From assembly GCA_977016875.1 (NCBI GenBank), contig CDRNST010000275.1, positions 248,001 through 312,000 of the forward strand: DNA of 64,000 nucleotides, written 5' to 3'. Of this stretch, positions 1 through 64,000 are shown in pieces. Source of the DNA: Pavona decussata (Eukaryota). A program made the position numbers and the translations under genes. The notes beneath the pieces are model-generated. The model saw only the letters and a list, made by a program, of their open reading frames with translations. It ran no database searches and was not told the origin of the DNA. Numbering within the stretch: position 1 is the first letter of the stretch; each line of letters opens with the position of its first letter.

Positions 1-267
1 GTCTTGACACAACGAGTTTCCGGTTGGTATAAACAAAGCCCTCTTCGGTGCAGGTGATCACGATCCGAGTAGGTGATAACCATTCCTGTGGAATTTAAAT
101 TTGTTGAATACACTCCAGCTTTTTTTTCTTTTGTTTCAAACTCAGCTTATTATATTGCGCAATTCAATTTCTCTTGCGCGAGTGTGAAGCAGAGAAACAG
201 TAATTAATGAGTGACGATAACTCACCGAAGTGTACTTTTAATACCGTAACCTTGTGATTATTTGCAG

Positions 268-2948
268 TAACAAGCCACCCCTACCCTTGGAAGTGGGAGC
301 TACATCAAGGGATTGTCCCACCAGGGGAAGATTATTTCGACTACTCTCCAACAGAAGCTGCCTTGTGGCCTGCTCGGCATAGATTAACGGAATTTGCCAC
401 TCTGACGAGGGAGAACGTGTCCAGTTTTCATTTCAGTGATTTTAAGGTAAATATTAGGTTATCTGAATATTTGCAATTGGCCCTGTTGGGATTTGGAGTT
501 ATCATCTTTCAATTTTAATTTTTTGAAGACTTATATGGCTAGAATGGTAGAGAGGTATGTATTCTTTTTTTTTTTTTTTTTTCAGGGTTTATTAAATAAC
601 AAAAAGGACTGTTAATTAAAATTAACAACGCTTATAGAGTAAAAGCGGTTTGAGATTGAGTGTCGCAAAACCAAACCAACGTAATTACGCTGACGAACCA
701 CAAAGGACGTAAGCAGCACAATGAACCAATTAGAATTCAAGCAAATGCATGTAACCAAAACTCGGCGTGTAAACAAGTCACTGTTGGTTTTGGTTTGACT
801 TCCATTGGTTGAGAACATCGCGCAGAATGCCTATTTTTTTTTTTTTTATTTAACAACTTTATTAACACTTGAAAAGCCTTAGATATTACAATTTAGTCCT
901 GAACATTTCTCAATTATAAGTAATACCATTAAAATTCTTGGCTTGACACCGAAAAGTACAATTACATAATTGGTCTTTAAGTTAATATTACACAATAAGG
1001 ATGGAAAAATTTAACTGCCTAAAATAAAATAGGTTCCTCAAATGGTTTCCATTTTTTGTTGAACATATTGATTTTGTTTGACTTAAAAGCTATATATTTT
1101 TCCGTTTCGTATTTCTCAAGCAAAATTCTCTTAAAGTAGATGAAAGAAGGTTTTATGTTCTTATACCTACAGGTCCACAGGAAGTTTTTACTTAGAATAA
1201 TTATATAATTAACCAGATCCATCTCCTCCTTTAGAAATCCTATAACAACTTGACGCAACGAGAGACATCTGCACCCACAAAGCTTATATAAAATGTGAGC
1301 AATAACCTCATTCCAAAAGGAGTTTGAAAAAGCGCAACTAAATAAGATATGACTTAGAGTTTCGAGTGTCTCATGGCAAAAACAGCAGATGGGGCCTGAA
1401 GCGTAGCCTATTTTATAAAGTATATCATTTGTGTACAAAATAGAATTTAAACCTTATATTGAAAGGAGCGTATATAAGGTTCATTTGCAACTGTTATCGG
1501 CAGCAGGTAGACGTTCAAAATTTGGTCATCTCCCAAATCAAAATCTTCACCCAACCTCGCCCATTTCCTAGGCCTTTCATATACATGTTTTATCAAATAG
1601 CTGTAATAATCGCAGCATTGAAACGTTTCCAAATTAAGAACCACCTTAAACTGCTTAAAATTAGGCGAAGTTGATGTGCGTAAGTTTTGTGGAATTGATT
1701 GTCTTAGACCTGTCCATGTCAGGAAATTAGACTTTGTTAATCCCTGTCTTTTCACAGCATTAAAGGATGCGATATTTGTTTTATCAAAAAGTAAATCTTT
1801 TGAGTATTTAATACCATGATCAAAATATTGTCTATAAAACATATTCTTGATGTCAACGTTATATGGTTCCCTGGATTCCATTTGTCAGAGTGACAAAAAT
1901 AAAAACACCCGTTCTCAATTTAAACTTGAATCACATTTTAGCATCCTCCAAAGTGATTTAACGAGAGCATGCTTGTAGATGAAGTTAAGATGTTGAATTT
2001 TGTTGTCTAAGCTAGTACTGAATTCAGGACTAGAAGCAAAAGATGTCGTTTTGTAATCGTGAAAGGCTTTCAAGGGACCACTTGTTTTTGAAGATTTAGT
2101 AATGCAAAGCTCCACACGAAAGGTATCATTGTTCTTTCTTCGACTGCCATTTTCCATCAAACATAGACAGATGAGTATGAAAAATAAAATATTTTTATTA
2201 ATTTCAAAGCTTGTACATCCTTTGTACTCTAGCGCCCTCTTTCAGTGGTTATCGGTTAATAAGCGTTCCTACTCCGTAAAGCTCCCAAGTTGAATGCAAT
2301 TGATTGGGGTTACAAAAAGCGTTGATATAAAATAGATAAATGACATTTAATTTACTGAGCCTTCAGTATACTCTTGGTATTACAGTTCTCTTTTCTCAAG
2401 GCTTCAACTCGCCTTTTAATTCACACTTGGTTGTCAAAATAGAAGTAATTTTCCTGTCGCCAGTAACCGCCCTGCTGGGTGCTTATAATCGAATCACTGC
2501 CAGTAGATTTGGATTAGCTCACCGCTCCGAATCTCGTAGGCCAGTGACTAGAGAACCAATCTGACTCTTTTTACTTCTCCTAAAACCCTAGATTAATTAG
2601 TAAGGATGGATATCAAGTCTAAACCCTTCTTTTGCCTCGCTTTACATTAAGGATGCACGTGTTATCGAAGAAAAAGAAGAACGAACAAAACGGATGACTG
2701 GAAAGGCCATCCAAGAACTGAAAAACAACAAGTCAATCAGAAATGCTCTTGTTGGAAAATTGGCGGTTGCCGTCAAAAAGACGATCGAGAGTATGGTTGA
2801 TGGAGAGCAAGTCACTGAAGAAACGGTGAAAGAGCTGATTGATATGGAGAAACTTTCCTATGGGCATCCTGAAGTTCAGAGGACGGAGGAGAGCAGGCAG
2901 CAATACGCAGCGGCTGTTTTTAATGCTTGCCGAAATGCCGCACTGTAA
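268..2948 (+). CDS. 3' end of paralog 1 of the giant uncharacterised protein: exons 268-446 and 2652-2948; upstream exons mostly outside the window
   Basis: Exon 268-446 (tgcag|...|gtaaat; TSHPYPWKWELHQGIVPPGEDYFDYSP...) has the same 179-nt length as exon 17677-17855 and about 70% aa identity. Exon 2652-2948 (DARVIEEKEERTKRMTGKAIQEL...RNAAL*) matches exon 18957-19277. Confidence 0.85.
633..820. repeat. Partial copy of an interspersed non-autonomous repeat (TAGAG..TTTCAATTGAGTGTCG family)
   Basis: Similar to the fuller copy at 33094-33379 (attgagtgtcg, aaaccaaa, ccaat motifs). Confidence 0.55.
833..1881 (-). mobile_element. 5'-truncated LINE (L1/Tx1-like) 3' fragment in an intron of paralog 1
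   Basis: ORFs 1447-1881 and 1019-1438 encode a LINE ORF2 C-terminus with a zf-RVT-type motif (RSFQYK...YTNDILYKIG...CCFCHETLETLSHILFSC). A poly-A tail reads as a T-run at 833-847. Confidence 0.9.
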
Positions 2949-3730
2949 ATTAATGTATCATTGCTTAATAGAAGTGTTCCTTTTCTCGGACCAGGGGATC
3001 TTGATTTAAGGCCTAAGCTCAGAAAATGGGACTGGAAGAGAACATTTCCTCGCATTTTGACATTGTATATTTCTTAAGTATATAGCTGTAACTTTGCAGT
3101 CCTTTCGCGCTTATTCTTTATACTCCGTAGGATATTCTAGAAGGTGCTATCGTTCCGTTTCCAAACCTTTGATAAATCCTTTTTTGTGAATATGAATATA
3201 TGAAACATATATGAATGAAAGAGTAACTAGAAGAAATGTCCTCGCAGTTAGTACGCAACTTTTTGCGAAAAGAAAGCCTGAAAAAACTTCAGGTCTGATC
3301 CTGTTCAAGCCTAAATATGTTTCCCATCCACTGAACGATTTTTTAGTGTCCATCTGCAGACGAATTTGTAGTATTTTACAATTCCTGGTCAAGGAGCAGA
3401 GGATCGGCCTGTGGACCCCATGACACCATCGTTATTTTCAGTGAATACCTTGAAGAAGAAAAAGAAACTTAGGTTAGTATGTAGATAGTTTGGTAGAAAT
3501 AGATCCTGTTCAGCGTATGGTATCCCTGGCAAGATGCCGCCACTTATATTACCAATTAAAATCATAAAAATGTCAGCTTATTCCAAGGCTTGCTTCATTG
3601 ACACAAGACGTTTATGCCCTTAGGTTATTTTACTGTCAAGGGCTACATGTGTATCATCAAGGCTACATGTACATGTTAGCACTATATTAGCTTAACCTAC
3701 AGACAGTCGGCAGTCGACAGTAACTACATA

Positions 3731-4550
3731 TACCTTATTCTCCTTAATTTTCGCGGGTTCTTAAATTCGCGATTTTCGCAACTTAAAGACCCGCGAAAAA
3801 TAACGACCGCGAACTTTGATCTCGCGAAATTTAATGGACATAGAAAAACAATATATATGTGTTTTCAAGGGTCCTAAAGGTGTTAAACACAAGGTGTTAG
3901 AACAAGGAGCTGTCATCTATCAACTTTAGATGTTAATCAGTGTCTAGATTCGCCTCAAGTTCTTCTTCGGCATCTGAGTAATCACCTTCGCACAGTTCCT
4001 CCAATACATCCTTTGAACAGTCGTCAAATTGACCATCCTGTCCCGGCTCCTTGTAGTGTGTAGTTACGAGTGCCTTGTATCTTTCCATTATTGCCCTGTT
4101 CCTTGGTATATCGTCCATTTCACGTATCACATCACTAAAGGGTGGGAAAAGGCTGGCATCGTCCAACAATTAGATAAATGGTTTAGTCTCCCCCCTGAGG
4201 ATCCATTTGAAGAGATTGAAGGTTCTATTGAGATCCCCTAGAAAGGACATGTAACAATGCTCTCGATAATGACTCGAAAGAACAAGAAGACTTTTTTTAT
4301 TACTGTAATACTGACTTTTAGAGAAATACAGCTGCCTCTAAGAGACAGCATATTGGTTTTGTTTCGCTTGTTGATGAACATACAATTTTTGCAAAAAAGA
4401 AAAAATAAAGTCACTTAATCGTCAATTTCGCGAAATTAAATTCCCTGCAAACACAATTTTCTACGCGATCGCGAAATTAAAGCCTCGCGAAATGTGCCGA
4501 GAAAAATTTCGCGAAATCTAAGTCCCGCGAAAACAAAGGAGAATAAGGTA
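3731..4550. mobile_element. Non-autonomous pogo/Tc1-mariner-like DNA transposon derivative
   Basis: Termini are TA|CCTTATTCTCC...GGAGAATAAGG|TA, with subterminal (T)TCGCG/CGCGAA arrays. An internal plus-strand remnant, KGWEKAGI...LPPEDPF, resembles pogo-type transposase C-termini. Confidence 0.75.
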
Positions 4551-5150
4551 CATTCGACTGGCCCTTTGTCTGCTGCATCCCTCTTCACAGGTTGATACTT
4601 TGTCCAAAATCCAGATCACCTTTTGTGTCACTCCATGCATAACACGAACAGCATACAGCATGCTGTATTATACAAAGCCTCAAACAGATTTTCTCGTGAC
4701 GAAGCCTTTCCAGTATACATGCAGTATGAGGGGGAAGTCCAAATTTGGAGATCCGGGAGGCACTTACCCACCCAGAACATACCCTAGTACATACCCCCGG
4801 GGAACAGCTGTGGTCTGTTTTGTACCATTTTTTATCCTAGGACACTTTCTGAACCAGCACAAAAACTGAACTTATACTGACACTAAAAAATACCACAGAA
4901 AATAATTAATGACATTGTTGAGAACTCAGCAACTGTGTAAATGTACAATTTACGAACAATCTGACTTAACTGGAAATGTTTGTGGCTATTTAACATGTTT
5001 AAATTAGAATGAATAAACTAAGCGTGAATTAATTTGTATTCCTGCATACTTTTTTTATCCTTACAATGTTATGTGAAATCCTCAATTGATTGATTTCCCG
5101 ATCATCGATTTTCATCGATTGTTACGTTCAGGCCCTGCTCCTGGTGGAAT

Positions 5151-5669
5151 AGGCCTTATCACGGTTTTCGACGCCATTTTGACGAGTAGGCAAACACGCT
5201 TGAAATAACAGTGTTTGTATGGAAATCCGATGTCAAATAATTCTCATAAAACATCGCTTCGGAAAAATTCATGAATTGGAAACTTTTGGCTCTAAGAAAA
5301 GGATTTTAAGAAAAAAAATTGGAGGGATGTAGCTGTGCCAGAAAGCGTCCAGTCGTGTTTTGAACTTTCCATACATTTGTCTGTATAGCGAACCAGCCGT
5401 GAACTGCTACTAAAAATAGTTCGCGGGAAAAAAATACAGACAAATGTATGGAAAGTTCAAAACACGACTAGACGCTTTCTGGCACAGTTACATCCCTCCT
5501 ATTTTTTTTCTTAAAATCTTTTTCCTAGTGCCAAAAGTTTCCAATTCATGAATTTTTCAGAAGCGATGTTTTATGAGAATTATTTGACATCGGATTTCCA
5601 TACAAACACTGTTAATTCAAGCGTGTTTGCCTACTCGTCAAAATGGCGTCGAAAACCGTGATAAGGCCT
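5151..5669. mobile_element. Foldback/MITE element with near-perfect inverted arms of about 235 bp
   Basis: aggccttatcacggttttcgacgccattttgacgagtaggc... pairs with ...gcctactcgtcaaaatggcgtcgaaaaccgtgataaggcct, around a short spacer near 5390-5435. Confidence 0.9.
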
Positions 5670-5979
5670 GTAGGGCCGGCAACGTAACTTCCAGCAAGTA
5701 TGCAGAAACTAAGGCCAAACAACCTAGTTACATCATCCATTTTCCTTGAAATAAGTTCTCTATCAACAAGGCATACAAAAAAGCTATAAATTAATTCTGA
5801 TCGCTCCAAAAGGGCTTAAAATGCAATATATTTTGCCTAAAATTTACATATCATTTTTCCGAAATGATTTTTTTGTGACACGCGTTCGTCCATCTATGTA
5901 GCCGCGCAATTTTGTCAGCGGTGTAGTAAGTAACAAACTGGCCTCGATTTCGATTTGCTTGCTGTTTTTCCAAGAATTT

Positions 5980-6075
5980 CCACGTCAGCTTCCGGTTACA
6001 TTCTGGGAAGTGGAAAACGCTTGCGAAGCAGATCAGAAGAGGCCGTCGAATAGCACGGAAGAGAGAAAGGTAAGA
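5980..6075 (+). promoter_or_regulatory. Candidate promoter and non-coding first exon of the giant gene (donor after 6069)
   Basis: CpG-richer patch with CACGTCA and CTTCCGG motifs, followed by a strong donor AAG|GTAAGA. A second candidate donor CGG|GTAAGT follows 8644, and the acceptor ttcttccag ends at 8890. Confidence 0.4.
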
Positions 6076-7248
6076 AAGTTTTGATGAATATGCTCATGCA
6101 ATTGTTCGTTTATTAATTGTTCTTGGCCATAGCATCACCAGTAGTGGCTACGTTTCACAACGTTATTCACAACTGATCGAATTCACCGGTTCAGTAGATA
6201 ACCCTATATATATAACTTATATATATATTCGCCGTTACTTGTCGTGTAGCGGTGGAAAACCCAGATACAGGTAGCAACGTACATTATAATGTCGTATCGC
6301 CTAGAAGAAGACGTTCCGTATCCCACTGATACCAAGGCAAGCGACATGTTTTTCAGTTGTTAAAGTGTGTTCACATTTCCGAATAAGTCTGCTTTCTCTG
6401 TTCATTGCTGTTTAAACCCACCGGCTTTCTAGCTCCCACTTGTCGTTGTCCTCGTTCTTGTGGACCTCCTTTCGTTGAAAACAGACCACGAGGGACAGAA
6501 GCAAGAGTCTTTAAAAAAAACTGATGTAAATTTCTAGGCCTAAATCCGTTATCCATGGGGGCCTGTCACCGCATCTACCGTGCGCCTTTCGCCTGCACAC
6601 GATTATTCTTGTCGCTCCAAGAACTCTGACCGAAAAGAGTACTTCTCGGACATAAACGTCGCCGCAAATAAAGGAACCTTCTTCCCCGAGATTTCAATTA
6701 TTGTAGGGCCCTACTTCCGGTAACCTGCAGAACAGACGTTATTTTATTGCATCTTTTAGGCAAGCGGAGTAACCACGAGGCGAGCGTCACCCCCGTCGTG
6801 TGTCACGCACGCTTCTCGCTCGCCTCGCGCTTGCCTCCGCTCGCCTGAAAAGTACGACGTCTGAACTCACTCGCTTTTCAGACGTTTGCGACAGATCAAA
6901 CGTCTGGACGAATTTAATTCCACGAATCAGATTTCATACGTCGCTTTACCGACGAATTTAAATCATGTCTTGTATTAACTTCGCCTGCATCATGCGACTG
7001 AAATGCAACGTATGATCTAGGCCTTATTTTCGATCAAAAAATCAAGTCACAGTTACCAAATTTTAGTCCCTTGGAATTCAAAATGGTTTGTTTTGAAGGA
7101 ACGAGTCCCGGGTACCTGTCCCCTTCAAATTATGCTTAACCCATCATGCAAATTGATTGTCTGACAAGACTCTGTAAACATCACTTTTCTGTAAACTGAC
7201 TGCAAGGGTCTTGTTCAAGAAAAGTCTTGAGGCCTTCTCCCATCGTCT

Positions 7249-7413
7249 TAGCCTGCGTGGCAGGCGCTAGAAAGGGGAAGGAAGAAGGGAAATCGGGCGC
7301 GCGTGACGCGAGGGGAAAAGGAAAAGGAAGCGCCTGCAGCTACTTTCCCCTCGCTTCGCGCCGGCCCGATTTCTCTTCTCCCTTCCCCTTTCTAGCGCCT
7401 GCCATGCAGGCTA
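7249..7413. mobile_element. Hairpin MITE, TAGCCTG...CAGGCTA family, 9-bp TSD
   Basis: Long inverted arms. TSD is ccatcgtct (7240-7248) / ccatcgtgt (7414-7422). Confidence 0.85.
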
Positions 7414-7768
7414 CCATCGTGTTCGCCGGCCTTGAATGCTACAAACTGCAAGCTTTGCCGTATCAAGACAAAACCAACATTTCCAAACACTTCCAAATTC
7501 CAATTCGACGTAGAAGGCACGGACACCTTTGAACGACTTTGGTGCTCAGGGGATAAATAAATTACATTTACATTTTTTTTTACATTTAATATTCACAGAA
7601 ATGATATACCAATGCAATATTTACTTGAATAAACGCCCCTCCCTTACCCCTCTATCAGTTCTAAGGTCAGAAGAAAGATGGGAGGGAAGTTAAATTTTAC
7701 AAGGAGTCCTTACTCCCTTTGCCGCTTGATTTACTCGACCAGTTGTAACAAATACCCCGGAGCAATTA

Positions 7769-8318
7769 AAGGGCTGTCCCGAAGTTGCTCGGCAACTTTT
7801 GAGCAACTTTTCGGATTTGGAGCAACTTTTAGTCCTTCGAGCAACTTTTCGGATTTCGAGCATTTTTTTCCTTTTTGAATAACTTTCTCGCCCTTTTAAG
7901 GCAATTTGTAACTAAAATTTGTCTAAAAACCACCCATTAAAGTTCTAATTTAAACTTTTATGTATGATTCGGCCATTTCTGCGTAAAACACAGTGAAAAT
8001 ACCGGTCCCCTGGGCTGCCTGTGGTAGCAGACGAAAGTGGTCAGCGGTTGAGAGAGACTCAGTCTTACAATATTGATGAGTCAGTGTAATATAATTATGT
8101 ATTGATATCTATGTAAAGCGAAATTTATTAATTAAATCGTTATTTGAGTTGTAAATCAATCTCTTACACCCAAAAATAGAAAGCAACTTTTGAGAAACTT
8201 CTGGATTTTGGGGCAACTTTTGAGCAACTTTTAGAATTTTGGAGCAACTTTTGAGCAACTTTTTTGGAAAATTGGAGCAACTTTTTGAGAAAATTGGAGC
8301 AACTTAGGGACAGCCCTA
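7769..8318. mobile_element. Non-autonomous hAT-like element with subterminal GAGCAACTTTT arrays
   Basis: TIRs are agggctgtccc...gggacagccct. A perfect 8-bp TSD, agcaatta, lies at 7761-7768 and 8319-8326. Confidence 0.85.
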
Positions 8319-8947
8319 AGCAATTATTCAAAGAGAGAAAAAAAGGGGCAAATATAGAAGCAGCCTGAACTGGTGAGGCTTTACATGCTTCATTTCACTC
8401 CTGGGTGTATTGGAGAGGGGATATGTTAACGAAAAACAGTGATGGAGAAGTACGAGTGAAGCGGAGGAAATTGATTTAATACCAAAATGTTCATGGTATC
8501 AAACAAAAATAATTCCTTCCGCCAAAAATACATGAGTGCACTACGAAACTTTTGCATCCTATTACTCGGCCCCTTTCCTGTCCTCCCGTTCACACCGAAA
8601 CCAAAACGATTTTCGACTTGTGAATAATACCAGCCACTGTCCGGGTAAGTAAGCCCGCTCTCGATCTTTGAACGGATATATCGGAGGAGATGTCCCACAC
8701 CGGGCCCAAGAGAGCGAAGTCATCGAACCTATTGTCGGTGTGATCAGAAATACCAATGTGGTCAGTTCAATGAATAGTATAAAATTAAAACCAGCAATCG
8801 TCTGTTCACCTGACCCACAAGGGCTGCTTCCCTTATGGGTTAAGGAGAAGAACATCATTTCATGAAACTTTTGTTTTGGTCTTCTTCCAGCCCCACTGGT
8901 CTGTGTGCCATTTAAAGTACCCATGCGCATGCAATCATCATCTTCTT

Positions 8948-11900
8948 ATGGACGAAGCGAACGACAACACTCCTGAAATGCCTGGAGGCAATCAGCAACA
9001 GAGTTCGCCGAAACTGGCTCAAAATGGAAGTCCCCTCGATAATACTGCTGCAGATGAGTTGAAGGCAATCTTAACAACTTTGGAAGCGCTTCCGTTTAAA
9101 GACGAAAAGCAGAAGACTTCCTTATTTGAAAAAGTTCGTCGTTTGGAAGAATATCACGTAATTCAAGTTTTCAATCTGGGGGTTGTGCCTCTGCAAAACT
9201 ATATGACTGACTGTCCAGAATTTGTTGAGGAAGTGACAAAGCTTTTTGATATTTGCTTCTCTTTTTGCTACACAGGCGACGTAACAAAAATAGTTGCTTT
9301 TGATTTCTATGCAAAAGCTTTAAAATTCTGCTTTCCTCCCCAACCAAAGCAATGCCTTTCAACCGAAGTTGTCTCCATGTTAGTGGAACTTGTTGTGATT
9401 TTTCAGAAGGGGGGATTTGCTACCATCGTCACCGAAAAAACTGAGCAGCAAGCGAACTCGCAGACAAAAATCCGTGGGACCAAACATTTCTTCGTGGAAC
9501 TACTCGCGATATTTGAAAACAGAAGAGATGGTGGTTGTATTAAAGAAATTGTTCGTGAAACATTGAATGTTGTCTCTGCTGACGCTGAAATATCTTGTAT
9601 CGAGGAACATGTGGTGCATAATGTGGCTTTGAGAAGTGATCACTTGGTGTCACCAGTTTTGTTGACAAATTGGATGAGACTACTGAAATTAGAGTACGTC
9701 AGCAATGGCTTTGCATCTGCTTTGGCCAAGATGGGCGCCTATCGATGCACAAGACAAGTTTTGTCCATTTCCCCTCTTAGTCTGCTCGGTACTAGCCCTC
9801 AAACAAATAATTTTCGTTACGAATCAACTATGACCGATGTTCTGAGTGTTCTTGAAGAAATTAAGGCAAGTGGTACCGAAATGAACCTCTCTTCCGACGA
9901 GGAAAGACTGTATATATTCTTCAAACGTGTATATAATTTTTTTCTCCGTCGTGAAATGATGGAGACATGTCTTAAGGTCCTAGCAACGACAAGCATCAGC
10001 AACAAAGTGCTTGAAGAGGTCCTTGACCAGTTCTGTAAAGAAGATCGACCGGCACAACATGTTATGTTCTCAATGGCGGCTGACGTCCGGAAGGCAGAGG
10101 CTTTTGACCTTATCTTTAAAGTTTTGTTGTTATTCCCAGGGGGAGAACTAGTCAACAAAGTGATGAAATTCTGGAGGCAAACTTTTTCTGACGATGAAGG
10201 CTGCCAAAAGCTTGCAAGTTTGATGGTGCTATTCGTGGCAGGACCACCTAGCGAAGAACGTTGTATTTTAGAAGAAAGGGCGGAAAGGACATGGAGTTTT
10301 TTGGATTGGCTTCCTTCCTCTTTGATGCCTTTATTAACATTTTGGTATTCTTTCCTTTCGTCCTTTATCAAGATATTTCCATCTACGTTTCAAAGACGTC
10401 CAGAAGTACTGGTCTTTATCCACAAAGCTCTTCTGGCTGCACGAGTTCCCGTTGGCGAAAAGCGTAAAGCTTATATCAGCTTTGAACTGATGCCAACTCT
10501 TGCGTTCTTAGAGTGGATCTCCCAACAAAAACTGACTGAAGAAGTTAGGAACGAGATGATTTGGCTTCTCATGTGCTGCGCCGATGGCGACTGTCTGAGC
10601 CTTAACTGGGAATTTTCAATAAATATCATTAAACAGTTGAGTCTCTGTCAACAGCTGCCATTCAGCTCCACAAGAGATCTTCTTCGAGAAGTAAATTATT
10701 TAGCTAAACAGTTCAAGGATCGAGAGAAGAGGGTTTTCCAAGAGTTCGTTGCAGGAGTAGCATCAAATGAAAGCCTTGATTTGAGGGATGAGATCCTGTC
10801 TGAGATTCTTGGCTTCGTCAAACGTTTTGTTGACAAGGATAGGCCCATGAAGACTATTCCCTCCAATGTGTTGCAGCTACTCTCGTTGGTATCAGCTACT
10901 CCTATATCAGGTGACCGAAGAGTTAGAATACTGCAGAAATCAAAGGAGTCCAGCAAAGGTTTATTAAGCAGTATACGCATTTTGGATCTGACAAAGTCCC
11001 TTTGCTACGGAGATGGAGCAAATGAATATTTTGATCTTCTGTATACTGCATTTGTAGACATACTTAAAGAAGAGAAAAATTTGTGTAGGACGTTTTATGA
11101 ACAACAACTCCGGTATCCTATAACATTCCAACTTCAAAAAGTGTGGGTTTTGGAAGTCGCGCGATTGATGTCTTTAAGTTCTTTCAACGAAGAGATAGAC
11201 GGCTGGTATTGTTTGCCTGTTCTTCGCGAAGTATCGGGCATCGTGTCTGAATCCGAGATGTTGCAATTTTTTCGAGAAGTAAGGGCAAGTACCGAGAAAC
11301 TTTTGAATGGCATGACGAGCCGAAACTTCATTACTTCATCTCCTGATGCCCCTGACCGTGTACCAGAGACTTTTGTTTCATGCCTAGTTCACGTCGTTAG
11401 ATCAGTTGCGTTCTCCACTGAAGAAAAGGTGCTGTTAATCCAGAGGTTTTGTGAAAGTTTCCTTAGTAGCCCAGATATTTTATCAGATCAGGACATGGAG
11501 TACGCGTTCTGCAATTTGATTCCCCTATCTTGCACTGAAAAGGACGGCTGTGCAAGCAACCACGAAGAGATGCGGCTGACGTTAGACCAGATCATGGCTG
11601 TGCTGGAAAATCCTACGATAATGACAAGCCTTTCAAGGATCCCAGCAGACAGCCATAGATCTTTATTTACTGTCCTGTCCATGATGAACTTCAAGTCATT
11701 CTCCAAGGATAGCCTGATGGACGTATACCAGTTCATTGGATCCCGAAAAGATTTAGACAAGCGTTTCTTTGCCCATTTCTTGCCTGTTCTACAAGTGGCT
11801 ATCCAAAATTCGACTAGTGTGCAGGCTGTACTGGAACTCTTGCAGGAAATGATTTGTGTTATTGGCGCTATTCCAGCAGAGCTGATTCCCATCACGATGC

Positions 11901-14900
11901 TTAGTTTTGAATACCTGTTCCAAAGCCGAGTCGACAAACATGAGAGGGAAAGATTTGTTAAGAATGTCATCATGAAATGGGATTCCCCACCAAACTCTTC
12001 TGTTCTCTCCTACTTGGAAGTGCCCCAGCTTCTTTGGAAAGTGTACACTACCACTGACTGCCCAGCCAAGGTATCTGAGCTGACAGACCGTACACGAGAA
12101 ATTCTCAAGAAAGTGAACGAAAGAGTGGAAAGTTATTGCATCTTGGGAGACGCTTTACAATTGGAGCCTCAGTATAGGAATGAAAGAAGAATTTCATGTT
12201 GCGAGCTTGAATGGCTTGTCTGCCATTCTTCCCTTTCAACTGAAGAGGCAGCTCTTGCATGCAGCCTCATCTTTGGTGAGGTTCTATTCAGTGAGCGACT
12301 TAGATGTTTCACCTTGCCAGTGATCCAAATAGAAGATGTCTGTTTCACGATTGCACCCGAAGAAACAACAACCGCGCAAGTTCCCGGCAGTAACAACGTT
12401 TCAGCACCCACTGCTGCAATGGCATCTGTAGGGAACGAATCTTCTGTCACTGAGTCACAAAATACCAGTTTAACACCAGTGCTTATTGCCCAGAAAATAA
12501 TCCGACACTTAAAACGTATACTCGGGCAAGAAGAAGACCTCACTGAAATTGCAAATTTGCTTTGGAAACTTCTTTTCAGTACATCATCTGGTTGTGCTGA
12601 GTGTGGAACACCTTCTCCCTTTCTTGACGAAAATGTGGAAGTTTTCTTGTCCATATTAGCCGCGACCTCGTCCACAGAAGTTCTCTTATTTTGGGCTAAA
12701 CTAAATAGGCACTACGTTTCCCAGTGCTCAGAAGTTATCTTGAAAGCCTGCAAGAAGATTGATGATGCAGAGGGTGTGACCAAGGAGGCTTGTTTAAGTT
12801 TTCATACTGCGGTTTACAACACAATGGAAGCAATGCGTAGGAAGACACCTACTACCTCATCTGTGTTTCTCGGCATGGTCATTCAACAGCCTGCATGGTG
12901 TTTCCGGCTTGTGAAGCCCCAGCTTAGCCACCTGAGTAACATGTTGGGGAGCCGTTTACCTATTGATGTAACCTTGGCAGTTCTCCGCCTCTTTCAAGTC
13001 AATGTCCAAGCTGGAGTAACAGTTGGAGAGATCGTCTCTTCCTGGTCGTCCACACAGCAGGCAGTGGAACTGGTCAAAAGTGTGGAGTTGTGTTGTCAAG
13101 AAGAAGAAATGTCTTCCTTAAACGCAGCTCAAAGTGAATTTGTCTGGCAACTCGCTGAAGCGTATGGTCGGTTGTACAAGAACTCGTGTAAAGATCTTTT
13201 AGTCAGGTTAAAGGAACTTACTGTATTGTACGACCCAGAGGATGCATATGGCCTCAACCGTTTGCCAAAGTGGCGACAAATGATGATAGCAGACGGCTTT
13301 TCCGTTCATGCGGTTGACTGCTGGTGTATAGCCTTCCTGATGACACCACTTGAGGACCTTACTTCTCGTGATGTCGATGCGATTGTTGATCTAAACTCTC
13401 GCTCTTTGCAACTTGTGCCATCTATTTCTCAAGAAATTAAGACCTGCATTTTTCCTGAGGAAGATTTTAAAGTTATGCGAGGGAAAAGCATCAAGGAATC
13501 ACAAACTAAAGAACGTCTTCGACTAGCGAGGTTGCTGGGCGAGTTCATAAACGTTTTAAAAAAAAGAAAACTCGAAGAAAATCCCAAAGATGCTGTTATC
13601 AGAGAAATAGTTGTCGACGCTTGTGATGAGCTTTGCCGAGCCCACTTAAAGAAAAACAGAAGAAACGATCTCTATATAATCCATGAGCAGAAGCTTAAGG
13701 CTTTATTCACCGAGGTATTTGGCAAGCAGCGTAAAACCCACGATGAAGCAGAGTGTGCTGGCATGCTTAAACAACAAGCAGATGGAGATAAAATAAAAGT
13801 GCCATTGTCTGTTGCAAGACAGTCATCTTACCTACACGAGAATCTTCCACGTGTACTGAACCACCGTGACGTTTATGAACCATTGCTGGTGCTTCTGAGG
13901 CGCTGGTTATCTGGAATTTCCATCAGACCAGTCCTTGCCGCTCATACACGACAGGTTGTCCAGCTGCTATTTTCAATTCACTCTTCTGAAGTGCGAGCTG
14001 TCCAAATAAAGGAATTGCACGGCGCCATTGAAGACCACATTTTATCACTCGAAAACAACCAAGCTCTTATTGCCAATCTGCAAGCTGCGGGATATAACCA
14101 GGGAAGGCAAAGTAGCCTACATCTGTGGTCGTCTCCCTCGGTGGAGTGTGCGGGGTACCTCAGCAAGATAGAGTCTGCTGATAGCAGAAGATTCGAGAAG
14201 AAACTAACGAAGGTCCTAAGACGTCTCTGGAACGAGTGGAAGGACATCCTTTACATGTTTGGTGTTGCGTCCATTAAAGTTAGTGAAGCAATCGTTTGTA
14301 CGAAGGATCTCTTTGGTGTTCAGGATTCCTTGAAGGAGATGGAGGAGCAAATGTCTGCTGTTAAGGAAATGCTCAGTCGCATGCAGTTGAAAAATCCGGA
14401 CCTTGACAGAAGAGTAGAAGAATTGATGCGCCAGGAACAACGACATCGCGCGAGGATTAAAAAACTGTACAAGAGTAAGGAGGTGAGAAATGGCTAGTGA
14501 AAAATCTATTTTATTTCTTACAGCTGTATCTACAATTAGTATAATTATGTCATTTCCCTCAGCCCGGTCATATATTCGTCGTTTGCTGACGATGGCCATT
14601 AAGTAAGCTGTTTTTTTTATCTATTTTATTTAATTCAATAATTATTCAGGGGCATCCAATTTAGCAGAGCAAGTTTAAATGGAGCCCTGACACAGTACAA
14701 GACAAACATTGAAACGTGAAAAAGAAAAAACTAGACAAATAATTAAGTTATACATGCTGCATGTTCGGCAGGCGTTATTGCTTAAGATGGCACTTAAGTT
14801 TAGTTTTAAACTCACTGAACGCCTCTACCTGTCTAATGGTTCTCGGGATGGTGTTGTAAGTTCGAGCGCCAGTTATTCTGAAGCTCCCCTGATACTTAGC

Positions 14901-17900
14901 AGTTTTTGCGAAGGGAGGGCGCAACAAATCACGGCTTCTGGTGTTATAGCCGTGGTAAAGATGCGCGTGCCTAAACTCTGAAAGTAAGTACGAAGGCGCT
15001 ATTCCATGAAGACATTTGTGGACTAAAAGGCATTTGAGATAATTTCTGCGCGCTTGTAGATTGGGCCAACCAAGTGTTGATTTTAACTCCTCAGCCCCGA
15101 CTGATCGACCTTCAATAATGCATGCAGCACGTCTATTTAGCTTACCTAGGTAATCTTTGCTCCCAGCCCCACAACTGTCCCAGACAGGCGAACAGTAATC
15201 AAATAATGGCAAAACTATGGTATTGTAGAGCAGTAGGCAAGTTGGCTTGGGGAGAACCTTACGCGCTCGACGCAGAACACCTAATCTTGACGAGATCTTG
15301 TTACCAATATATTCTATGTGGTCCTTCCAGGATAGAGTGTTGTCTAGAAGGACCCCAAGGTATTTGAACTTATAAACCCTTTCTAAACGCGTGTTACTGA
15401 TTTCAATAACTAGATCGTCAGCCTCTGTGGTCCTCTAATGGGTGCCAACAAGCATAATCTTCGTTTTCTCAAGATTAAGTATCAAAAAGTTTACATAGCA
15501 TTGTATACATAGCATTGAATAGCATTTTACATAGCATTGTATACATTGTATAAAGAAGACTCTGGCAACGCGGAAGATGACAGTTCTAAAATTGGTGTAG
15601 CACACTGCTGCGAGTTGATGACGGTAGTTCGACTGATTAACAGAGTGCGTCTGTGTAAGATTTTAAGTCAAAGTAATTGTTGGTAACCTTATCGTACCTA
15701 CCTTTTCAATTTTATCATTATTTTGAAAACGATCAGGACTTCGTATGATGATCGAAATACACAATATTTCACCGTTGCAGTGTGCGTGCCAATGAATAAG
15801 GGCAGCTACTCTGTTAGGTCTCCTTTTTATATTGAGTCGTTAAGCAATCTTATATTGCACATACAAACTACTTTTGTTACTGTCACACACATAAGATCTT
15901 TACGTTACGTCTTTTTAGTTCATCTTTGCCGGTTTGACGTCCATTTCAGTAGTGGTTTTACCTGATCTTTGGTTCTTACGATGAATCAGCTAGTTGCCCA
16001 ACTCATTATCTGATCCCTCTTTGAACTGTTTAAAACGAAACTGCTTGTTCAGGGGCTTCCCTTTTCTTTCCTTTTCTTTTCAAGTAAAATATACTGCCTC
16101 TTTATTATTCTTTAATTTTTACTGTTTTTAGGTCAGATTTAAAATAGCTTTAATTGAAAGATGTTCCACGCTGTTCGCCCAATTAACATGCCTGTTTATT
16201 CTTGAGGCAGTTCTCCTCATTGCTGGTCTGTCTTCTTTCACTCTAATTAGTAGATTGCAGCCGGCTTTAGTTCTTTTTATTTATAATCGTCATTATCCTT
16301 ATTATTGCAGTCGAAAAGTGAGGATGATGGCGAAGGCGCTGATCAGAATGATGATGACAATGGCACTAAAGAAGAGGTAGAGAAGAAAAGAATGGAGTAT
16401 AACATGTGACTTGATAATGATAATTATTATTTTATACACAATTACTAGGACTAGTGTCGTAGACATAGGTTCACGTGGTAATGAAAATTGTTACAAGAGA
16501 GATTACTTATCTCGTGATGTCAAGAATATTGTGCTATCTTGCCGGGTGGGCTTCTTTAAAAGATCATTAAACTATAACCTCTCATGATTTTCTGAGTAAA
16601 ACTGGGAATGTATTTTAATTAGAATAACCACACCCACAGCATGATCAATAGGAAAATGCATTTTTTTTTCTTTAAATTTTTGTAGGGCCAAGCGCAACAT
16701 GAAAGTGGGAGATCGAAAAGCAAACCGAAAAAGTTTGTAGCCGTATGGGAAAACCGATTTCTGGAAAACGTGAAACTGTGCTCTGAGAGAATTCCAGGTG
16801 AGTTAACATTATAGCACTTCTCTAATTCGGAAGGTATAAGATAAACATGAAGAATCAAATACATGTAGAACAAACACTTGTCGTTTTTTTTTTATTACGT
16901 AAACCAAGATGAAACCATACATAGCAAACATAATTCATGCAGTCGTTTCGAGATTGAGATAAATAATTTTGCTTAATGGCACCGAGGATTGACAGAAAAC
17001 AGTTAACGGATATGCATGCGTAAATGGAAAATCAAGTTTTGTAATTGTTGATTGCGTCTCCGTTTGCAGACATCAGACCTGTTTATCCAAGCATTTAAAT
17101 TCATATATTTCCCTTCTAACGTGTTCTTTAAATCATTTTTGTCTTCAAGGATGCTACGCACCCAATGGTTTTCACTCCGAGAAGCCAGTGCTGTGCGCTC
17201 TGTCAGTGGATAACAGGATTCTGACAGTTTTCAAGGAAGAGCAAAATGGCCGAAGAGAAGAAATTGAAAATGTTGAAGTTAAGCTTTTTGAGGCTGGTAT
17301 GTACGTATATGGACTGCACTCGAGTGGGCATGATTACGTCACTGACGAGCTATGGGCTGCATTCTACAAGATGCTGTTGGATGAAGGATTGGTGCCTAGA
17401 ATTGTTTTGTCCAACGAAAGCCCCGGATTCGACTGGATTAAGGTCTTTGTGAAACCGGGTGAGTGACATTCAGTGGATTCTAAGTGAAAATGTGACAAAA
17501 CATTGTAAACTTTAACAGAAAGAGGTGATCCTCCTGTAAACTGCAGGGAATCCTTTCTAAACTTTGCTCATAAAGATGATTTGCCGGAAGTTATCTTTTT
17601 TCTCGGCGCCAGAACGTTCCACTGTGCACAAAATTTATAGCTCTAATTTGTACCCTAACGGTATTGTTATTTTCAGAGACAAACCATCCGTTTCCCTGGA
17701 AATGGGAGTTCCATCAAGGAATCGTGCCACCGGAGGAAGACTATTTTGACTACTCTCCAATACAAGCTGCCTTGTGGCCTGCCCTACAAGGACTAACCCA
17801 ATTTGTTTCTCTGACGAGCGAGAACGTGGCTAGCTTTCATTTCGACGATTTTCAGGTAATTATTAGACAATGACTTTGGCTTCATTTTAGTGACAAGCCT

Positions 17901-19277
17901 GAGTGTGCCGAGATATTATCATTTTTCAAGCACCATTAATTTGACCATACAGGGTGAATATTGAATTTATGCGTCATCTGCAAGAACCTGATCATGACCT
18001 TTATTCCTTAAACTTCTTCACTACCTCCTCCTAGCTTCCTTGTTAGCAGCAAGAACTATTCAATAGCATTCTCGCTCTGCATTATCCATGATTATAGCGA
18101 ATGATTCCTTTTGTGAAAAAATGTGGTTGCAAACTGTGCAAACTGCAACCTTTTGTTCTATATGGAGTAGCTGGGAAGCAGATATATAGCTATATATGTT
18201 ACCTGATTTACGGGGCAAGTAGAGAAGCGACACTGAACTCTGGTTGTCCTGAAATGTAGGAGAGATTTATTAAACCCCTCGTTTTTAACAAACCATAACT
18301 CGGGAAAGGAAGGCCACTCACCTGATCCAAATGTGTTTATTTTTACTCTTTCTTAAGTGGAGAAACAAGTAATGCTCTTGTTGAAAGGGAAGAGAGCGTT
18401 TGGAGGGTCATCAACCTTGAGCAAAGAATTAACAGTTCGAACAAGAGCATCCTTGAGAATGATGTGTTATTCTAGAACGTGACACAGACATACTCGGAAA
18501 AACGGAAATCTGAGTGCTACTATCAGGAGTCGAACCAGAGACCAGGAGCACTCGGATTTTCTTTTTTTCTGAGTATGCCTGTGTCACTTTCTAGAATAAC
18601 ACATCATTCTCATTCATTCACCAGGCTGGAAATATACCATGACATTTATTCCAAAGAGCATCCTTGTATATAAGTGATACCAACGTTTTACACAACTAAC
18701 GTTTTGATCAAGTGTATCCTTGTGTAAATGATATCACAATACATTTTGTTTGTCCTTTAACCCTGACGTCCGTATAAAACTATTGTGTACGTAGCTTCCC
18801 CCTCAGGTTGCCGAAGCGTCATGTTATCAACAACAGTACGTAAACTAGTCTTCCAAATATCCTGAAGACAACCCAACGATGTCACAATATTAACTACTTG
18901 GCCTGAGATTGGATATTTAGTAATATTTGGCTTCCTTGCTCTCACTTTTCATTTAGGATGTACGTGCTGTCGAGGAGAAAGAAACACGAACAAAACAGAT
19001 GATTGGACGAGCTATTCAGGAACTGACGAGCGAGCTGCGGATGTTGCACGGAAACGAAGAACCAATCAGAAAAGCTCTAGCGGGAAAATTGGCGTTTGCC
19101 GTCAAACAGACGATCAAGAAAATCCTTGATGGAGAGCAAGTCAATGAGGAGACAGTGAAGGAGCTAATTAATATGGAGAAACTCGCCTATGACCATCCTG
19201 AAGTACAGAAGACGCAGGAAAGTCGGAGACAATACGCAGCAGCTGTACTTTACATTTGCAAAAATGCAACACTGTAA
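8948..19277 (+). CDS. Giant uncharacterised protein (about 2173 aa): long alpha-helical N-terminus, C-terminal Cys-containing alpha/beta domain, helical tail. Exons 8948-14482, 16311-16376, 16686-16797, 17150-17458, 17677-17855, 18957-19277
   Basis: The first exon is open for 1845 codons and ends GAG|GTGAGA. All five introns are GT-AG with compatible phases (0,0,1,1,0), giving one continuous 6522-nt frame. The last two exons are conserved in the paralog at 268-2948. Confidence 0.85.
14615..15495 (-). mobile_element. 5'-truncated LINE (CR1/L2-type) 3' fragment in an intron of the giant gene
   Basis: Translation includes LNLEKTKIML...KYLGVLLDNTLSWKDHI...LPLFDYCSPVW...LGWPNL...YNTRSRDLLRPP...FKTKLK, typical of the C-terminal RT region. 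An A-rich tail lies at about 14610-14640. Confidence 0.9.
18455..18653. mobile_element. Foldback tRNA-derived SINE-like element, copy A
   Basis: An inverted arm precedes the forward body. The reverse-complemented B-box GGAGTCGAACC is at 18526-18536. TSD aagagcatccttg is at 18443-18455 and 18654-18666. Same family as 56977-57162. Confidence 0.8.
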
Positions 19278-19564
19278 ATTAATATATCCAATTAGTTTTT
19301 TTAAGGAATTAAGGCTCTCTAGCTTTTTAATCCGGTTTTGGAATCAAAGTTAATGGCACCAACTTACACACGGTAGATACTTTAAAGTACATCGGATTCC
19401 TTATGGACCAAACGCTATATGCGAGTCCTTTTTTCGTATAGCCAATAAAGTTTCGTATGTAAGTCATATTAATTGTTGTAATAAAATATCGTTCGTTTTG
19501 GTAGATACCTGATCAGATGACCTTCAGAGTCGTCACTTAGAAATTCGGATTTAGCCGTTAAGAA

Positions 19565-20226
19565 GATCTACAGTTTTCTTTGCCAAAACTCAGATACAAA
19601 ATTTCGTAACTCCGGAAATAATATTTCCTTCCGTTCTTGAAGGGGCAAATGTGTCCTTAAAATACAAAAAAAGGGTTATTAATTTCGGGGAATACGGTTC
19701 CTTGGCACTGTTGCCTTGGGAGATCAGTGCCAGACATGTTTCATTTGGCAGATGTCCATTTCATTTCTAATTCAGAACCAAAGCACACGCTTCTTTTCCA
19801 GACGCTTCCTTGGCATTGTATTCTTAAAATAAGCCCAATTTTTAGTCTTTATCGACTACCATATGACTTGTTTGTACAAAGTGTGAAATTGTCTCCGATA
19901 TTGTTTGGCCGTGTTTTTAACAATATCGGAGACAATTTCTAACGTTGTACGAACAAGTCATATGGTAGACGATAAAGACTAAAAAGTGTCTGGAAAAGAA
20001 ACGTGTGCTTTGGTTCTGAATTAGACATGAAATGGACATCTGCCAAATGAAACATGTCCGGCACTGATCTCCCAAGGCAACAGTGCCAAGGAACCGTATT
20101 CCCCGACATTAATAACCCTTTTTTTGTATTTTAAGGACAAATTTGCCCCTTCAAGAACGAAAGGATGTATTTTTTCCGGTGTTACGAAATTTTGTATCTG
20201 ACTTTTGGCAAAGAAAACTGTAGATC
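19565..20226. mobile_element. Near-perfect palindrome of about 660 bp (foldback element)
   Basis: gatctacagttttctttgccaaaa...ttttggcaaagaaaactgtagatc, with a loop near 19903-19918 and an indel of about 35 bp between the arms. Confidence 0.9.
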
Positions 20227-20395
20227 AGAGTCGTCACTTAGTAATTCGGATTTAGCCGTTAAGAAGATCTACAGATTCTTGCATTAAATTAAACATGTAC
20301 ATCAACATTGTTTAACATACGTAAAGGTTAGAATAAACACATTATGATCATATACCGGCAACAAAATTGCTATAGATACGATGAGATTTTCGTGA

Positions 20396-20835
20396 TACAC
20401 TCTGTTTTTTTTTATTTTTATAAGAACCTTTTTTATAAGAACGTCGAGGCTGAGATTACCAAACTTTTAAAAAAGTATTAAGAACGTTCCTCAGGCTAAG
20501 GGTCGATCAAGAACGTTTTTATTTTGCTAATCTGTATATAAAATCAAGGTAACAAATGTTAATTAACCAAAATACTTAAGGGCATGTTTTGTATAACATT
20601 AACATCTCGGTTTGTCATAATCAGCAGTTCTCGATACCATATCTCAGCAGACAATTAACTTTCATAGGCTTTCTGGTCACGTCTGCATTGATTTACTGAA
20701 ATACATGTAGTGTGTACCATGTAATTTAAGAACATCTTAAGAACGTTTTCAGCCTCAAATCGGAATAAAATATAAGAACGTTCAGCCTCACATCCAAAAT
20801 TAGACGTTCCTATAAAAAAAAAAAAACAGAGTGTA
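20396..20835. mobile_element. Tc1/mariner-like MITE (TA TSD)
   Basis: TA|CACTCTGTTTTTTT...AAAAAAACAGAGTG|TA, with internal TAAGAACGTT repeats. Confidence 0.8.
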
Positions 20836-21395
20836 TATCATACCGCAGGTCAACAGACGCATAGTGTGACAAGTGAAAAGCGTGACCGTTTCTTAATTAT
20901 ACAATAGAATTTGCGAATTGCAAAGGGTTGTAAATCTGATTTTCATGAAATTTTCCAGTTTTATGTTCATACAAACCTTGATGTATGTGTACAATCTTGA
21001 TGTATACAAGTCATACTTATCTCGATGTACATAAAGAATTCTTAATGTAAATGTACTCGCACGATTCTTTACGTGGACGGGGTGAATCTTGATTTATATG
21101 AATAAGGGTTGTTTATCTGTACGAATCTTATTGTTTTGTCCGTTTTTGACAAGGGTAAGTATCAGATATCTCTCGGGAGATAGTTTTTTTTAAGAGGAAA
21201 TACTGTTTTATTCTAAAACTGAAATTTCGGAAATTCTAACCGGAAACGGTGTTGCCCCCATTTAATTTTAATCCAACAACTTTCGTTAGGAGCATCGAAG
21301 AAAAACAACGATTTCAGGTGAGATTTTTCTCAAAAAATTTCAAACGCCAGTTTTACCAGGCCCTTAAAAACTCATGTGTCCAGCGCTTGTGCCCA

Positions 21396-21632
21396 AGGTC
21401 CCGTTTCTCGAAAGTCCCGGTAACTTACAGGGCCCGATAAGTGTCTTTGGTGATAAATGTTTCTTAACAGAAGTCAATTTTTGTTAGTTTTGTATACTAA
21501 ATTTTAAAATCTTATAATTCTATGAAAACATTGGCCAAATACCATGTCTGCAATCAATGTGTAAAAAACATTTCAAAAGATACAAGTTTATCGTGCCCGG
21601 TAGTTACCGGGACTTTCGAGAAACGGGCTCCT
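21396..21632. mobile_element. MITE with TIRs of about 30 bp, immediately upstream of the NERD-helicase ORF
   Basis: ggtcccgtttctcgaaagtcccggtaact ... agttaccgggactttcgagaaacgggctcc. Confidence 0.85.
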
Positions 21633-21709
21633 CAGGCCCCACAAGCAAAGAGGATCGGGCGGCCCTGGGGACGAGCTACACGATAACGATAGTGAAAGAC
21701 GAAGTGGCA

Positions 21710-23729
21710 ATGGCTTCCTCGTTTACAGTACAAGGACCAGCTAATGAATCCCTTTGTAATTTGGAGGTAGCTTGTGATGCATCCCTTTGTAGACTTTTTC
21801 CTGAGTGGAAGAGAACTGATCGAACTTACATGTTCCCTCCGATTTTTCCATTCCGGTACATTGCTCCGACCGGCGAAGCCTCTGGCGCAGTTCCGCTTAG
21901 CAAGGACGTGAAGGGAGACGAAGCTGAATTGAGGATGTTTCGTGCTCTTGACAAGTTTGGACGAGAAGACAATCAGCCAATGTTCGTTCTGACGAAATTT
22001 GAATTTAAAGAATTCACCAAACAAGTTCTTTTGGGAAAACTCCCAACTGAAACTGTCGACTCTCTCTTCGCTAGTTTGAGTATAATGGACCTCCGGCTCG
22101 AGAAATCGATTTTCTTGTTGTGCACAGGAGGGCGGGAGTTGTCCTAGTAGAAGTAAAGGCAACGGAGAAGTTCAAAAGCAACCGCTATCTGGATGCTAAA
22201 AAACAGCTTGACGTAGCAGAAAAGGTTATTCGAGCTCTTTTGAATGCAATAGGCATAACACTTCCTGTTTACAAAGTTGTTGCCATGCCAAACGTGGCTG
22301 ACCCCGGCCGTGACGTTGCCGGCTACATCGATCTTCGAAAGCAACATTTAGTTTTGGGTGATAAGGACAGTGACGATGTCCGCCTACTTGTTCGTTGGTG
22401 GAAGGAACATTTTTGTGAAATGTGTTTTGACGAGGTAGGAGATACACTATTGAAGTTCATATCCATTCTTGTAGGACAGAGAGCGGCCATCAGCGCTACA
22501 GCCAACATTCTTGCAGGAGTGTCCAAAACAATTGATGAACAGAGCTTTCTTGAAAGGAGCTATGCTAAGCTTGCCAAGAAAGGGGAGCGTGGCTCTAAAA
22601 TGGTGGTAAAGCCAACTGTGAAAACCGGTTTAGGCATTTTGGCAAAACAATTTATGTTTTTGAACAGAGAACAACTACACGTATGGGAAGGCCCACGGTT
22701 GCAGATAATTATGGGTTCTCCAGGCAGTGGAAAGACAATTTTGCTTCAATTTAAGGCTTTGGAATGCGCAAAGAAGAATGAACAAGTGCTTGTTGTGGTA
22801 CCATCACCGCTTGACAAACTTTACACTGAATTCTTTACCAGGAATGGGTTAAACAGTGGTATAACTGTCGTCATCACTTTTCACCAACTTGCTGATTTTC
22901 TTTCCAAGGAAGCAGAGGTACCAACAGACCCATTCCATGTCTTTGTTGATGAGTTTCCAGCACTCTTTTTTGAAGAAAACAACTCTGAGTTACTAGAATC
23001 CTTCCGAGATTTCCTTTCGAAGCACCAGCATCAGTGGATTGTTGAAGATAGTGAGCAATTACTCCTTGCTGATCGATTTGAGTCATTTGAAAGGGAGCAA
23101 GACATGCACACTAGAATAGATCCCATACAAATTTCTTTATTTTGTTGTTTGTTATGCAAAGACAAAAACTTTGTATTTTCAACAAACCTGGTGACAATAA
23201 TGAGATACACAAATGAAATATACAACTTTCTTATTAAGCACTATTATCAGCTTTCGTCAGTAATTAAGTTGACAATTGATATGTCAAATCATGATGATTT
23301 CAACATCGATCAGACTGTTTCCAAATTACAAATTGGCCACAACATCTGTGGACCTCAGGTCATCGAGGAAAGAAGGACATATAAAACTTCCAAAGAACGT
23401 CTGCACCATTGCTTGCAGGTCATCAACAGTGAGCTCAATGAATGGTTGCTGCAGGATGACGAAGAAAAGCCTGATTTTTGCAAAGTTGCCATCCTAGTCA
23501 ACGACCAGAATGGGTTGATGAACTCTCTCCACACTTGAAGGGGCAAGGTATCCCAGTTTGTAGTATTGGAGATTTTAAAAATGCAGTTGTGCTGGATTAT
23601 GAAAGTCGTGCTTTATCTTATGAGTGGCCAATTGTGATTGCCATTTGCCAATCCAAGAGGAATTTTACGTCAACTTCACGAGCTACAGCTCGATTGCGAA
23701 TAATTTGGTGGCAGCAGTCTAGGAACTAG
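21710..23729 (+). pseudogene. Intronless NERD/PD-(D/E)xK nuclease + SF1 helicase (Schlafen-like C-terminus), about 673 aa when reconstructed; frameshifts at about 22100 and 23505
   Basis: Three overlapping ORFs join into one protein: GDEAE..F and EIDFLVVHRRAGVVLVEVK (NERD), AKKQL, NREQ...GSPGSGKT (Walker A), VFVDE (Walker B), and VVLDYESRALSYEWPIVI...TSRATARLRII (C-terminal helicase motifs). Confidence 0.85.
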
Positions 23730-24313
23730 CCCACAGCATGGCTGGTGGACTTTACGTCTCTGGCAAAATAGCTTCAATTTCATTTTATATGAAATTAGCT
23801 CCGTTGAATACTATGGTAGCACTTTTGTTATGTTTGTTTTAATGCAACTGAAGCGATTTGCGACAAATTTCGTCGCTTCATTCGCAATATAAACAAATTT
23901 TATTCACGTAATTTCCGCGATGTCCTTGAAAATACCTTTCTAACTCCTATGGTAGTGCGTCTTCAAAAGGTCTTTTCCTTAGCAACGTTTTTTTCTTTGT
24001 GAAAAATGTGCTGTATGATGGTTTCAATACAAATAAATGTTTGGAAGCGATGAGTCACACAACAAACTTGGCCGTTCTCTAGTCCGACTTTGAGTTGAAA
24101 AAAATTGGCTGCATTCAATCTGATTAACTACTGAGATGCTTGCGTAGAAAAGGAATCTAATCTGAGTTAAGAATGCCTTCAACTTTCCTGTTGTTTCAGT
24201 TCCACTTATAATTTTTTAATCGTCTTTTCCTTATTGCTTAAATCAGCATAATAATCAATTACATGGTTTCATTGCTAATGCCAAGTGCCGTGACACATGT
24301 CCTGTGAAACTGT

Positions 24314-24422
24314 TAGCCTGCGAACACAGAGGTATTACCGGCTGTCGCTTCTCTCCGCCGAAAAAGTTTTCGGCGGAAAGAAGCGACAGCCGGTACAGTT
24401 ATACCTCTGCGTTCACAGGTTA
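24314..24422. mobile_element. Hairpin MITE, TAGCCTG family, perfect 9-bp TSD
   Basis: tagcctgcgaacacagaggta...tacctctgcgttcacaggtta. TSD tgaaactgt is at 24305-24313 and 24423-24431. Confidence 0.9.
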
Positions 24423-25291
24423 TGAAACTGTAGACAAGGATACCTTTGGATATGTGACGGCATTGAACAAAATCTACAGTAGGAGGGCAGGAGTAGAAGA
24501 ACCATTTCCATTTTACTTTGTAACATGCTTCTTTTGCTACTGGGCATACTTTCTGTGTGTCTCGAGGTGGTAAAAAAAAAAAAAAAAAAAAAAAACAGGT
24601 GGGATCTCTTAAGGACGTCGCGGTGACTTAAACAAAGGTAGTCCTGCCCGCTGTTTGACTATGCGGGAAAAGCAGGTATTAGCAAAGGCCTATTGGTTTC
24701 CAAAATTAAAGGAAAACTGAGGGTAAGACGATGGGCCAACGACGTCAACCAAACAGCCTTTGCTGCTCTTTCCGCATAGCCATATTAAAACAACGCAAAA
24801 ATATCTTTGTAAACCGCCCAGCCAGCGACTATTGTCATGCGATCAATCAAGCAAAGAAGCTGAGAGCAAGGGTCCTATCCAGTTCCGGTACAATTTGATT
24901 TCAAACCTGGACGATATAAACGGTGATATTGTTATGTTCGATTTAATTGTTAATTGTTTCCGTTACTTCTGAGTGGAATGCCTGTAAACTAGCTTTGGGT
25001 AGCTAAGTGTATTTCCACTATAAAAAAAAGAATTTTAGTTTTTATTTATTATTTATTTTTTGATCCTTCACAGTGGTGCATGAGACTTGTGTTCGTTTTT
25101 ACCTCGGCTTGCGTCAGTGCGCGTGTGCTAAGGTCTCAGATTCTGTCCGTGCTCAGGTTAGCCGCGTCATTCTTTGCCACTGTGATGTCTGTGTACGAAC
25201 CTTAACATGACGTCGCCCCTGCAACTTGGGGATAAGTTTTGTTTCAGCGAGTTTCACACAAAATACGAAAAAAGAGTTAAACTAGCGGTTC

Positions 25292-25447
25292 CTGACAGAA
25301 AGTGAAGAGCTGTGAGCAAAATGCTCCGGCAGTGAAGTGTGGCAGGAGGTGAAGTGCTGCGAGCAGATGTATGGCGGACTGACACATTTATTTGACAGAA
25401 GATGAAGTGCTGCGAGCAGATGTTCTGGTAATGAAGTGTGTCAGAAC
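25292..25447. repeat. Degenerate short tandem repeat (TGAAGTGCTGCGAGCAGATG core)
   Basis: The core recurs about three times with interleaved TGAAGTGTG variants. Confidence 0.6.
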
Positions 25448-26341
25448 TACTAGTTTAAGAAAAAAAAATCATACACTTCCTGCTTCCATCTATTCCCTGT
25501 AATGTGCTTTTTACTATTAAATACACCACAAATGCTACATTTACATGTATATTGAAAATTTATTCATAACAAAAAAATTACTGATGATCAACAGTAAACA
25601 ATGCAGTAACATTTCACAGCAGAGCATTTCCAAAAAAATGAGTTAGGACATTTATTAAATAAAGAGGTCTTAAAAATTTTACTTACACTGGTATGGTATT
25701 AAAATTTGATACAAGCAGCTATGCTGTACAGTAGACCCTACTGACACTCAAGTGATCAAAGCACATGAATAAAACAGGAATTCACAAAAGTTGATCATTT
25801 CTACTGTTGCTCCCACTCTTTTATTTAAATGGCAGGTGTTTTGGATAATCTAAACCTCTGCATTTGCCTGTCCCTGAGAGGGCTGGGAGCGAGTTATTAA
25901 AATCAGAATTCCTCAGAGTTTACTGGACAAAGCACAACAACAATAAAATGATAAGTGGTCTCTTTCCTGAAAATTTGAGCAGTTTCCAAGGGGAAAACAT
26001 GCTCCCATTCCTCGGAATAGTAGAACATGCCTTACATGGAGTTTGTATACAACAGCCAACGCTTGAAAAAAGGACTTAAAAAAAGAAGCAAGACTAGATA
26101 CGAGGGTTCCCAGTGTCAAGATTGCCAGTGATTGAGATCACAGGGCCTACTGTAATTTAAAACATTTAACATGACGGCTAATAAATACTGCCCAATTTCA
26201 ACTGAAATTTGAATTGGTCAGTGATTTTCTACATCAAGGACCCCTGAATTATTTGGGAATTGGTCAGACTTGAGCCTAGACTTGCTTGCAAGTCGAGCTT
26301 AGAGAGTGCGAAGCCATATATACAATTGTAAATAAAGACTA

Positions 26342-26713
26342 TAGCCTACAGGTGTAAGGCATAAATGGGGAGTGGGGCAAGAAAGCGGTGTCAGAAAAAG
26401 AGGGACCGAACTACTTTTGTTATGCCACTTTTATCTCACTCCCCCTTCTCCAACCCCACCCCTACACCCCCCCTGCTCCCTCAACAATAGACCTTATTCA
26501 AAAACTATATGCTAATTGCACATTACAAACCATGTGATATTCTCAGGAGAATCAATCCTTTGTCTTTTTTGAAGTAAAGAATGCATGCCAGTGTAGAAAT
26601 AACCAATTCTAAAAGAGATTTTGGTATTTCCTAGAGTGCCGTAACATGCTCTGTAATGGGGTACAACTAAACAACAAAGCAACTAAGGTCTATTGTGTCT
26701 GCTACACAGGTTA
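26342..26713. mobile_element. Degenerate TAGCCT-family MITE with a nested MITE (26485-26695)
   Basis: The outer TSD is taaagacta/caaagacta (9 bp). The inner termini are caatagacctt...aaggtctattg. Confidence 0.6.
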
Positions 26714-27761
26714 CAAAGACTACAAATTTTGACCTAGAGTTACCAGATGTATAGACGTGTTTACACCGCCATTAATTAAGTACTGTAATTGTCTTTTTTC
26801 TCCAAACCGATACAAAATATATCACTCTTGCCAACAGTGAGAGAAGCAGGCAAGTCAATGATGCAGGCAACCTTGTCAAGCACTGGTAAATAAGTGTTAA
26901 CAATTAACCCCATTTGTTTTATTTTACTCCTTATTAATCGAGAAAGTGGCATGAGCCATTTTCTTTACCAATTAATGACAGAACACAGAAAAACAACACT
27001 AATTAAAAACAAAATGGTTGTGAAACTTGTGTTTGAGTGATTACATGCACTTAACATATTTTGATCCCCAATGTTTTCTGTTCTTTTGAAGTCATACAAA
27101 ATTTGTTAGGCATGTGAATAACTTGCAGAAAATGCCCCAAAAGCCACAATTTAACCAAACATTCAATTCTGTTGGTTTTCTTTAAGTTTCACTATAATGA
27201 CTTTTTGAAAGCGCATTAATGCAATAAAGTGCAATATCACAAATGCTTTAAAAAAATTACAACTTTCTAATAGCATCTTTAACCAGGTTGTAAAATATAT
27301 GTGGCCAGAATGTCTGCAGGGACTGCTTGAAATACAGTTCTGTCATATACATGGGAACACTGATTCGATCACTGCTATCAGAAGCTTAACACTGTACTTC
27401 AGACTTTTATTTCAAACAGACTTGTAAATTAAAGTCCAATTTCTCTTCACTTTCCTTATATTGCTTTGCCAGAGCATTGCGACATACCAGCAAAATATGA
27501 GAACTGAGTTTATGCAAACAATGTTAAATTAAAAACAAGCATACAGTATGTATAGCATCTGACATGTCAATAACAAGTGTCCTTGTCTTAATGCTAACTA
27601 ACAGTATAAAGTGATAAAACTATGAACAAATACAACTTTTTTTTTTACAAAACAAGCATTTACACCATGTATTCTACTTCCAAAAAGCCAAACTGATAAG
27701 CTTTCTTTTACACTTGCTATATTCATACTCTTATTAAAGTCCTTTGCATCTGAAGCCCAAC

Positions 27762-30700
27762 TTAGGCCCTTGTTTTATCTCCCTCCCAGGCCACCTCAGT
27801 CAGTCTGATCACTCTCACCCGACGGTAGTAAAGAACGCAGAGGACGAAAAATATAATCACCAGAATAAAGCCACAGATCTATAAAAAAGGTATTCAGTAA
27901 TAAACTGTAGTTAGTTATAATACCCTCAATGACAATGAACTAAATGATAACAAGATAGCTCAAGTTTCCGCTTATAGTCAAGTTTTCTTTTTTACTCTTA
28001 AACCTGTACATTGTACATTAAAACTGTCTGATTTTCAGAAACTGAATGTTATTATTTTTTATGTTTGCATGAGCCTGAAATGTTAAAAGCACGACTGTTC
28101 TTAATAAGTTACAATGTACATGGTATAGAATTTCAGAAAACTGACATGAATGTGACCAGGAAAAAACCTACGCACCCAGCTAGATTCAAAGTACAGGGTG
28201 TATGTTACCATCCCAATCTTGGCCAGCTTTGCTCCAAAAAAATATCCATCATAAAGGAACAAAGCAGGAAATACAGTTAGCCAAATTTGGGGAGAAAGGC
28301 TGGGGCAGGAAACATTTAGGCAGCTAAAATTATTTTACTGTAAGTTAAGATTTTTTCGTGGCAAAGCCAGGGTGGAAGCTAGTTGTAGCACCACTCAGAC
28401 ACACCAAGTACATGTACATGACTGTATTTATACGACATAGAAAGGATGCCTGAGTAGCATTAAGGTAATGAACTCAAAATAAACATTAGACACACTGTAA
28501 CAGTGTTCCAGATAGATAAGAGAGGGGCACCAGGTTAAAAACCTGACAATGAGCACTGGTGTCCTGACCTAGGAAATGGACAGACCTACACCCACATGTA
28601 TTAACCCCTTCAAATTATTCATCAAATTATTGACTCCTTGCCTTTAAATGTTAAACGGAACACTGACGCAACAGCCACTCTTAAATGACAATACCGCAGG
28701 CATACATTTTGCTTCATTTGAGCTTGGGTTCATGAATTTACTCCGACAATGAAAGTAAACTTACCGCAGCAATAATAAACTGTGCTGAACCCTTGGTCCA
28801 CTGAGACAACAGAGCAGAGGAGAACAGGAAAAAGAAGAAGTAGGACAGGGAATAACTCAGCAGGAATATCCACTGCAAAAAAAATTATAATGATACTTTG
28901 CATTAGTCAACTGAAAGAGGCATTGATTCATTGGAACTTCATTTCCCAAGAATATACAATCTGGTAGAATGTAGAATCTGGTTTCTCCTGTCAGTAGCAA
29001 TCTTATAAATTAATATGTACAGTACGTGCAGTGGAAGTTTTCTGATAATTATAACAAACCCAGTTCAACGGATTATGACTGCAGTTCAGAAGACCAACTG
29101 TCAAAGGAATGCTTGTCCATTACCAGTTGAACAACTGCTGTACATATTTACGTGTATACATTAGAGATGGTGTGTCCCAGAAAATATCCAAAACCCACTC
29201 CCCCCCACCCCCCTCCACTTTACGGAAGGGATTGGAAATTCCAGGAAAGGTGGGGGACTAAATGGATGATAAATCAGAGATGCTTTGTTGAAGAAATTAG
29301 TGACTTCAATGTTATGCTTCCCTGAAGCAAGATAGAGGGTTCTCATTACCATCAACTTGGATAGTTCAGTTCTGAATGCTCTCCTGACCTGTTGCCAATC
29401 AGATACTTACTTTTCCTTACGGCTGAACACTCAATTTGTGCTAATTTATTAAAAAATACATCAGAAGCTGGTATTGCGTCAAGTTATAATGGATTACTCA
29501 CCAGTGAATACTCCCTTTGCCACACACCCAGTATTTTGACCTTGCAACAACCAATCACATGGAAGAAGATAATCAACAAAGCTCCGATCCAACACAGGGC
29601 ACTGACAACGAGGAAGAATCCATAATGTGAAAACAGGCTAGAGTCTTCGTGACTCAGAACCAATGCAAATGCAATGATGCCAAGAACCTGAAAATAATTA
29701 AAATGAAATTTATTATCCCAAGCATTCAAAATTGAGAACCCAATAACTAAATTTCCACAAACTACTATACAACTTGAACATCCTACATGTAATTGGAAAC
29801 TATCTAACAACTATGACAGCTGAAAAATTCTGGCCATTGGTTTTCTTTAACACAGCCAATTTGGTTTTCCTAGTGCATTAAGAAACTGTTAATGTAATTT
29901 GTTTTTCCACAATACGTTAAGGTACAGAAGAGGGAATTGGCCACCAACCAAAAAAGTTTATAAAGTTAGACATGCCAACATTTTCAAGTTCTTACAACGT
30001 GTTTACTTCTAAAGTTAATAAATAAAAACTACAGTGTAATGATGATAATAGGTTAATTGTCACTGACAGCTTGTTCTTGCTGTGAAAATTCACTTGGTGA
30101 CTTAGAAGCAGTTCTGTGATGCCTGACAAAGGTTAACGTAATAGATAAATAATTTTTGATCTCAATTTAGCAATTTTCTTAAACAGAATAAAACCCACTG
30201 CCCCTTTAAAGATTTTCAGTTTGAGTAACTGATGTTGGGAATTTAAGCTTGATCCAGTTTATAACACATCATTGCTCAAAAACAATGACAAAACAACATC
30301 ACCAGAAGACACTAGAAAGTAGAATTTTCAATCATTTATGTGTAAGCAGTTATGCATATTAGCAAACAAGGCATTTATTACAAATTATAAACAAACACAA
30401 TTCTCAGTTGTACAGAGTCCTCCAATCTGTTCAGTTATATTCCCTTTGACAGCTTGTCATAACATTTTTGGTCTGTCAGTCATGCAAAGTGCTAGTAAGG
30501 GTCATAAATTTGTTTAGCCATTTCTTGATTAAAAAAAAAGCTGCATCACTTGCCAAGCATACTTTACGTATACCTATAGTTACCAGCTATTTAGCAATGC
30601 TCATAAAATTTGTTTGAATACTTTATAATGATGGCCTGACGTGGGTTTAATTTTATGCATAGCATTAAATTCTAATGAGCTATAAATAATCAAAATGTGT

Positions 30701-31181
30701 GATTTACTCCTTAAACCATTTACAGTGCAATGTCTTGAAGTAGTAAAGCTAAACGAAAATTGCAGTCCTTTCCCGATAACAACGACTTAAAGAAGTTGAA
30801 AAAAATCAAAATCCTTACCGTCCAACATAAGCTTCAGCTTACGTGTGTTTAGATACTGGAAAATTTTTTCAGTTCACTTGTCTTACACAAAAGGCTGAAG
30901 GGTGCGGTACAATGTATGTAACATACTAGTTCTTAATTGCCTGCATATTTAAAATAACTCTATACACAAAAATGTCTAATTTCCAAAAAGGTTCCAACTT
31001 AACTGTAGGGCGCAAATCGAAGCCAATAAAATGCTACAAACAATCGAAAGTAACCAATTAAAACTCAAAGAAGCAGTTTAAATGTCGTTCGACTTTCACT
31101 TACGAGTTGCAGCAAATACAGGATTCCTTCGATTGAAATCAAAAAGTAGGTTTTGCATCCATAGCTGTCCCCTTCACCCAT
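27762..31181 (-). CDS. MARVEL-domain-like four-transmembrane protein (MAL/plasmolipin/CMTM-like), 162 aa. Coding exons 31181-31104, 29687-29502, 28872-28765, 27878-27762
   Basis: Three phase-0 GT-AG introns join MGEGDSYGCKTYFLISIEGILYLLQL / VLGIIAFALVL...YGFFLVVSALCWIGALLIIFFHVIG... / WIFLLSYSLSYFFFFLFSSALL...FIIAA / ICGFILVIIFFVLCVLYYRR...KTRA*. There are four hydrophobic helices and the MARVEL-type 'FL.S..GIL.LLQ' start. Confidence 0.85.
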
Positions 31182-31947
31182 ACTTCAAGTCGATCTCTGA
31201 AGAGTTAAAATACAAATGAGATTACTTGTCAAAGCTGAGTCGCTGTTTCGAACGGTAAATCGCAAACAGATACCGTATGAGCGTACAGCTAACACTCGCA
31301 TTTTGCTTACAAGGTATTTCACGTACCCTTAAAGACGTTTAGTCGCTTGAAGAGTGTAAATTCATCGCTTAATTCCCACTTCGAAACTAAATTGTAGGTA
31401 TAAAAAGGTGATTTTCCCACGAAACTACTAAAATGGGTCTAAAATGCACCAAAGCTCATGTAAACGCCGAAATTTCGCTGTCAACAACTTGAGCGACGCG
31501 TTCGTCTGAAGTGTTGCAACCCGAGCAAAAACACGAAAATAAAACTTCATTTCAGAATGTATATTTAACAAGACGTTTCTACATTTTGTAAACTATTTTC
31601 TTACCATAAATCCCAGGACAACAATATCACAGTACCGTCGGTCAAGACGAAAGTTTTGCTCCAGTTAGTTCGCCGACACTCGCGTGAAACGTGAAAACTC
31701 ACTTAGCTTTCTGGAACATCATATCCAGCGGCTTTTTCATACATTAGCATAATTACGTTGGACTCTCTTAGTATCTTATTCAGTTGTTTTGGGTACGCCG
31801 CAAGAAGTAGACAAAATACGCAAGTTGAAATGGTAGAAAGAGAAAAATCAAATACAAGTTCTTTTTAATGTTATCTTTTCTTTTTAATGGGGAATTGGAA
31901 CGGGCGCAGAAAAGTAGGGGGAGGGGTGGGGGATAGGTCAGAGGGAT

Positions 31948-32028
31948 CAATCTCGTTCTCAGAGCCCTCGTTACCCTTGTCCAGCGGAACGAAAACCGAG
32001 GGTACTGAGGACTCTGGGAACGAGATTG
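31948..32028. mobile_element. Small MITE (CAATCTCGTT...AACGAGATTG)
   Basis: TIRs are caatctcgttctcagag / ctctgggaacgagattg. The flanking 9-mers are an imperfect match (cagagggat/ccgagcgat). Confidence 0.7.
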
Positions 32029-32139
32029 CCGAGCGATAGGTCCGCATAGAGTGAGTAGGCCTGGCAATAGTAGTTGTCCGAATTTTTTGGGAGCGACGGG
32101 ATCGGAACGAGGACGGAGAAGACAATCAAATAAAGCAAG

Positions 32140-32469
32140 TGACACACTCAGACACCAACCCACGGCCTGGCCAGTACCTTACGAATGCGCACAGCCATAT
32201 CACCCGGGCAGTGGCAGCCATGGACAGCTGTTTCGGCCTTGTTGGGCCTCATCAGCATGGCGTAGCCGTCGGGTCAAAGAGCGGGGGTTAACCCGCGTAT
32301 CAGAGACCCTTTACTGCCGCATGCCGTGCACGCATGCCGTGGGAGAACTGCCGTGCGGTTCCCAGCCAACAGCTACCACATGTGTGCTGTGGAGCTGTCG
32401 CTGAAAGGGGTGTTTTACACTCGCCAATGTAGAAAGTCGTACTTGTACTTAGAGGTACTATGCCACCCA
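32140..32469 (-). mobile_element. Retrozyme-like non-autonomous element, single monomer of about 330 nt
   Basis: A GC-rich non-coding island in AT-rich context that carries a type I hammerhead. Boundaries are approximate. Confidence 0.7.
32217..32261 (-). ncRNA. Type I hammerhead ribozyme
   Basis: The minus strand reads gccaug-CUGAUGA-ggcc(caacaa)ggcc-GAAA-cagcug-UC-cauggc. All core nucleotides are present, with a 6-bp stem I, a 4-bp stem II, a minimal palindromic stem III and a GUC cleavage triplet. Confidence 0.93.
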
Positions 32470-33093
32470 AGGTGCATGCGTGCGTTGATGAAAGCATTTT
32501 GAAATCGTTGGCCCTACTTTTTCAAAAACCGTCGGAGAGTTCAGGAAGCTGTTTTCATCTGTTTGAATCGTGTTCATCTTCGGAAAGTTAGCTGAATTTT
32601 TTATTTGCAAACCTTCTTTAGTAATGACAGAAGCTGTTTGTTTCGATATTTTTGAAAGCCTTTGCATGGCGGAAAAGCAAAAATCCCTCGACGAGTTGCA
32701 TGCAAATTATTTTAACCGAACTCTACTGCGCATTTTTCCCGGCTGACAGAGTCCCTTTAAATCTGAAGGACCTTATTACAGTTTATTACGCATCGACTAT
32801 GGCAACGCGAACCATATGCATGATGGAAGACAAAATACTTCTTCCTTAGTTATCAGATAGATATACTATGTGACTGCGAACTATTGGCGACAACAGCATC
32901 TCTTCTCGTGAAAGCCAGCGTCAATTGGAGGTATTGTCTGCGAATATAAGTGTTGGCAGCAGATCCGCCATGAGCACATTGAGCGGCGTTTTAAATCGCC
33001 TTTTCCCCATTGCCCCCTCTGCTTTGCTGCTCGTTGGCCCATATTTCCTCTTCACCCAACATCCCGCCTGCTAAGCGGGCGATTCTCATTTGT

Positions 33094-33379
33094 ATAGGGA
33101 TTTTTTCAATTGAGTGTCGAAAGTAATTTCGCGTTTTTTTTGGTTTCCCATTACTATGATCTGTGATTGGTTAACAAAACTCGCGCCACTTTCTCAACCA
33201 ATGGGAATCCAAACCAAAACCAATCGAGTTTTGTTCGCACGCGTTTTTCTGCGCTTAACGCCAGTCATGTATTTGCTTCGAATTCTACTTGGCTCGTTGT
33301 GTTGTTTACATCTGTTGCGATTGGCCAGAGTAATTACTTTGGTTTTGGTTTTACGGCACTCAATTGGAATCCGCTCTAT
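33094..33379. mobile_element. Non-autonomous TIR element (ATAG..TTCAATTGAGTG...CACTCAATTGGAA..CTAT)
   Basis: Terminal inverted repeats; related to the partial copy at 633-820. Confidence 0.7.
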
Positions 33380-35484
33380 GTTTATTGTTAGTAGTTCAAT
33401 TAGCACTCATCAGTGGACCAAATTGCGTTTGGCGCTGGTTCGTCGGTGACTTGTCAGCCATAAAACAAATAAAACGGCATTTAAAACATTTTTAAATTAT
33501 ATATATATTTTTAACCAGTACGGTTTTATTTCTTATCATGAATCCACTAGATTACAGCTCCATCATTTAAAATTAAAGAACGTTGGCTGTGTTTCATTAA
33601 TCATTTTATAAAACATCAAACAACTGACTCTCCTAGATCTCTCCTGACAGCTTTCAAATAGCTGAGTATAATTGATATTAATATAACCATGAATGCAGTA
33701 TTTATCAAAGAAAAAGTATCGAAAAAGTAAGACATGAACGTTTCATACCTTCACAACTACTGATAAGATCTAATTTTCTCTTTACAGAAAGAATAGTGCC
33801 GGTCTGCTCAGCTCAGTGTTTGTATTTTTGAAAAAATTCAAATTAAGGGTACGTGCAGTTTTTTTGCACACCTGCCATCTTCAAATATTAAAGGGGAATC
33901 GATCCACTTTTCCTGTTACGGTAAGGACGAAAGGATTTAGCTGTTTTCCCGCCGCTAAAGACTTTATAGTCGAATATTTTACAGCCTAGTTGCTTCAAAA
34001 CTGAAACAATACTATTTTTGTTAAAATGGACATGTCTACTGTCCGTTCGTCCAGATTATCATCATCATAATCAAAATCATCATCCGCCGCAGATCCATAT
34101 TTAGAGGCTTTTAGAAGAACCCGGCAGCGAAGATGGAAAAGGCATTGAATTATTAATAATTACTTAAAAGCAAACTTTGAATTTATGTTAATACCCAATT
34201 TTGAACACTTATAATGTGACAATTCACCGCTCACACTGACCGCTTGTGCGATTTATCAGTCGCAAGACAAGTAACGGAAAAGCAACCCAATCGCGTTTTT
34301 ATTAATTCATACTTCAAGGTAAGAACTCGTTTTCCGAATTTGTTAAAGAACACTAGCACTTATTTGTCAGTTGTGATGGCATATTCCGAGGCAGTCAGCT
34401 ATTTATATAATGGTGTTTGGAAAGATAAGAGACACAATGGAGTGATTTTTCGCGGCGCTCTTGGGCAAACGGAATTAATAGACAAATTGTTCTTAAAACC
34501 ACAAACGTGGAAAAAGACGAGAAAATCTTAATAACCCGAACCTAATTAATTCTGCAGCTAATACATTTGCCTTTGACCTGATCTAAAAAATTAGTCTCTA
34601 CTGTCCCGATAATTAAACGAACCCTTGGTGGGTGGCAAGGTTTAGTTCAAAACATGAAATCAAGCGATTTGGTTGTTTAGATCAGGGGTACGAGGGGAAT
34701 ATTGACACTCGTAAAATAATCGAAGGTGGCATCCGTTTATTAAACCTCAAAAACTATGTCTTGTACTTCGGGTCCGAACAAACTGCTTTGGCTACACAAT
34801 CTTTGTTACAAGAAATTATATTCTTGGATAATTTAGAGGCTAAAAAATAAAAGTTAAAAATTTACAGATTAAGGAACACATTGGGCTAGTTTGCACGAAA
34901 ACATCTTCCAACTTGAGTCCCCCGTAATCAATTTGGAAAACACCAGGCAGACTTTTTTCATGATTACGTAAATACAATCCTTTCCACTTTGTCTCCTATT
35001 CCTAATCCATACTCCTTTTTGGCTTTGTTGGATTTCGTTTGTGTGGTTCTACCGTTAATTGGCTATTTTGAATTTTTTTTATTATTATTTGATGACCAGC
35101 TTCAGCAAGTGGTGAAATTGCTCAAGTGAATTGTTGGGGCATAGCTATAGCTCTTCTTTTTAATTGTAAACGTTCTATTTCGAGTTTATGGCGTGGTGTG
35201 CATAGGGATTTCGCTGTGTTTTGTTCAACTATAAAAACTGTTTAGTGTTTTGACTCGACTGTTATTTATTAGGAAAATAAGGACTCAGTAGGTTAACCAA
35301 AGTCACAGTTGACTTCAGCTGCAAGTTGCTGTAAGTAAGTAAATAAGTAAGGACACTTTAGTTAGCCAGGGTGGCCCATTCAGCTACTTGGCTGTTATCC
35401 AGAGGGGCTCTGGTAATAAAATGTGACAATAAATATAAATATAAATTAATTTAAATACGAATCAACAAATTTTTCGAAACGGAT

Positions 35485-35926
35485 TTAACTATAAAAGTTA
35501 ACATTAAAAATGAACGACTTTTCGACCGTCCTTCGGTCACTTTCAAGTTCAAGATAAGAAGTAAAATTAGCATGTGCCTTATACAATTGTGGAAGGACTA
35601 ATGAGATACTGACTAAAAGCTCCAAGATATCTACATCGAAACAATACAAGAAAAAAAACAGCGTGAATGATTAAAGAGGAACGCTATAAATACCTTTAAA
35701 AGTATTAAATACCTTTAGTTGTTTTAGCGTTCCTCTTTTATCATTCACGCTATTATTTTCTTGTATTGTTTCGATGTAGATATCTTGGAGCTTTTAGTCA
35801 GGATCTCATTAGTCCTTTCACAATTGTATATAAGCACATGCTAATTTTACTTCTTATCTTGAACTTGAAAATGACCGTCGGACGGTCGAAACGTCGTTCT
35901 TTTTTAACGTTAACTTTTATAGTTAA
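35485..35926. mobile_element. Inverted pair of Penelope-like element terminal fragments (palindrome), each arm with a minimal hammerhead variant
   Basis: The arms are about 200 bp. Motif gaac-TTGAAAAT-gaccg(tcgga)cggtc-GAAA-cg-TC-gttc is at 35861-35899 (+), with a degenerate mirror at 35512-35550 (-). A third copy is at 44466-44504. Confidence 0.7.
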
Positions 35927-36097
35927 TATAAATAGTTAAGAAAAACTGACTTGTGCTGTCTCACATATATAAAGAAAATAAAAGGACGAGAACGTGATTG
36001 GTGTGCTGAGGTGGGACGGGGGCTGTACAAGGAATTGCGATGCCCAGGTAACACCTGCCTAAATTTACATGGAAGTGTTTTTTCGACCCTTCTAGAA

Positions 36098-38194
36098 ATG
36101 AAGTACGCCATTGTGCTTCTGTTGATTTGCTGGTTTCCCAGCTCAGCTGTGGCGGAACTCTGCAAGGTAGCATCTTACTCAGTGCAAGGACAGGTGCTAA
36201 AAAACCACACCATCACCTCCGGCCCCGCAGAGCGAATAGAAGAGTGTATCATGCAGTGCATGGATCACCCTGGTTGCCATAGCAGCAACTTTTATCGAAA
36301 GGACAGAGTGTGTGAGCTGAATGACAAGACGCATGCGTCTCACCCTGAAGATATGAGAGAAGAGCATTTCACTAACTACATGGAGAATACTTTCAGACCA
36401 TTTACCTGCAGCAAGGACTCCGACTGTGGCAGTAATTTGCTTTGCCTGCCATCGTTGATGAGGTGCGGAGGTAAGTGTGATAGCTGAATACGCGCGGAGC
36501 GTAGGTAAATTCATGTCCCCAGCAAATTATCAATTATTTCAAGGAGTCGTGACGAATCAGTGGGATTTTGAGCAAAAAGATTAACAAAGAAATCCATCGA
36601 CTAGCTTTAAATAGTGTTACAGTCCACAACGAAGAGGGCACCATGAATGGCTGCGCTGCTGCTAATAGTATGTCTTTCCAGTATGAATAGCACCACAAAC
36701 CATTTTATCTAGTAACTTATTAGTGGTAATTTTGTCAGAGTTGATGCAGCCAAACTGTATTGGTAATTCCGTTTATCGCTTATTCCGTGAGGCTGTTGTG
36801 CATCCTCTAGACTTCGGTGCGTTCACATTAGTGCCCAGCAAGGATCGTACTCGGGCACCGTGCCTAGGCACTAAGTGTGAACAATGTGTATCCTTAAAAT
36901 CTTTCCTTCAATTACGAAGAATTATAGCACAAGCCCGAGTTGGCGGTAATCATCTCATATATATCCAACAAACGAGCACGGAATAACTGTTTATTAAAAC
37001 ATCAACAAATGTCAATTATAGATCTTATTTTTATTTGTTTATTTATTTACACCACTACCTCATACGTAAGATTACAGTAGTTACAATGTGAGTTGAACAA
37101 GAACAGTTTCATAAAATAACTAATATAGAACATTCCAAAAAACAGTGAGCGGTGAGGAGACCTCAGAAAGCCAAAGGCTTGTACAAGGAGCCCCCCCCCC
37201 CCCCCCCCATGATTTGGTCATTGATTAAAATAATTTAGGACTAGGGGGAAGAAGGATAAAACCTTCGATCTTGGTGATTCCATTCTGGACTGCAAGTGAT
37301 GCCAGAACAACGATTTAGTGCCGCTCTACTGACTTGGAAAATGCAATTCTATTGTTTTGAAACAAAGCCACGGCAACGAAAATTCATACTAAGTGAATCA
37401 GCCATATTTTCACATAGGATCACTGTAATGACCTGTTACATCAAAGGAACAAAGCAACTTAACGTGTAAAAGCAAGATATAACATATTATGTGAAAATAT
37501 GGTTTACTGGCGAGGATTCGAACCCCGGTATCCTGCGTTCAAGGCATTTTAAAATTGGAATATTAATTGGAATATTCAGGTCGCAGGAACCCGGGATTCC
37601 AATTCTCCGGTGAACCGTATTTTCACAAAGTCCGATGTATTGTTTTGTTTGGCTTAGTAGCCATGAGGTATTTGTCAAATATCCCATTGCCGCTTAGCAA
37701 ATCTAACCTCTGTAATTGTCTTATCCATTGAGGTGGTTTTTAATAAGATTCGATATTGATCCCAAGATTCAAGATTTCTTAACAGACTGCAAAGCTGTTA
37801 TCCCTCAATCATTCCAGGAAAACCAAATTTGGCAAAACTCAAGAATCTGGAATCGAAGATACCGTAATACCCTTGTTCATTGTACTGTATTGATTGTTCT
37901 TTAGGCTATAAGTCTGTTGGATGCTACAAAGACACCTCGAGTCGAGCAATCCCAAGCTTGGAAGGATCTGATCCTATTTTAGATGGATCTTATTCCACAC
38001 GAAAGAACTCCATCGCAAAGTGCGCCGTGGCTGCAGTGAGAAAGGGTTACAGCATGTTTGCAGTTCAGAATGGTGGTTGGTGTGCGGCCAGTGCAACAGC
38101 ACCACAGACGTTTGACAAGTACGGAAAATCTCACGCTTGTAAGGCTGACGGTGAAGGCGGACCATGGGCCAATCAAGTCTATTCTTTTCTTTAA
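36098..38194 (+). CDS. Secreted PAN/apple + small Cys-rich module + WSC-like domain protein, copy 1 (220 aa). Exons 36098-36470, 37905-38194
   Basis: Signal peptide MKYAIVLLLICWFPSSAVA; PAN pattern ECIMQCMDHPGCHSSNF...CELN; phase-1 intron GGAG|GTAAGT...TTTAG|GC; WSC-like YKSVGCYKD...CAVAAVRKGYSMFAVQNGGWC...GGPWANQVY. Confidence 0.88.
37027..37440 (-). mobile_element. Decayed retroelement 3' tail in intron (duplicated at about 45765-46170)
   Basis: The (TTTA)n tail and adjacent stem-loop-like 3' UTR are typical of LINE ends. No clear coding motif remains. Confidence 0.4.
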
Positions 38195-38202
38195 AATAAT
38201 TA

Positions 38203-38962
38203 TTATTATAATTTCATCGGGCATTGCGGCGTATTTTGCCGGCTAAAATGGAGAATTCAGCGGGCTAAAATATATTTTAGCCCGCTGCTCTGAGCCAATG
38301 AGAAACAAGAAAATAACGTAGCCAGCCATTCAGAACTGGAAAACATTCAACTGTTCGCGCCGTTTTCTTGCTTGTTTGACTGGAAGCGCTGCCATCTGCA
38401 AAAAATTGTTTTGAGCAAATTCCTAGTCGTATCAGCTAGCTAGAGAAGAGGACTTACAGAAACTCTTGGGCGATGGCGGAAATAATGCTTGTAGTAGCTC
38501 CATGGATGGCGACGAGGTGAATGTAAACAGTTTGTCTTCGTCGAGCGAAACCCACTGAGTTTAGCACTTGCACAATTAATTTTAACACTTGTAAGTGACC
38601 ATGTCTTCGCTGTTCACAAAATTCTGTTATTTTCCCTTTGAAAACTTAGAAGCAAATATTATTTCGACAAATTTTGCGGTGCTCTGTCGAAGTTAAAAGC
38701 TTGTGCGACAATGAATACTCTTGCATGTACAATGAAATAACCGTAAAATAAACGCCGACGTACGCGACGCTGGCAGCGTTAAAGATGTCTCTTACTGTAC
38801 TGTCTTTGATTCCTTTTCTGAATGTCCTCTGAAATTATTATAATAGTAACAGAGTTCATGCTCTTGGGCGTAAATATGTTTTTGGCCCTTCTCAGAACTC
38901 ATTGAGCCTGAGTCGGGCCAAAAACATATTTACGCCCGCGAACATCAGCTCTATTGTTATAA
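38203..38962. mobile_element. Non-autonomous element with an 18-bp inverted repeat plus a long terminal hairpin, directly after the WSC stop codon (duplicated at about 46929-47700)
   Basis: ataatttcatcgggcatt (38208-38225) pairs with aatgtcctctgaaattat (38821-38838). The hairpin is gggcgtaaatatgtttttggccc...gggccaaaaacatatttacgccc. Confidence 0.6.
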
Positions 38963-39615
38963 TCACTATAACACAGTCTAGCGTTAGAGTGCATTATCAA
39001 TGTCGACGTATGTGAATTCTCAGCATACGAGGCAAGCAGTCGATTTGGTGTAATAATATTTATTGAAATAGTCGATGGTCCTTTTGTTTTTAATTCTTCT
39101 CTTTGATTAAATAATTTAATACCGACAATAATTTACAACGTACAAGTAATGTAAAGTAATGTAAAAAAAGTAATGTAGAGTTCTTCACCGTCATCCGTTC
39201 GCTAAACACGCTCTTTTTCTTTTTCTTTTTCAAACCTTTCCAAATAATTTTCTCTTCCACCGAAATAATTTTCTCTTCCATCGTAAGCAGTGCCCAACTC
39301 GAAAGCAGCATGCTCCTTTGGGCACTGCTCACACTAAACCAAACAAATTTATCCTAATTCTTTTTAATCCTCCTTTGTGATATAAATGTTTATTGTTTTT
39401 TATGTATTGTACTGAATCTCGTTGTACGTGTGAAAAGTAAAAATTGAATTGAAAATTGAATTGAAACTACATCATATATATACATACTAAGAGAATCGAA
39501 ACTATTATACACAATAAAGCAAACAGAAAAGTATGAATTAAACGACAAAAGAGGAGGGAATTAACACATCAATGTTGGTCTAACTCTATTAGTTACAGTT
39601 GAGTAACATTTCAGT

Positions 39616-39862
39616 CCTGGGTCCAGTTATTCAAAGCCCGATTAACCTAACTCTGGGTTAACGTGAACAATTGATTCTAGTTTAATTACTTATGAATCAA
39701 CTTTTGCCAAAAGATTTTTGTCCCTTAGTATTGACGTCGACTTTTCTTTACCATTAGCTATCAATTAGCCTTTAAGGACCTTCTTAGTGAGCGTGCTGTA
39801 AACCTCGGTTAACTTTTAATCGTGGATTAGCGTTAATCGGCTTTCGAACAACCGGACCCCGG
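39616..39862. mobile_element. MITE (GG.CC.GTT.TTC.AAGCC...GGCTTTCGAACAACCGG.CC); the unit-B copy at about 48045-48586 is interrupted by a SINE
   Basis: Terminal inverted repeats ggtccagttattcaaagcccgattaac / gttaatcggctttcgaacaaccggacc. Confidence 0.7.
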
Positions 39863-40606
39863 TTTATAATCGTCTGCGTCGTTTTACATAAATGAGGTTA
39901 CGTGATATCTGAATATTTAAAACCTGTTCAGACGAGGTGCCCGGGCAATAAAAAAGACCAATGTGGATCTATAGATGAGTGTGAATGGGTGGGTAGATAT
40001 ATGTCCATGGAACAATGGATGAATTCAAGTACATACATCAAAGGTGCGCACGGTATACTGATTCTGCGCAACAAGCCACGTGGAGTCGCACTTCTGAAGA
40101 CAAATAACAATAGTTTTGAGAAAACCAATCAGAAGTGTGTGACGTCACAACATAGTAACCAATAGGAAAGAAGCAATCCAAAATGGATTAAATTAAACAA
40201 AACAAAAACAAACAAACAAACAACAAAAAAAGAATTAAAGTAAATACAGACCCAGCAATAATAATGTTAAAAATAAAATTCACGTTCGGCAAACTATTCA
40301 ACATGTGAGTTGAAACACAAGCAAGATTCGCCAGTGTTTTTATAACATTTTTAGTAATTTGGCACTGCTATAAAAATCGTCCAAAACTGAACAATCTTTA
40401 GTTCATTCTTCTCAAGAAGGATATTCCCAACCGCTTTGCGCCTGGTTCCCTTTACAAGTTCAAAGGCTTTTGCTGATGATTCCTTTAACGGAATTCAATC
40501 TCACTGCAATTGAAAATGTTGAGAAATGTGCTCCGAGAGCTTGGCAAAGGGCATTAAATTCTCTTTCCAAAACGGATGTTTTCTCTTAGGGCACTTTCTA
40601 TTTAAT

Positions 40607-40860
40607 TAGGGAGCTTAAGCAACGACTACGGCGACGGCAACGACAACGCCGCAAATATCAGGTTTAATGAGTAAAAACAATCGCTCTGCACGTGCGTTTT
40701 ACCGTAATTTTGGTACATTCCTTTTCCGTCCTCTGCAAAACAACAACGTGAAATGACCACATTTAAGGTCTTGCACGACGGTGAATTTTTCATTTTCTTC
40801 CTTAACTTGTGAGCCACTCCTGACAATTTGGTTCCTGGACAGTTCTTCATTTTTGTAAAA
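40607..40860. repeat. Interspersed repeat with a TAGGGAGCTTAAGCAACGAC..CGGCGACGGCAACG end (also at about 49359-49610; related copy at about 61566-61928)
   Basis: The characteristic gacggcgacggcaacg terminal motif appears here and as its reverse complement at about 61895-61925. Confidence 0.65.
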
Positions 40861-42519
40861 GTTGAGCGTTGGTTGGTCCGTGAATGAGGTTACAAATTTA
40901 ATTTAAAGGGCTGATTCTTCGAATTCTTTAAAATGACACATTGTAAGAGTAGTGTGTGTGCGCCAGTTTGAACTAATTAAGAAAAAGAAAAGTGGCATAT
41001 AAACTGCCGTTCAAATTGGTGCATTCCGTTTACAGAATGATTATACTGGCCAACCAGTTTTGACAAATGGAGAGCGCGCTTAGGCGAGTTAGAGAACGTA
41101 GTTTAGTGCCGGATTGACCGCGACTTTGTAGCTAATAGCAACATACCATCACATCTTGGTATTAATCATCTGCCTAAATCTTTTCACACCACAAAACAAA
41201 TGGAAAATAAGACCGGGTCGTTAATTATCGTGAAAGACATTACAAAGGATAATTGCTGACTGATTGATCTTAAAATGCCATTTATCAAAGGAATAAACGG
41301 GATAGCAAGAAGTCAACGTTTCATATCTTGTCATTTTACCGGTAAGTCTTTTTTAGTTTTCTCTTTCCAGAGAAGAAGATCTTTAGTTGAAGCAGTGCAA
41401 ATTAATTCTGTGTATATGTTTGCATTTTTGAAAGAATTGATGAAACAAATGCAGTGCAATAAATTTTAGGAACAAACATTATAAAACACAAAACACCTGC
41501 TGCAACGTTCTCAAAAATTAAAAGGGAGGTCATTCGAGATTACCTTTTCCTGTTAATAAGGCTAGAGATGTTATCTGATGTGAGCGAATGACTTAATTCG
41601 TCAAATATTCGCTGCGTAGTAGCTTTTGCAACCCCCCCGCAGATTCGGCCATATTTTGAGGTAACTTTCAAAAGGGCCTGATTAAAAAAAGCCAAAAGGG
41701 TTGCTTCTTCTTATTAATAATTGATCAAAAATAAATTTTAATTTTATGTTGTCACTCAAATCACGGACAGTTTAAACAGAATAACTTGCTGATATTAACT
41801 ATTATTACGATCTATCGGAGGATAAGCATCGAAACTGCAACAGAACAACGTTTTGTCTTCAACCTTCACGGTAAGAGCTCGTTTTCTCTTTAGAAAAAAG
41901 AAACAATTCGAATAAGCACGGCTGTCGTAAGTAGAGCCTTTTCAAATCCTAGTTCAGTGAACCTCTAGGCACTAGATCTGTTAACTTCGGGAAACGACAA
42001 CATAAAGACTTTCTCTTTGGAGAATTTGCTCAAGAGCGCTTATTTTATTTTTGCGAAGGCATATTCTGAGGCTTTGAGGTCTGTGATATTTCCATCTGAG
42101 GCTTTGAGGTCTGTGATATTTCCAAAGACGTTAAACATATTAGAGAGATTTCTAAATGGTATGGCGCTCTAGTCGCTCCACGCAAAGCGAGGTTAATCTG
42201 CCGTTTATCTGCAGCCATGTATTACGTAAACTGAAACTTTCTTGAAACCGGAAAAGAAAGCTGAACTAAGAAACGTGGGAAACGTTTAGACGGAAATCAT
42301 TAAATGATAACGTAGTTATTTCTGCTATTTTCCTTGCTTTAAACATTTTGTTTATCACACTGTATAAATAAACGCACCATTGGTAGCAAACTTTCATTTA
42401 AAACAGAGAATCGTGCGATTTGGAGAACAGCCAGAAATAGGAATTGAAATAATCCATGCCATGGAAGATACAACAACAAAAGCAGGCATCCAATACTGTA
42501 CAAGAGGTGCTGTTCTTAA

Positions 42520-42880
42520 AGGGGAAGTATCAAGCAAATTTGCTGTCATTTCAAAACCCCAAAATTTTTGTCTGTCAGGTAGAAACAAAAAAATAATTAT
42601 CTTGTTTGTTATAAATTATCCCTCCAGTGCAATAAAACTATCGATGAGTGCTTCTGGCCAGAGACAGAGTAGGTCGGTATGGATTGAAACTTGAAAAATG
42701 TTAGTCTAATGTTTCTCAAGTGCTCGCATTTTTGTTTCCAAAATGCGCTAGAACACATCATGAGTTGTTCCTTTCAAGAATTGGGTTGCTTTCTTTCCTC
42801 TCGCTCGTCATTCTAGAATTATTTGGCAGCTGATTGAAGGTCTTATTTCACCATTTTTAACAACCCATGATACTTCCCCT
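42520..42880. mobile_element. Kolobok-like MITE with TTAA TSD (duplicate at 51285-51645)
   Basis: TTAA|AGGGGAAGTATCA...TGATACTTCCCCT|TTAA. Confidence 0.8.
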
Positions 42881-42896
42881 TTAATCATGAAATGAT

Positions 42897-43279
42897 CAGG
42901 GGCACCCAATGGATCGTTTCGGTAAATTATCTGTTCGGAAGGCCCTTAATCCCCTATAATTTTCTAAAAATAATTTTCGCCTTGAACTTTCATGATATGG
43001 GAAATTTAAGGCCTGGCGTTTTCGGATTGATAAAAATGTCGTTTCGGGTACCGAAAAAAGGTCAGCTAAGATTTTCGGAAAGGAAATAAGACGTAAGTTT
43101 TTTGGGAAATGGACAAATGCCCTAGTAATTTCGAAAAGACTCAAGTTCCCCTAGAATGACCGAACAGATAAAAATATTATAGCGCAGCTTTAAATGAATC
43201 TACAGAGCTTTAAAGGCACTTTAGATAGCTTAAAATAGCGTTTCAAAGGATCTGAAAGAACTCCCATTGGGTGCCCCTG
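42897..43279. mobile_element. hAT-like MITE with an apparent 6-bp TSD (duplicate at about 51662-52044)
   Basis: AATGAT|CAGGGGCACCCAATGG...CCATTGGGTGCCCCTG|AATGAT. Confidence 0.8.
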
Positions 43280-44713
43280 AATGATAGCGTGGTTATTTCC
43301 GTAAACATTATGCTCATCACGCTATATAAATAAAACGCTACCTTGGTAGCAAACTTTCATTCAAAACAGAGAATCGTGCGATTTGGAAAACAGCCAGAAC
43401 TAGAAATTGAAATAATCGAGGATAAAACAACAAAAGCAGGCATCCAATACTGTACAAGAGGTGCTGTTCTTAGGCTTTTTTAAAATAGTAACTAACTTTT
43501 AGCAAACGCTTAGTTTGGGAATTTTACCCACAATTTTAAGAACATATACAGGACGAAACAAAGGATCTACGATCCTCGCCAATTCCTGTTGGGAAGGTTA
43601 GAAAATAAGCCCGGTATAGCAATTTTTATTGCATACTTTTGTTTGCGCCTTTGAATTTCGTTTCCCTCACTCCTCTTTTTATTGCTAAGTTCCCCACGAA
43701 GAATAACGCGTAAAGATTTACAGTTAAAACTCAACATTGATAGAGCGGGAGGGAAGGAAAGTGAAGGCAAGGCAAAACTTAGCAATCTTCTCAACAGTAT
43801 TGCCGATGATTGTTTAAAAATAGAACAAGCGCTTTTTGTGCCTATAATATCTAAAGCTTTTAACATAAAGTAATGAGGTTATGTTTGACAAATCTCTGAA
43901 ATCTGCAAGTAGTGTCCCATGATCTATTGCCCATATCTTGGACTAATAAACATTTCTATACGAAGTGCATGAAACATGCAATTGTCGGTTGATCATGATG
44001 GTACGATAACTATGAGCGTGACAAGCCAGAGAAACAGTATAAATGCGCGCGTATTTCTAAACACTCTGAAATAATTTCTAGTCAACCTTTGCTAACAAAT
44101 GTTCAAAACTCGCTATTTGAGCTGTGTTCAATAAAAGGAACGGTAACCAACTACAAATTAAATGATTCCGCTTTTCCTTGGCGCTACCTGTCAATCGAAA
44201 TTATTTTTTAGAGCTATAAACCAACGACAGTATCATTGCCCTATAGAAAAATGCAGAAAATGCATCCAAGGTAGGACTCTTTTTCTACTTTTTCCAGGCA
44301 AATGTGTTGGATTGTTAATGAACTCTTCATACATGTCAGTAGCTTGTCACATCAAAGTGTCGTTACCGACATTCTTCACAACACTCCACAAACGCTATTT
44401 AGTCAGTATCTCATTAGTCCTTTCACAATTGTATATAAGCACATGCTAATTTTACTTCTTATCTTGAACTTGAAAATGACCGTCGGACGGTCGAAACGTC
44501 GTTCTTTTTTAACGTTAAATTTTTTAGTTAATATAAATAGTTAAGAAAAACTGACTTGTGCTGTCTCACATATATAAAGAAAATAAAAGGACGAGAACGT
44601 GATTGGTGTGCTGAGGAGCGCAGTGGTATGGGACGGGGCTGTAGAAGGAATTGCGATGCCCAGGTTACACCTGCCTAAATTTACATGGAAGTGTTGTTTC
44701 GACCCTTCTAGGA

Positions 44714-46922
44714 ATGAAGTACGCCACTGTGCTTCTGTTGATTTGTTGGTTTCCCAGCTCAGGCGTGGCGGAACTCTGCAAGGTAGCATCTTACTCAGTG
44801 CAAGGACAGGTGCTAAAAAACCACACCATCACCTCCGGCCCCGCCGAGCGAATAGAAGAGTGTATCATGCAGTGCATGGATCACCCTGGTTGCCATAGCA
44901 GCAACTTTTATCGAAAGGACAGAGTCTGTGAGCTGAATGACAAGACGCATGCGTCTCACCCTGAAGATATGAGAGAAGAGCTTTTGACGAACTACTTGGA
45001 GAATACTTTCAGACCATTCACCTGCAGCAAAGACTCCGACTGTGGCAGTAATTTGCTTTGCCTGCCATCGTTGATGAGGTGCGGAGGTAAGTGTGATAGC
45101 TGAATACACGCGGAGCGTAGGTAAATTCATGTCCTGCAAATTATCAATTATTCCAAGGAGTCGTGACGAATCAGTGGGATTTTGAGCAAAAAGATTAAGA
45201 AAGAAATCCATCGACTAGCTTTAAATAGTGTTACAGTCCACAACGAAGAGGGCACCATGAATGGCGGCTGCTAATAGTATGTCTTTCCAGTATGAATAGC
45301 ACTACAAACCATTTTATCTAGTAACTTATTAGTGGTAATTTTGTCAGAGTTGATGCAGCCAAACTTTATTGGTAATTCCTTTTATCACTTATTCCGTGAG
45401 GCTGTTGTGCATACTCTAGACTTCGGTGCGTTCACATCAGTGCCCAGCAAGGATCGTACTCGGGCACCGTGCCCGGGCACTAAGTGTGAACGCAGCCTTA
45501 ATGATGAATTATTGATTACACTCTATAAGAACCTGTCAACTTAACTGAATTCTCTTACCGATTTTTCCTGACAGATTGCTATGAATTTCGACATTTAAAA
45601 GTGTACTTGATTACGTGACAGCCTGACAATGTGTATCCTTAAAATCCTTCTTCAATTACGAAAAATTATAGCACAAGCACGAGTTGGCGGTAATCATCTC
45701 ATATATCCAACAAACGAGCACGGAATAACTGTTTATTAAAACATCAACAAATGTCAATTATAGATCTTATTTTTATTTGTTTATTTATTTACACCACTAC
45801 CTCATACGTAAGATTACAGTAGTTACAATGTGAGTTGAACAAGAACAGTTTCATAAAATAACTAATATAGAACATTCCAAAAAACAGTGAGCGGTGAGGA
45901 GACCTCAGAAAGCCAAAGGCTTGTACAAGGAGGCCCCCCCCATGATTTGCTAATTGAGTAAAATAATTTAGGACTAGGGGGAAGAAGGATAAAACCTTCG
46001 ATCTTGGTGATTCCATTCTGGACTGCAAGTGATACCAGAACAACGATTTAGTGCCGCTCTACTGACTTGAAAAATGCAATTCTGTTGTTTTGAAACAAAG
46101 CCACGGCAACGAAAATTCATACTAAGTGAATCAGCCATATTTTCACATAGGATCACTGTAATGACCTGTTACATCAAAGGAACAAAGCAACTTAACGTGT
46201 AAAAGCAAGATATAACATATTATGTGAAAATATGGTTTACTGGCGAGGATTCGAACCCCGGTATCCTGCGTTCAAGGCATTTTAAAATTGGAATATTAAT
46301 TGGAATATTCAGGTCACAGGAACCCGGGATTCCAATTCTCCGGTGAACCGTATTTTCACAAAGTCCGATGTATTGATTTGTTTGGCTTAGTAGCCATGAG
46401 GTATTTATCAAATATCCCATTGCCGCTTAGCCAATCGAACCTCTGTAATTGTCCTATCCATTGAGGTGGTTTTTAATAAGATTCGATATTGATCCCAAGA
46501 TTCAAGATTTCTTAACAGACTGCAAAGCTGTTATCCCTCAATCATTTCAGGAAAACCAAATTTGACAAAACTCAAGAATCTGGAAGATACCGTAATACCC
46601 TTGTTCATTGTACTGTATTGATTGTCCTTTAGGCTATCAGTCTGTTGGATGCTACAAAGACACCTCGAGTCGAGCAATCCCAAGCTTGGAAGGATCTGAT
46701 CCTATTTTAGATGGATCTTATTCCAGACGAAAGAACCCCATCGCAAAGTGCGCCGTGGCTGCAATGAGAAAGGGTTACAGCATGTTTGCAGTTCAGAATG
46801 GTGGTTGGTGTGCGGCCAGCGCAACAGCACCACAGACGTTTGACAAGTACGGTAAATCTCACGCTTGTAGCGCTGACGGTGAAGGCGGACCATGGGCCAA
46901 TCAAGTCTATTCTTTTCTTTAA
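44714..46922 (+). CDS. Secreted PAN/apple + WSC-like protein, copy 2 (220 aa). Exons 44714-45086, 46633-46922
   Basis: Same exon lengths (373 and 290 nt) and splice sites as copy 1, with an intact frame. Confidence 0.88.
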
Positions 46923-48122
46923 AATAATTATTATAATAATTTCATCGGGCATTGCGGCGTATTTTGCGGCTAAAATGGAGAATTCAGCGGGCTAAAATAT
47001 ATTTTAGCCCGCTGCTCTGAGCCAATGAGAAACAAGAAAATAACGTAGCCAGCCAATCAGAACTGGAAACCATTCAACTGTTCGCGCCGTTTTCTTGCTT
47101 GTTTGACCGGCAGCGCTGCCATCTGCAAAAAATTGTTTTGAGCTGCTACAAAATGGCAGAAAAACCTAACGAGGAAGCAAATTCCTAGTCCTATCAGCTA
47201 GCTATAGAAGAGGACTTACAGAAACTCGTGGGCGATGGTTGAAATAATGCTTGTAGTAGCTCCATGACTGGCGGCGAGGTGAATTTAAACAGTTTGTCTT
47301 CGTCGAGCGAAACCCACTCAGTTTAGCACTTGCACAATTAATTTTAACACTTGTAAGTGACCATGTCTTCGCTGTTCACAAAATTCTGTTATCTTCCCTT
47401 TTAAAGCTTAGAAGCAAATATTATTTCGACAAATTTTGCCGTGTTCTGTCGAAGTTTAAAGCTTATGCGACAATGAATACTTTTGTACAATGAAATAACC
47501 GTAAAATAAACGCCGACGCGACGCTGGCAGCGTTCAAGATATTTCTTACTGTACTGTCTTTGATTCCTTTGGTGAATGCTCTCTGAAATTATTATAATAG
47601 TAATAGAGCGTAAATATGTTTTTGGCCCTTCACATAACTCATTTTAGCCCTCGTCTGCGGCTCGGGCTAAAATGAGCCTGGGTCAGGCCATTGTTATAAT
47701 AACTATAACACAGTCTAACGTTAGAGTGCATTATCAATGTCGACGTATGTGAATTCACAGCATACGAGGCAAGCAGTCGATTTCGTGTAATAATATTTAA
47801 ATAGTTGATGGCCTTTTTGTTTTTAATTCTTCTCTTTGATTAAATAATTTAATACCGACAATAATTTTCAACGTACAAGAGACAGAAACTACATAAATAC
47901 ATATACATGCTAAGAGAATCGAAACTATTATTCACAATAAAGCAAACATAAAAGTATGAATTAAATGACAAAAGAGGAGGGAATTAACACATCAATGTTG
48001 GTCTAACTCTATTCGTTAAAGTTACAGTTGAGTAACATTTCAGTCCTGGGCCCAGTTGTTCAAAGCCCGATTAACCTAACCCTGGGTTAACGTGAACAAT
48101 TGATTCTAGTTTAATTACTAAT

Positions 48123-48424
48123 TATTATTTTATTATAATTTTTTTTTAAGTAAAAAATATTATTTACCATCGGCAGTGTTTATAGCACAAGTGCTAGTGG
48201 GGCCGAGCATTAAACTTCATAAAAAAATAATACAAATTGAAAATAACATGGTTAAAAATCCCCACTGGCAGGAGGCCGATCAGCTGGCTTTTTTACAAGC
48301 GCGTCCGAGGAGTTGAACTTGGGGCTACCGAGAAACAACTCCAGCTAGCGGTCAGAGCGGGACTTGAACCCGGGACCACCGGATTTGAAGTCCGGCGCCC
48401 TACCCACTCGACCATGCTGCCTCC
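48123..48424 (-). mobile_element. Full-length tRNA-derived SINE, present only in duplication unit B
   Basis: The minus-strand head has A-box TGGTCGAGTGG and B-box GGTTCAAGTCC, with an AT-rich tail. TSD actaat is at 48117-48122 and 48425-48430. The empty site is at about 39688-39693. Confidence 0.88.
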
Positions 48425-51400
48425 ACTAATGAATCAAGTTTTGCCAAAGATTTTTCTCCCTTAGTATTGATGTCGACTTTTCTTTACCATTAGCTTTTAA
48501 GGACCTTCTTAGTGAGCGTGCTGTAAACCTCGGTTAACTTTTAATCGTGTATTAGCGTTAATCGGCTTTCGAACAACCGGGCCCTGGTTTATGATCGTCT
48601 GCGTCGTTTTGCATAAATGAGGTTACGTGATATCTGAATATTTAAAACCTGTTCAGACGAGGTGCCCGGGCAATAAAAAAGACCAATGTGGACCTATAGA
48701 TGAGTGTGAATGGGTGGGTAGATATATGTCCATGGAACAATGGATGAATTCAAGTACATACATCAAAGGTGCGCACGGTATACTGATTCTGCGCAACAAG
48801 CCACGTAGGGTCGCACTTCTGAAGACAAATAACAATAGTTTTGAGAAAACCAATCAGAAGTGTGTGACGTCACAACATAGTAACCAATAGGAAAGAAGCA
48901 ATCCAAAATGGATTAAATTAAACAAAACAAAAACAAACAAACCAACAAACAACAAAAAAATAATCATAGTAAATACAGACCCAGCAATAATAATGTTAAA
49001 AATAAAATTCACGTTCGGTAAACTATTCAACATGTAAGTTGAAACACAAGCAAGATTCGCCAGTGTTTTTATAACATTTTTGAAGTAATTTGAAGCGACA
49101 AGTATGTAATTTGGCACTGCTATAAAAATCGACCAAAACTGAACAATCTTTAGTTCAGTCTTCTCAAGAAGGATATTCCCAACCGCTTTGCGCCTGGTTC
49201 CTTTTACAAGTTCAAAGGCTTTTGCTGATGATTCCTTTAACGGAATTCAATCTTACTGCAATTGAAAATAATGAGAAATGTGCTCCGAGAGCTCGGCAAA
49301 GGGCATTAAATTCTCTTTCCAAAACGGATGTTTTCTCTTAGGGCACTTTCTATTTAATTAGGGAGCTTAAGCAACGACAACGGCGACGGCAACGACAACG
49401 CCGCAAAACATCAGATTTAATGAGTAAAAACAATCGCTCTGCACGTGCGTTTTACCTTAATTTTGGTACATTCCTTTTCCATCCTCTGCAAAACAACAAC
49501 GTGAAATGACCACATTTACGGTTCTGCACGACGGCGATTTTTTCATTTTCTTTCTTAACTTGTGCGCCACTCCTGACAATTTGGTTCCTGGACAGTTCTT
49601 CATTTTTGTAAAAGTTGAGCGTTGGTTGGTCCGTGAATGAGGTTACAAATTTAATTTAAAGGGCTGATTCTTCGAATTCTTCAAAATGACACATTGTAAG
49701 AGTAGTGTGTGTGCGCCAGTTTGACTAATTAAGAAAAAGAAAAGTGGCATATAAACTGCTGTTCAAATTGGTGCATTCCGTTTACAGAATGATTGAACTG
49801 GCCAACCAGTTCTGACAAAAGGAGAGCGCGCTTAGGCGAGTTAGAGAACGTAGTTTAGTGCCGGATTGACCGCGAGTTTGTAGCTAATAGCAACATAATA
49901 CCATCACATCTTGGCAATAATCATCTGCATAAATCTTTTCACACCACAAAACAAATGGAAAATAAGACTGGGTCGTTAATTATCGTGAAAGACATTAAAA
50001 AGGATAATTGCTGACTGATTGACCTTAAAATGCCATTTATCAAAGGAAAAAAACGGGATAGCAAGAACTCAAGTTTCATATCTTGTCATTTACCGGTAAG
50101 TTTTTTTTATTTTTCTCTTTCCAGAGAAGAAGATCTCTAGTTGAAGCAGTGCAAATTAATTCTGTGTATATGTTTGTATTTTTGAAAGAATTGACGAAAC
50201 AAATGCAGTGCAATAAATGTTAGGAACAACCATTTTAGAAAACACAACACACCTGCTGTCACGTTCTCAAAAATTAAAAGGGAGGTCAATCGAGATTACC
50301 TTTGCCTGTTAATAAGGCTAGAGATGTTTTCTGATGTGAGCGAATGACTTAATTCGTCAAATATTCGCTGCGTAGTAGCTTCAAAAGAAACACAATTACT
50401 TTTGCAATCCCCCGCAGATTCGGCCATATTTTGAGGTAACTTTCAAAAGGGCCTAATTAAAAAAAGCCAAAAGGGCTTCTTCTTATTAATAATTGATCAA
50501 AAATAAATTTTAATTTTATGTTGTCACTCAAATCACGGACAGTTTAAACAGAATAATTTGCTGATATTAACCATTATTACGATCTATCGGAGGATAAGCA
50601 TCGAAACTGCAACAGAACAACGTTTTTATGTCTTCAACCTTCACGGTAAGAGCTCGTTTTCTCTTTAGGGACAAGAAACAATTCGAATAAGGACGGCTGT
50701 CGTAAGTAAAGGCTTTTCAATTCTAGTAAATTCTCTAGTTCATATAACTGGCTCTAGGCACTAGATCTGTTAACTTCGAGGAACGACAACACGAATTTTT
50801 CTCTTTGGAGAATTTGCTCAAGCTTTAAGAGCGCTTATTTTATTTTTGCGAAGGCATATTCTGAGGCTTTGAGATCTGTGATATTTCCAAAGACGTTAAA
50901 CATAATAGAGAGATTTCTAAATGGTGTGGCGCTCTAGTCGCTCCACGCAAAGCGAGGTTAATCTGCAGTTTATCTGCAGCCATGTATTACGTAAACTGAA
51001 ACTTTCTTGAAACCAGAAAAGAAAGCTGAACTAAGAAACGTGGGAAACGTTTAGACGGAAATCATTAAATGATAACGTGGCTATTTCTGCTATTTTCCTT
51101 GCCTTAAGCATTTTGTTTATCACGCTGTGTAAATAAACGCACCATTGGTAGCAAACTTTCATTTAAAACAGAGAATCGTGCGATTTGGAGAACAGCCAGA
51201 AATAGGAATTGAAATAATCCATGCCATGGAAGATACAACAACAAAGGCAGGCATCCAATACTGTACAAGAGGTGCTGTTCTTAAAGGGGAAGTATCAAGC
51301 AAATTTGCTGTCATTTCAAAACCCCAAAATTTTTGTCTGTCAGGTAGAAACAAAAAAATAATTATCTTGTTTGTTATAAATTATCCCTCCAGTGCAATAA

Positions 51401-53490
51401 AACTATCGATGAGTGCTTCTGGCCAGAGACAGAGTAGGTCGGTATGGATTGAAACTTGAAAAATGTTAGTCTAATGTTTCTCAAGTGCTCGCATTTTTGT
51501 TTCCAAAATGCGCTAGAACACATCACGAGTTGTTCCTTTCAAGAATTGAGTTGCTTTCTTTCCTCTCGCTCGTCATTCTAGAATTATTTGGCAGCTGATT
51601 GAAGGTCTTATTTCACCATTTTTAACAACCCATGATACTTCCCCTTTAATCATTAAATGATCAGGGGCACCCAACGGATCGTTTCGGTAAATTACCTGTT
51701 CGGAAGGCCCTTAATCCCCTACAATTTTCTAAAAATAATTTTCGCCTTGAACTTTCGTGATATGGGAAATTTAAGGCCTGGTGTTTTCGGATTGATAAAA
51801 ATGTCGTTTCGGGTACCGAAAAAAGGTCAGCTAAGATTTTCGGAAAGGAAATAAGACGTAAGTTTTTTGGGAAATGGACAAATGCCCTAGTAATTTCGAA
51901 AAGACTCAAGTTCCCCTCGAATGACCGAACAGATAAAAATATTATAGCGCAGCTTTAAATGAATCTACAGAGCTTTAAAGGCACTTTAGATAGCTTAAAA
52001 TAGCGTTTCAAAGGATCTGAAAGAACTCCCATTGGGTGCCCCTGAATGATAGCGTGGTTATTTCCGTAAACATTATGCTCATCACGCTGTATAAATAAAA
52101 CGCTACCTTGGTAGCAAACTTTCATTCAAAACAGAGAATCGTGCGATTTGGAAAACAGCCAGAACTAGAAATTGAAATAATCGAAGATAAAACAACAAAA
52201 GCAAGCATCCAATACTGTACAAGAGGTGCTGTTCTTAGGCTTTTTTAAAATAGTAACTAACTTTTAGCAAACGCTTAGTTTGGGAATTTTACCCACAATT
52301 TTTAGAACATATACAGGACGAAACAAAGGATCTACGATCCTCGCCAATTCCTGTTGGGAAGGTTAGAAAATAAGCCCGGTATAGCAATTTTTTTTGCATA
52401 CTTTTGTTTGCGCCTTTGAATTTCGTTTCCCTCACTCCTCTTTTTATTGCTAAGTTCCCCACGAAGAATAACGCGTAAAGATTTACAGTTAAAACTCAAC
52501 ATTGATAGAGCGGGAGGGAAGGAAAGTGAAGGCAAGGCAAAACTTAGCAATCTTCTCAACAGTATTGCCGATGATTGTTTAAAAATAGAACAAGCGCTTT
52601 TTGTGCCTATAATATCTAAAGCTTTCAACATAAAGTAATGAGGTTATGTTTGACAAATCTCTGAAATCTGCAAGTAGTGTCCCATGATCTATTGCCGATA
52701 TCTTGGCTTAATAAACATTTCTATACGAAATGCATGAAATATGCAATTGTCGGTTGATCATGATGGTACGATAACTATGAGCGTGACAAGCCAGAGAAAC
52801 AGTATAAATGCGCGCGTATTTCTAAACACTCTGAAATAATTTCTAGTCAACCTTTGCTAACAAATGTTCAAAACTCGCCATTTGAGCTGTGTTCAATAAA
52901 AGGAACGGTAACCTACTACAAATTAAATGATTCCGGTTTTCCTTGGCGCTACCTGTCAATCGAAATTATTTTTTAGAGCTATAAACCAACGACAGTAGCA
53001 TTGCTCTATAGAAAAATGCAGAAAATGCATCCAAGGTAGGACTCTTTTTCTACTTTTTCCAGGCAAATGTGTTGGATTGTTAATGAACTCTTCATACATG
53101 TCAGTAGCTTGTCACATCAAAGTGTCGTTACCGACATTCTTCACAACACTCCACAAACGCTATTTAGTTTCAAGAACAGAAAACGGTAATTCATAAATTT
53201 CTATCATCACAACGCACTAAAATTCTGCCTGCCAGATCCCTAAAAGATTTTGATACTTGAGGTGGTTTCTAATTTCCCAATTATAGCATTTGGACATTTT
53301 TACTATCCTTTTCCTTTTTTTTTTTTTTTTTTTTTTTAAAGTGGAAATGTTATGCATATTATCCTCTGGGCATGCGCGGTTCTGCATTAATTCTGCTGTC
53401 GCCGGGGAGATAACACATTCCGTTATGGCGACTTATCGGTAAAACGACGAGAGCTTCCTGTATTGATGAGTTGTTTCCTTTCCAGCCGGG

Positions 53491-55447
53491 ATGAAGTACG
53501 CCATTGTGCTTCTGCTGATATGCTGGCTTCCCATCTCAGCCGTTGCGGATCTCTGTAAGCCAGCATCTTACTCAGTGCAAGGACAGGTGCTAAAAAACCA
53601 CACCATCACCTCCGGCCCCGCAGACCGAATAGAAGAGTGTATCATGCAGTGCATGGATCATCCTGGTTGCCATAGCAGCAACTTTTATCGAAAGGACAGA
53701 GTATGTGAGCTGAATGACAAGACGCATGCGTCTCACCCTGAAGATATGAGAGAAGAGCATTTGACGAACTACTTGGAGAATACTTTCCGACCATTCACCT
53801 GTAGCAAAGACTCCGACTGTGGCAGTAATTTGCTTTGTCTGCCATCTTTGAGGTGTGGAGGTAAGTGTAATCATTAAATACGCGCATTCCTGTGGAGCCC
53901 GCAGTATGGTTTAGTCAATGCCCTCAGTGCTATTTTACATGAATAAACGCCTATGTTCTGAGAACGATCTGGGTATGATAGCCAAGGTCTTGTCATCTTT
54001 ATACAAACAATTGCAACTTGTTTCTTAAGATGTTTCTTTGAAGCTTGCATTGAGCAGTGAGATCAATCTCGTTTTTGTTTGCTACTTGTGAGTCTGTAGA
54101 AGAAATTCCAAGCGCGTGACACGAGAATGAAATCTCCTGTGCGGTAATGTAATGTAATGCTGTTTGTTTCTCGGTATTTTGCGCAATAAGCAGCGTCTAT
54201 TTGCTATTTTTCCGATAGAATGCGTCATCCGCGCACTTGGAATGGAAAACCACGACATACCAAACTCAGCCGTAACAGCCTCTTCGTCTTGGGGACATAG
54301 CATGCATGAGCCTTGGCAAGCTCGGCTCAATAATGTTCGTAACAGCCGGAGCACGGGTTCCTGGTCAGCAGCATCGAATCAAGTAGGCGAATGGCTACAA
54401 ATTGATCTTGGGAAGGAGAGGGTGGTCACAAAACTTGCTACACAGGGAAGGTTTCAGCACACCCAGTGGGTGAAGTCGTACAAAATTCTGTTCAGTTCAG
54501 ACGGAACAACCTGGAAGGAATATAAGGAAAATGGTTTTGTGAAGGTAATTGTAGTGCAAGTATATAAACGTGTATATGTACAGGACCACAAACGCATTCA
54601 CAAACTGTCGTAGAACAATCAAGTCAGATTCAAAGTAAACTCAATGGTTTTTCTTTGATTGACGTCCATCAGTCAAAACGCAGCCTTATCCCACTCTTTT
54701 GAAGGCGGTAGGTCGCGTTTTATTGGTAACCATCCTAAACGTGAACATCAAAATTATCGAAAATTGGTTTCAACTCTCAACTTGTTTGGTCCGAATTTCC
54801 AGCGGAAAGTTTTGTAGCATTCCCTGGTCTCTTGTGACTGGCGGAGCAAAAAAACTGCATAAGTTGTGTTTAGTGGAGAGTCCACTCTCAGTGGCCAATA
54901 AGAGTAACCTCAAACAGCACAACGAGCCAATCAGAACAGTCGATAAGCGCGGGAAATCGTTTTGCTGCGCGGGACATGCAGTTTGGCTTTGGTGTTTTGA
55001 AAGCGTCTCTTGTTTTTTCAGGCAATATTTAAAGGGCATAGAACATATAGCAATTGGCTTTCGTGTTTTGACAGCGTGTCATGTTTTTTCAGGCAATATT
55101 TAAAGAGCATAGTTCGTACGGCAAACACAAAGACTCAAAGTAAATGACAAAAGCACTAATGAATACCACTGAAAGGGGAGTTAAAATACAATATTTGAAC
55201 TTACGACTTTAAGATTAATACCTTAAATCAAAGTTATATAATGGGTTGATACTGTTATTTCAAACCAAATGTGTAAATATCTTTTTTGTAGGTTTTTTCA
55301 GGAAATTCAGACTCTGGAACAATCGTGTCACACAACTTAACGTCGAGGTTTACGGCCAGATATGTTCGCTTTTCTATCGTATCATGGAACAACCACATAT
55401 CTATGCGAGCTGAGCTCTACGGATGTTCACCAGTATCATATAACTAG
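53491..55447 (+). CDS. Secreted PAN/apple + F5/8 type C (discoidin) protein, copy 3 (283 aa). Exons 53491-53860, 54219-54544, 55292-55447
   Basis: The signal+PAN exon is followed by ECVIRALGMEN..IP.SAVTASS...ARLNN...WLQIDLG...ATQGR...WVKSYKI and VFSGNSD...ARYVRF...WNNHISMRAELYGC. The GT-AG introns are phase 1 and 0. Confidence 0.9.
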
Positions 55448-55499
55448 TAATGATCAGAGATTGGGGAGCGCCTTCGATGTTACTAGTCTCTCCCTCTCC

Positions 55500-57311
55500 T
55501 TTGCCGAGTCGGTGATGATGTAATCCGCTGCAAGTTCCATTCATTCAATCAACATTGTTCCATATAATCTCGACCCCAACCTGAAGGCAGGCAAGGCCAG
55601 TGGACTTGATAACATTTCTCCACGCTTGCTGAAAGACCCTTCTGAAGCCATTGCCAAGCCTCTTACCCGCATAATTAACGCCTCGCTATCACAGGGAGCT
55701 GTGCCACGTGACTGGAAGCTCGCTAAAGCTAGCCCCTTTTCAAAAGAGCATGGCTAAAGACATGGACAACTATCGACCTATTTCCGTATTATCCACAGTG
55801 TCCAAGTTACTTGAGAAGGCAGTCCATCATCAACTACACCACTTCCTAAACGAACACGTGCTACTGAGTCCTTTCCAGTGTGGTTTCAGGAAAAAACACT
55901 CAAATGAGACTGCTGCTATAGCCTTCTCGGACTTTGTACGGAAGGGTATGGACCAGGGTCTACTTACAGGGGCTGTCTTTATTGATCTACGGAAAGCGTT
56001 TGACTCTGTCGATCATAAATTACTGGTTAACAAGCTAGAAACTTATGGGCTGTCAGAGAAGGAATTAAGCTGGTTTCGTAGTTATCTCACGGAGCGGAGA
56101 CAAGTTGTTAGCGTTGGCAGAGAGTTGTCAGACCCCTTTTATATCACCTCCGGAGTCTCACAAGGATCCATACTTGGCCCATTATTGTTCGTGTTTTTTT
56201 TTTTTATCAACCATCTTCCTGCAGTTTTGGACAAGTGCAAGGTATTGATGTATGCCGATGACACTGTCATCTACTTCACTGCCAGGAATGCTGAAGGCAT
56301 CGGCAACAAGCTGTCAAACGAACTGGCCAATGTAAACAATTGGTTACTTGACAACAGTCTTTTCCTACACCAAGGAAAAACTGAATACGTCCTTTTCTGA
56401 ACGGATTTAAGACTGTCATCTGCCAATTTTTCTGTTTCCGTAAATAGATTTAACTTAAACCGTGTCGGTGAATATAAATACCTGGGTGTTGTAATGGACA
56501 AATGCCTGACATGGAAAAATCATGTCAAATACTTACTAAGTAAATCAGGCAAAATGATAGGCATGCTCGGCCTCACGAGAAAGAACCTAAGTATGCGAAC
56601 TGCGGATCAAGTCTATCAGACTTTTAGTTAGCCTATCTATGATTATTGTGACACAGCATGGAATTGCTGTGGTTCTGCAAATTCAAGGAAATTGGAAAAC
56701 TCCAGAGATGCAAGGCTAGAATTGTCATGAAATCAAATAGTAGCGATAAATCCCTGAGGTCTTAACTAAAAAAGTACTGAAGGACATTTTTCTGCAATTT
56801 TTTATTAATTATTTTAACCTTAATAAGGATTGCATCGATAGGACTACCAGACAAAGCAACCACATTAGACTACCGAGAGTTAAATTAGAGTCAACAAAAA
56901 AGGCATTTTTCTATCATGGCGGCATGGTTTTTAATCGAAATTTGTAGTTTTGTAGATTATGAATAGTTTTATATTTGAGAATGATGATTATTCTAGAAAG
57001 TGACGCAGGCATACTCGAACTAGTAATCGGAAGGTCTTAGGTTCGACTCCTGATAGGAGCACTCGGATTTCTTTTTTCCGAGTATGCCTGCGTCACTTTC
57101 TAGAATAATCATCATTCTCATTCATTCACCAGGCTGAAAAAATATACCATCACATTTCTTTCAGTTTTATATTTATATCATTTTGATGTGTGTGTGATCT
57201 TTTATGTATTTCTAGAATATCTAGCATTGTAATTAGGGCTTCCGCTGATAACAGTAATTTTGTTTTTATAGTTACTGAAGGAGTTACCCTGTTTTAAATA
57301 AAAGTATCATT
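55500..57311 (+). mobile_element. Degenerate 5'-truncated LINE (CR1/L2-type) reverse transcriptase fragment
   Basis: KASGLDNISPRLLK, NYRPISVL, FIDLRKAFD, QGSILGPLLF, YADD and KYLGV are all present. There are multiple frameshifts and stops. The 3' UTR ends AATAAA before a (TTC)n tract. Confidence 0.92.
56977..57162. mobile_element. Foldback tRNA-derived SINE-like element, copy B, nested in the LINE 3' UTR
   Basis: A perfect inverted arm of about 41 bp; B-box GGTTCGACTCC at 57040-57050; 12-bp TSD agttttatattt at 56965-56976 and 57163-57174. Confidence 0.82.
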
Positions 57312-57389
57312 TTCTTCTTCTTCTTCTTCTTCTTCTTCTTCTTCTTCTTCTTCTTCTTCTTCTTCTTCTTCTTCTTCTTCTTCTTCTTC
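57312..57389. repeat. (TTC)26 microsatellite
   Basis: A pure trinucleotide run at the LINE tail. Confidence 0.95.
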
Positions 57390-60300
57390 CCCTTTAGGGG
57401 TGCGTTCTTTCTACGTCGAACGCAACGAAAATGATGATTTATTAGTAACATTGTGCATGCTCATTAAAATGATAACATTAATAGTAAGTGAGATCCGTTA
57501 AAAGAATTTACACAGCAATGCAAAATATAGAACATCAGTTTTACTGAAGTTGAAGGCAAAAAGCCGCATGCAAAGCGAAACATTTACACAAGGTGCGTAC
57601 ATAAAACGAAGAACAAATACGAGTGTTGTAAGTAGTTCGCTGATTCTCTTTAAAAATAAAATAAAACAAGAACAAATACGAGAAAACCCACTTTCTTGCC
57701 TTCGAAGAACTTCAAGCAAATTCACGTAAATGTTAACACATGTCGGAGAGAATGATCTCATGATTCATTTATTTTAACTAGTACTCAAACATGTTGCGGT
57801 GAGTAATGAGACAAAATAAGAGGGCCTTGTATTAGAATGAATACTGATGAAATTCGTTTGACATAAGACGCTAGAGAATTTCGATCAGGCTGCATGCATG
57901 CGGCTCTAATCTTCAGAAGCAAATAGTGAGAAATGTTTGGATTAAGGTTCTACAATATTCCTGTCTGTCATAATTGTAATAATTAAGTTTAGAAGATAAA
58001 CAAAATGAATGAAAGAAGTAAGGCTGCCACCTCAGGATTATCTTCGCAATAGCACTACTGTAACACTACCGAAGTCCTCTGTAGGTTAACATTTTCCTAT
58101 CTAATGAGTATGTGAATGGCGGGGGGGGGGGGGGGGGGGGGACATGGGGAACATGTCCATGGATCAATGGATGAGTTCAAGTACATGCATCAAAGTGCGC
58201 ACGATATACTAGTCTTATACTGATTCCGCCCAACAAGCAACGTAAGTGTGGCACTTCTATAGGCAAAAACAATAGCTTTAAGAAAACCAATCAGAAGTAT
58301 GTGGCGTCACAACATAATAACCAATTGAAGAGAAGCAATCCAAAATGGATTAAATTGACAAGAAAAAATCAAAGTAAATACAGACCCAGCAACAATAATG
58401 TTATAAATAAAATTCGCGTTCGCTAAACTACGCAACAGGTAAGTTTCAAACATGATTCGCCTGTGTTTTCTATGACTGACATATTTAGCAATTCATCGAC
58501 AAAAACTGAACAATCTTTAGTTCAGTCTTGTCAAGAAAGATATTCCCAACCACTTTGCGCCTGAATCCCTCACAAGTTCAAAGGCTTATGCTGATGATTT
58601 CTTTAACGGTATGCAATCTTACTGCAATATGGGAAATGATGATTTCTCATTGTATGAGACATTAAAAAGTATAATTGCTGATATTGACCCTAAATGCCAC
58701 ACATAAAAGGAAAAAACGGGAAAGCAAGAAGTCAACGTTTCATATCTTGTCATTTACCGATAGGATTTAGTTTTCCCTTTCCAGAAAAGACAATCTCTTG
58801 TTCAAGCAATGCAAATGTTTGTATTTTTGAAAGAATTGACGAGGCAAATGCAGTGCAATGTTTAGGGACAAACTTTTGAAAACACAATACACCTACCGCC
58901 ACGTTCTCAAAAATTAAAAGGGATATCAATCGAGATTGCCTTCCTCTGGGAATAAGCCTAGAGCTATTTTGTAATGTGAACGAATGATTTTATCGAATAT
59001 TCGCAGTGTAGTCGCTTCAAAAGAAACAATTATCTTTGCCAACGTGAAATATCCATCCTTCTGGAGATTCAGCCATATTTTTAAAAAAATTTAGAACAAC
59101 CTGGCTGCAAAGAGCCAAAACGGTTGCTTCTTCCAATTAATAATTGATCAAAAATAAATTTTAGACGGATTAAACGGAATAACATGCTGACATTAAATAT
59201 CCTTACGACCTGTCGGAGGCCAATAAAGATCGAAACTGCGACATAACAACGAGATTATGTCTTCAACCCCCAAATAAGAGCTCATCTTCTTTTAGGGGAA
59301 AAGAAACAATTTGAATAGGCACGGCGGGTATAAGTAAAGGCTTTTCAATTGTATTTAACTCTCTCGTTCATTGAAACTCTAGGGACTTTATCTGTTAACT
59401 TCGAGAAATGACAACATGAAGACTATATCTTAGGAGAATTTGTTCAAGAGCGTTTATTTTATTTTGTGAAGGCATATACCAAGGCCTTACTTGAGGTTTG
59501 TGATATTTCCAAAGATGGTGAACAGAGAGATTTATATTTGGCATGGCGCTCTAGTCGCTCTGCGCAAAGCAAGGTTAATCTGCCGTTTATCTACAGCCAT
59601 TTATCACTTAAACTGAAACTTTCTCATTGAAACCGAAAAAGACAGCTGAAAAAAGTGGAAAATTTAGACGGAAGAATCATTAAATGGTAACGTTGTTGTT
59701 TCTGCTATTTTAATTGCCGTAAACGTGATGTTTAGTCTTTCTAAAATCTCCGTTTAAATTAACGCACCCTTGGAAGCAAACTTTGGCAGCAACTTTGGCA
59801 GCAGACGCGCGATTTGGAAACAGCTAGAACGAGCAATTCAGATTTTCGAGGTTTTCCACACGTGCACTTAAAAACGTTTGTGGTCAGACTGCGGGGCACG
59901 ATCTCAAATATAGTAAACGCCCGGCAGTCAGTAATTTTCCTCGAATTTCTACAGGAACGATTGAATCACTCTTGAGAGTATTCAGATTTTTGTTTGGATA
60001 TAACAAACGATTCTAAAAATTATGTCGGTTTTGTAGTGGACGAATGTAAGATACAAAGGTGATGTTAAGACTCGAACTGTCACGCCACAATTACCACGAC
60101 CACTATGGCCTCTCTCCGAATAGTACCCTTCCGAACAATAAAGTAAAAAAAAAAAAAAACAAAAGTAAAAAACATTTTCCCATCACCTGCCATCATAGGA
60201 ACAGAAAATAGACGAATGTTGAGGATATCTCAAAAAATTCGTCTACTACACAACCAAAATAATTTGTAGAATCGCTTGGTATTTCTAAACAAACATTGAA

Positions 60301-61119
60301 CAACCTTACTGCAAAGAGCCAAAAGGGTTGCTTCTTCTTATTAATAATTGATCAAAAGTAAATTTCCATTTGACGTTGTCACTCAAATTTTGGACAGATT
60401 AAACGGAATAACTTGCTGAAATTAACCATTCTTACGATCTATCGGAAGATAAGCATCAAAACTGCAACATAACAACGTTTTTATGTCTTCAACCTTCACG
60501 GTAAGAGCTGGTTTTTTCTTTAGAGGAAAGAAACAATTCTAATAAGCACGGCTGTCGTAAATAAAGGCTTTTCAATTCTTTTGAACTTTCTAGTTTATTT
60601 CCAAAGTCGGTAAAGATATTAGAGAGATTTGTAATTGGCATGGCGCTCTTGTTGCTCCACCCACAGCGTGATAAATTTGCCGTTTATCTACAACCATCTA
60701 TTACTTAACTGCGACTTTCTTGAAACCAAAAAAGACAGCTGAAAACGTGGAAAAATAAGACGACGGGAAAATCATTAAATGATAACGTGGTTATTTCTGC
60801 TTTTTTGATTGCCGTAAAGTACAGAACGTGATGTTTATTCTTTCTAACATCTATGTTTTAATAACGCACCCTTTGGCAGCAAACTTTCATTCAAAACAGA
60901 GAATCGCACGATTTGGTGAACAGCTAGAAGGAGCTCGAGCAATTCAGGTCTTCAAGGTTTGTGACACTTTGTCGTGAAACAAACATCAAATACTCTCAAA
61001 AGTGTTTGATCATGACTTTTAGTGGCAATTCGATGAAAATTTCTGAGTGCCGGGCGTTTAGGGTATTTGAGACCGTGCCCGGCTGCCGGGTATATAGCCA
61101 CAGCGCAATACTGTTCTTT

Positions 61120-61416
61120 AGGCCCGTTTAAACGATTTCAACATTCGGTTCAGCGTGCGTTCAACATTTGTTTGAACCAAATGTTTAGGGAATTTGAACA
61201 GGTTGTCCAGCATTGTTGAAAGCGTGTTGAATCAAATTTAAGTCGGTTTAAACTTTCATTCAACATCGATACAACATTTCCTTTGTTCTCAAAAATGTGA
61301 ATGGTGTTGAAGCCGTTTGAACACTCCGTTCAACATTTGTCCAACATTTGCCCAACATCCGTTCAACTTTTGTTGAACGGATGTTGTTCAAGTGTCGAAA
61401 TCGTTTAAAAGGACCT
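61120..61416. mobile_element. PIF/Harbinger-like MITE with internal TTCAAC/GTTGAA repeats
   Basis: aggcccgtttaaacgatttcaaca...tgtcgaaatcgtttaaaaggacct, flanked by TTA-like triplets. Confidence 0.65.
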
Positions 61417-62358
61417 TTAGGCTTTCAATGTAAAGCAACAGGAATTTAAATTACGAACGTTGCATGCATTTCGAGTTTGGAATGAATCACTTTCCTTCCA
61501 ATGGGTCCTGAAGGCGCCGGTTGGAAACTCTACCACTTAGCGGTGAAGAAGGCCTAGGGTCACTGTTAGGGACTTCAAAAACCACGACGGCAAAAACGTT
61601 GATTGAAAATACAAGTTCGCGTTACTGACTTGTCCTACTTTGCAATTATTCTAACTACAGTTCAACTTGTAGAATGTGGCCGTCAACTATCCAGTAACAA
61701 AACGTGTGAGAAAGGCGTTCAAGTTGAGACAGAATGGAAAATTTACTGTCATATATTCACGTTCTTCACAAAACCTTGAATTTGGTCCTTTCAAATTGTT
61801 GTTTGGCTGTGTACAGCGAAGAAATATACCAAATTTATAACGCAAAGTGCAGAGCCTTTGTTTTTCCCATTAAATCCTATCGTTTTGTGGCGTTCTCGTT
61901 GCCGTCGCCGTAATAGCTTCTTAAACTCGGGCCTTGTTAGTTAGCCTCCAACTTCGTCGTTTTTGAAAACGTAAGATCACACTACAAGCCTAAGTGGTCT
62001 ATGCGGCCGGAGCTTAGCCCGGTTTCTGTAGCCTGAAGCAACTAGACTGATCGAGTATTGCTTTAGTTTTGTTTTCAGCAGAGTCTTGGATAAATATCCT
62101 TAAGGAGTAGCGTAACGCAAGGTTAAATTGTAAATGGCTGGAGCAAATTTTTCTTAATTGCTAACGGAGAGAAAATAGTAAAGATGGAGGGAAAGGAGAA
62201 CAAAAAATAAGAAGAAAAAACGGGCAAAGAAAAATAAAAGGTTTTTTCCTTTGTTTTCAAAAGTGGAAATGTTATGCATATTTTTATTCCGGGCAGTTCC
62301 GTATTAATCCCGCATTCGCCAAGAAGTTAACGCATTCCTTGCTTCCCTTCCAGCCGGA

Positions 62359-63433
62359 ATGAAGTACGCCATTGTGCATCTGCTGATATGCTGGTTTTCC
62401 CAGCTCAGTCGTGGGCAGTCTCTGTAAGCCAGCATCTTACTCAGTGCAAGATCAGGTGCTTAAAAATCACACCATCATGGCTGGCCCCGCAGAGCGAATA
62501 GTAGAGTGTGTTATGCAGTGCATAGATCATCCTGGTTGCCATAGCAGCAACTTTTATCACAAGGACAGAGTGTGTGAGCTGAATGACAAGACGCATGCGT
62601 CTCACCCTGAAGATATGAGAGAAGAGCATTTCACTAACTATATGGTGAACACTTTCAGACCATTCACCTGCAGCAAAGACTCCGACTGTGGCAGTAATTT
62701 GCTTTGCCTGCCATCGTTGAGGTGTGGAGGTAGGTGTAATCACTATATACCCGCATTCCTGGGGAGCTGAGCCCACAGTTTGCTTTAGTCAGCGCCCTCA
62801 GTACTGCTTTACATGAAGAAACGCGTATGTTCTCAGAACGAGATGGCTATGATTGCCAAGGTGTTCGAATTTTTATACTGAAACAATTGCAGTTAGCTTT
62901 TTAATATGTGTTTGAAGCATGCATTGCTAGTAAAATTGTTTAGTTGATTAACTTGAAGGATTTTCTCCTGACATCAATCTTGTTTTTGTTTGTTTCTTGT
63001 GAATCTGTAGAAGAAACTCCGAGCGCGTAATATGAGAATATTGTGCTGTTTACATCTCGGAATTTTGCACAACAAGCAGCGTTTATTTGTTATTTTTCCG
63101 ATAGAATGCGTCATCCGCGCACTTGGAATGGAAAACAATGACATACCAGACTCAGCTGTAACGGCTTCTTCGTCTTATTCAGATAGCCAGCATGAGCCGT
63201 GGCGAGGTCGTCTCAATAATGTACCTGATGGCGATGGCGGTTGGGGTTGCTGGTTGGCGGGAACCTGGACTCTAGGAGAATGGCTGCAAATTGATCTTGG
63301 GAAGGAGAAGTTGCTGACAAAACTCGCCACACAGGGGAGGCCTTCCTTTGACCAGTGGGTGCTTTCATACAAAATCCTATTCAGTTCAGACGGAATAAGC
63401 TGGAAGGAATACAAGGAAAATGGTGCTGTGAAG
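62359..63433 (+). pseudogene. PAN/apple + discoidin gene, copy 4. Exons 62359-62729 and 63105-63433; last exon beyond the window; +1 frameshift in the signal peptide as assembled
   Basis: Exon 1 is 371 nt versus 370 nt in copy 3. An extra T in TGGTTTTCCC (62395-62398) gives TAA at 62425-62427. The rest of both exons is open with intact splice sites. Confidence 0.75.
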
Positions 63434-64000
63434 GTAATTGTAGTGCAAGTATAAAAACGTTTGTACTATATGAACAGGACCACACACACATTTAAAATAA
63501 TTGAAAGGGATTAAATTTCACCGAAGTCAAAGAAAACCAAACTTTATCTAACTTTTTTCAAGGCTATGGCTCGCGTGTAGTTGGTAACCATTGTAAACGT
63601 GAAAATCAAAACTAATGGAAATCGCTTCAAACTATCAACTTGTTTAGTCCGAATTTCCAACGGACAGCTTTTGCAACATCGTTAGCGGCTGAGAAAAACC
63701 TCTGTGTAGTTGCTTTTGGTGGAGAGTTGTTTAAACTTTCAACGACACTCAGTGGCTGATGACAATGACCTCACAACGAACCAACCTGAGAACAACCGAG
63801 AAACGCCCAGGAAATCGTTTTAGCACGCGAGACAGGTGCTATGGCTTTGGTGTTTTGCAAGTGTCTCAAGGTTTTTTAGGCAATAATAAGAGAGCGCAGT
63901 ACAACAAACGAGACTCAAAGACCCAAAGTGAATAACACATTTAGTGGATTAAATAAGATACTACTGAATTCTTAGAACACAAATGCAATGAAAGACTAGG

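Follow-up and report, generated by a model that had tools for sequence, protein, structure and literature searches.

A cysteine-centered module with a predicted GNAT-like fold in a tandemly repeated giant-protein gene of reef-building corals

The window analyzed here—a 64,000-nucleotide stretch of a contig from the coral Pavona decussata—contains, on its + strand, one copy of a scleractinian gene that is repeated in tandem. The exons of this copy, and those of the upstream neighboring paralogue, are as follows.

270..2939 (270–446, 2649–2939), + strand: last two exons of the upstream neighboring paralogue, located by tblastn
8948..14482, + strand: giant first coding exon; ATG at 8948, 1845 codons, donor GT at 14483
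14018..14482, + strand: first half of the conserved module, at the 3′ end of the giant exon; motif, one predicted beta strand, and the start of a helical hairpin
16311..16376, + strand: optional acidic exon, 66 nt or 22 codons, in frame; AG/GT borders, transcript joint 16376/16686
16686..16797, + strand: exon A, ending in ...KKFVAVWENRFLENVKLCSERIP plus G; linker, predicted strand beta1 (KFVAV) and helix alpha1, first base of a Gly codon
17150..17458, + strand: exon B, GA followed by CYAPNGFHSEKP...GFDWIKVFVKP; predicted GNAT-like core with strands beta2–beta5 and helix alpha3, V-P motif
17677..17855, + strand: exon C, ...EDYFDY...FHFDDFQ; end of the predicted GNAT-like domain, (Y/F)(Y/F)D motif, last strand
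18957..19277, + strand: last coding exon; 106 codons plus stop TAA at 19275–19277, helical tail

An ORF of 1873 codons (8876–14497) contains the giant exon and encodes ENNQALIANLQAAGYN...LWSSP at 14051–14137. Exons A, B, and C have AG/GT borders throughout. The intron at 16798–17149 splits a Gly codon after its first base (G/GA), directly before the codon for an invariant Cys (17152–17154, in exon B), which stands in the sequence G-C-Y-x-P-x-G-x-H-x-E-K-P. RefSeq models of Orbicella, Montipora, Acropora, and Stylophora contain the same joined peptide, RIPGCYAPNGFH. Window exons were searched one by one, and stored RefSeq homologues were used for work on the joined domain. Every peptide quoted in an earlier sequence-only reading of this DNA lies in the window where that reading had placed it, and the observation is confirmed. 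The same reading had ended the protein at 17855. Exon 18957–19277 follows exon C, so the protein does not stop with the GNAT-like domain, and 106 residues are added. This last exon is 63% identical to Orbicella residues 2051–2154 (tblastn), and the helical tail that it encodes is little conserved beyond corals. The predicted protein has 2151 aa, or 2173 aa with the optional exon.

The gene is expressed and spliced as modeled. In transcript contigs drawn from three studies, joint 16797/17150 is spanned in one run and approached by loose contig ends in two more, while joints 17458/17677 and 17855/18957 are present in three runs; the transcripts thus bear out the proposed use of the 16797/17150 junction and the Gly codon split ahead of the Cys. 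The optional exon is spliced in through joint 16376/16686 in one run, and the loose end that precedes it in that run’s contig matches the end of the giant exon. Acropora and Montipora models carry an acidic insert at the equivalent position.

Tandem expansion in this coral, also proposed from the sequence, is confirmed on the contig. The two paralogue exons at 270–446 and 2649–2939 show 75% and 59% identity to Orbicella residues 1992–2154 (tblastn), and about 33 kb upstream the contig carries another copy in the same orientation, giving at least three tandem copies within about 46 kb.

The two motifs described in the sequence-only reading are parts of a single conserved module, about 350 aa long, with the helical tail of about 100 aa behind it. 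The module runs from an N-terminal helix-loop-strand element (N...L...GY...LW) through a long helical hairpin into an alpha/beta core. Its upstream motif, N-x(6–9)-L-x3-G-Y-x(4–9)-L-W at 14051–14137, stands 110–170 aa ahead of the Cys motif wherever a member’s upstream sequence reaches far enough, in bacteria too. The window gene and 28 aligned members from four lineages share the upstream motif followed by G-C-(Y/F)-x-P-x-G-x-H-x-E-x-P, and after the Cys motif an E/A-N on beta3, a V-P before beta5, and a late (Y/F)(Y/F)D. With residues numbered by P0032:1688–2060, a coral RefSeq homologue, C202 and N26 are invariant; L33, G37, and Y38 are nearly so; and G201, P205, G207, H209, E211, N241, G250, V282-P283, and D328 are invariant or conserved at ≥90%. 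The late Asp (D156 in domain-alignment numbering) is nearly invariant and falls in exon C. The Cys, which had been expected to persist in distant homologues, does so in 28/28 module sequences and in 37/38 domain sequences.

Conservation is uneven along the gene. Exon B is 86–88% identical to other corals (86% against the complex clade), as compared with about 43–49% for the giant exon; because exon B stands at 86% where the giant exon stands at about 43%, the signal is far beyond chance. Judged from this comparison, in which the 86% identity is robust against complex corals, exon B is evidently under purifying selection. The first ~1690 residues of the protein are fast-evolving, anthozoan-specific, and free of any recognizable domain. 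The giant exon has more than 120 coral homologues at 36–84% identity and yielded no sequence match in Pfam, NCBIfam, or the PDB; a PDB search with a 14-sequence full-length profile likewise returned no match. The coral HMM aligns to Actinia along its whole length and to other lineages only beside the module, and no homology of the giant N-terminal region was found outside Anthozoa by hhalign or HMM searches.

A library-wide HMMER search found the module in 118 proteins. Identified members from eukaryotes other than corals come from the sea anemone Actinia, the calcareous sponge Sycon, and the Amoebozoa Cavostelium, Pyxidicula, Pelomyxa, Mastigamoeba, and Mastigella, a patchy distribution. In hhalign comparisons, the coral profile scored 98.8% against Pelomyxa and 99.5% against Sycon, with a match that begins in the module’s first half and is confined to the module. 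The anticipated large bacterial proteins carrying both motifs in the same order were recovered by HMMER and by a word search, the latter adding further, larger proteins that are presumed bacterial. About a dozen bacterial clusters of giant proteins carry the module, and contigs of bacterial members other than those from the word search encode Rho, sigma-70, ABC transporters, and two-component genes. The giant proteins of uncultivated bacteria—such as NQU17491.1 from a Candidatus Saganbacteria MAG—share the two-part module, its motif order, and its spacing, but their module is only 20–25% identical to that of the coral. Their flanks differ as well: HATPase_c, HEAT repeats, Peptidase_M48, or SAM-methyltransferase domains occur there, and a hydrophobic segment at the N terminus is common.

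Database scans gave no name for the module. Pfam, NCBIfam, and PADLOC scans of the exons, the two halves of the giant exon, the coral C termini, and the amoebozoan and bacterial members gave nothing significant; none of 38 members matched a GNAT family in Pfam at E ≤ 10, and PDB sequence and module-profile searches matched no solved structure, GNATs included. AF2 models were made of the domain (pLDDT 83.7, pTM 0.83) and of the module (pLDDT 85.3, pTM 0.76). Domain elements fall at E7–11, H16–20, H40–46, E50–60, E63–74, E79–86, H94–106, E113–116, H122–125 ... E174–177, an order that matches the GNAT sequence beta1-alpha1-alpha2-beta2-beta3-beta4-alpha3-beta5-alpha4-beta6/7. The module’s N-terminal part is modeled at pLDDT ~90 as H6–35, E53–60, and H66–168; its upstream strand joins the GNAT sheet in the model, which places the two motifs in one domain.

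Structural comparison points the same way. The best 50 Foldseek matches are GNATs only (GCN5/PCAF: E ~1e-3, prob 1.00). Against all 48,161 representatives, the best 50 VIA-align matches are all GNATs (Z 7.4–8.8, 116–163 residues, rmsd 3–5.5 Å), and 229 representatives reach Z ≥ 5; on Foldseek’s 1,000 best chains, Z rises to 9.2, with 88 chains at Z ≥ 8, scores of 8–9 being moderate. GNAT matches to the module model often start at residues 30–60. The alpha/beta core is thus predicted to have a GNAT-like fold, in agreement with the sequence-only reading, and the module represents a new family on a fold already known. A SUKH/SMI1-KNR4-like domain was also considered and was dropped, no such fold appearing among the structural matches.

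The module shares its predicted core topology and size with the GNAT superfamily (PA3270-type acetyltransferases, RimI/RimJ/RimL, GCN5/PCAF, FdhC), but differs from it in several respects. It has no sequence-level similarity to these proteins and no clear CoA loop: the canonical pyrophosphate-binding motif A, Q/R-x-x-G-x-G/A, cannot be clearly made out, since the beta4-alpha3 loop has S-S-G-H-D in corals, N-G-H in the remaining eukaryotes, and S-S-G in the bacterial members, one small-residue/Gly position but not the whole motif. It adds an N-terminal element and a helical hairpin of about 100 residues, and is embedded in proteins of 1,000–4,400 aa. Its alpha1-alpha2 loop, 20 residues long and confidently modeled, is predicted to hold the invariant Cys within G-C-Y/F-x-P-x-G-x-H-x-E-x-P. 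In GNAT enzymes, the alpha1-alpha2 loop walls the acceptor-substrate cleft; to our knowledge, these enzymes do not normally need a Cys nucleophile.

Our best guess at function, to which we give roughly even chances, is that the module acts as a transferase of the GNAT type whose Cys is catalytic or binds a ligand. Such a transferase would be active on an acyl-CoA or similar donor; the Cys, the loop His and Glu, the Asn on beta3, and the late Asp would form its active site, and the Cys might either carry an acyl group or adduct covalently or bind the substrate or a metal. A scaffold or recognition role specific to the lineage would fall to the giant N-terminal part. Against this reading stand the missing sequence link to GNAT families, the motif A that is not evident, the moderate Z-scores, and the fact that GNAT enzymes do not normally need a Cys nucleophile.

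Some GNAT-fold proteins are known to lack enzyme activity, and the module may be one of them: a noncatalytic binding or regulatory platform within a scaffold, whose Cys, His, Glu, and Asp bind metal or steady the loop. The lack of an evident acetyl-CoA motif A and of any GNAT family sequence match would fit such a pseudoenzyme, for which C-x6-H-x-E and the distant Asp make a plausible metal-ligand set. Nevertheless, about 10 polar or Gly/Pro positions are kept from bacteria to corals and the core hardly varies among corals, a pattern that one would sooner expect of an active site; we hold this account to be possible but rather unlikely. A cysteine hydrolase or amidase (peptidase, deacylase, or deamidase) built from a Cys-His-acid set on the GNAT-like scaffold seems quite improbable. 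The invariant Cys does have a His and a Glu nearby, along with a conserved Asn and Asp, and one bacterial member that also has Peptidase_M48 hints at protein-processing contexts; yet the Cys and His lie 7 residues apart in one loop, unlike known triads, and the best fold matches include no papain-like, NlpC/P60, or transglutaminase structure.

The sequence-only reading had favored a bacterial conflict or modification enzyme of the PcfJ kind, taken up by animals from bacteria and supplied with introns later. PcfJ-like proteins (PF14284; pCF10 PcfJ, WP_011109626.1) likewise represent an uncharacterized bacterial domain, in which a conserved Cys follows a stretch that contains Gly; in pCF10 PcfJ this reads EGSILRHCVGS, a superficial resemblance to IPGCYAPNG. 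At the sequence level, however, PcfJ has no HMM, profile, or alignment support as a relative of the coral module, and this identity was rejected: PF14284 recognized pCF10 PcfJ itself at 1e-43 and 148.9 bits (gathering score 25 bits) but, at E ≤ 10, matched not one of the 38 members of the family, nor any coral C terminus or amoebozoan or bacterial full-length protein, and hhalign of two family alignments against PcfJ gave 0.4% and 0.07%. Bacterial members have no PcfJ domain on record. PcfJ is, moreover, a plasmid protein of about 450 aa whose architecture and context are unlike those of the coral giant protein. The literature searched held no relevant paper on the coral RefSeq loci or on PcfJ-like/PF14284 proteins.

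As for transfer and conflict, bacterial giant proteins with both motifs in the same order, the patchy eukaryotic distribution, and gene neighborhoods—one bacterial member gene adjoins Fic and MutS_V giant genes, another AbiEii—would suit such a history. PADLOC returned no matches for the family, and the idea of a conflict system gains no support there. In the tree, the bacteria fall into a single clade (100/99), with the eukaryotes as a whole as its sister group and none of them branching within it; eukaryotic members are also more numerous and more diverse, with many clusters against the dozen or so from bacteria. Since the bacteria stand as a separate sister clade, a bacterial origin of the animal genes is not supported, and we consider the acquired PcfJ-like enzyme highly improbable.

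Returning to the transferase reading, a bolder form of it—tentative, and on balance unlikely—would make the module a hitherto unrecognized class of thiol-dependent transferase on the GNAT fold, with the loop Cys as a covalent acyl or adduct carrier. The module might then serve as the conserved effector part of giant proteins. In amoebae, sponge, and bacteria these would be anchored in the membrane; in corals they would be soluble, with gene copies in tandem, and their fast-evolving N-terminal region would be the recognition part, possibly in immunity or symbiosis.

The enzyme-like domain is strongly constrained, yet it is unnamed in the libraries searched (Pfam, NCBIfam, PADLOC, and PDB sequences). 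With its ~350 aa and a single invariant Cys, the module is a manageable target in the search for new GNAT-based chemistry. Its host genes are expressed, tandemly amplified giants of reef-building corals, and the module could help make sense of this coral gene family, every sequence of which is annotated as uncharacterized.

Read directly from the sequence, with tblastn searches using RefSeq coral proteins as an aid, the forward strand of the window carries a gene of 2151 codons, or 2173 with an optional exon:

8948, +: start codon ATG (sequence reading)
8948–14482, +: giant exon, inside the 1873-codon ORF 8876–14497; donor GT at 14483
16311–16376, +: optional acidic exon, 66 nt (contig joint 16376/16686 in run X3)
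16686–16797, +: exon A (sequence reading, tblastn)
17150–17458, +: exon B (sequence reading, tblastn)
17677–17855, +: exon C (sequence reading, tblastn)
18957–19277, +: last exon; stop TAA at 19275–19277

Directly before the Cys codon at 17152–17154, a Gly codon (G|GA) is interrupted by the intron that follows 16797, just as the sequence-only reading had observed. That reading ended the protein at 17855; the last exon adds 106 residues. The window sequence contains zero Ns.

To the interval 14300–19300 we aligned contigs from four public runs: three from the same organism (different studies) and one coral metatranscriptome. Contig depth was restricted to exons, save two intronic repeats. The GT..AG joint 16797/17150, a junction predicted earlier, is used: It occurs in X1, loose ends in X3 and X8 agree with it, and the joined peptide RIPGCYAPNGFH is present in RefSeq models of four coral genera. 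Joints 17458/17677 and 17855/18957 were found in X1, X3, and X8, and 16376/16686, which exposes the optional exon, in X3. The gene is expressed and spliced; this junction evidence consists of contigs, with three of the four runs only guessed to be RNA, and speaks to the existence of spliced forms rather than their abundance.

The last intron holds a MITE-like element (18454–18612) with 55-nt inverted arms, 91% complementary and 49 nt apart. Contig depth over 18475–18808, which includes it, is very high in all four runs (in the metatranscriptome, the 18475–18641 bin averages a word depth of 167,565), so the element is a very abundant, transcribed repeat. A second intronic repeat (14634–15500), covered by transcript contigs with many differences, contains a 145-aa minus-strand ORF (14775–15212) that resembles the C-terminal end of an ORF2 from a non-LTR retrotransposon. 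Elsewhere, two adjacent long plus-strand ORFs (196 and 472 aa; 21557–23538) follow the gene at a distance of about 2.3 kb, and a single minus-strand tRNA gene (48349–48421, 39.6 bits) is the sole Rfam match in the window.

The window comes from the genome of a scleractinian coral. ORF 8876–14497 has more than 120 close relatives, all named ones from Orbicella, Montipora, Acropora, or Stylophora. Identity to a Montipora protein is 43% in the giant exon, 86% in exon B, 50% in exon C, and 28% in the last exon, and from KFVAVW through GFDWIK corals hardly vary. Window exons were searched singly; joined-domain work used RefSeq homologues such as P0032 from Orbicella (exon A and B identity to the window 86–92%), whose residues 1688–2060 supply the module numbering used here. 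In a 28-sequence module alignment, N26, C202, and P283 are invariant, and L33, G37, Y38, G201, P205, G207, H209, E211, N241, G250, L276, V282, and D328 are at least 90% conserved; the cysteine is present in 37/38 sequences of the domain alignment.

A domain profile searched against 1.84 billion representative proteins returned 118 matches at E ≤ 1e-3. Identified members include the non-coral animals Actinia tenebrosa (1976 aa) and the calcareous sponge Sycon ciliatum (1768 aa), and the Amoebozoa Cavostelium, Pyxidicula, Pelomyxa, Mastigamoeba, and Mastigella. Large bacterial members exist, as the sequence-only reading had stated: one of 4355 aa whose 172-kb contig also carries ABC-transporter and two-component genes, one of 2292 aa beside sigma-70 and efflux genes, and one in a Candidatus Saganbacteria MAG beside Rho, ACC, and S20 genes. 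A word search added six further giant proteins, taken for bacterial, some with HEAT repeats, Peptidase_M48, or SAM-methyltransferase domains; HATPase_c weakly matches another member. Two unnamed members sit on contigs with fragmented, intron-type genes and are therefore eukaryotic.

In all members with enough upstream sequence, bacteria included, N-x(6-9)-L-x3-G-Y...L-W precedes the Cys motif by 110–170 residues, save in two unplaced variants with a shorter distance; the upstream motif is part of the module, not a separate feature. In these variants (P0203, P0222) it lies just 24 residues ahead of the GNAT-like core, and the helical hairpin is missing. A full-length coral profile matched the Pelomyxa and Sycon proteins in hhalign (98.8% and 99.5%) over the module only, beginning just ahead of the first motif; homology of the giant exon outside the module is confined to Anthozoa.

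Members also differ in hydrophobic segments (P0162, P0164, P0239, P0240, P0150, P0245; P0223, P0260–P0264). Non-anthozoan eukaryotic members close with a hydrophobic C-terminal tail anchor, and the Mastigamoeba protein already bears the name putative C-tail anchored protein. In many bacterial members a hydrophobic segment stands at the N terminus. Both features are missing from the proteins of corals and the anemone. At the Saganbacteria locus (L004:9525-19340), giant genes cluster in an unusual way: after the member come a 126-aa ORF, a 1434-aa MutS_V, Fic, and a second, 1433-aa MutS_V.

AF2 models reached pLDDT 83.7 and pTM 0.83 for the domain alignment, and pLDDT 85.3 and pTM 0.76 for the whole module. 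The top 50 Foldseek matches in the PDB were all GNAT acetyltransferases (GCN5/PCAF: E about 1e-3, probability 1.00, TM 0.4–0.5), as were the top 50 of VIA-align, which is independent of Foldseek (48,161 representatives; Z 7.4–8.8 over 116–163 aligned residues; 229 chains with Z 5 or more). A second structural look reached Z 9.2, and 88 chains had a Z of at least 8. Single Z values are moderate; because rank 50 (Z 7.4) stands well over the stated tool background of 4–5 and the match list is homogeneous, we consider it very probable that the modeled core has the GNAT-like fold proposed earlier. GNAT matches to the module model often start at residues 30–60, and we read the upstream strand (53–60) as probably joining the GNAT sheet and helices 66–168 as a putative inserted hairpin. 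The modeled cysteine lies in a long coil (pLDDT 82–87) between α1 (16–20) and α2 (40–46), both in the numbering of the domain model. In GNAT enzymes, the α1–α2 loop lines the acceptor cleft.

Within about 46 kb of the source contig, at least three copies follow one another head to tail, bearing out the proposed tandem expansion; related corals have two or three paralogues per contig.

8948–19277, +: copy 1, the window's gene
270–2939: last exons of copy 2, the upstream neighbor
about 33 kb upstream: copy 3, one in-frame stop in the giant exon

Copy 3 (L008:10001-15505) has its giant exon called as ORFs of 1381 and 450 aa with one in-frame stop between them, through which tblastn passes; the stop may stem from pseudogenization, polymorphism, or faulty assembly.

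The sequence-only reading had made the family a PcfJ-like, bacterial-type conflict or modification enzyme acquired by the animal. The observation behind it is confirmed, and its account of fold, conserved cysteine, bacterial relatives, splicing, and tandem copies held, but PcfJ kinship is rejected at the sequence level. The Pfam PcfJ model PF14284 matches pCF10 PcfJ (L001:15874-17217, minus) at 1e-43; it matches neither the coral C termini nor, at E ≤ 10, any of 38 family members, no PcfJ domain is on record among bacterial members, and hhalign of family profiles with PcfJ gave only 0.4% and 0.07%. The pCF10 motif EGSILRHCVGS resembles the motif given in the sequence-only reading, which probably merged two protein groups: The giant bacterial proteins are real, yet not PcfJ-like. 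In a maximum-likelihood domain tree, the six bacterial sequences included form one clade (100/99), Anthozoa form another (100/98) on a long stem, and other eukaryotes cluster together. Eukaryotes were not nested inside bacteria in this tree, so any transfer could have run either way; an ancient eukaryotic gene that was lost repeatedly fits the data equally well. A PADLOC scan gave no matches, so a defence role is just a guess. Bacterial origin, a conflict role, and catalysis stand as possibilities.

Rival readings are a non-catalytic or metal-binding GNAT-like domain, a Cys hydrolase, and the PcfJ reading with transfer from bacteria. Two results count against a transferase: A canonical CoA motif is not evident in the module, and no sequence link between the module and GNAT families was found. 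In the transferase reading we propose, the invariant loop cysteine would act in catalysis or bind a ligand, and the giant N-terminal part may serve as a lineage-specific scaffold. In this expressed, spliced, and tandemly amplified gene, the conserved part is a module that combines the GNAT fold with an invariant cysteine in a loop; the fold is known, the family undescribed.

Follow-up and report, generated by a model that had tools for sequence, protein, structure and literature searches.

A frame-broken allele of a single-exon gene for a predicted NERD nuclease-helicase in the stony coral Pavona decussata

Background

The genome of Pavona decussata harbours a family of single-exon genes whose products are predicted to join an N-terminal NERD-type PD-(D/E)xK nuclease to a compact SF1 helicase, and the member described here is a recently disabled allele, i.e. 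a very young pseudogene. It lies in a stretch of 64,000 nucleotides (G000:C275:248001-312000, from a source assembly of 602 Mb), hereafter called the window, in which all positions are counted. We regard it as highly probable that the identity of this copy and the status of its alleles are as given below. The overall reading, in which the stretch 21710-23729 is a broken allele of a coral nuclease-helicase gene with a defence mechanism, appears to us rather more probable than its opposite, and the defence function of the family, which is proposed by analogy with bacteria, is put forward tentatively.

Many modules of animal innate immunity are common to bacterial anti-phage systems. The protein Nhi (SERP2475) of Staphylococcus epidermidis unites an N-terminal PD-(D/E)xK nuclease and a DUF2075 (PF09848) helicase, the latter being also the helicase of Schlafens, in one polypeptide; its role in anti-phage defence has been shown experimentally and requires both activities, and it has been proposed to degrade phage replication intermediates (bioRxiv 10.1101/776245). 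NERD-helicases are enriched in defence islands (bioRxiv 10.64898/2026.09.30.754977). Our search of the literature found no paper describing NERD-helicases in animals. What is known, then, are bacterial defence proteins composed of a NERD- or PD-(D/E)xK-type nuclease and a DUF2075 helicase; what is new is the animal member.

Results and discussion

Reading frames of the window copy

The window copy is read in three frames (Table 1), the breakpoints of which were placed by alignment to the intact orthologue P0122 of 695 aa (contigs L009 and L010). Compared with P0122/L009, it displays 94% nucleotide and about 90-92% amino acid identity, and the differences comprise three in-frame indels (-12, -12 and +6 nt) besides the two that break the frame. 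The translations of the three ORF pieces were checked and contain no internal stop. The N-terminal segment in piece 1 reads MFPPIFPF..APTG.ASGA, and the first NERD helix that follows bears the conserved glutamate of GDxAEL. All NERD and helicase motifs quoted in a preliminary description, which had been made from the sequence alone, were recovered in place, namely EIDFLVVHRRAGVVLVEVK, DAKKQL, LNREQLHVWEGP..GSPGSGKT, HVFVDEF, NAVVLDYESRALSYEWPIVIAI and TSRATARLRII. This copy retains the nuclease D...ExK as well as Walker A, Walker B and motif VI arginine of the helicase; with its catalytic residues intact and no further stops accumulated, it was inactivated recently. In the searches described below the pieces of the frame-broken gene were used separately, and for the tree they were joined with an X at each break.

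Table 1. Features of the NERD-helicase locus and its surroundings (positions in the window)
Feature	Position	Strand	Remarks
MITE-like insertion, ~245 bp	21386..21634	.	Perfect 26-nt terminal inverted repeats, 21400-21425 and 21602-21627
NERD-helicase gene copy	21710-23729	+	ATG at 21710, TAG stop 23727-23729; read in three frames
ORF piece 1	21710..22093	+	Frame 2; 128 codons; start codon, family-specific N-terminal segment, first NERD helix
NERD-type PD-(D/E)xK nuclease domain (predicted)	21914..22350	+	Pfam PF08378; interrupted by frameshift 1
Frameshift 1	22094..22095	+	CG inserted (2 nt), compared with the intact orthologue and with the X4, X5 and X6 alleles
ORF piece 2	22096..23502	+	Frame 1; 469 codons; NERD catalytic core, helical WW linker, bulk of helicase
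Nuclease catalytic residues (predicted)	22108..22158	+	D 22108-22110, E-x-K 22150-22158; intact in the window copy
Compact SF1 helicase core without 1B/2B inserts (predicted)	22640..23726	+	Q-motif LNREQL; sequence and structure matches
Helicase motifs	22714-22737; 22948-22953; 23679-23681	+	Walker A; Walker B DE; motif VI arginine
Frameshift 2	23503..23504	+	1-nt deletion after 23503 relative to the orthologue, X4, X5, X6 and the second X1 haplotype
ORF piece 3	23505..23729	+	Frame 0; 74 codons + TAG; end of helicase C-lobe, NAVVLD..SYEWPIVIAI, motif VI arginine (SRA)
Probable 3' UTR	23730..24000	+	Contigs from two runs taken to be RNA stop at ~23994-24026

The nuclease half

Sequence profiles and structural models identify the N-terminal half as a NERD-type PD-(D/E)xK nuclease, the activity of which is predicted. 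The preliminary description had made its proposal dependent on a match of the N-terminus to profiles of this kind, and the match holds: Pfam NERD (PF08378) aligns to window:22075-22700 with E=1.3e-4 and a marginal 22.9 bits, 0.8 bit above the cut-off of 22.1. The same profile is matched by 13 of 21 family members (E<=0.01), with 28.4 and 29.0 bits in the distant members P0254 and P0264; the intact paralogue L002, taken alone, gave no NERD match. The nuclease signature E...D...ExK is invariant both in the coral alignments A1 and A2 (E80, D134, E148, K150) and in an alignment of distant representatives (E143, D145, E159, K161). An AlphaFold model of residues 1-300 (pLDDT 82) returned no Foldseek match at E<=0.001, and in a fold search with the N-terminal model PD-(D/E)xK nucleases made up almost all matches; the domain has the restriction-endonuclease-like alpha/beta fold. 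Together with the matches to PADLOC models given below, the Pfam match, its recurrence among the family members and the fold search bear out the original claim that a NERD-type nuclease is fused to an SF1 helicase.

The helicase half and its likeness to Schlafens

The helicase residues Q317, GxGKT 334-338, DE 408-409, R490 and R651 are invariant in the coral alignment. When the model of the whole protein (pLDDT 81) was searched with Foldseek, the top matches were SLFN11 and SLFN14 (E 7e-16 to 1e-11), and the next class of matches followed at 2e-7 or worse. In sequence, the family profile found SLFN11 (E=0.004) and then SLFN5 as the best among all PDB chains, with no UvrD-like chain at E<=10, and hhalign related it to the Schlafen helicase exons of P. 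decussata itself (E 4.4e-5 and 1.7e-4, the exons being compared singly and unjoined). In both structure and sequence, the compact SF1 core is therefore nearest to the helicases of Schlafens. Foldseek, the sequence profile and the absence of 1B/2B inserts together point to a helicase of the DUF2075 or Schlafen-group-3 kind.

The domains 1B and 2B of the SF1A helicases UvrD, Rep and PcrA have no counterpart in the coral helicase, so that the structural alignment, at 315 of the ~620 UvrD residues, takes in only about half of that protein; the 365 residues of the coral helicase leave no room for 1B/2B. Neither Pfam model of UvrD (PF00580, PF13361) gave a significant match, the only one at all being UvrD_C with E 0.068 in one paralogue.

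The preliminary description had spoken of a Schlafen-like architecture with a different nuclease, and this part of it holds only for the helicase. The best solved structures, by Foldseek and by profile, are indeed SLFN11 and SLFN14, but the Pfam cut-off of PF09848 is missed (15.1 bits vs 24, E 0.015, profile positions 3-71 only, i.e. the Walker A region; no match at E<=0.01 in any of the 21 family members), and the VIA-align Z-scores of SLFN11 and of the UvrD core (26.8 vs 25.7) amount to a tie. An exon from a bona fide Schlafen helicase of P. decussata also scores just 18.5 bits with PF09848. The nuclease is different and the type of helicase is shared, as had been stated, but unlike the long (group III) Schlafens SLFN11, SLFN14 and SLFN5, the coral protein possesses neither the Schlafen core (AlbA_2, PF04326) nor the SWADL linker (PF21026). 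PF04326 matched none of the window pieces, none of the paralogues and none of the 21 members, and a genome-wide search with it hits other loci only. The fold of the coral nuclease differs from that of the Schlafen nuclease, and its predicted substrate is probably DNA and not tRNA.

True long Schlafens, multi-exon and with AlbA_2, linker and helicase, are encoded in the same genome at C30 and C151. Because the Schlafen core and linker are missing and true Schlafens occur elsewhere in the coral, the likeness is confined to the shared DUF2075-type helicase, and judged by its domains the coral family is not a Schlafen proper.

Two further candidate links to Schlafens were considered and set aside. 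Matches of PF09848 at 1.93-2.03 Mb on C129, which could have been taken for Schlafen-like helicases, belong to HEPN-NB-ARC-TPR STAND genes and cover the P-loop region only. The notion of the Schlafen linker as a degenerate NERD domain received no support from sequence comparison or from the ESM Atlas fold search, and we retain it as a reading of low probability.

Comparison with bacterial NERD-helicases and Nhi

The better comparison for the coral protein is with bacterial NERD-helicases and with Nhi, rather than with Schlafens, and we regard the coral family as their animal counterpart. Among PADLOC models, matches were obtained to RTasNERD-Hel (4.2e-10), NERD+UvrD (6.9e-8), Nhi (9.4e-5) and AbiO (1.6e-4). 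The domain order, NERD followed by SF1 helicase, is that of the bacterial NERD-helicases (PADLOC NERD+UvrD C3a187 and the DRT-associated RTasNERD-Hel), which provide the best PADLOC matches, often carry PF09848 and are named 'nuclease-related domain-containing DEAD/DEAH box helicase' by NCBI. In the ESM Atlas they are also the closest clusters outside animals, whether features or the fold of the N-terminal half are compared. Unlike the coral family, however, they measure 500-600 aa, without the N-terminal segment of the animal proteins, and the sequence similarity is low.

With Nhi the coral protein shares the combination of an N-terminal PD-(D/E)xK nuclease and a DUF2075-type helicase in a single protein. 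The match to the PADLOC model of Nhi (PDLC02372) is weak, with 19.2 bits, and limited to the N-lobe of the helicase. The coral proteins differ from Nhi in being ~200 aa longer, in their conserved N-terminal extension and WW linker, in the NERD type of the nuclease, and in being encoded by nuclear genes of animals.

A tblastn search of plasmids yielded no relatives of the coral protein. Scanning bacterial and archaeal genomes gave a single 1.1-kb contig, from a Phycisphaerales MAG; as the family profile had no other strong match in 301 Planctomycetota genomes, this contig is probably eukaryotic contamination and was rejected.

A family of old paralogues

The window-type gene and the intact paralogues consist of a single exon, in agreement with the intronless structure that had been described. 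Three intact paralogues, of 664 aa (C129), 698 aa (C198) and 989 aa (C195), were counted in the same genome, together with two decayed copies on C129, at most 50 kb from the intact paralogue there, and three loci on C319 that carry the N-terminal module alone. Copies within the genome are just 35-40% identical. The tree, with 126 rows, splits the genome's four full-length copies among four separate deep clades; the window copy pairs with P0122, and the starred clade around this pair has Montipora foliosa as a further member. The genome of P. decussata thus has at least four old paralogue lineages, each paralogue having its own orthologues in other corals, and orthologues are spread across Scleractinia.

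The named relatives stem from stony corals only (Acropora cervicornis, A. palmata, Montipora foliosa and Oculina patagonica), and statements on taxa beyond them rest on the cluster labels of the ESM Atlas. There, among clusters of >=50 members, language-model features and a fold comparison of the N-terminal half both place eukaryotic, mostly molluscan clusters nearest, followed by bacterial clusters with NERD plus SLFN-g3_helicase (PF09848), AAA_19 or UvrD domains. A search of 1.84 billion cluster representatives with the family profile gave 1063 matches at E<=1e-3. One set of residues (E, D, ExK, Q, GxxxxGKT, D and two arginines) is invariant in 13 full-length representatives that are distant, at 16-28% identity; a homologue search with the alignment of these 13 found a self-match only. 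The number of representatives and the invariance of nuclease and ATPase residues across the family lift the observed motifs far beyond chance. By these sequence criteria we delimit a coral and mollusc gene family, in line with the invertebrate family originally proposed, whose window-type protein of ~680 aa is labelled 'uncharacterized protein' in databases and has no other annotation. This protein consists of a family-specific N-terminal segment, a NERD nuclease, a short linker that is helical and carries the conserved WW motif, and the compact SF1 helicase core.

Selection in the orthologue group of the window copy is purifying (dN/dS 0.26-0.30, at dS of up to about 0.7), and the dN/dS analysis revealed no relaxation on the window branch. 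Purifying selection and catalytic residues conserved across deep clades would also suit a housekeeping nuclease-helicase of DNA repair or replication, Dna2- or UvrD-like, of which the window copy would be a dead redundant duplicate, and Dna2, UvrD, HelD and FBH1 are indeed also among the structural matches. We consider this explanation improbable, though the strongest of the competitors: the phyletic spread is patchy, named matches being limited to stony corals and the closest large clusters being molluscan; the locus segregates at least two alleles that broke independently, which together with several old paralogues and decayed tandem copies amount to a birth-and-death pattern that is unusual for core repair genes; and the nearest characterised bacterial relatives are defence proteins.

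One could further suppose that the family was acquired horizontally from bacteria long ago and is now a decaying relic, functionless in present-day animals, as the genes are intronless, their nearest annotated non-animal relatives are bacterial NERD-helicases and several copies are pseudogenes. This is quite unlikely given that dN/dS remains well below 1 over the dS of about 0.7, that active-site and ATPase residues are invariant across clades of <20% identity, and that many species have intact full-length ORFs, which in the P. decussata genome occur in at least four lineages.

Alleles in public sequencing runs

Logan contigs (not raw reads) of four public runs, X1, X4, X5 and X6, were aligned on 21300-24300. 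X1 is probably the sample of the assembly itself, X4 is another sample, and X5 and X6 come from other samples and studies under the same organism label and are tentatively taken to be RNA. Contigs of X1 match the window exactly across both frameshifts (the contig 21740-22547 covers frameshift 1), and among the four runs these two frameshifts were found in X1 only. A second haplotype is present in X1 and is the sole haplotype in X4; it has neither the MITE nor the CG insertion and keeps the C that the window has lost after 23503, and it is broken at other sites (+CT after 21739, -1 at 23535). The alleles of X5 and X6 are free of all four frame-breaking indels, which are the only sites to which the call 'intact' extends, and carry both 12-nt segments, as does the orthologue. 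The locus is hence a segregating pseudogene with at least two independently broken alleles and with alleles that are open at the four sites, and the sequenced individual seems to possess no working copy of this paralogue.

A single contig of X6 (2343 nt) covers 21694-23994 at about 98% identity, and contigs of X5 and X6 give no cover past ~24027. Such a pattern would suit an mRNA that is not spliced and has a 3' UTR of about 270 nt, although contigs are unable to prove where a transcript ends.

The intact catalytic residues, the lack of other stops and the alleles of other individuals without the indels might also be taken to mean that both frameshifts are errors of assembly or sequencing and that the gene is intact in the sequenced individual. 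We give this scarcely more credit than the mobile-element origin treated below, and a shade less than the functionless relic: the X1 contigs reproduce the window across both sites with depths of ~70-85 (which, given the probable origin of X1, is consistency and not independent proof), neither site is a long homopolymer, and the alternative X1 haplotype is frameshifted too, at other positions.

The upstream MITE

The MITE-like insertion sits about 75 bp upstream of the ATG and is confined to the window haplotype: it is missing from the orthologue contig L009 and from the second haplotype, where contigs of X1 and X4 join 21354 directly to 21633. Its summed contig depth of 1e5-1e6 marks it as a very high-copy repeat, which occurs once within the window. 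It is a separate, haplotype-specific insertion, distinct from the nuclease-helicase gene.

Least probable of all, and very nearly dismissed, is that the ORF belongs to a transposon or integrated virus, as its cargo or its remnant, and that transposition spread the copies, as the intronless gene, its several and partly decayed copies, the adjoining MITE and the mobility of bacterial NERD-helicases might suggest: the DNA resembles that of another coral at the orthologous locus (L035) only from the ATG to just past the stop, apart from one small collinear block 10 kb downstream, with no shared terminal repeats; no ORF of transposase, RT or integrase size lies within +/-10 kb; the copies are few, old, only 35-40% identical and each with orthologues in other corals; the MITE is an insertion of its own, absent from the other haplotype and the orthologue; and IMG/VR, phage and plasmid collections gave no relatives at the sensitivity used (tblastn; pattern scan for IMG/VR). 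Transposon cargo, which the preliminary description had named as the outcome that would speak against it, is accordingly without evidence in the neighbouring ORFs, the extent of similarity and the viral collections.

Proposed function and significance

For the coral protein we infer nuclease and helicase activity, a substrate and an immune role. It may act as a one-protein defence enzyme that targets nucleic acids: the SF1 helicase, driven by ATP, would load on and translocate along foreign or aberrant DNA, e.g. single-stranded DNA or replication intermediates, and the metal-dependent nuclease at the N-terminus would cut the DNA bound by the helicase. The analogy with bacteria, the birth-and-death evolution, the segregating null alleles and a fairly high dN/dS are suggestive of a role in immunity, these features not being specific to it.

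The nuclease-helicase family lends itself to direct testing: it is intronless and compact (660-990 aa), its active-site residues are clear, and both intact members and natural null alleles exist. Individuals with and without working alleles allow a comparison of genotype and phenotype. Finally, the family offers an outgroup for the origin of the helicase half of vertebrate Schlafens.

Relatives of the NERD-helicase in corals and bacteria

Two multi-exon genes of P. decussata, on contigs C30 and C151, each contain AlbA_2, SLFN linker (PF21026) and SF1 helicase exons when the exons are taken singly, with scores for the linker of 65 and 43 bits in the two genes. Both genes are thus bona fide Schlafens of the long (group III-like) type in a stony coral.

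Within the NERD-helicase family itself, the 989-aa single-exon paralogue on contig C195 falls into a separate deep clade; an insert of ~250 residues separates its WW linker from its helicase. Three ORFs or exons on contig C319, of ~230-250 aa each, comprise the family's N-terminal nuclease module and nothing else, and may represent the first exons of larger genes. In the two that were read (L027 and L030) glutamine replaces the catalytic ExK glutamate (..FFQVK, ..FIQVK), and the end is a common ..LVMR.

One Phycisphaerales MAG includes a contig of 1123 bp (G001:C853, JAKSDK010000247.1; locus L011) with the coding sequence of a helicase half, which fits the family profile at E 1.7e-76 and is 34% identical to the coral paralogue. 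Since no other genome among the 301 Planctomycetota searched yielded a strong family match, the contig probably reflects contamination of this MAG with eukaryotic DNA.

Table. Coordinates of coral genes, modules and repeats (G000, P. decussata assembly)
Feature	Position	Locus	Strand
Multi-exon Schlafen gene	G000:C30:746218-757439	L043, L044	
Multi-exon Schlafen gene	G000:C151:556257-575557	L045-L047	
Single-exon NERD-helicase paralogue, 989 aa	G000:C195:192550-195519	L032:2550-5519	-
Nuclease-module ORF/exon	G000:C319:143006-143587	L027	
Nuclease-module ORF/exon	G000:C319:191138-191623	L030	
Nuclease-module ORF/exon	G000:C319:215335-215862	L029	
STAND/NLR-like array	G000:C129:1931828-2031515		
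One array member		L049:2399-5260	-
Foldback	window 19565-20226		
MITE-like element, ~245 bp	window 21386-21634		
Palindrome	window 24336-24395		

Repeats and genomic surroundings

The MITE-like element that precedes the NERD-helicase has perfect 26-nt terminal inverted repeats, and its contig depth sums of 1e5-1e6 show that it occurs in very many copies in the genome. The assembled haplotype carries this insertion, whereas the other haplotype and the intact 695-aa orthologue lack it. The interval that separates the NERD-helicase from the giant gene upstream of it contains a large foldback, probably a further non-autonomous element, whose inverted arms of 260 nt are 92% complementary and 142 nt apart; a 70-nt inverted pair is nested in it. 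Some 600 bp 3' of the NERD-helicase stop codon there is a 29-nt palindrome that is nearly perfect (97%, 2-nt spacer).

Contig C129 carries a tandem array of single-exon ORFs, at least 10 in number and 912-1045 aa long, every one encoding HEPN_DZIP3, NB-ARC and TPR domains (STAND/NLR-like, with a predicted RNase-type effector). The NERD-helicase cluster of this contig is 190-290 kb away, so the region may be rich in immune genes.
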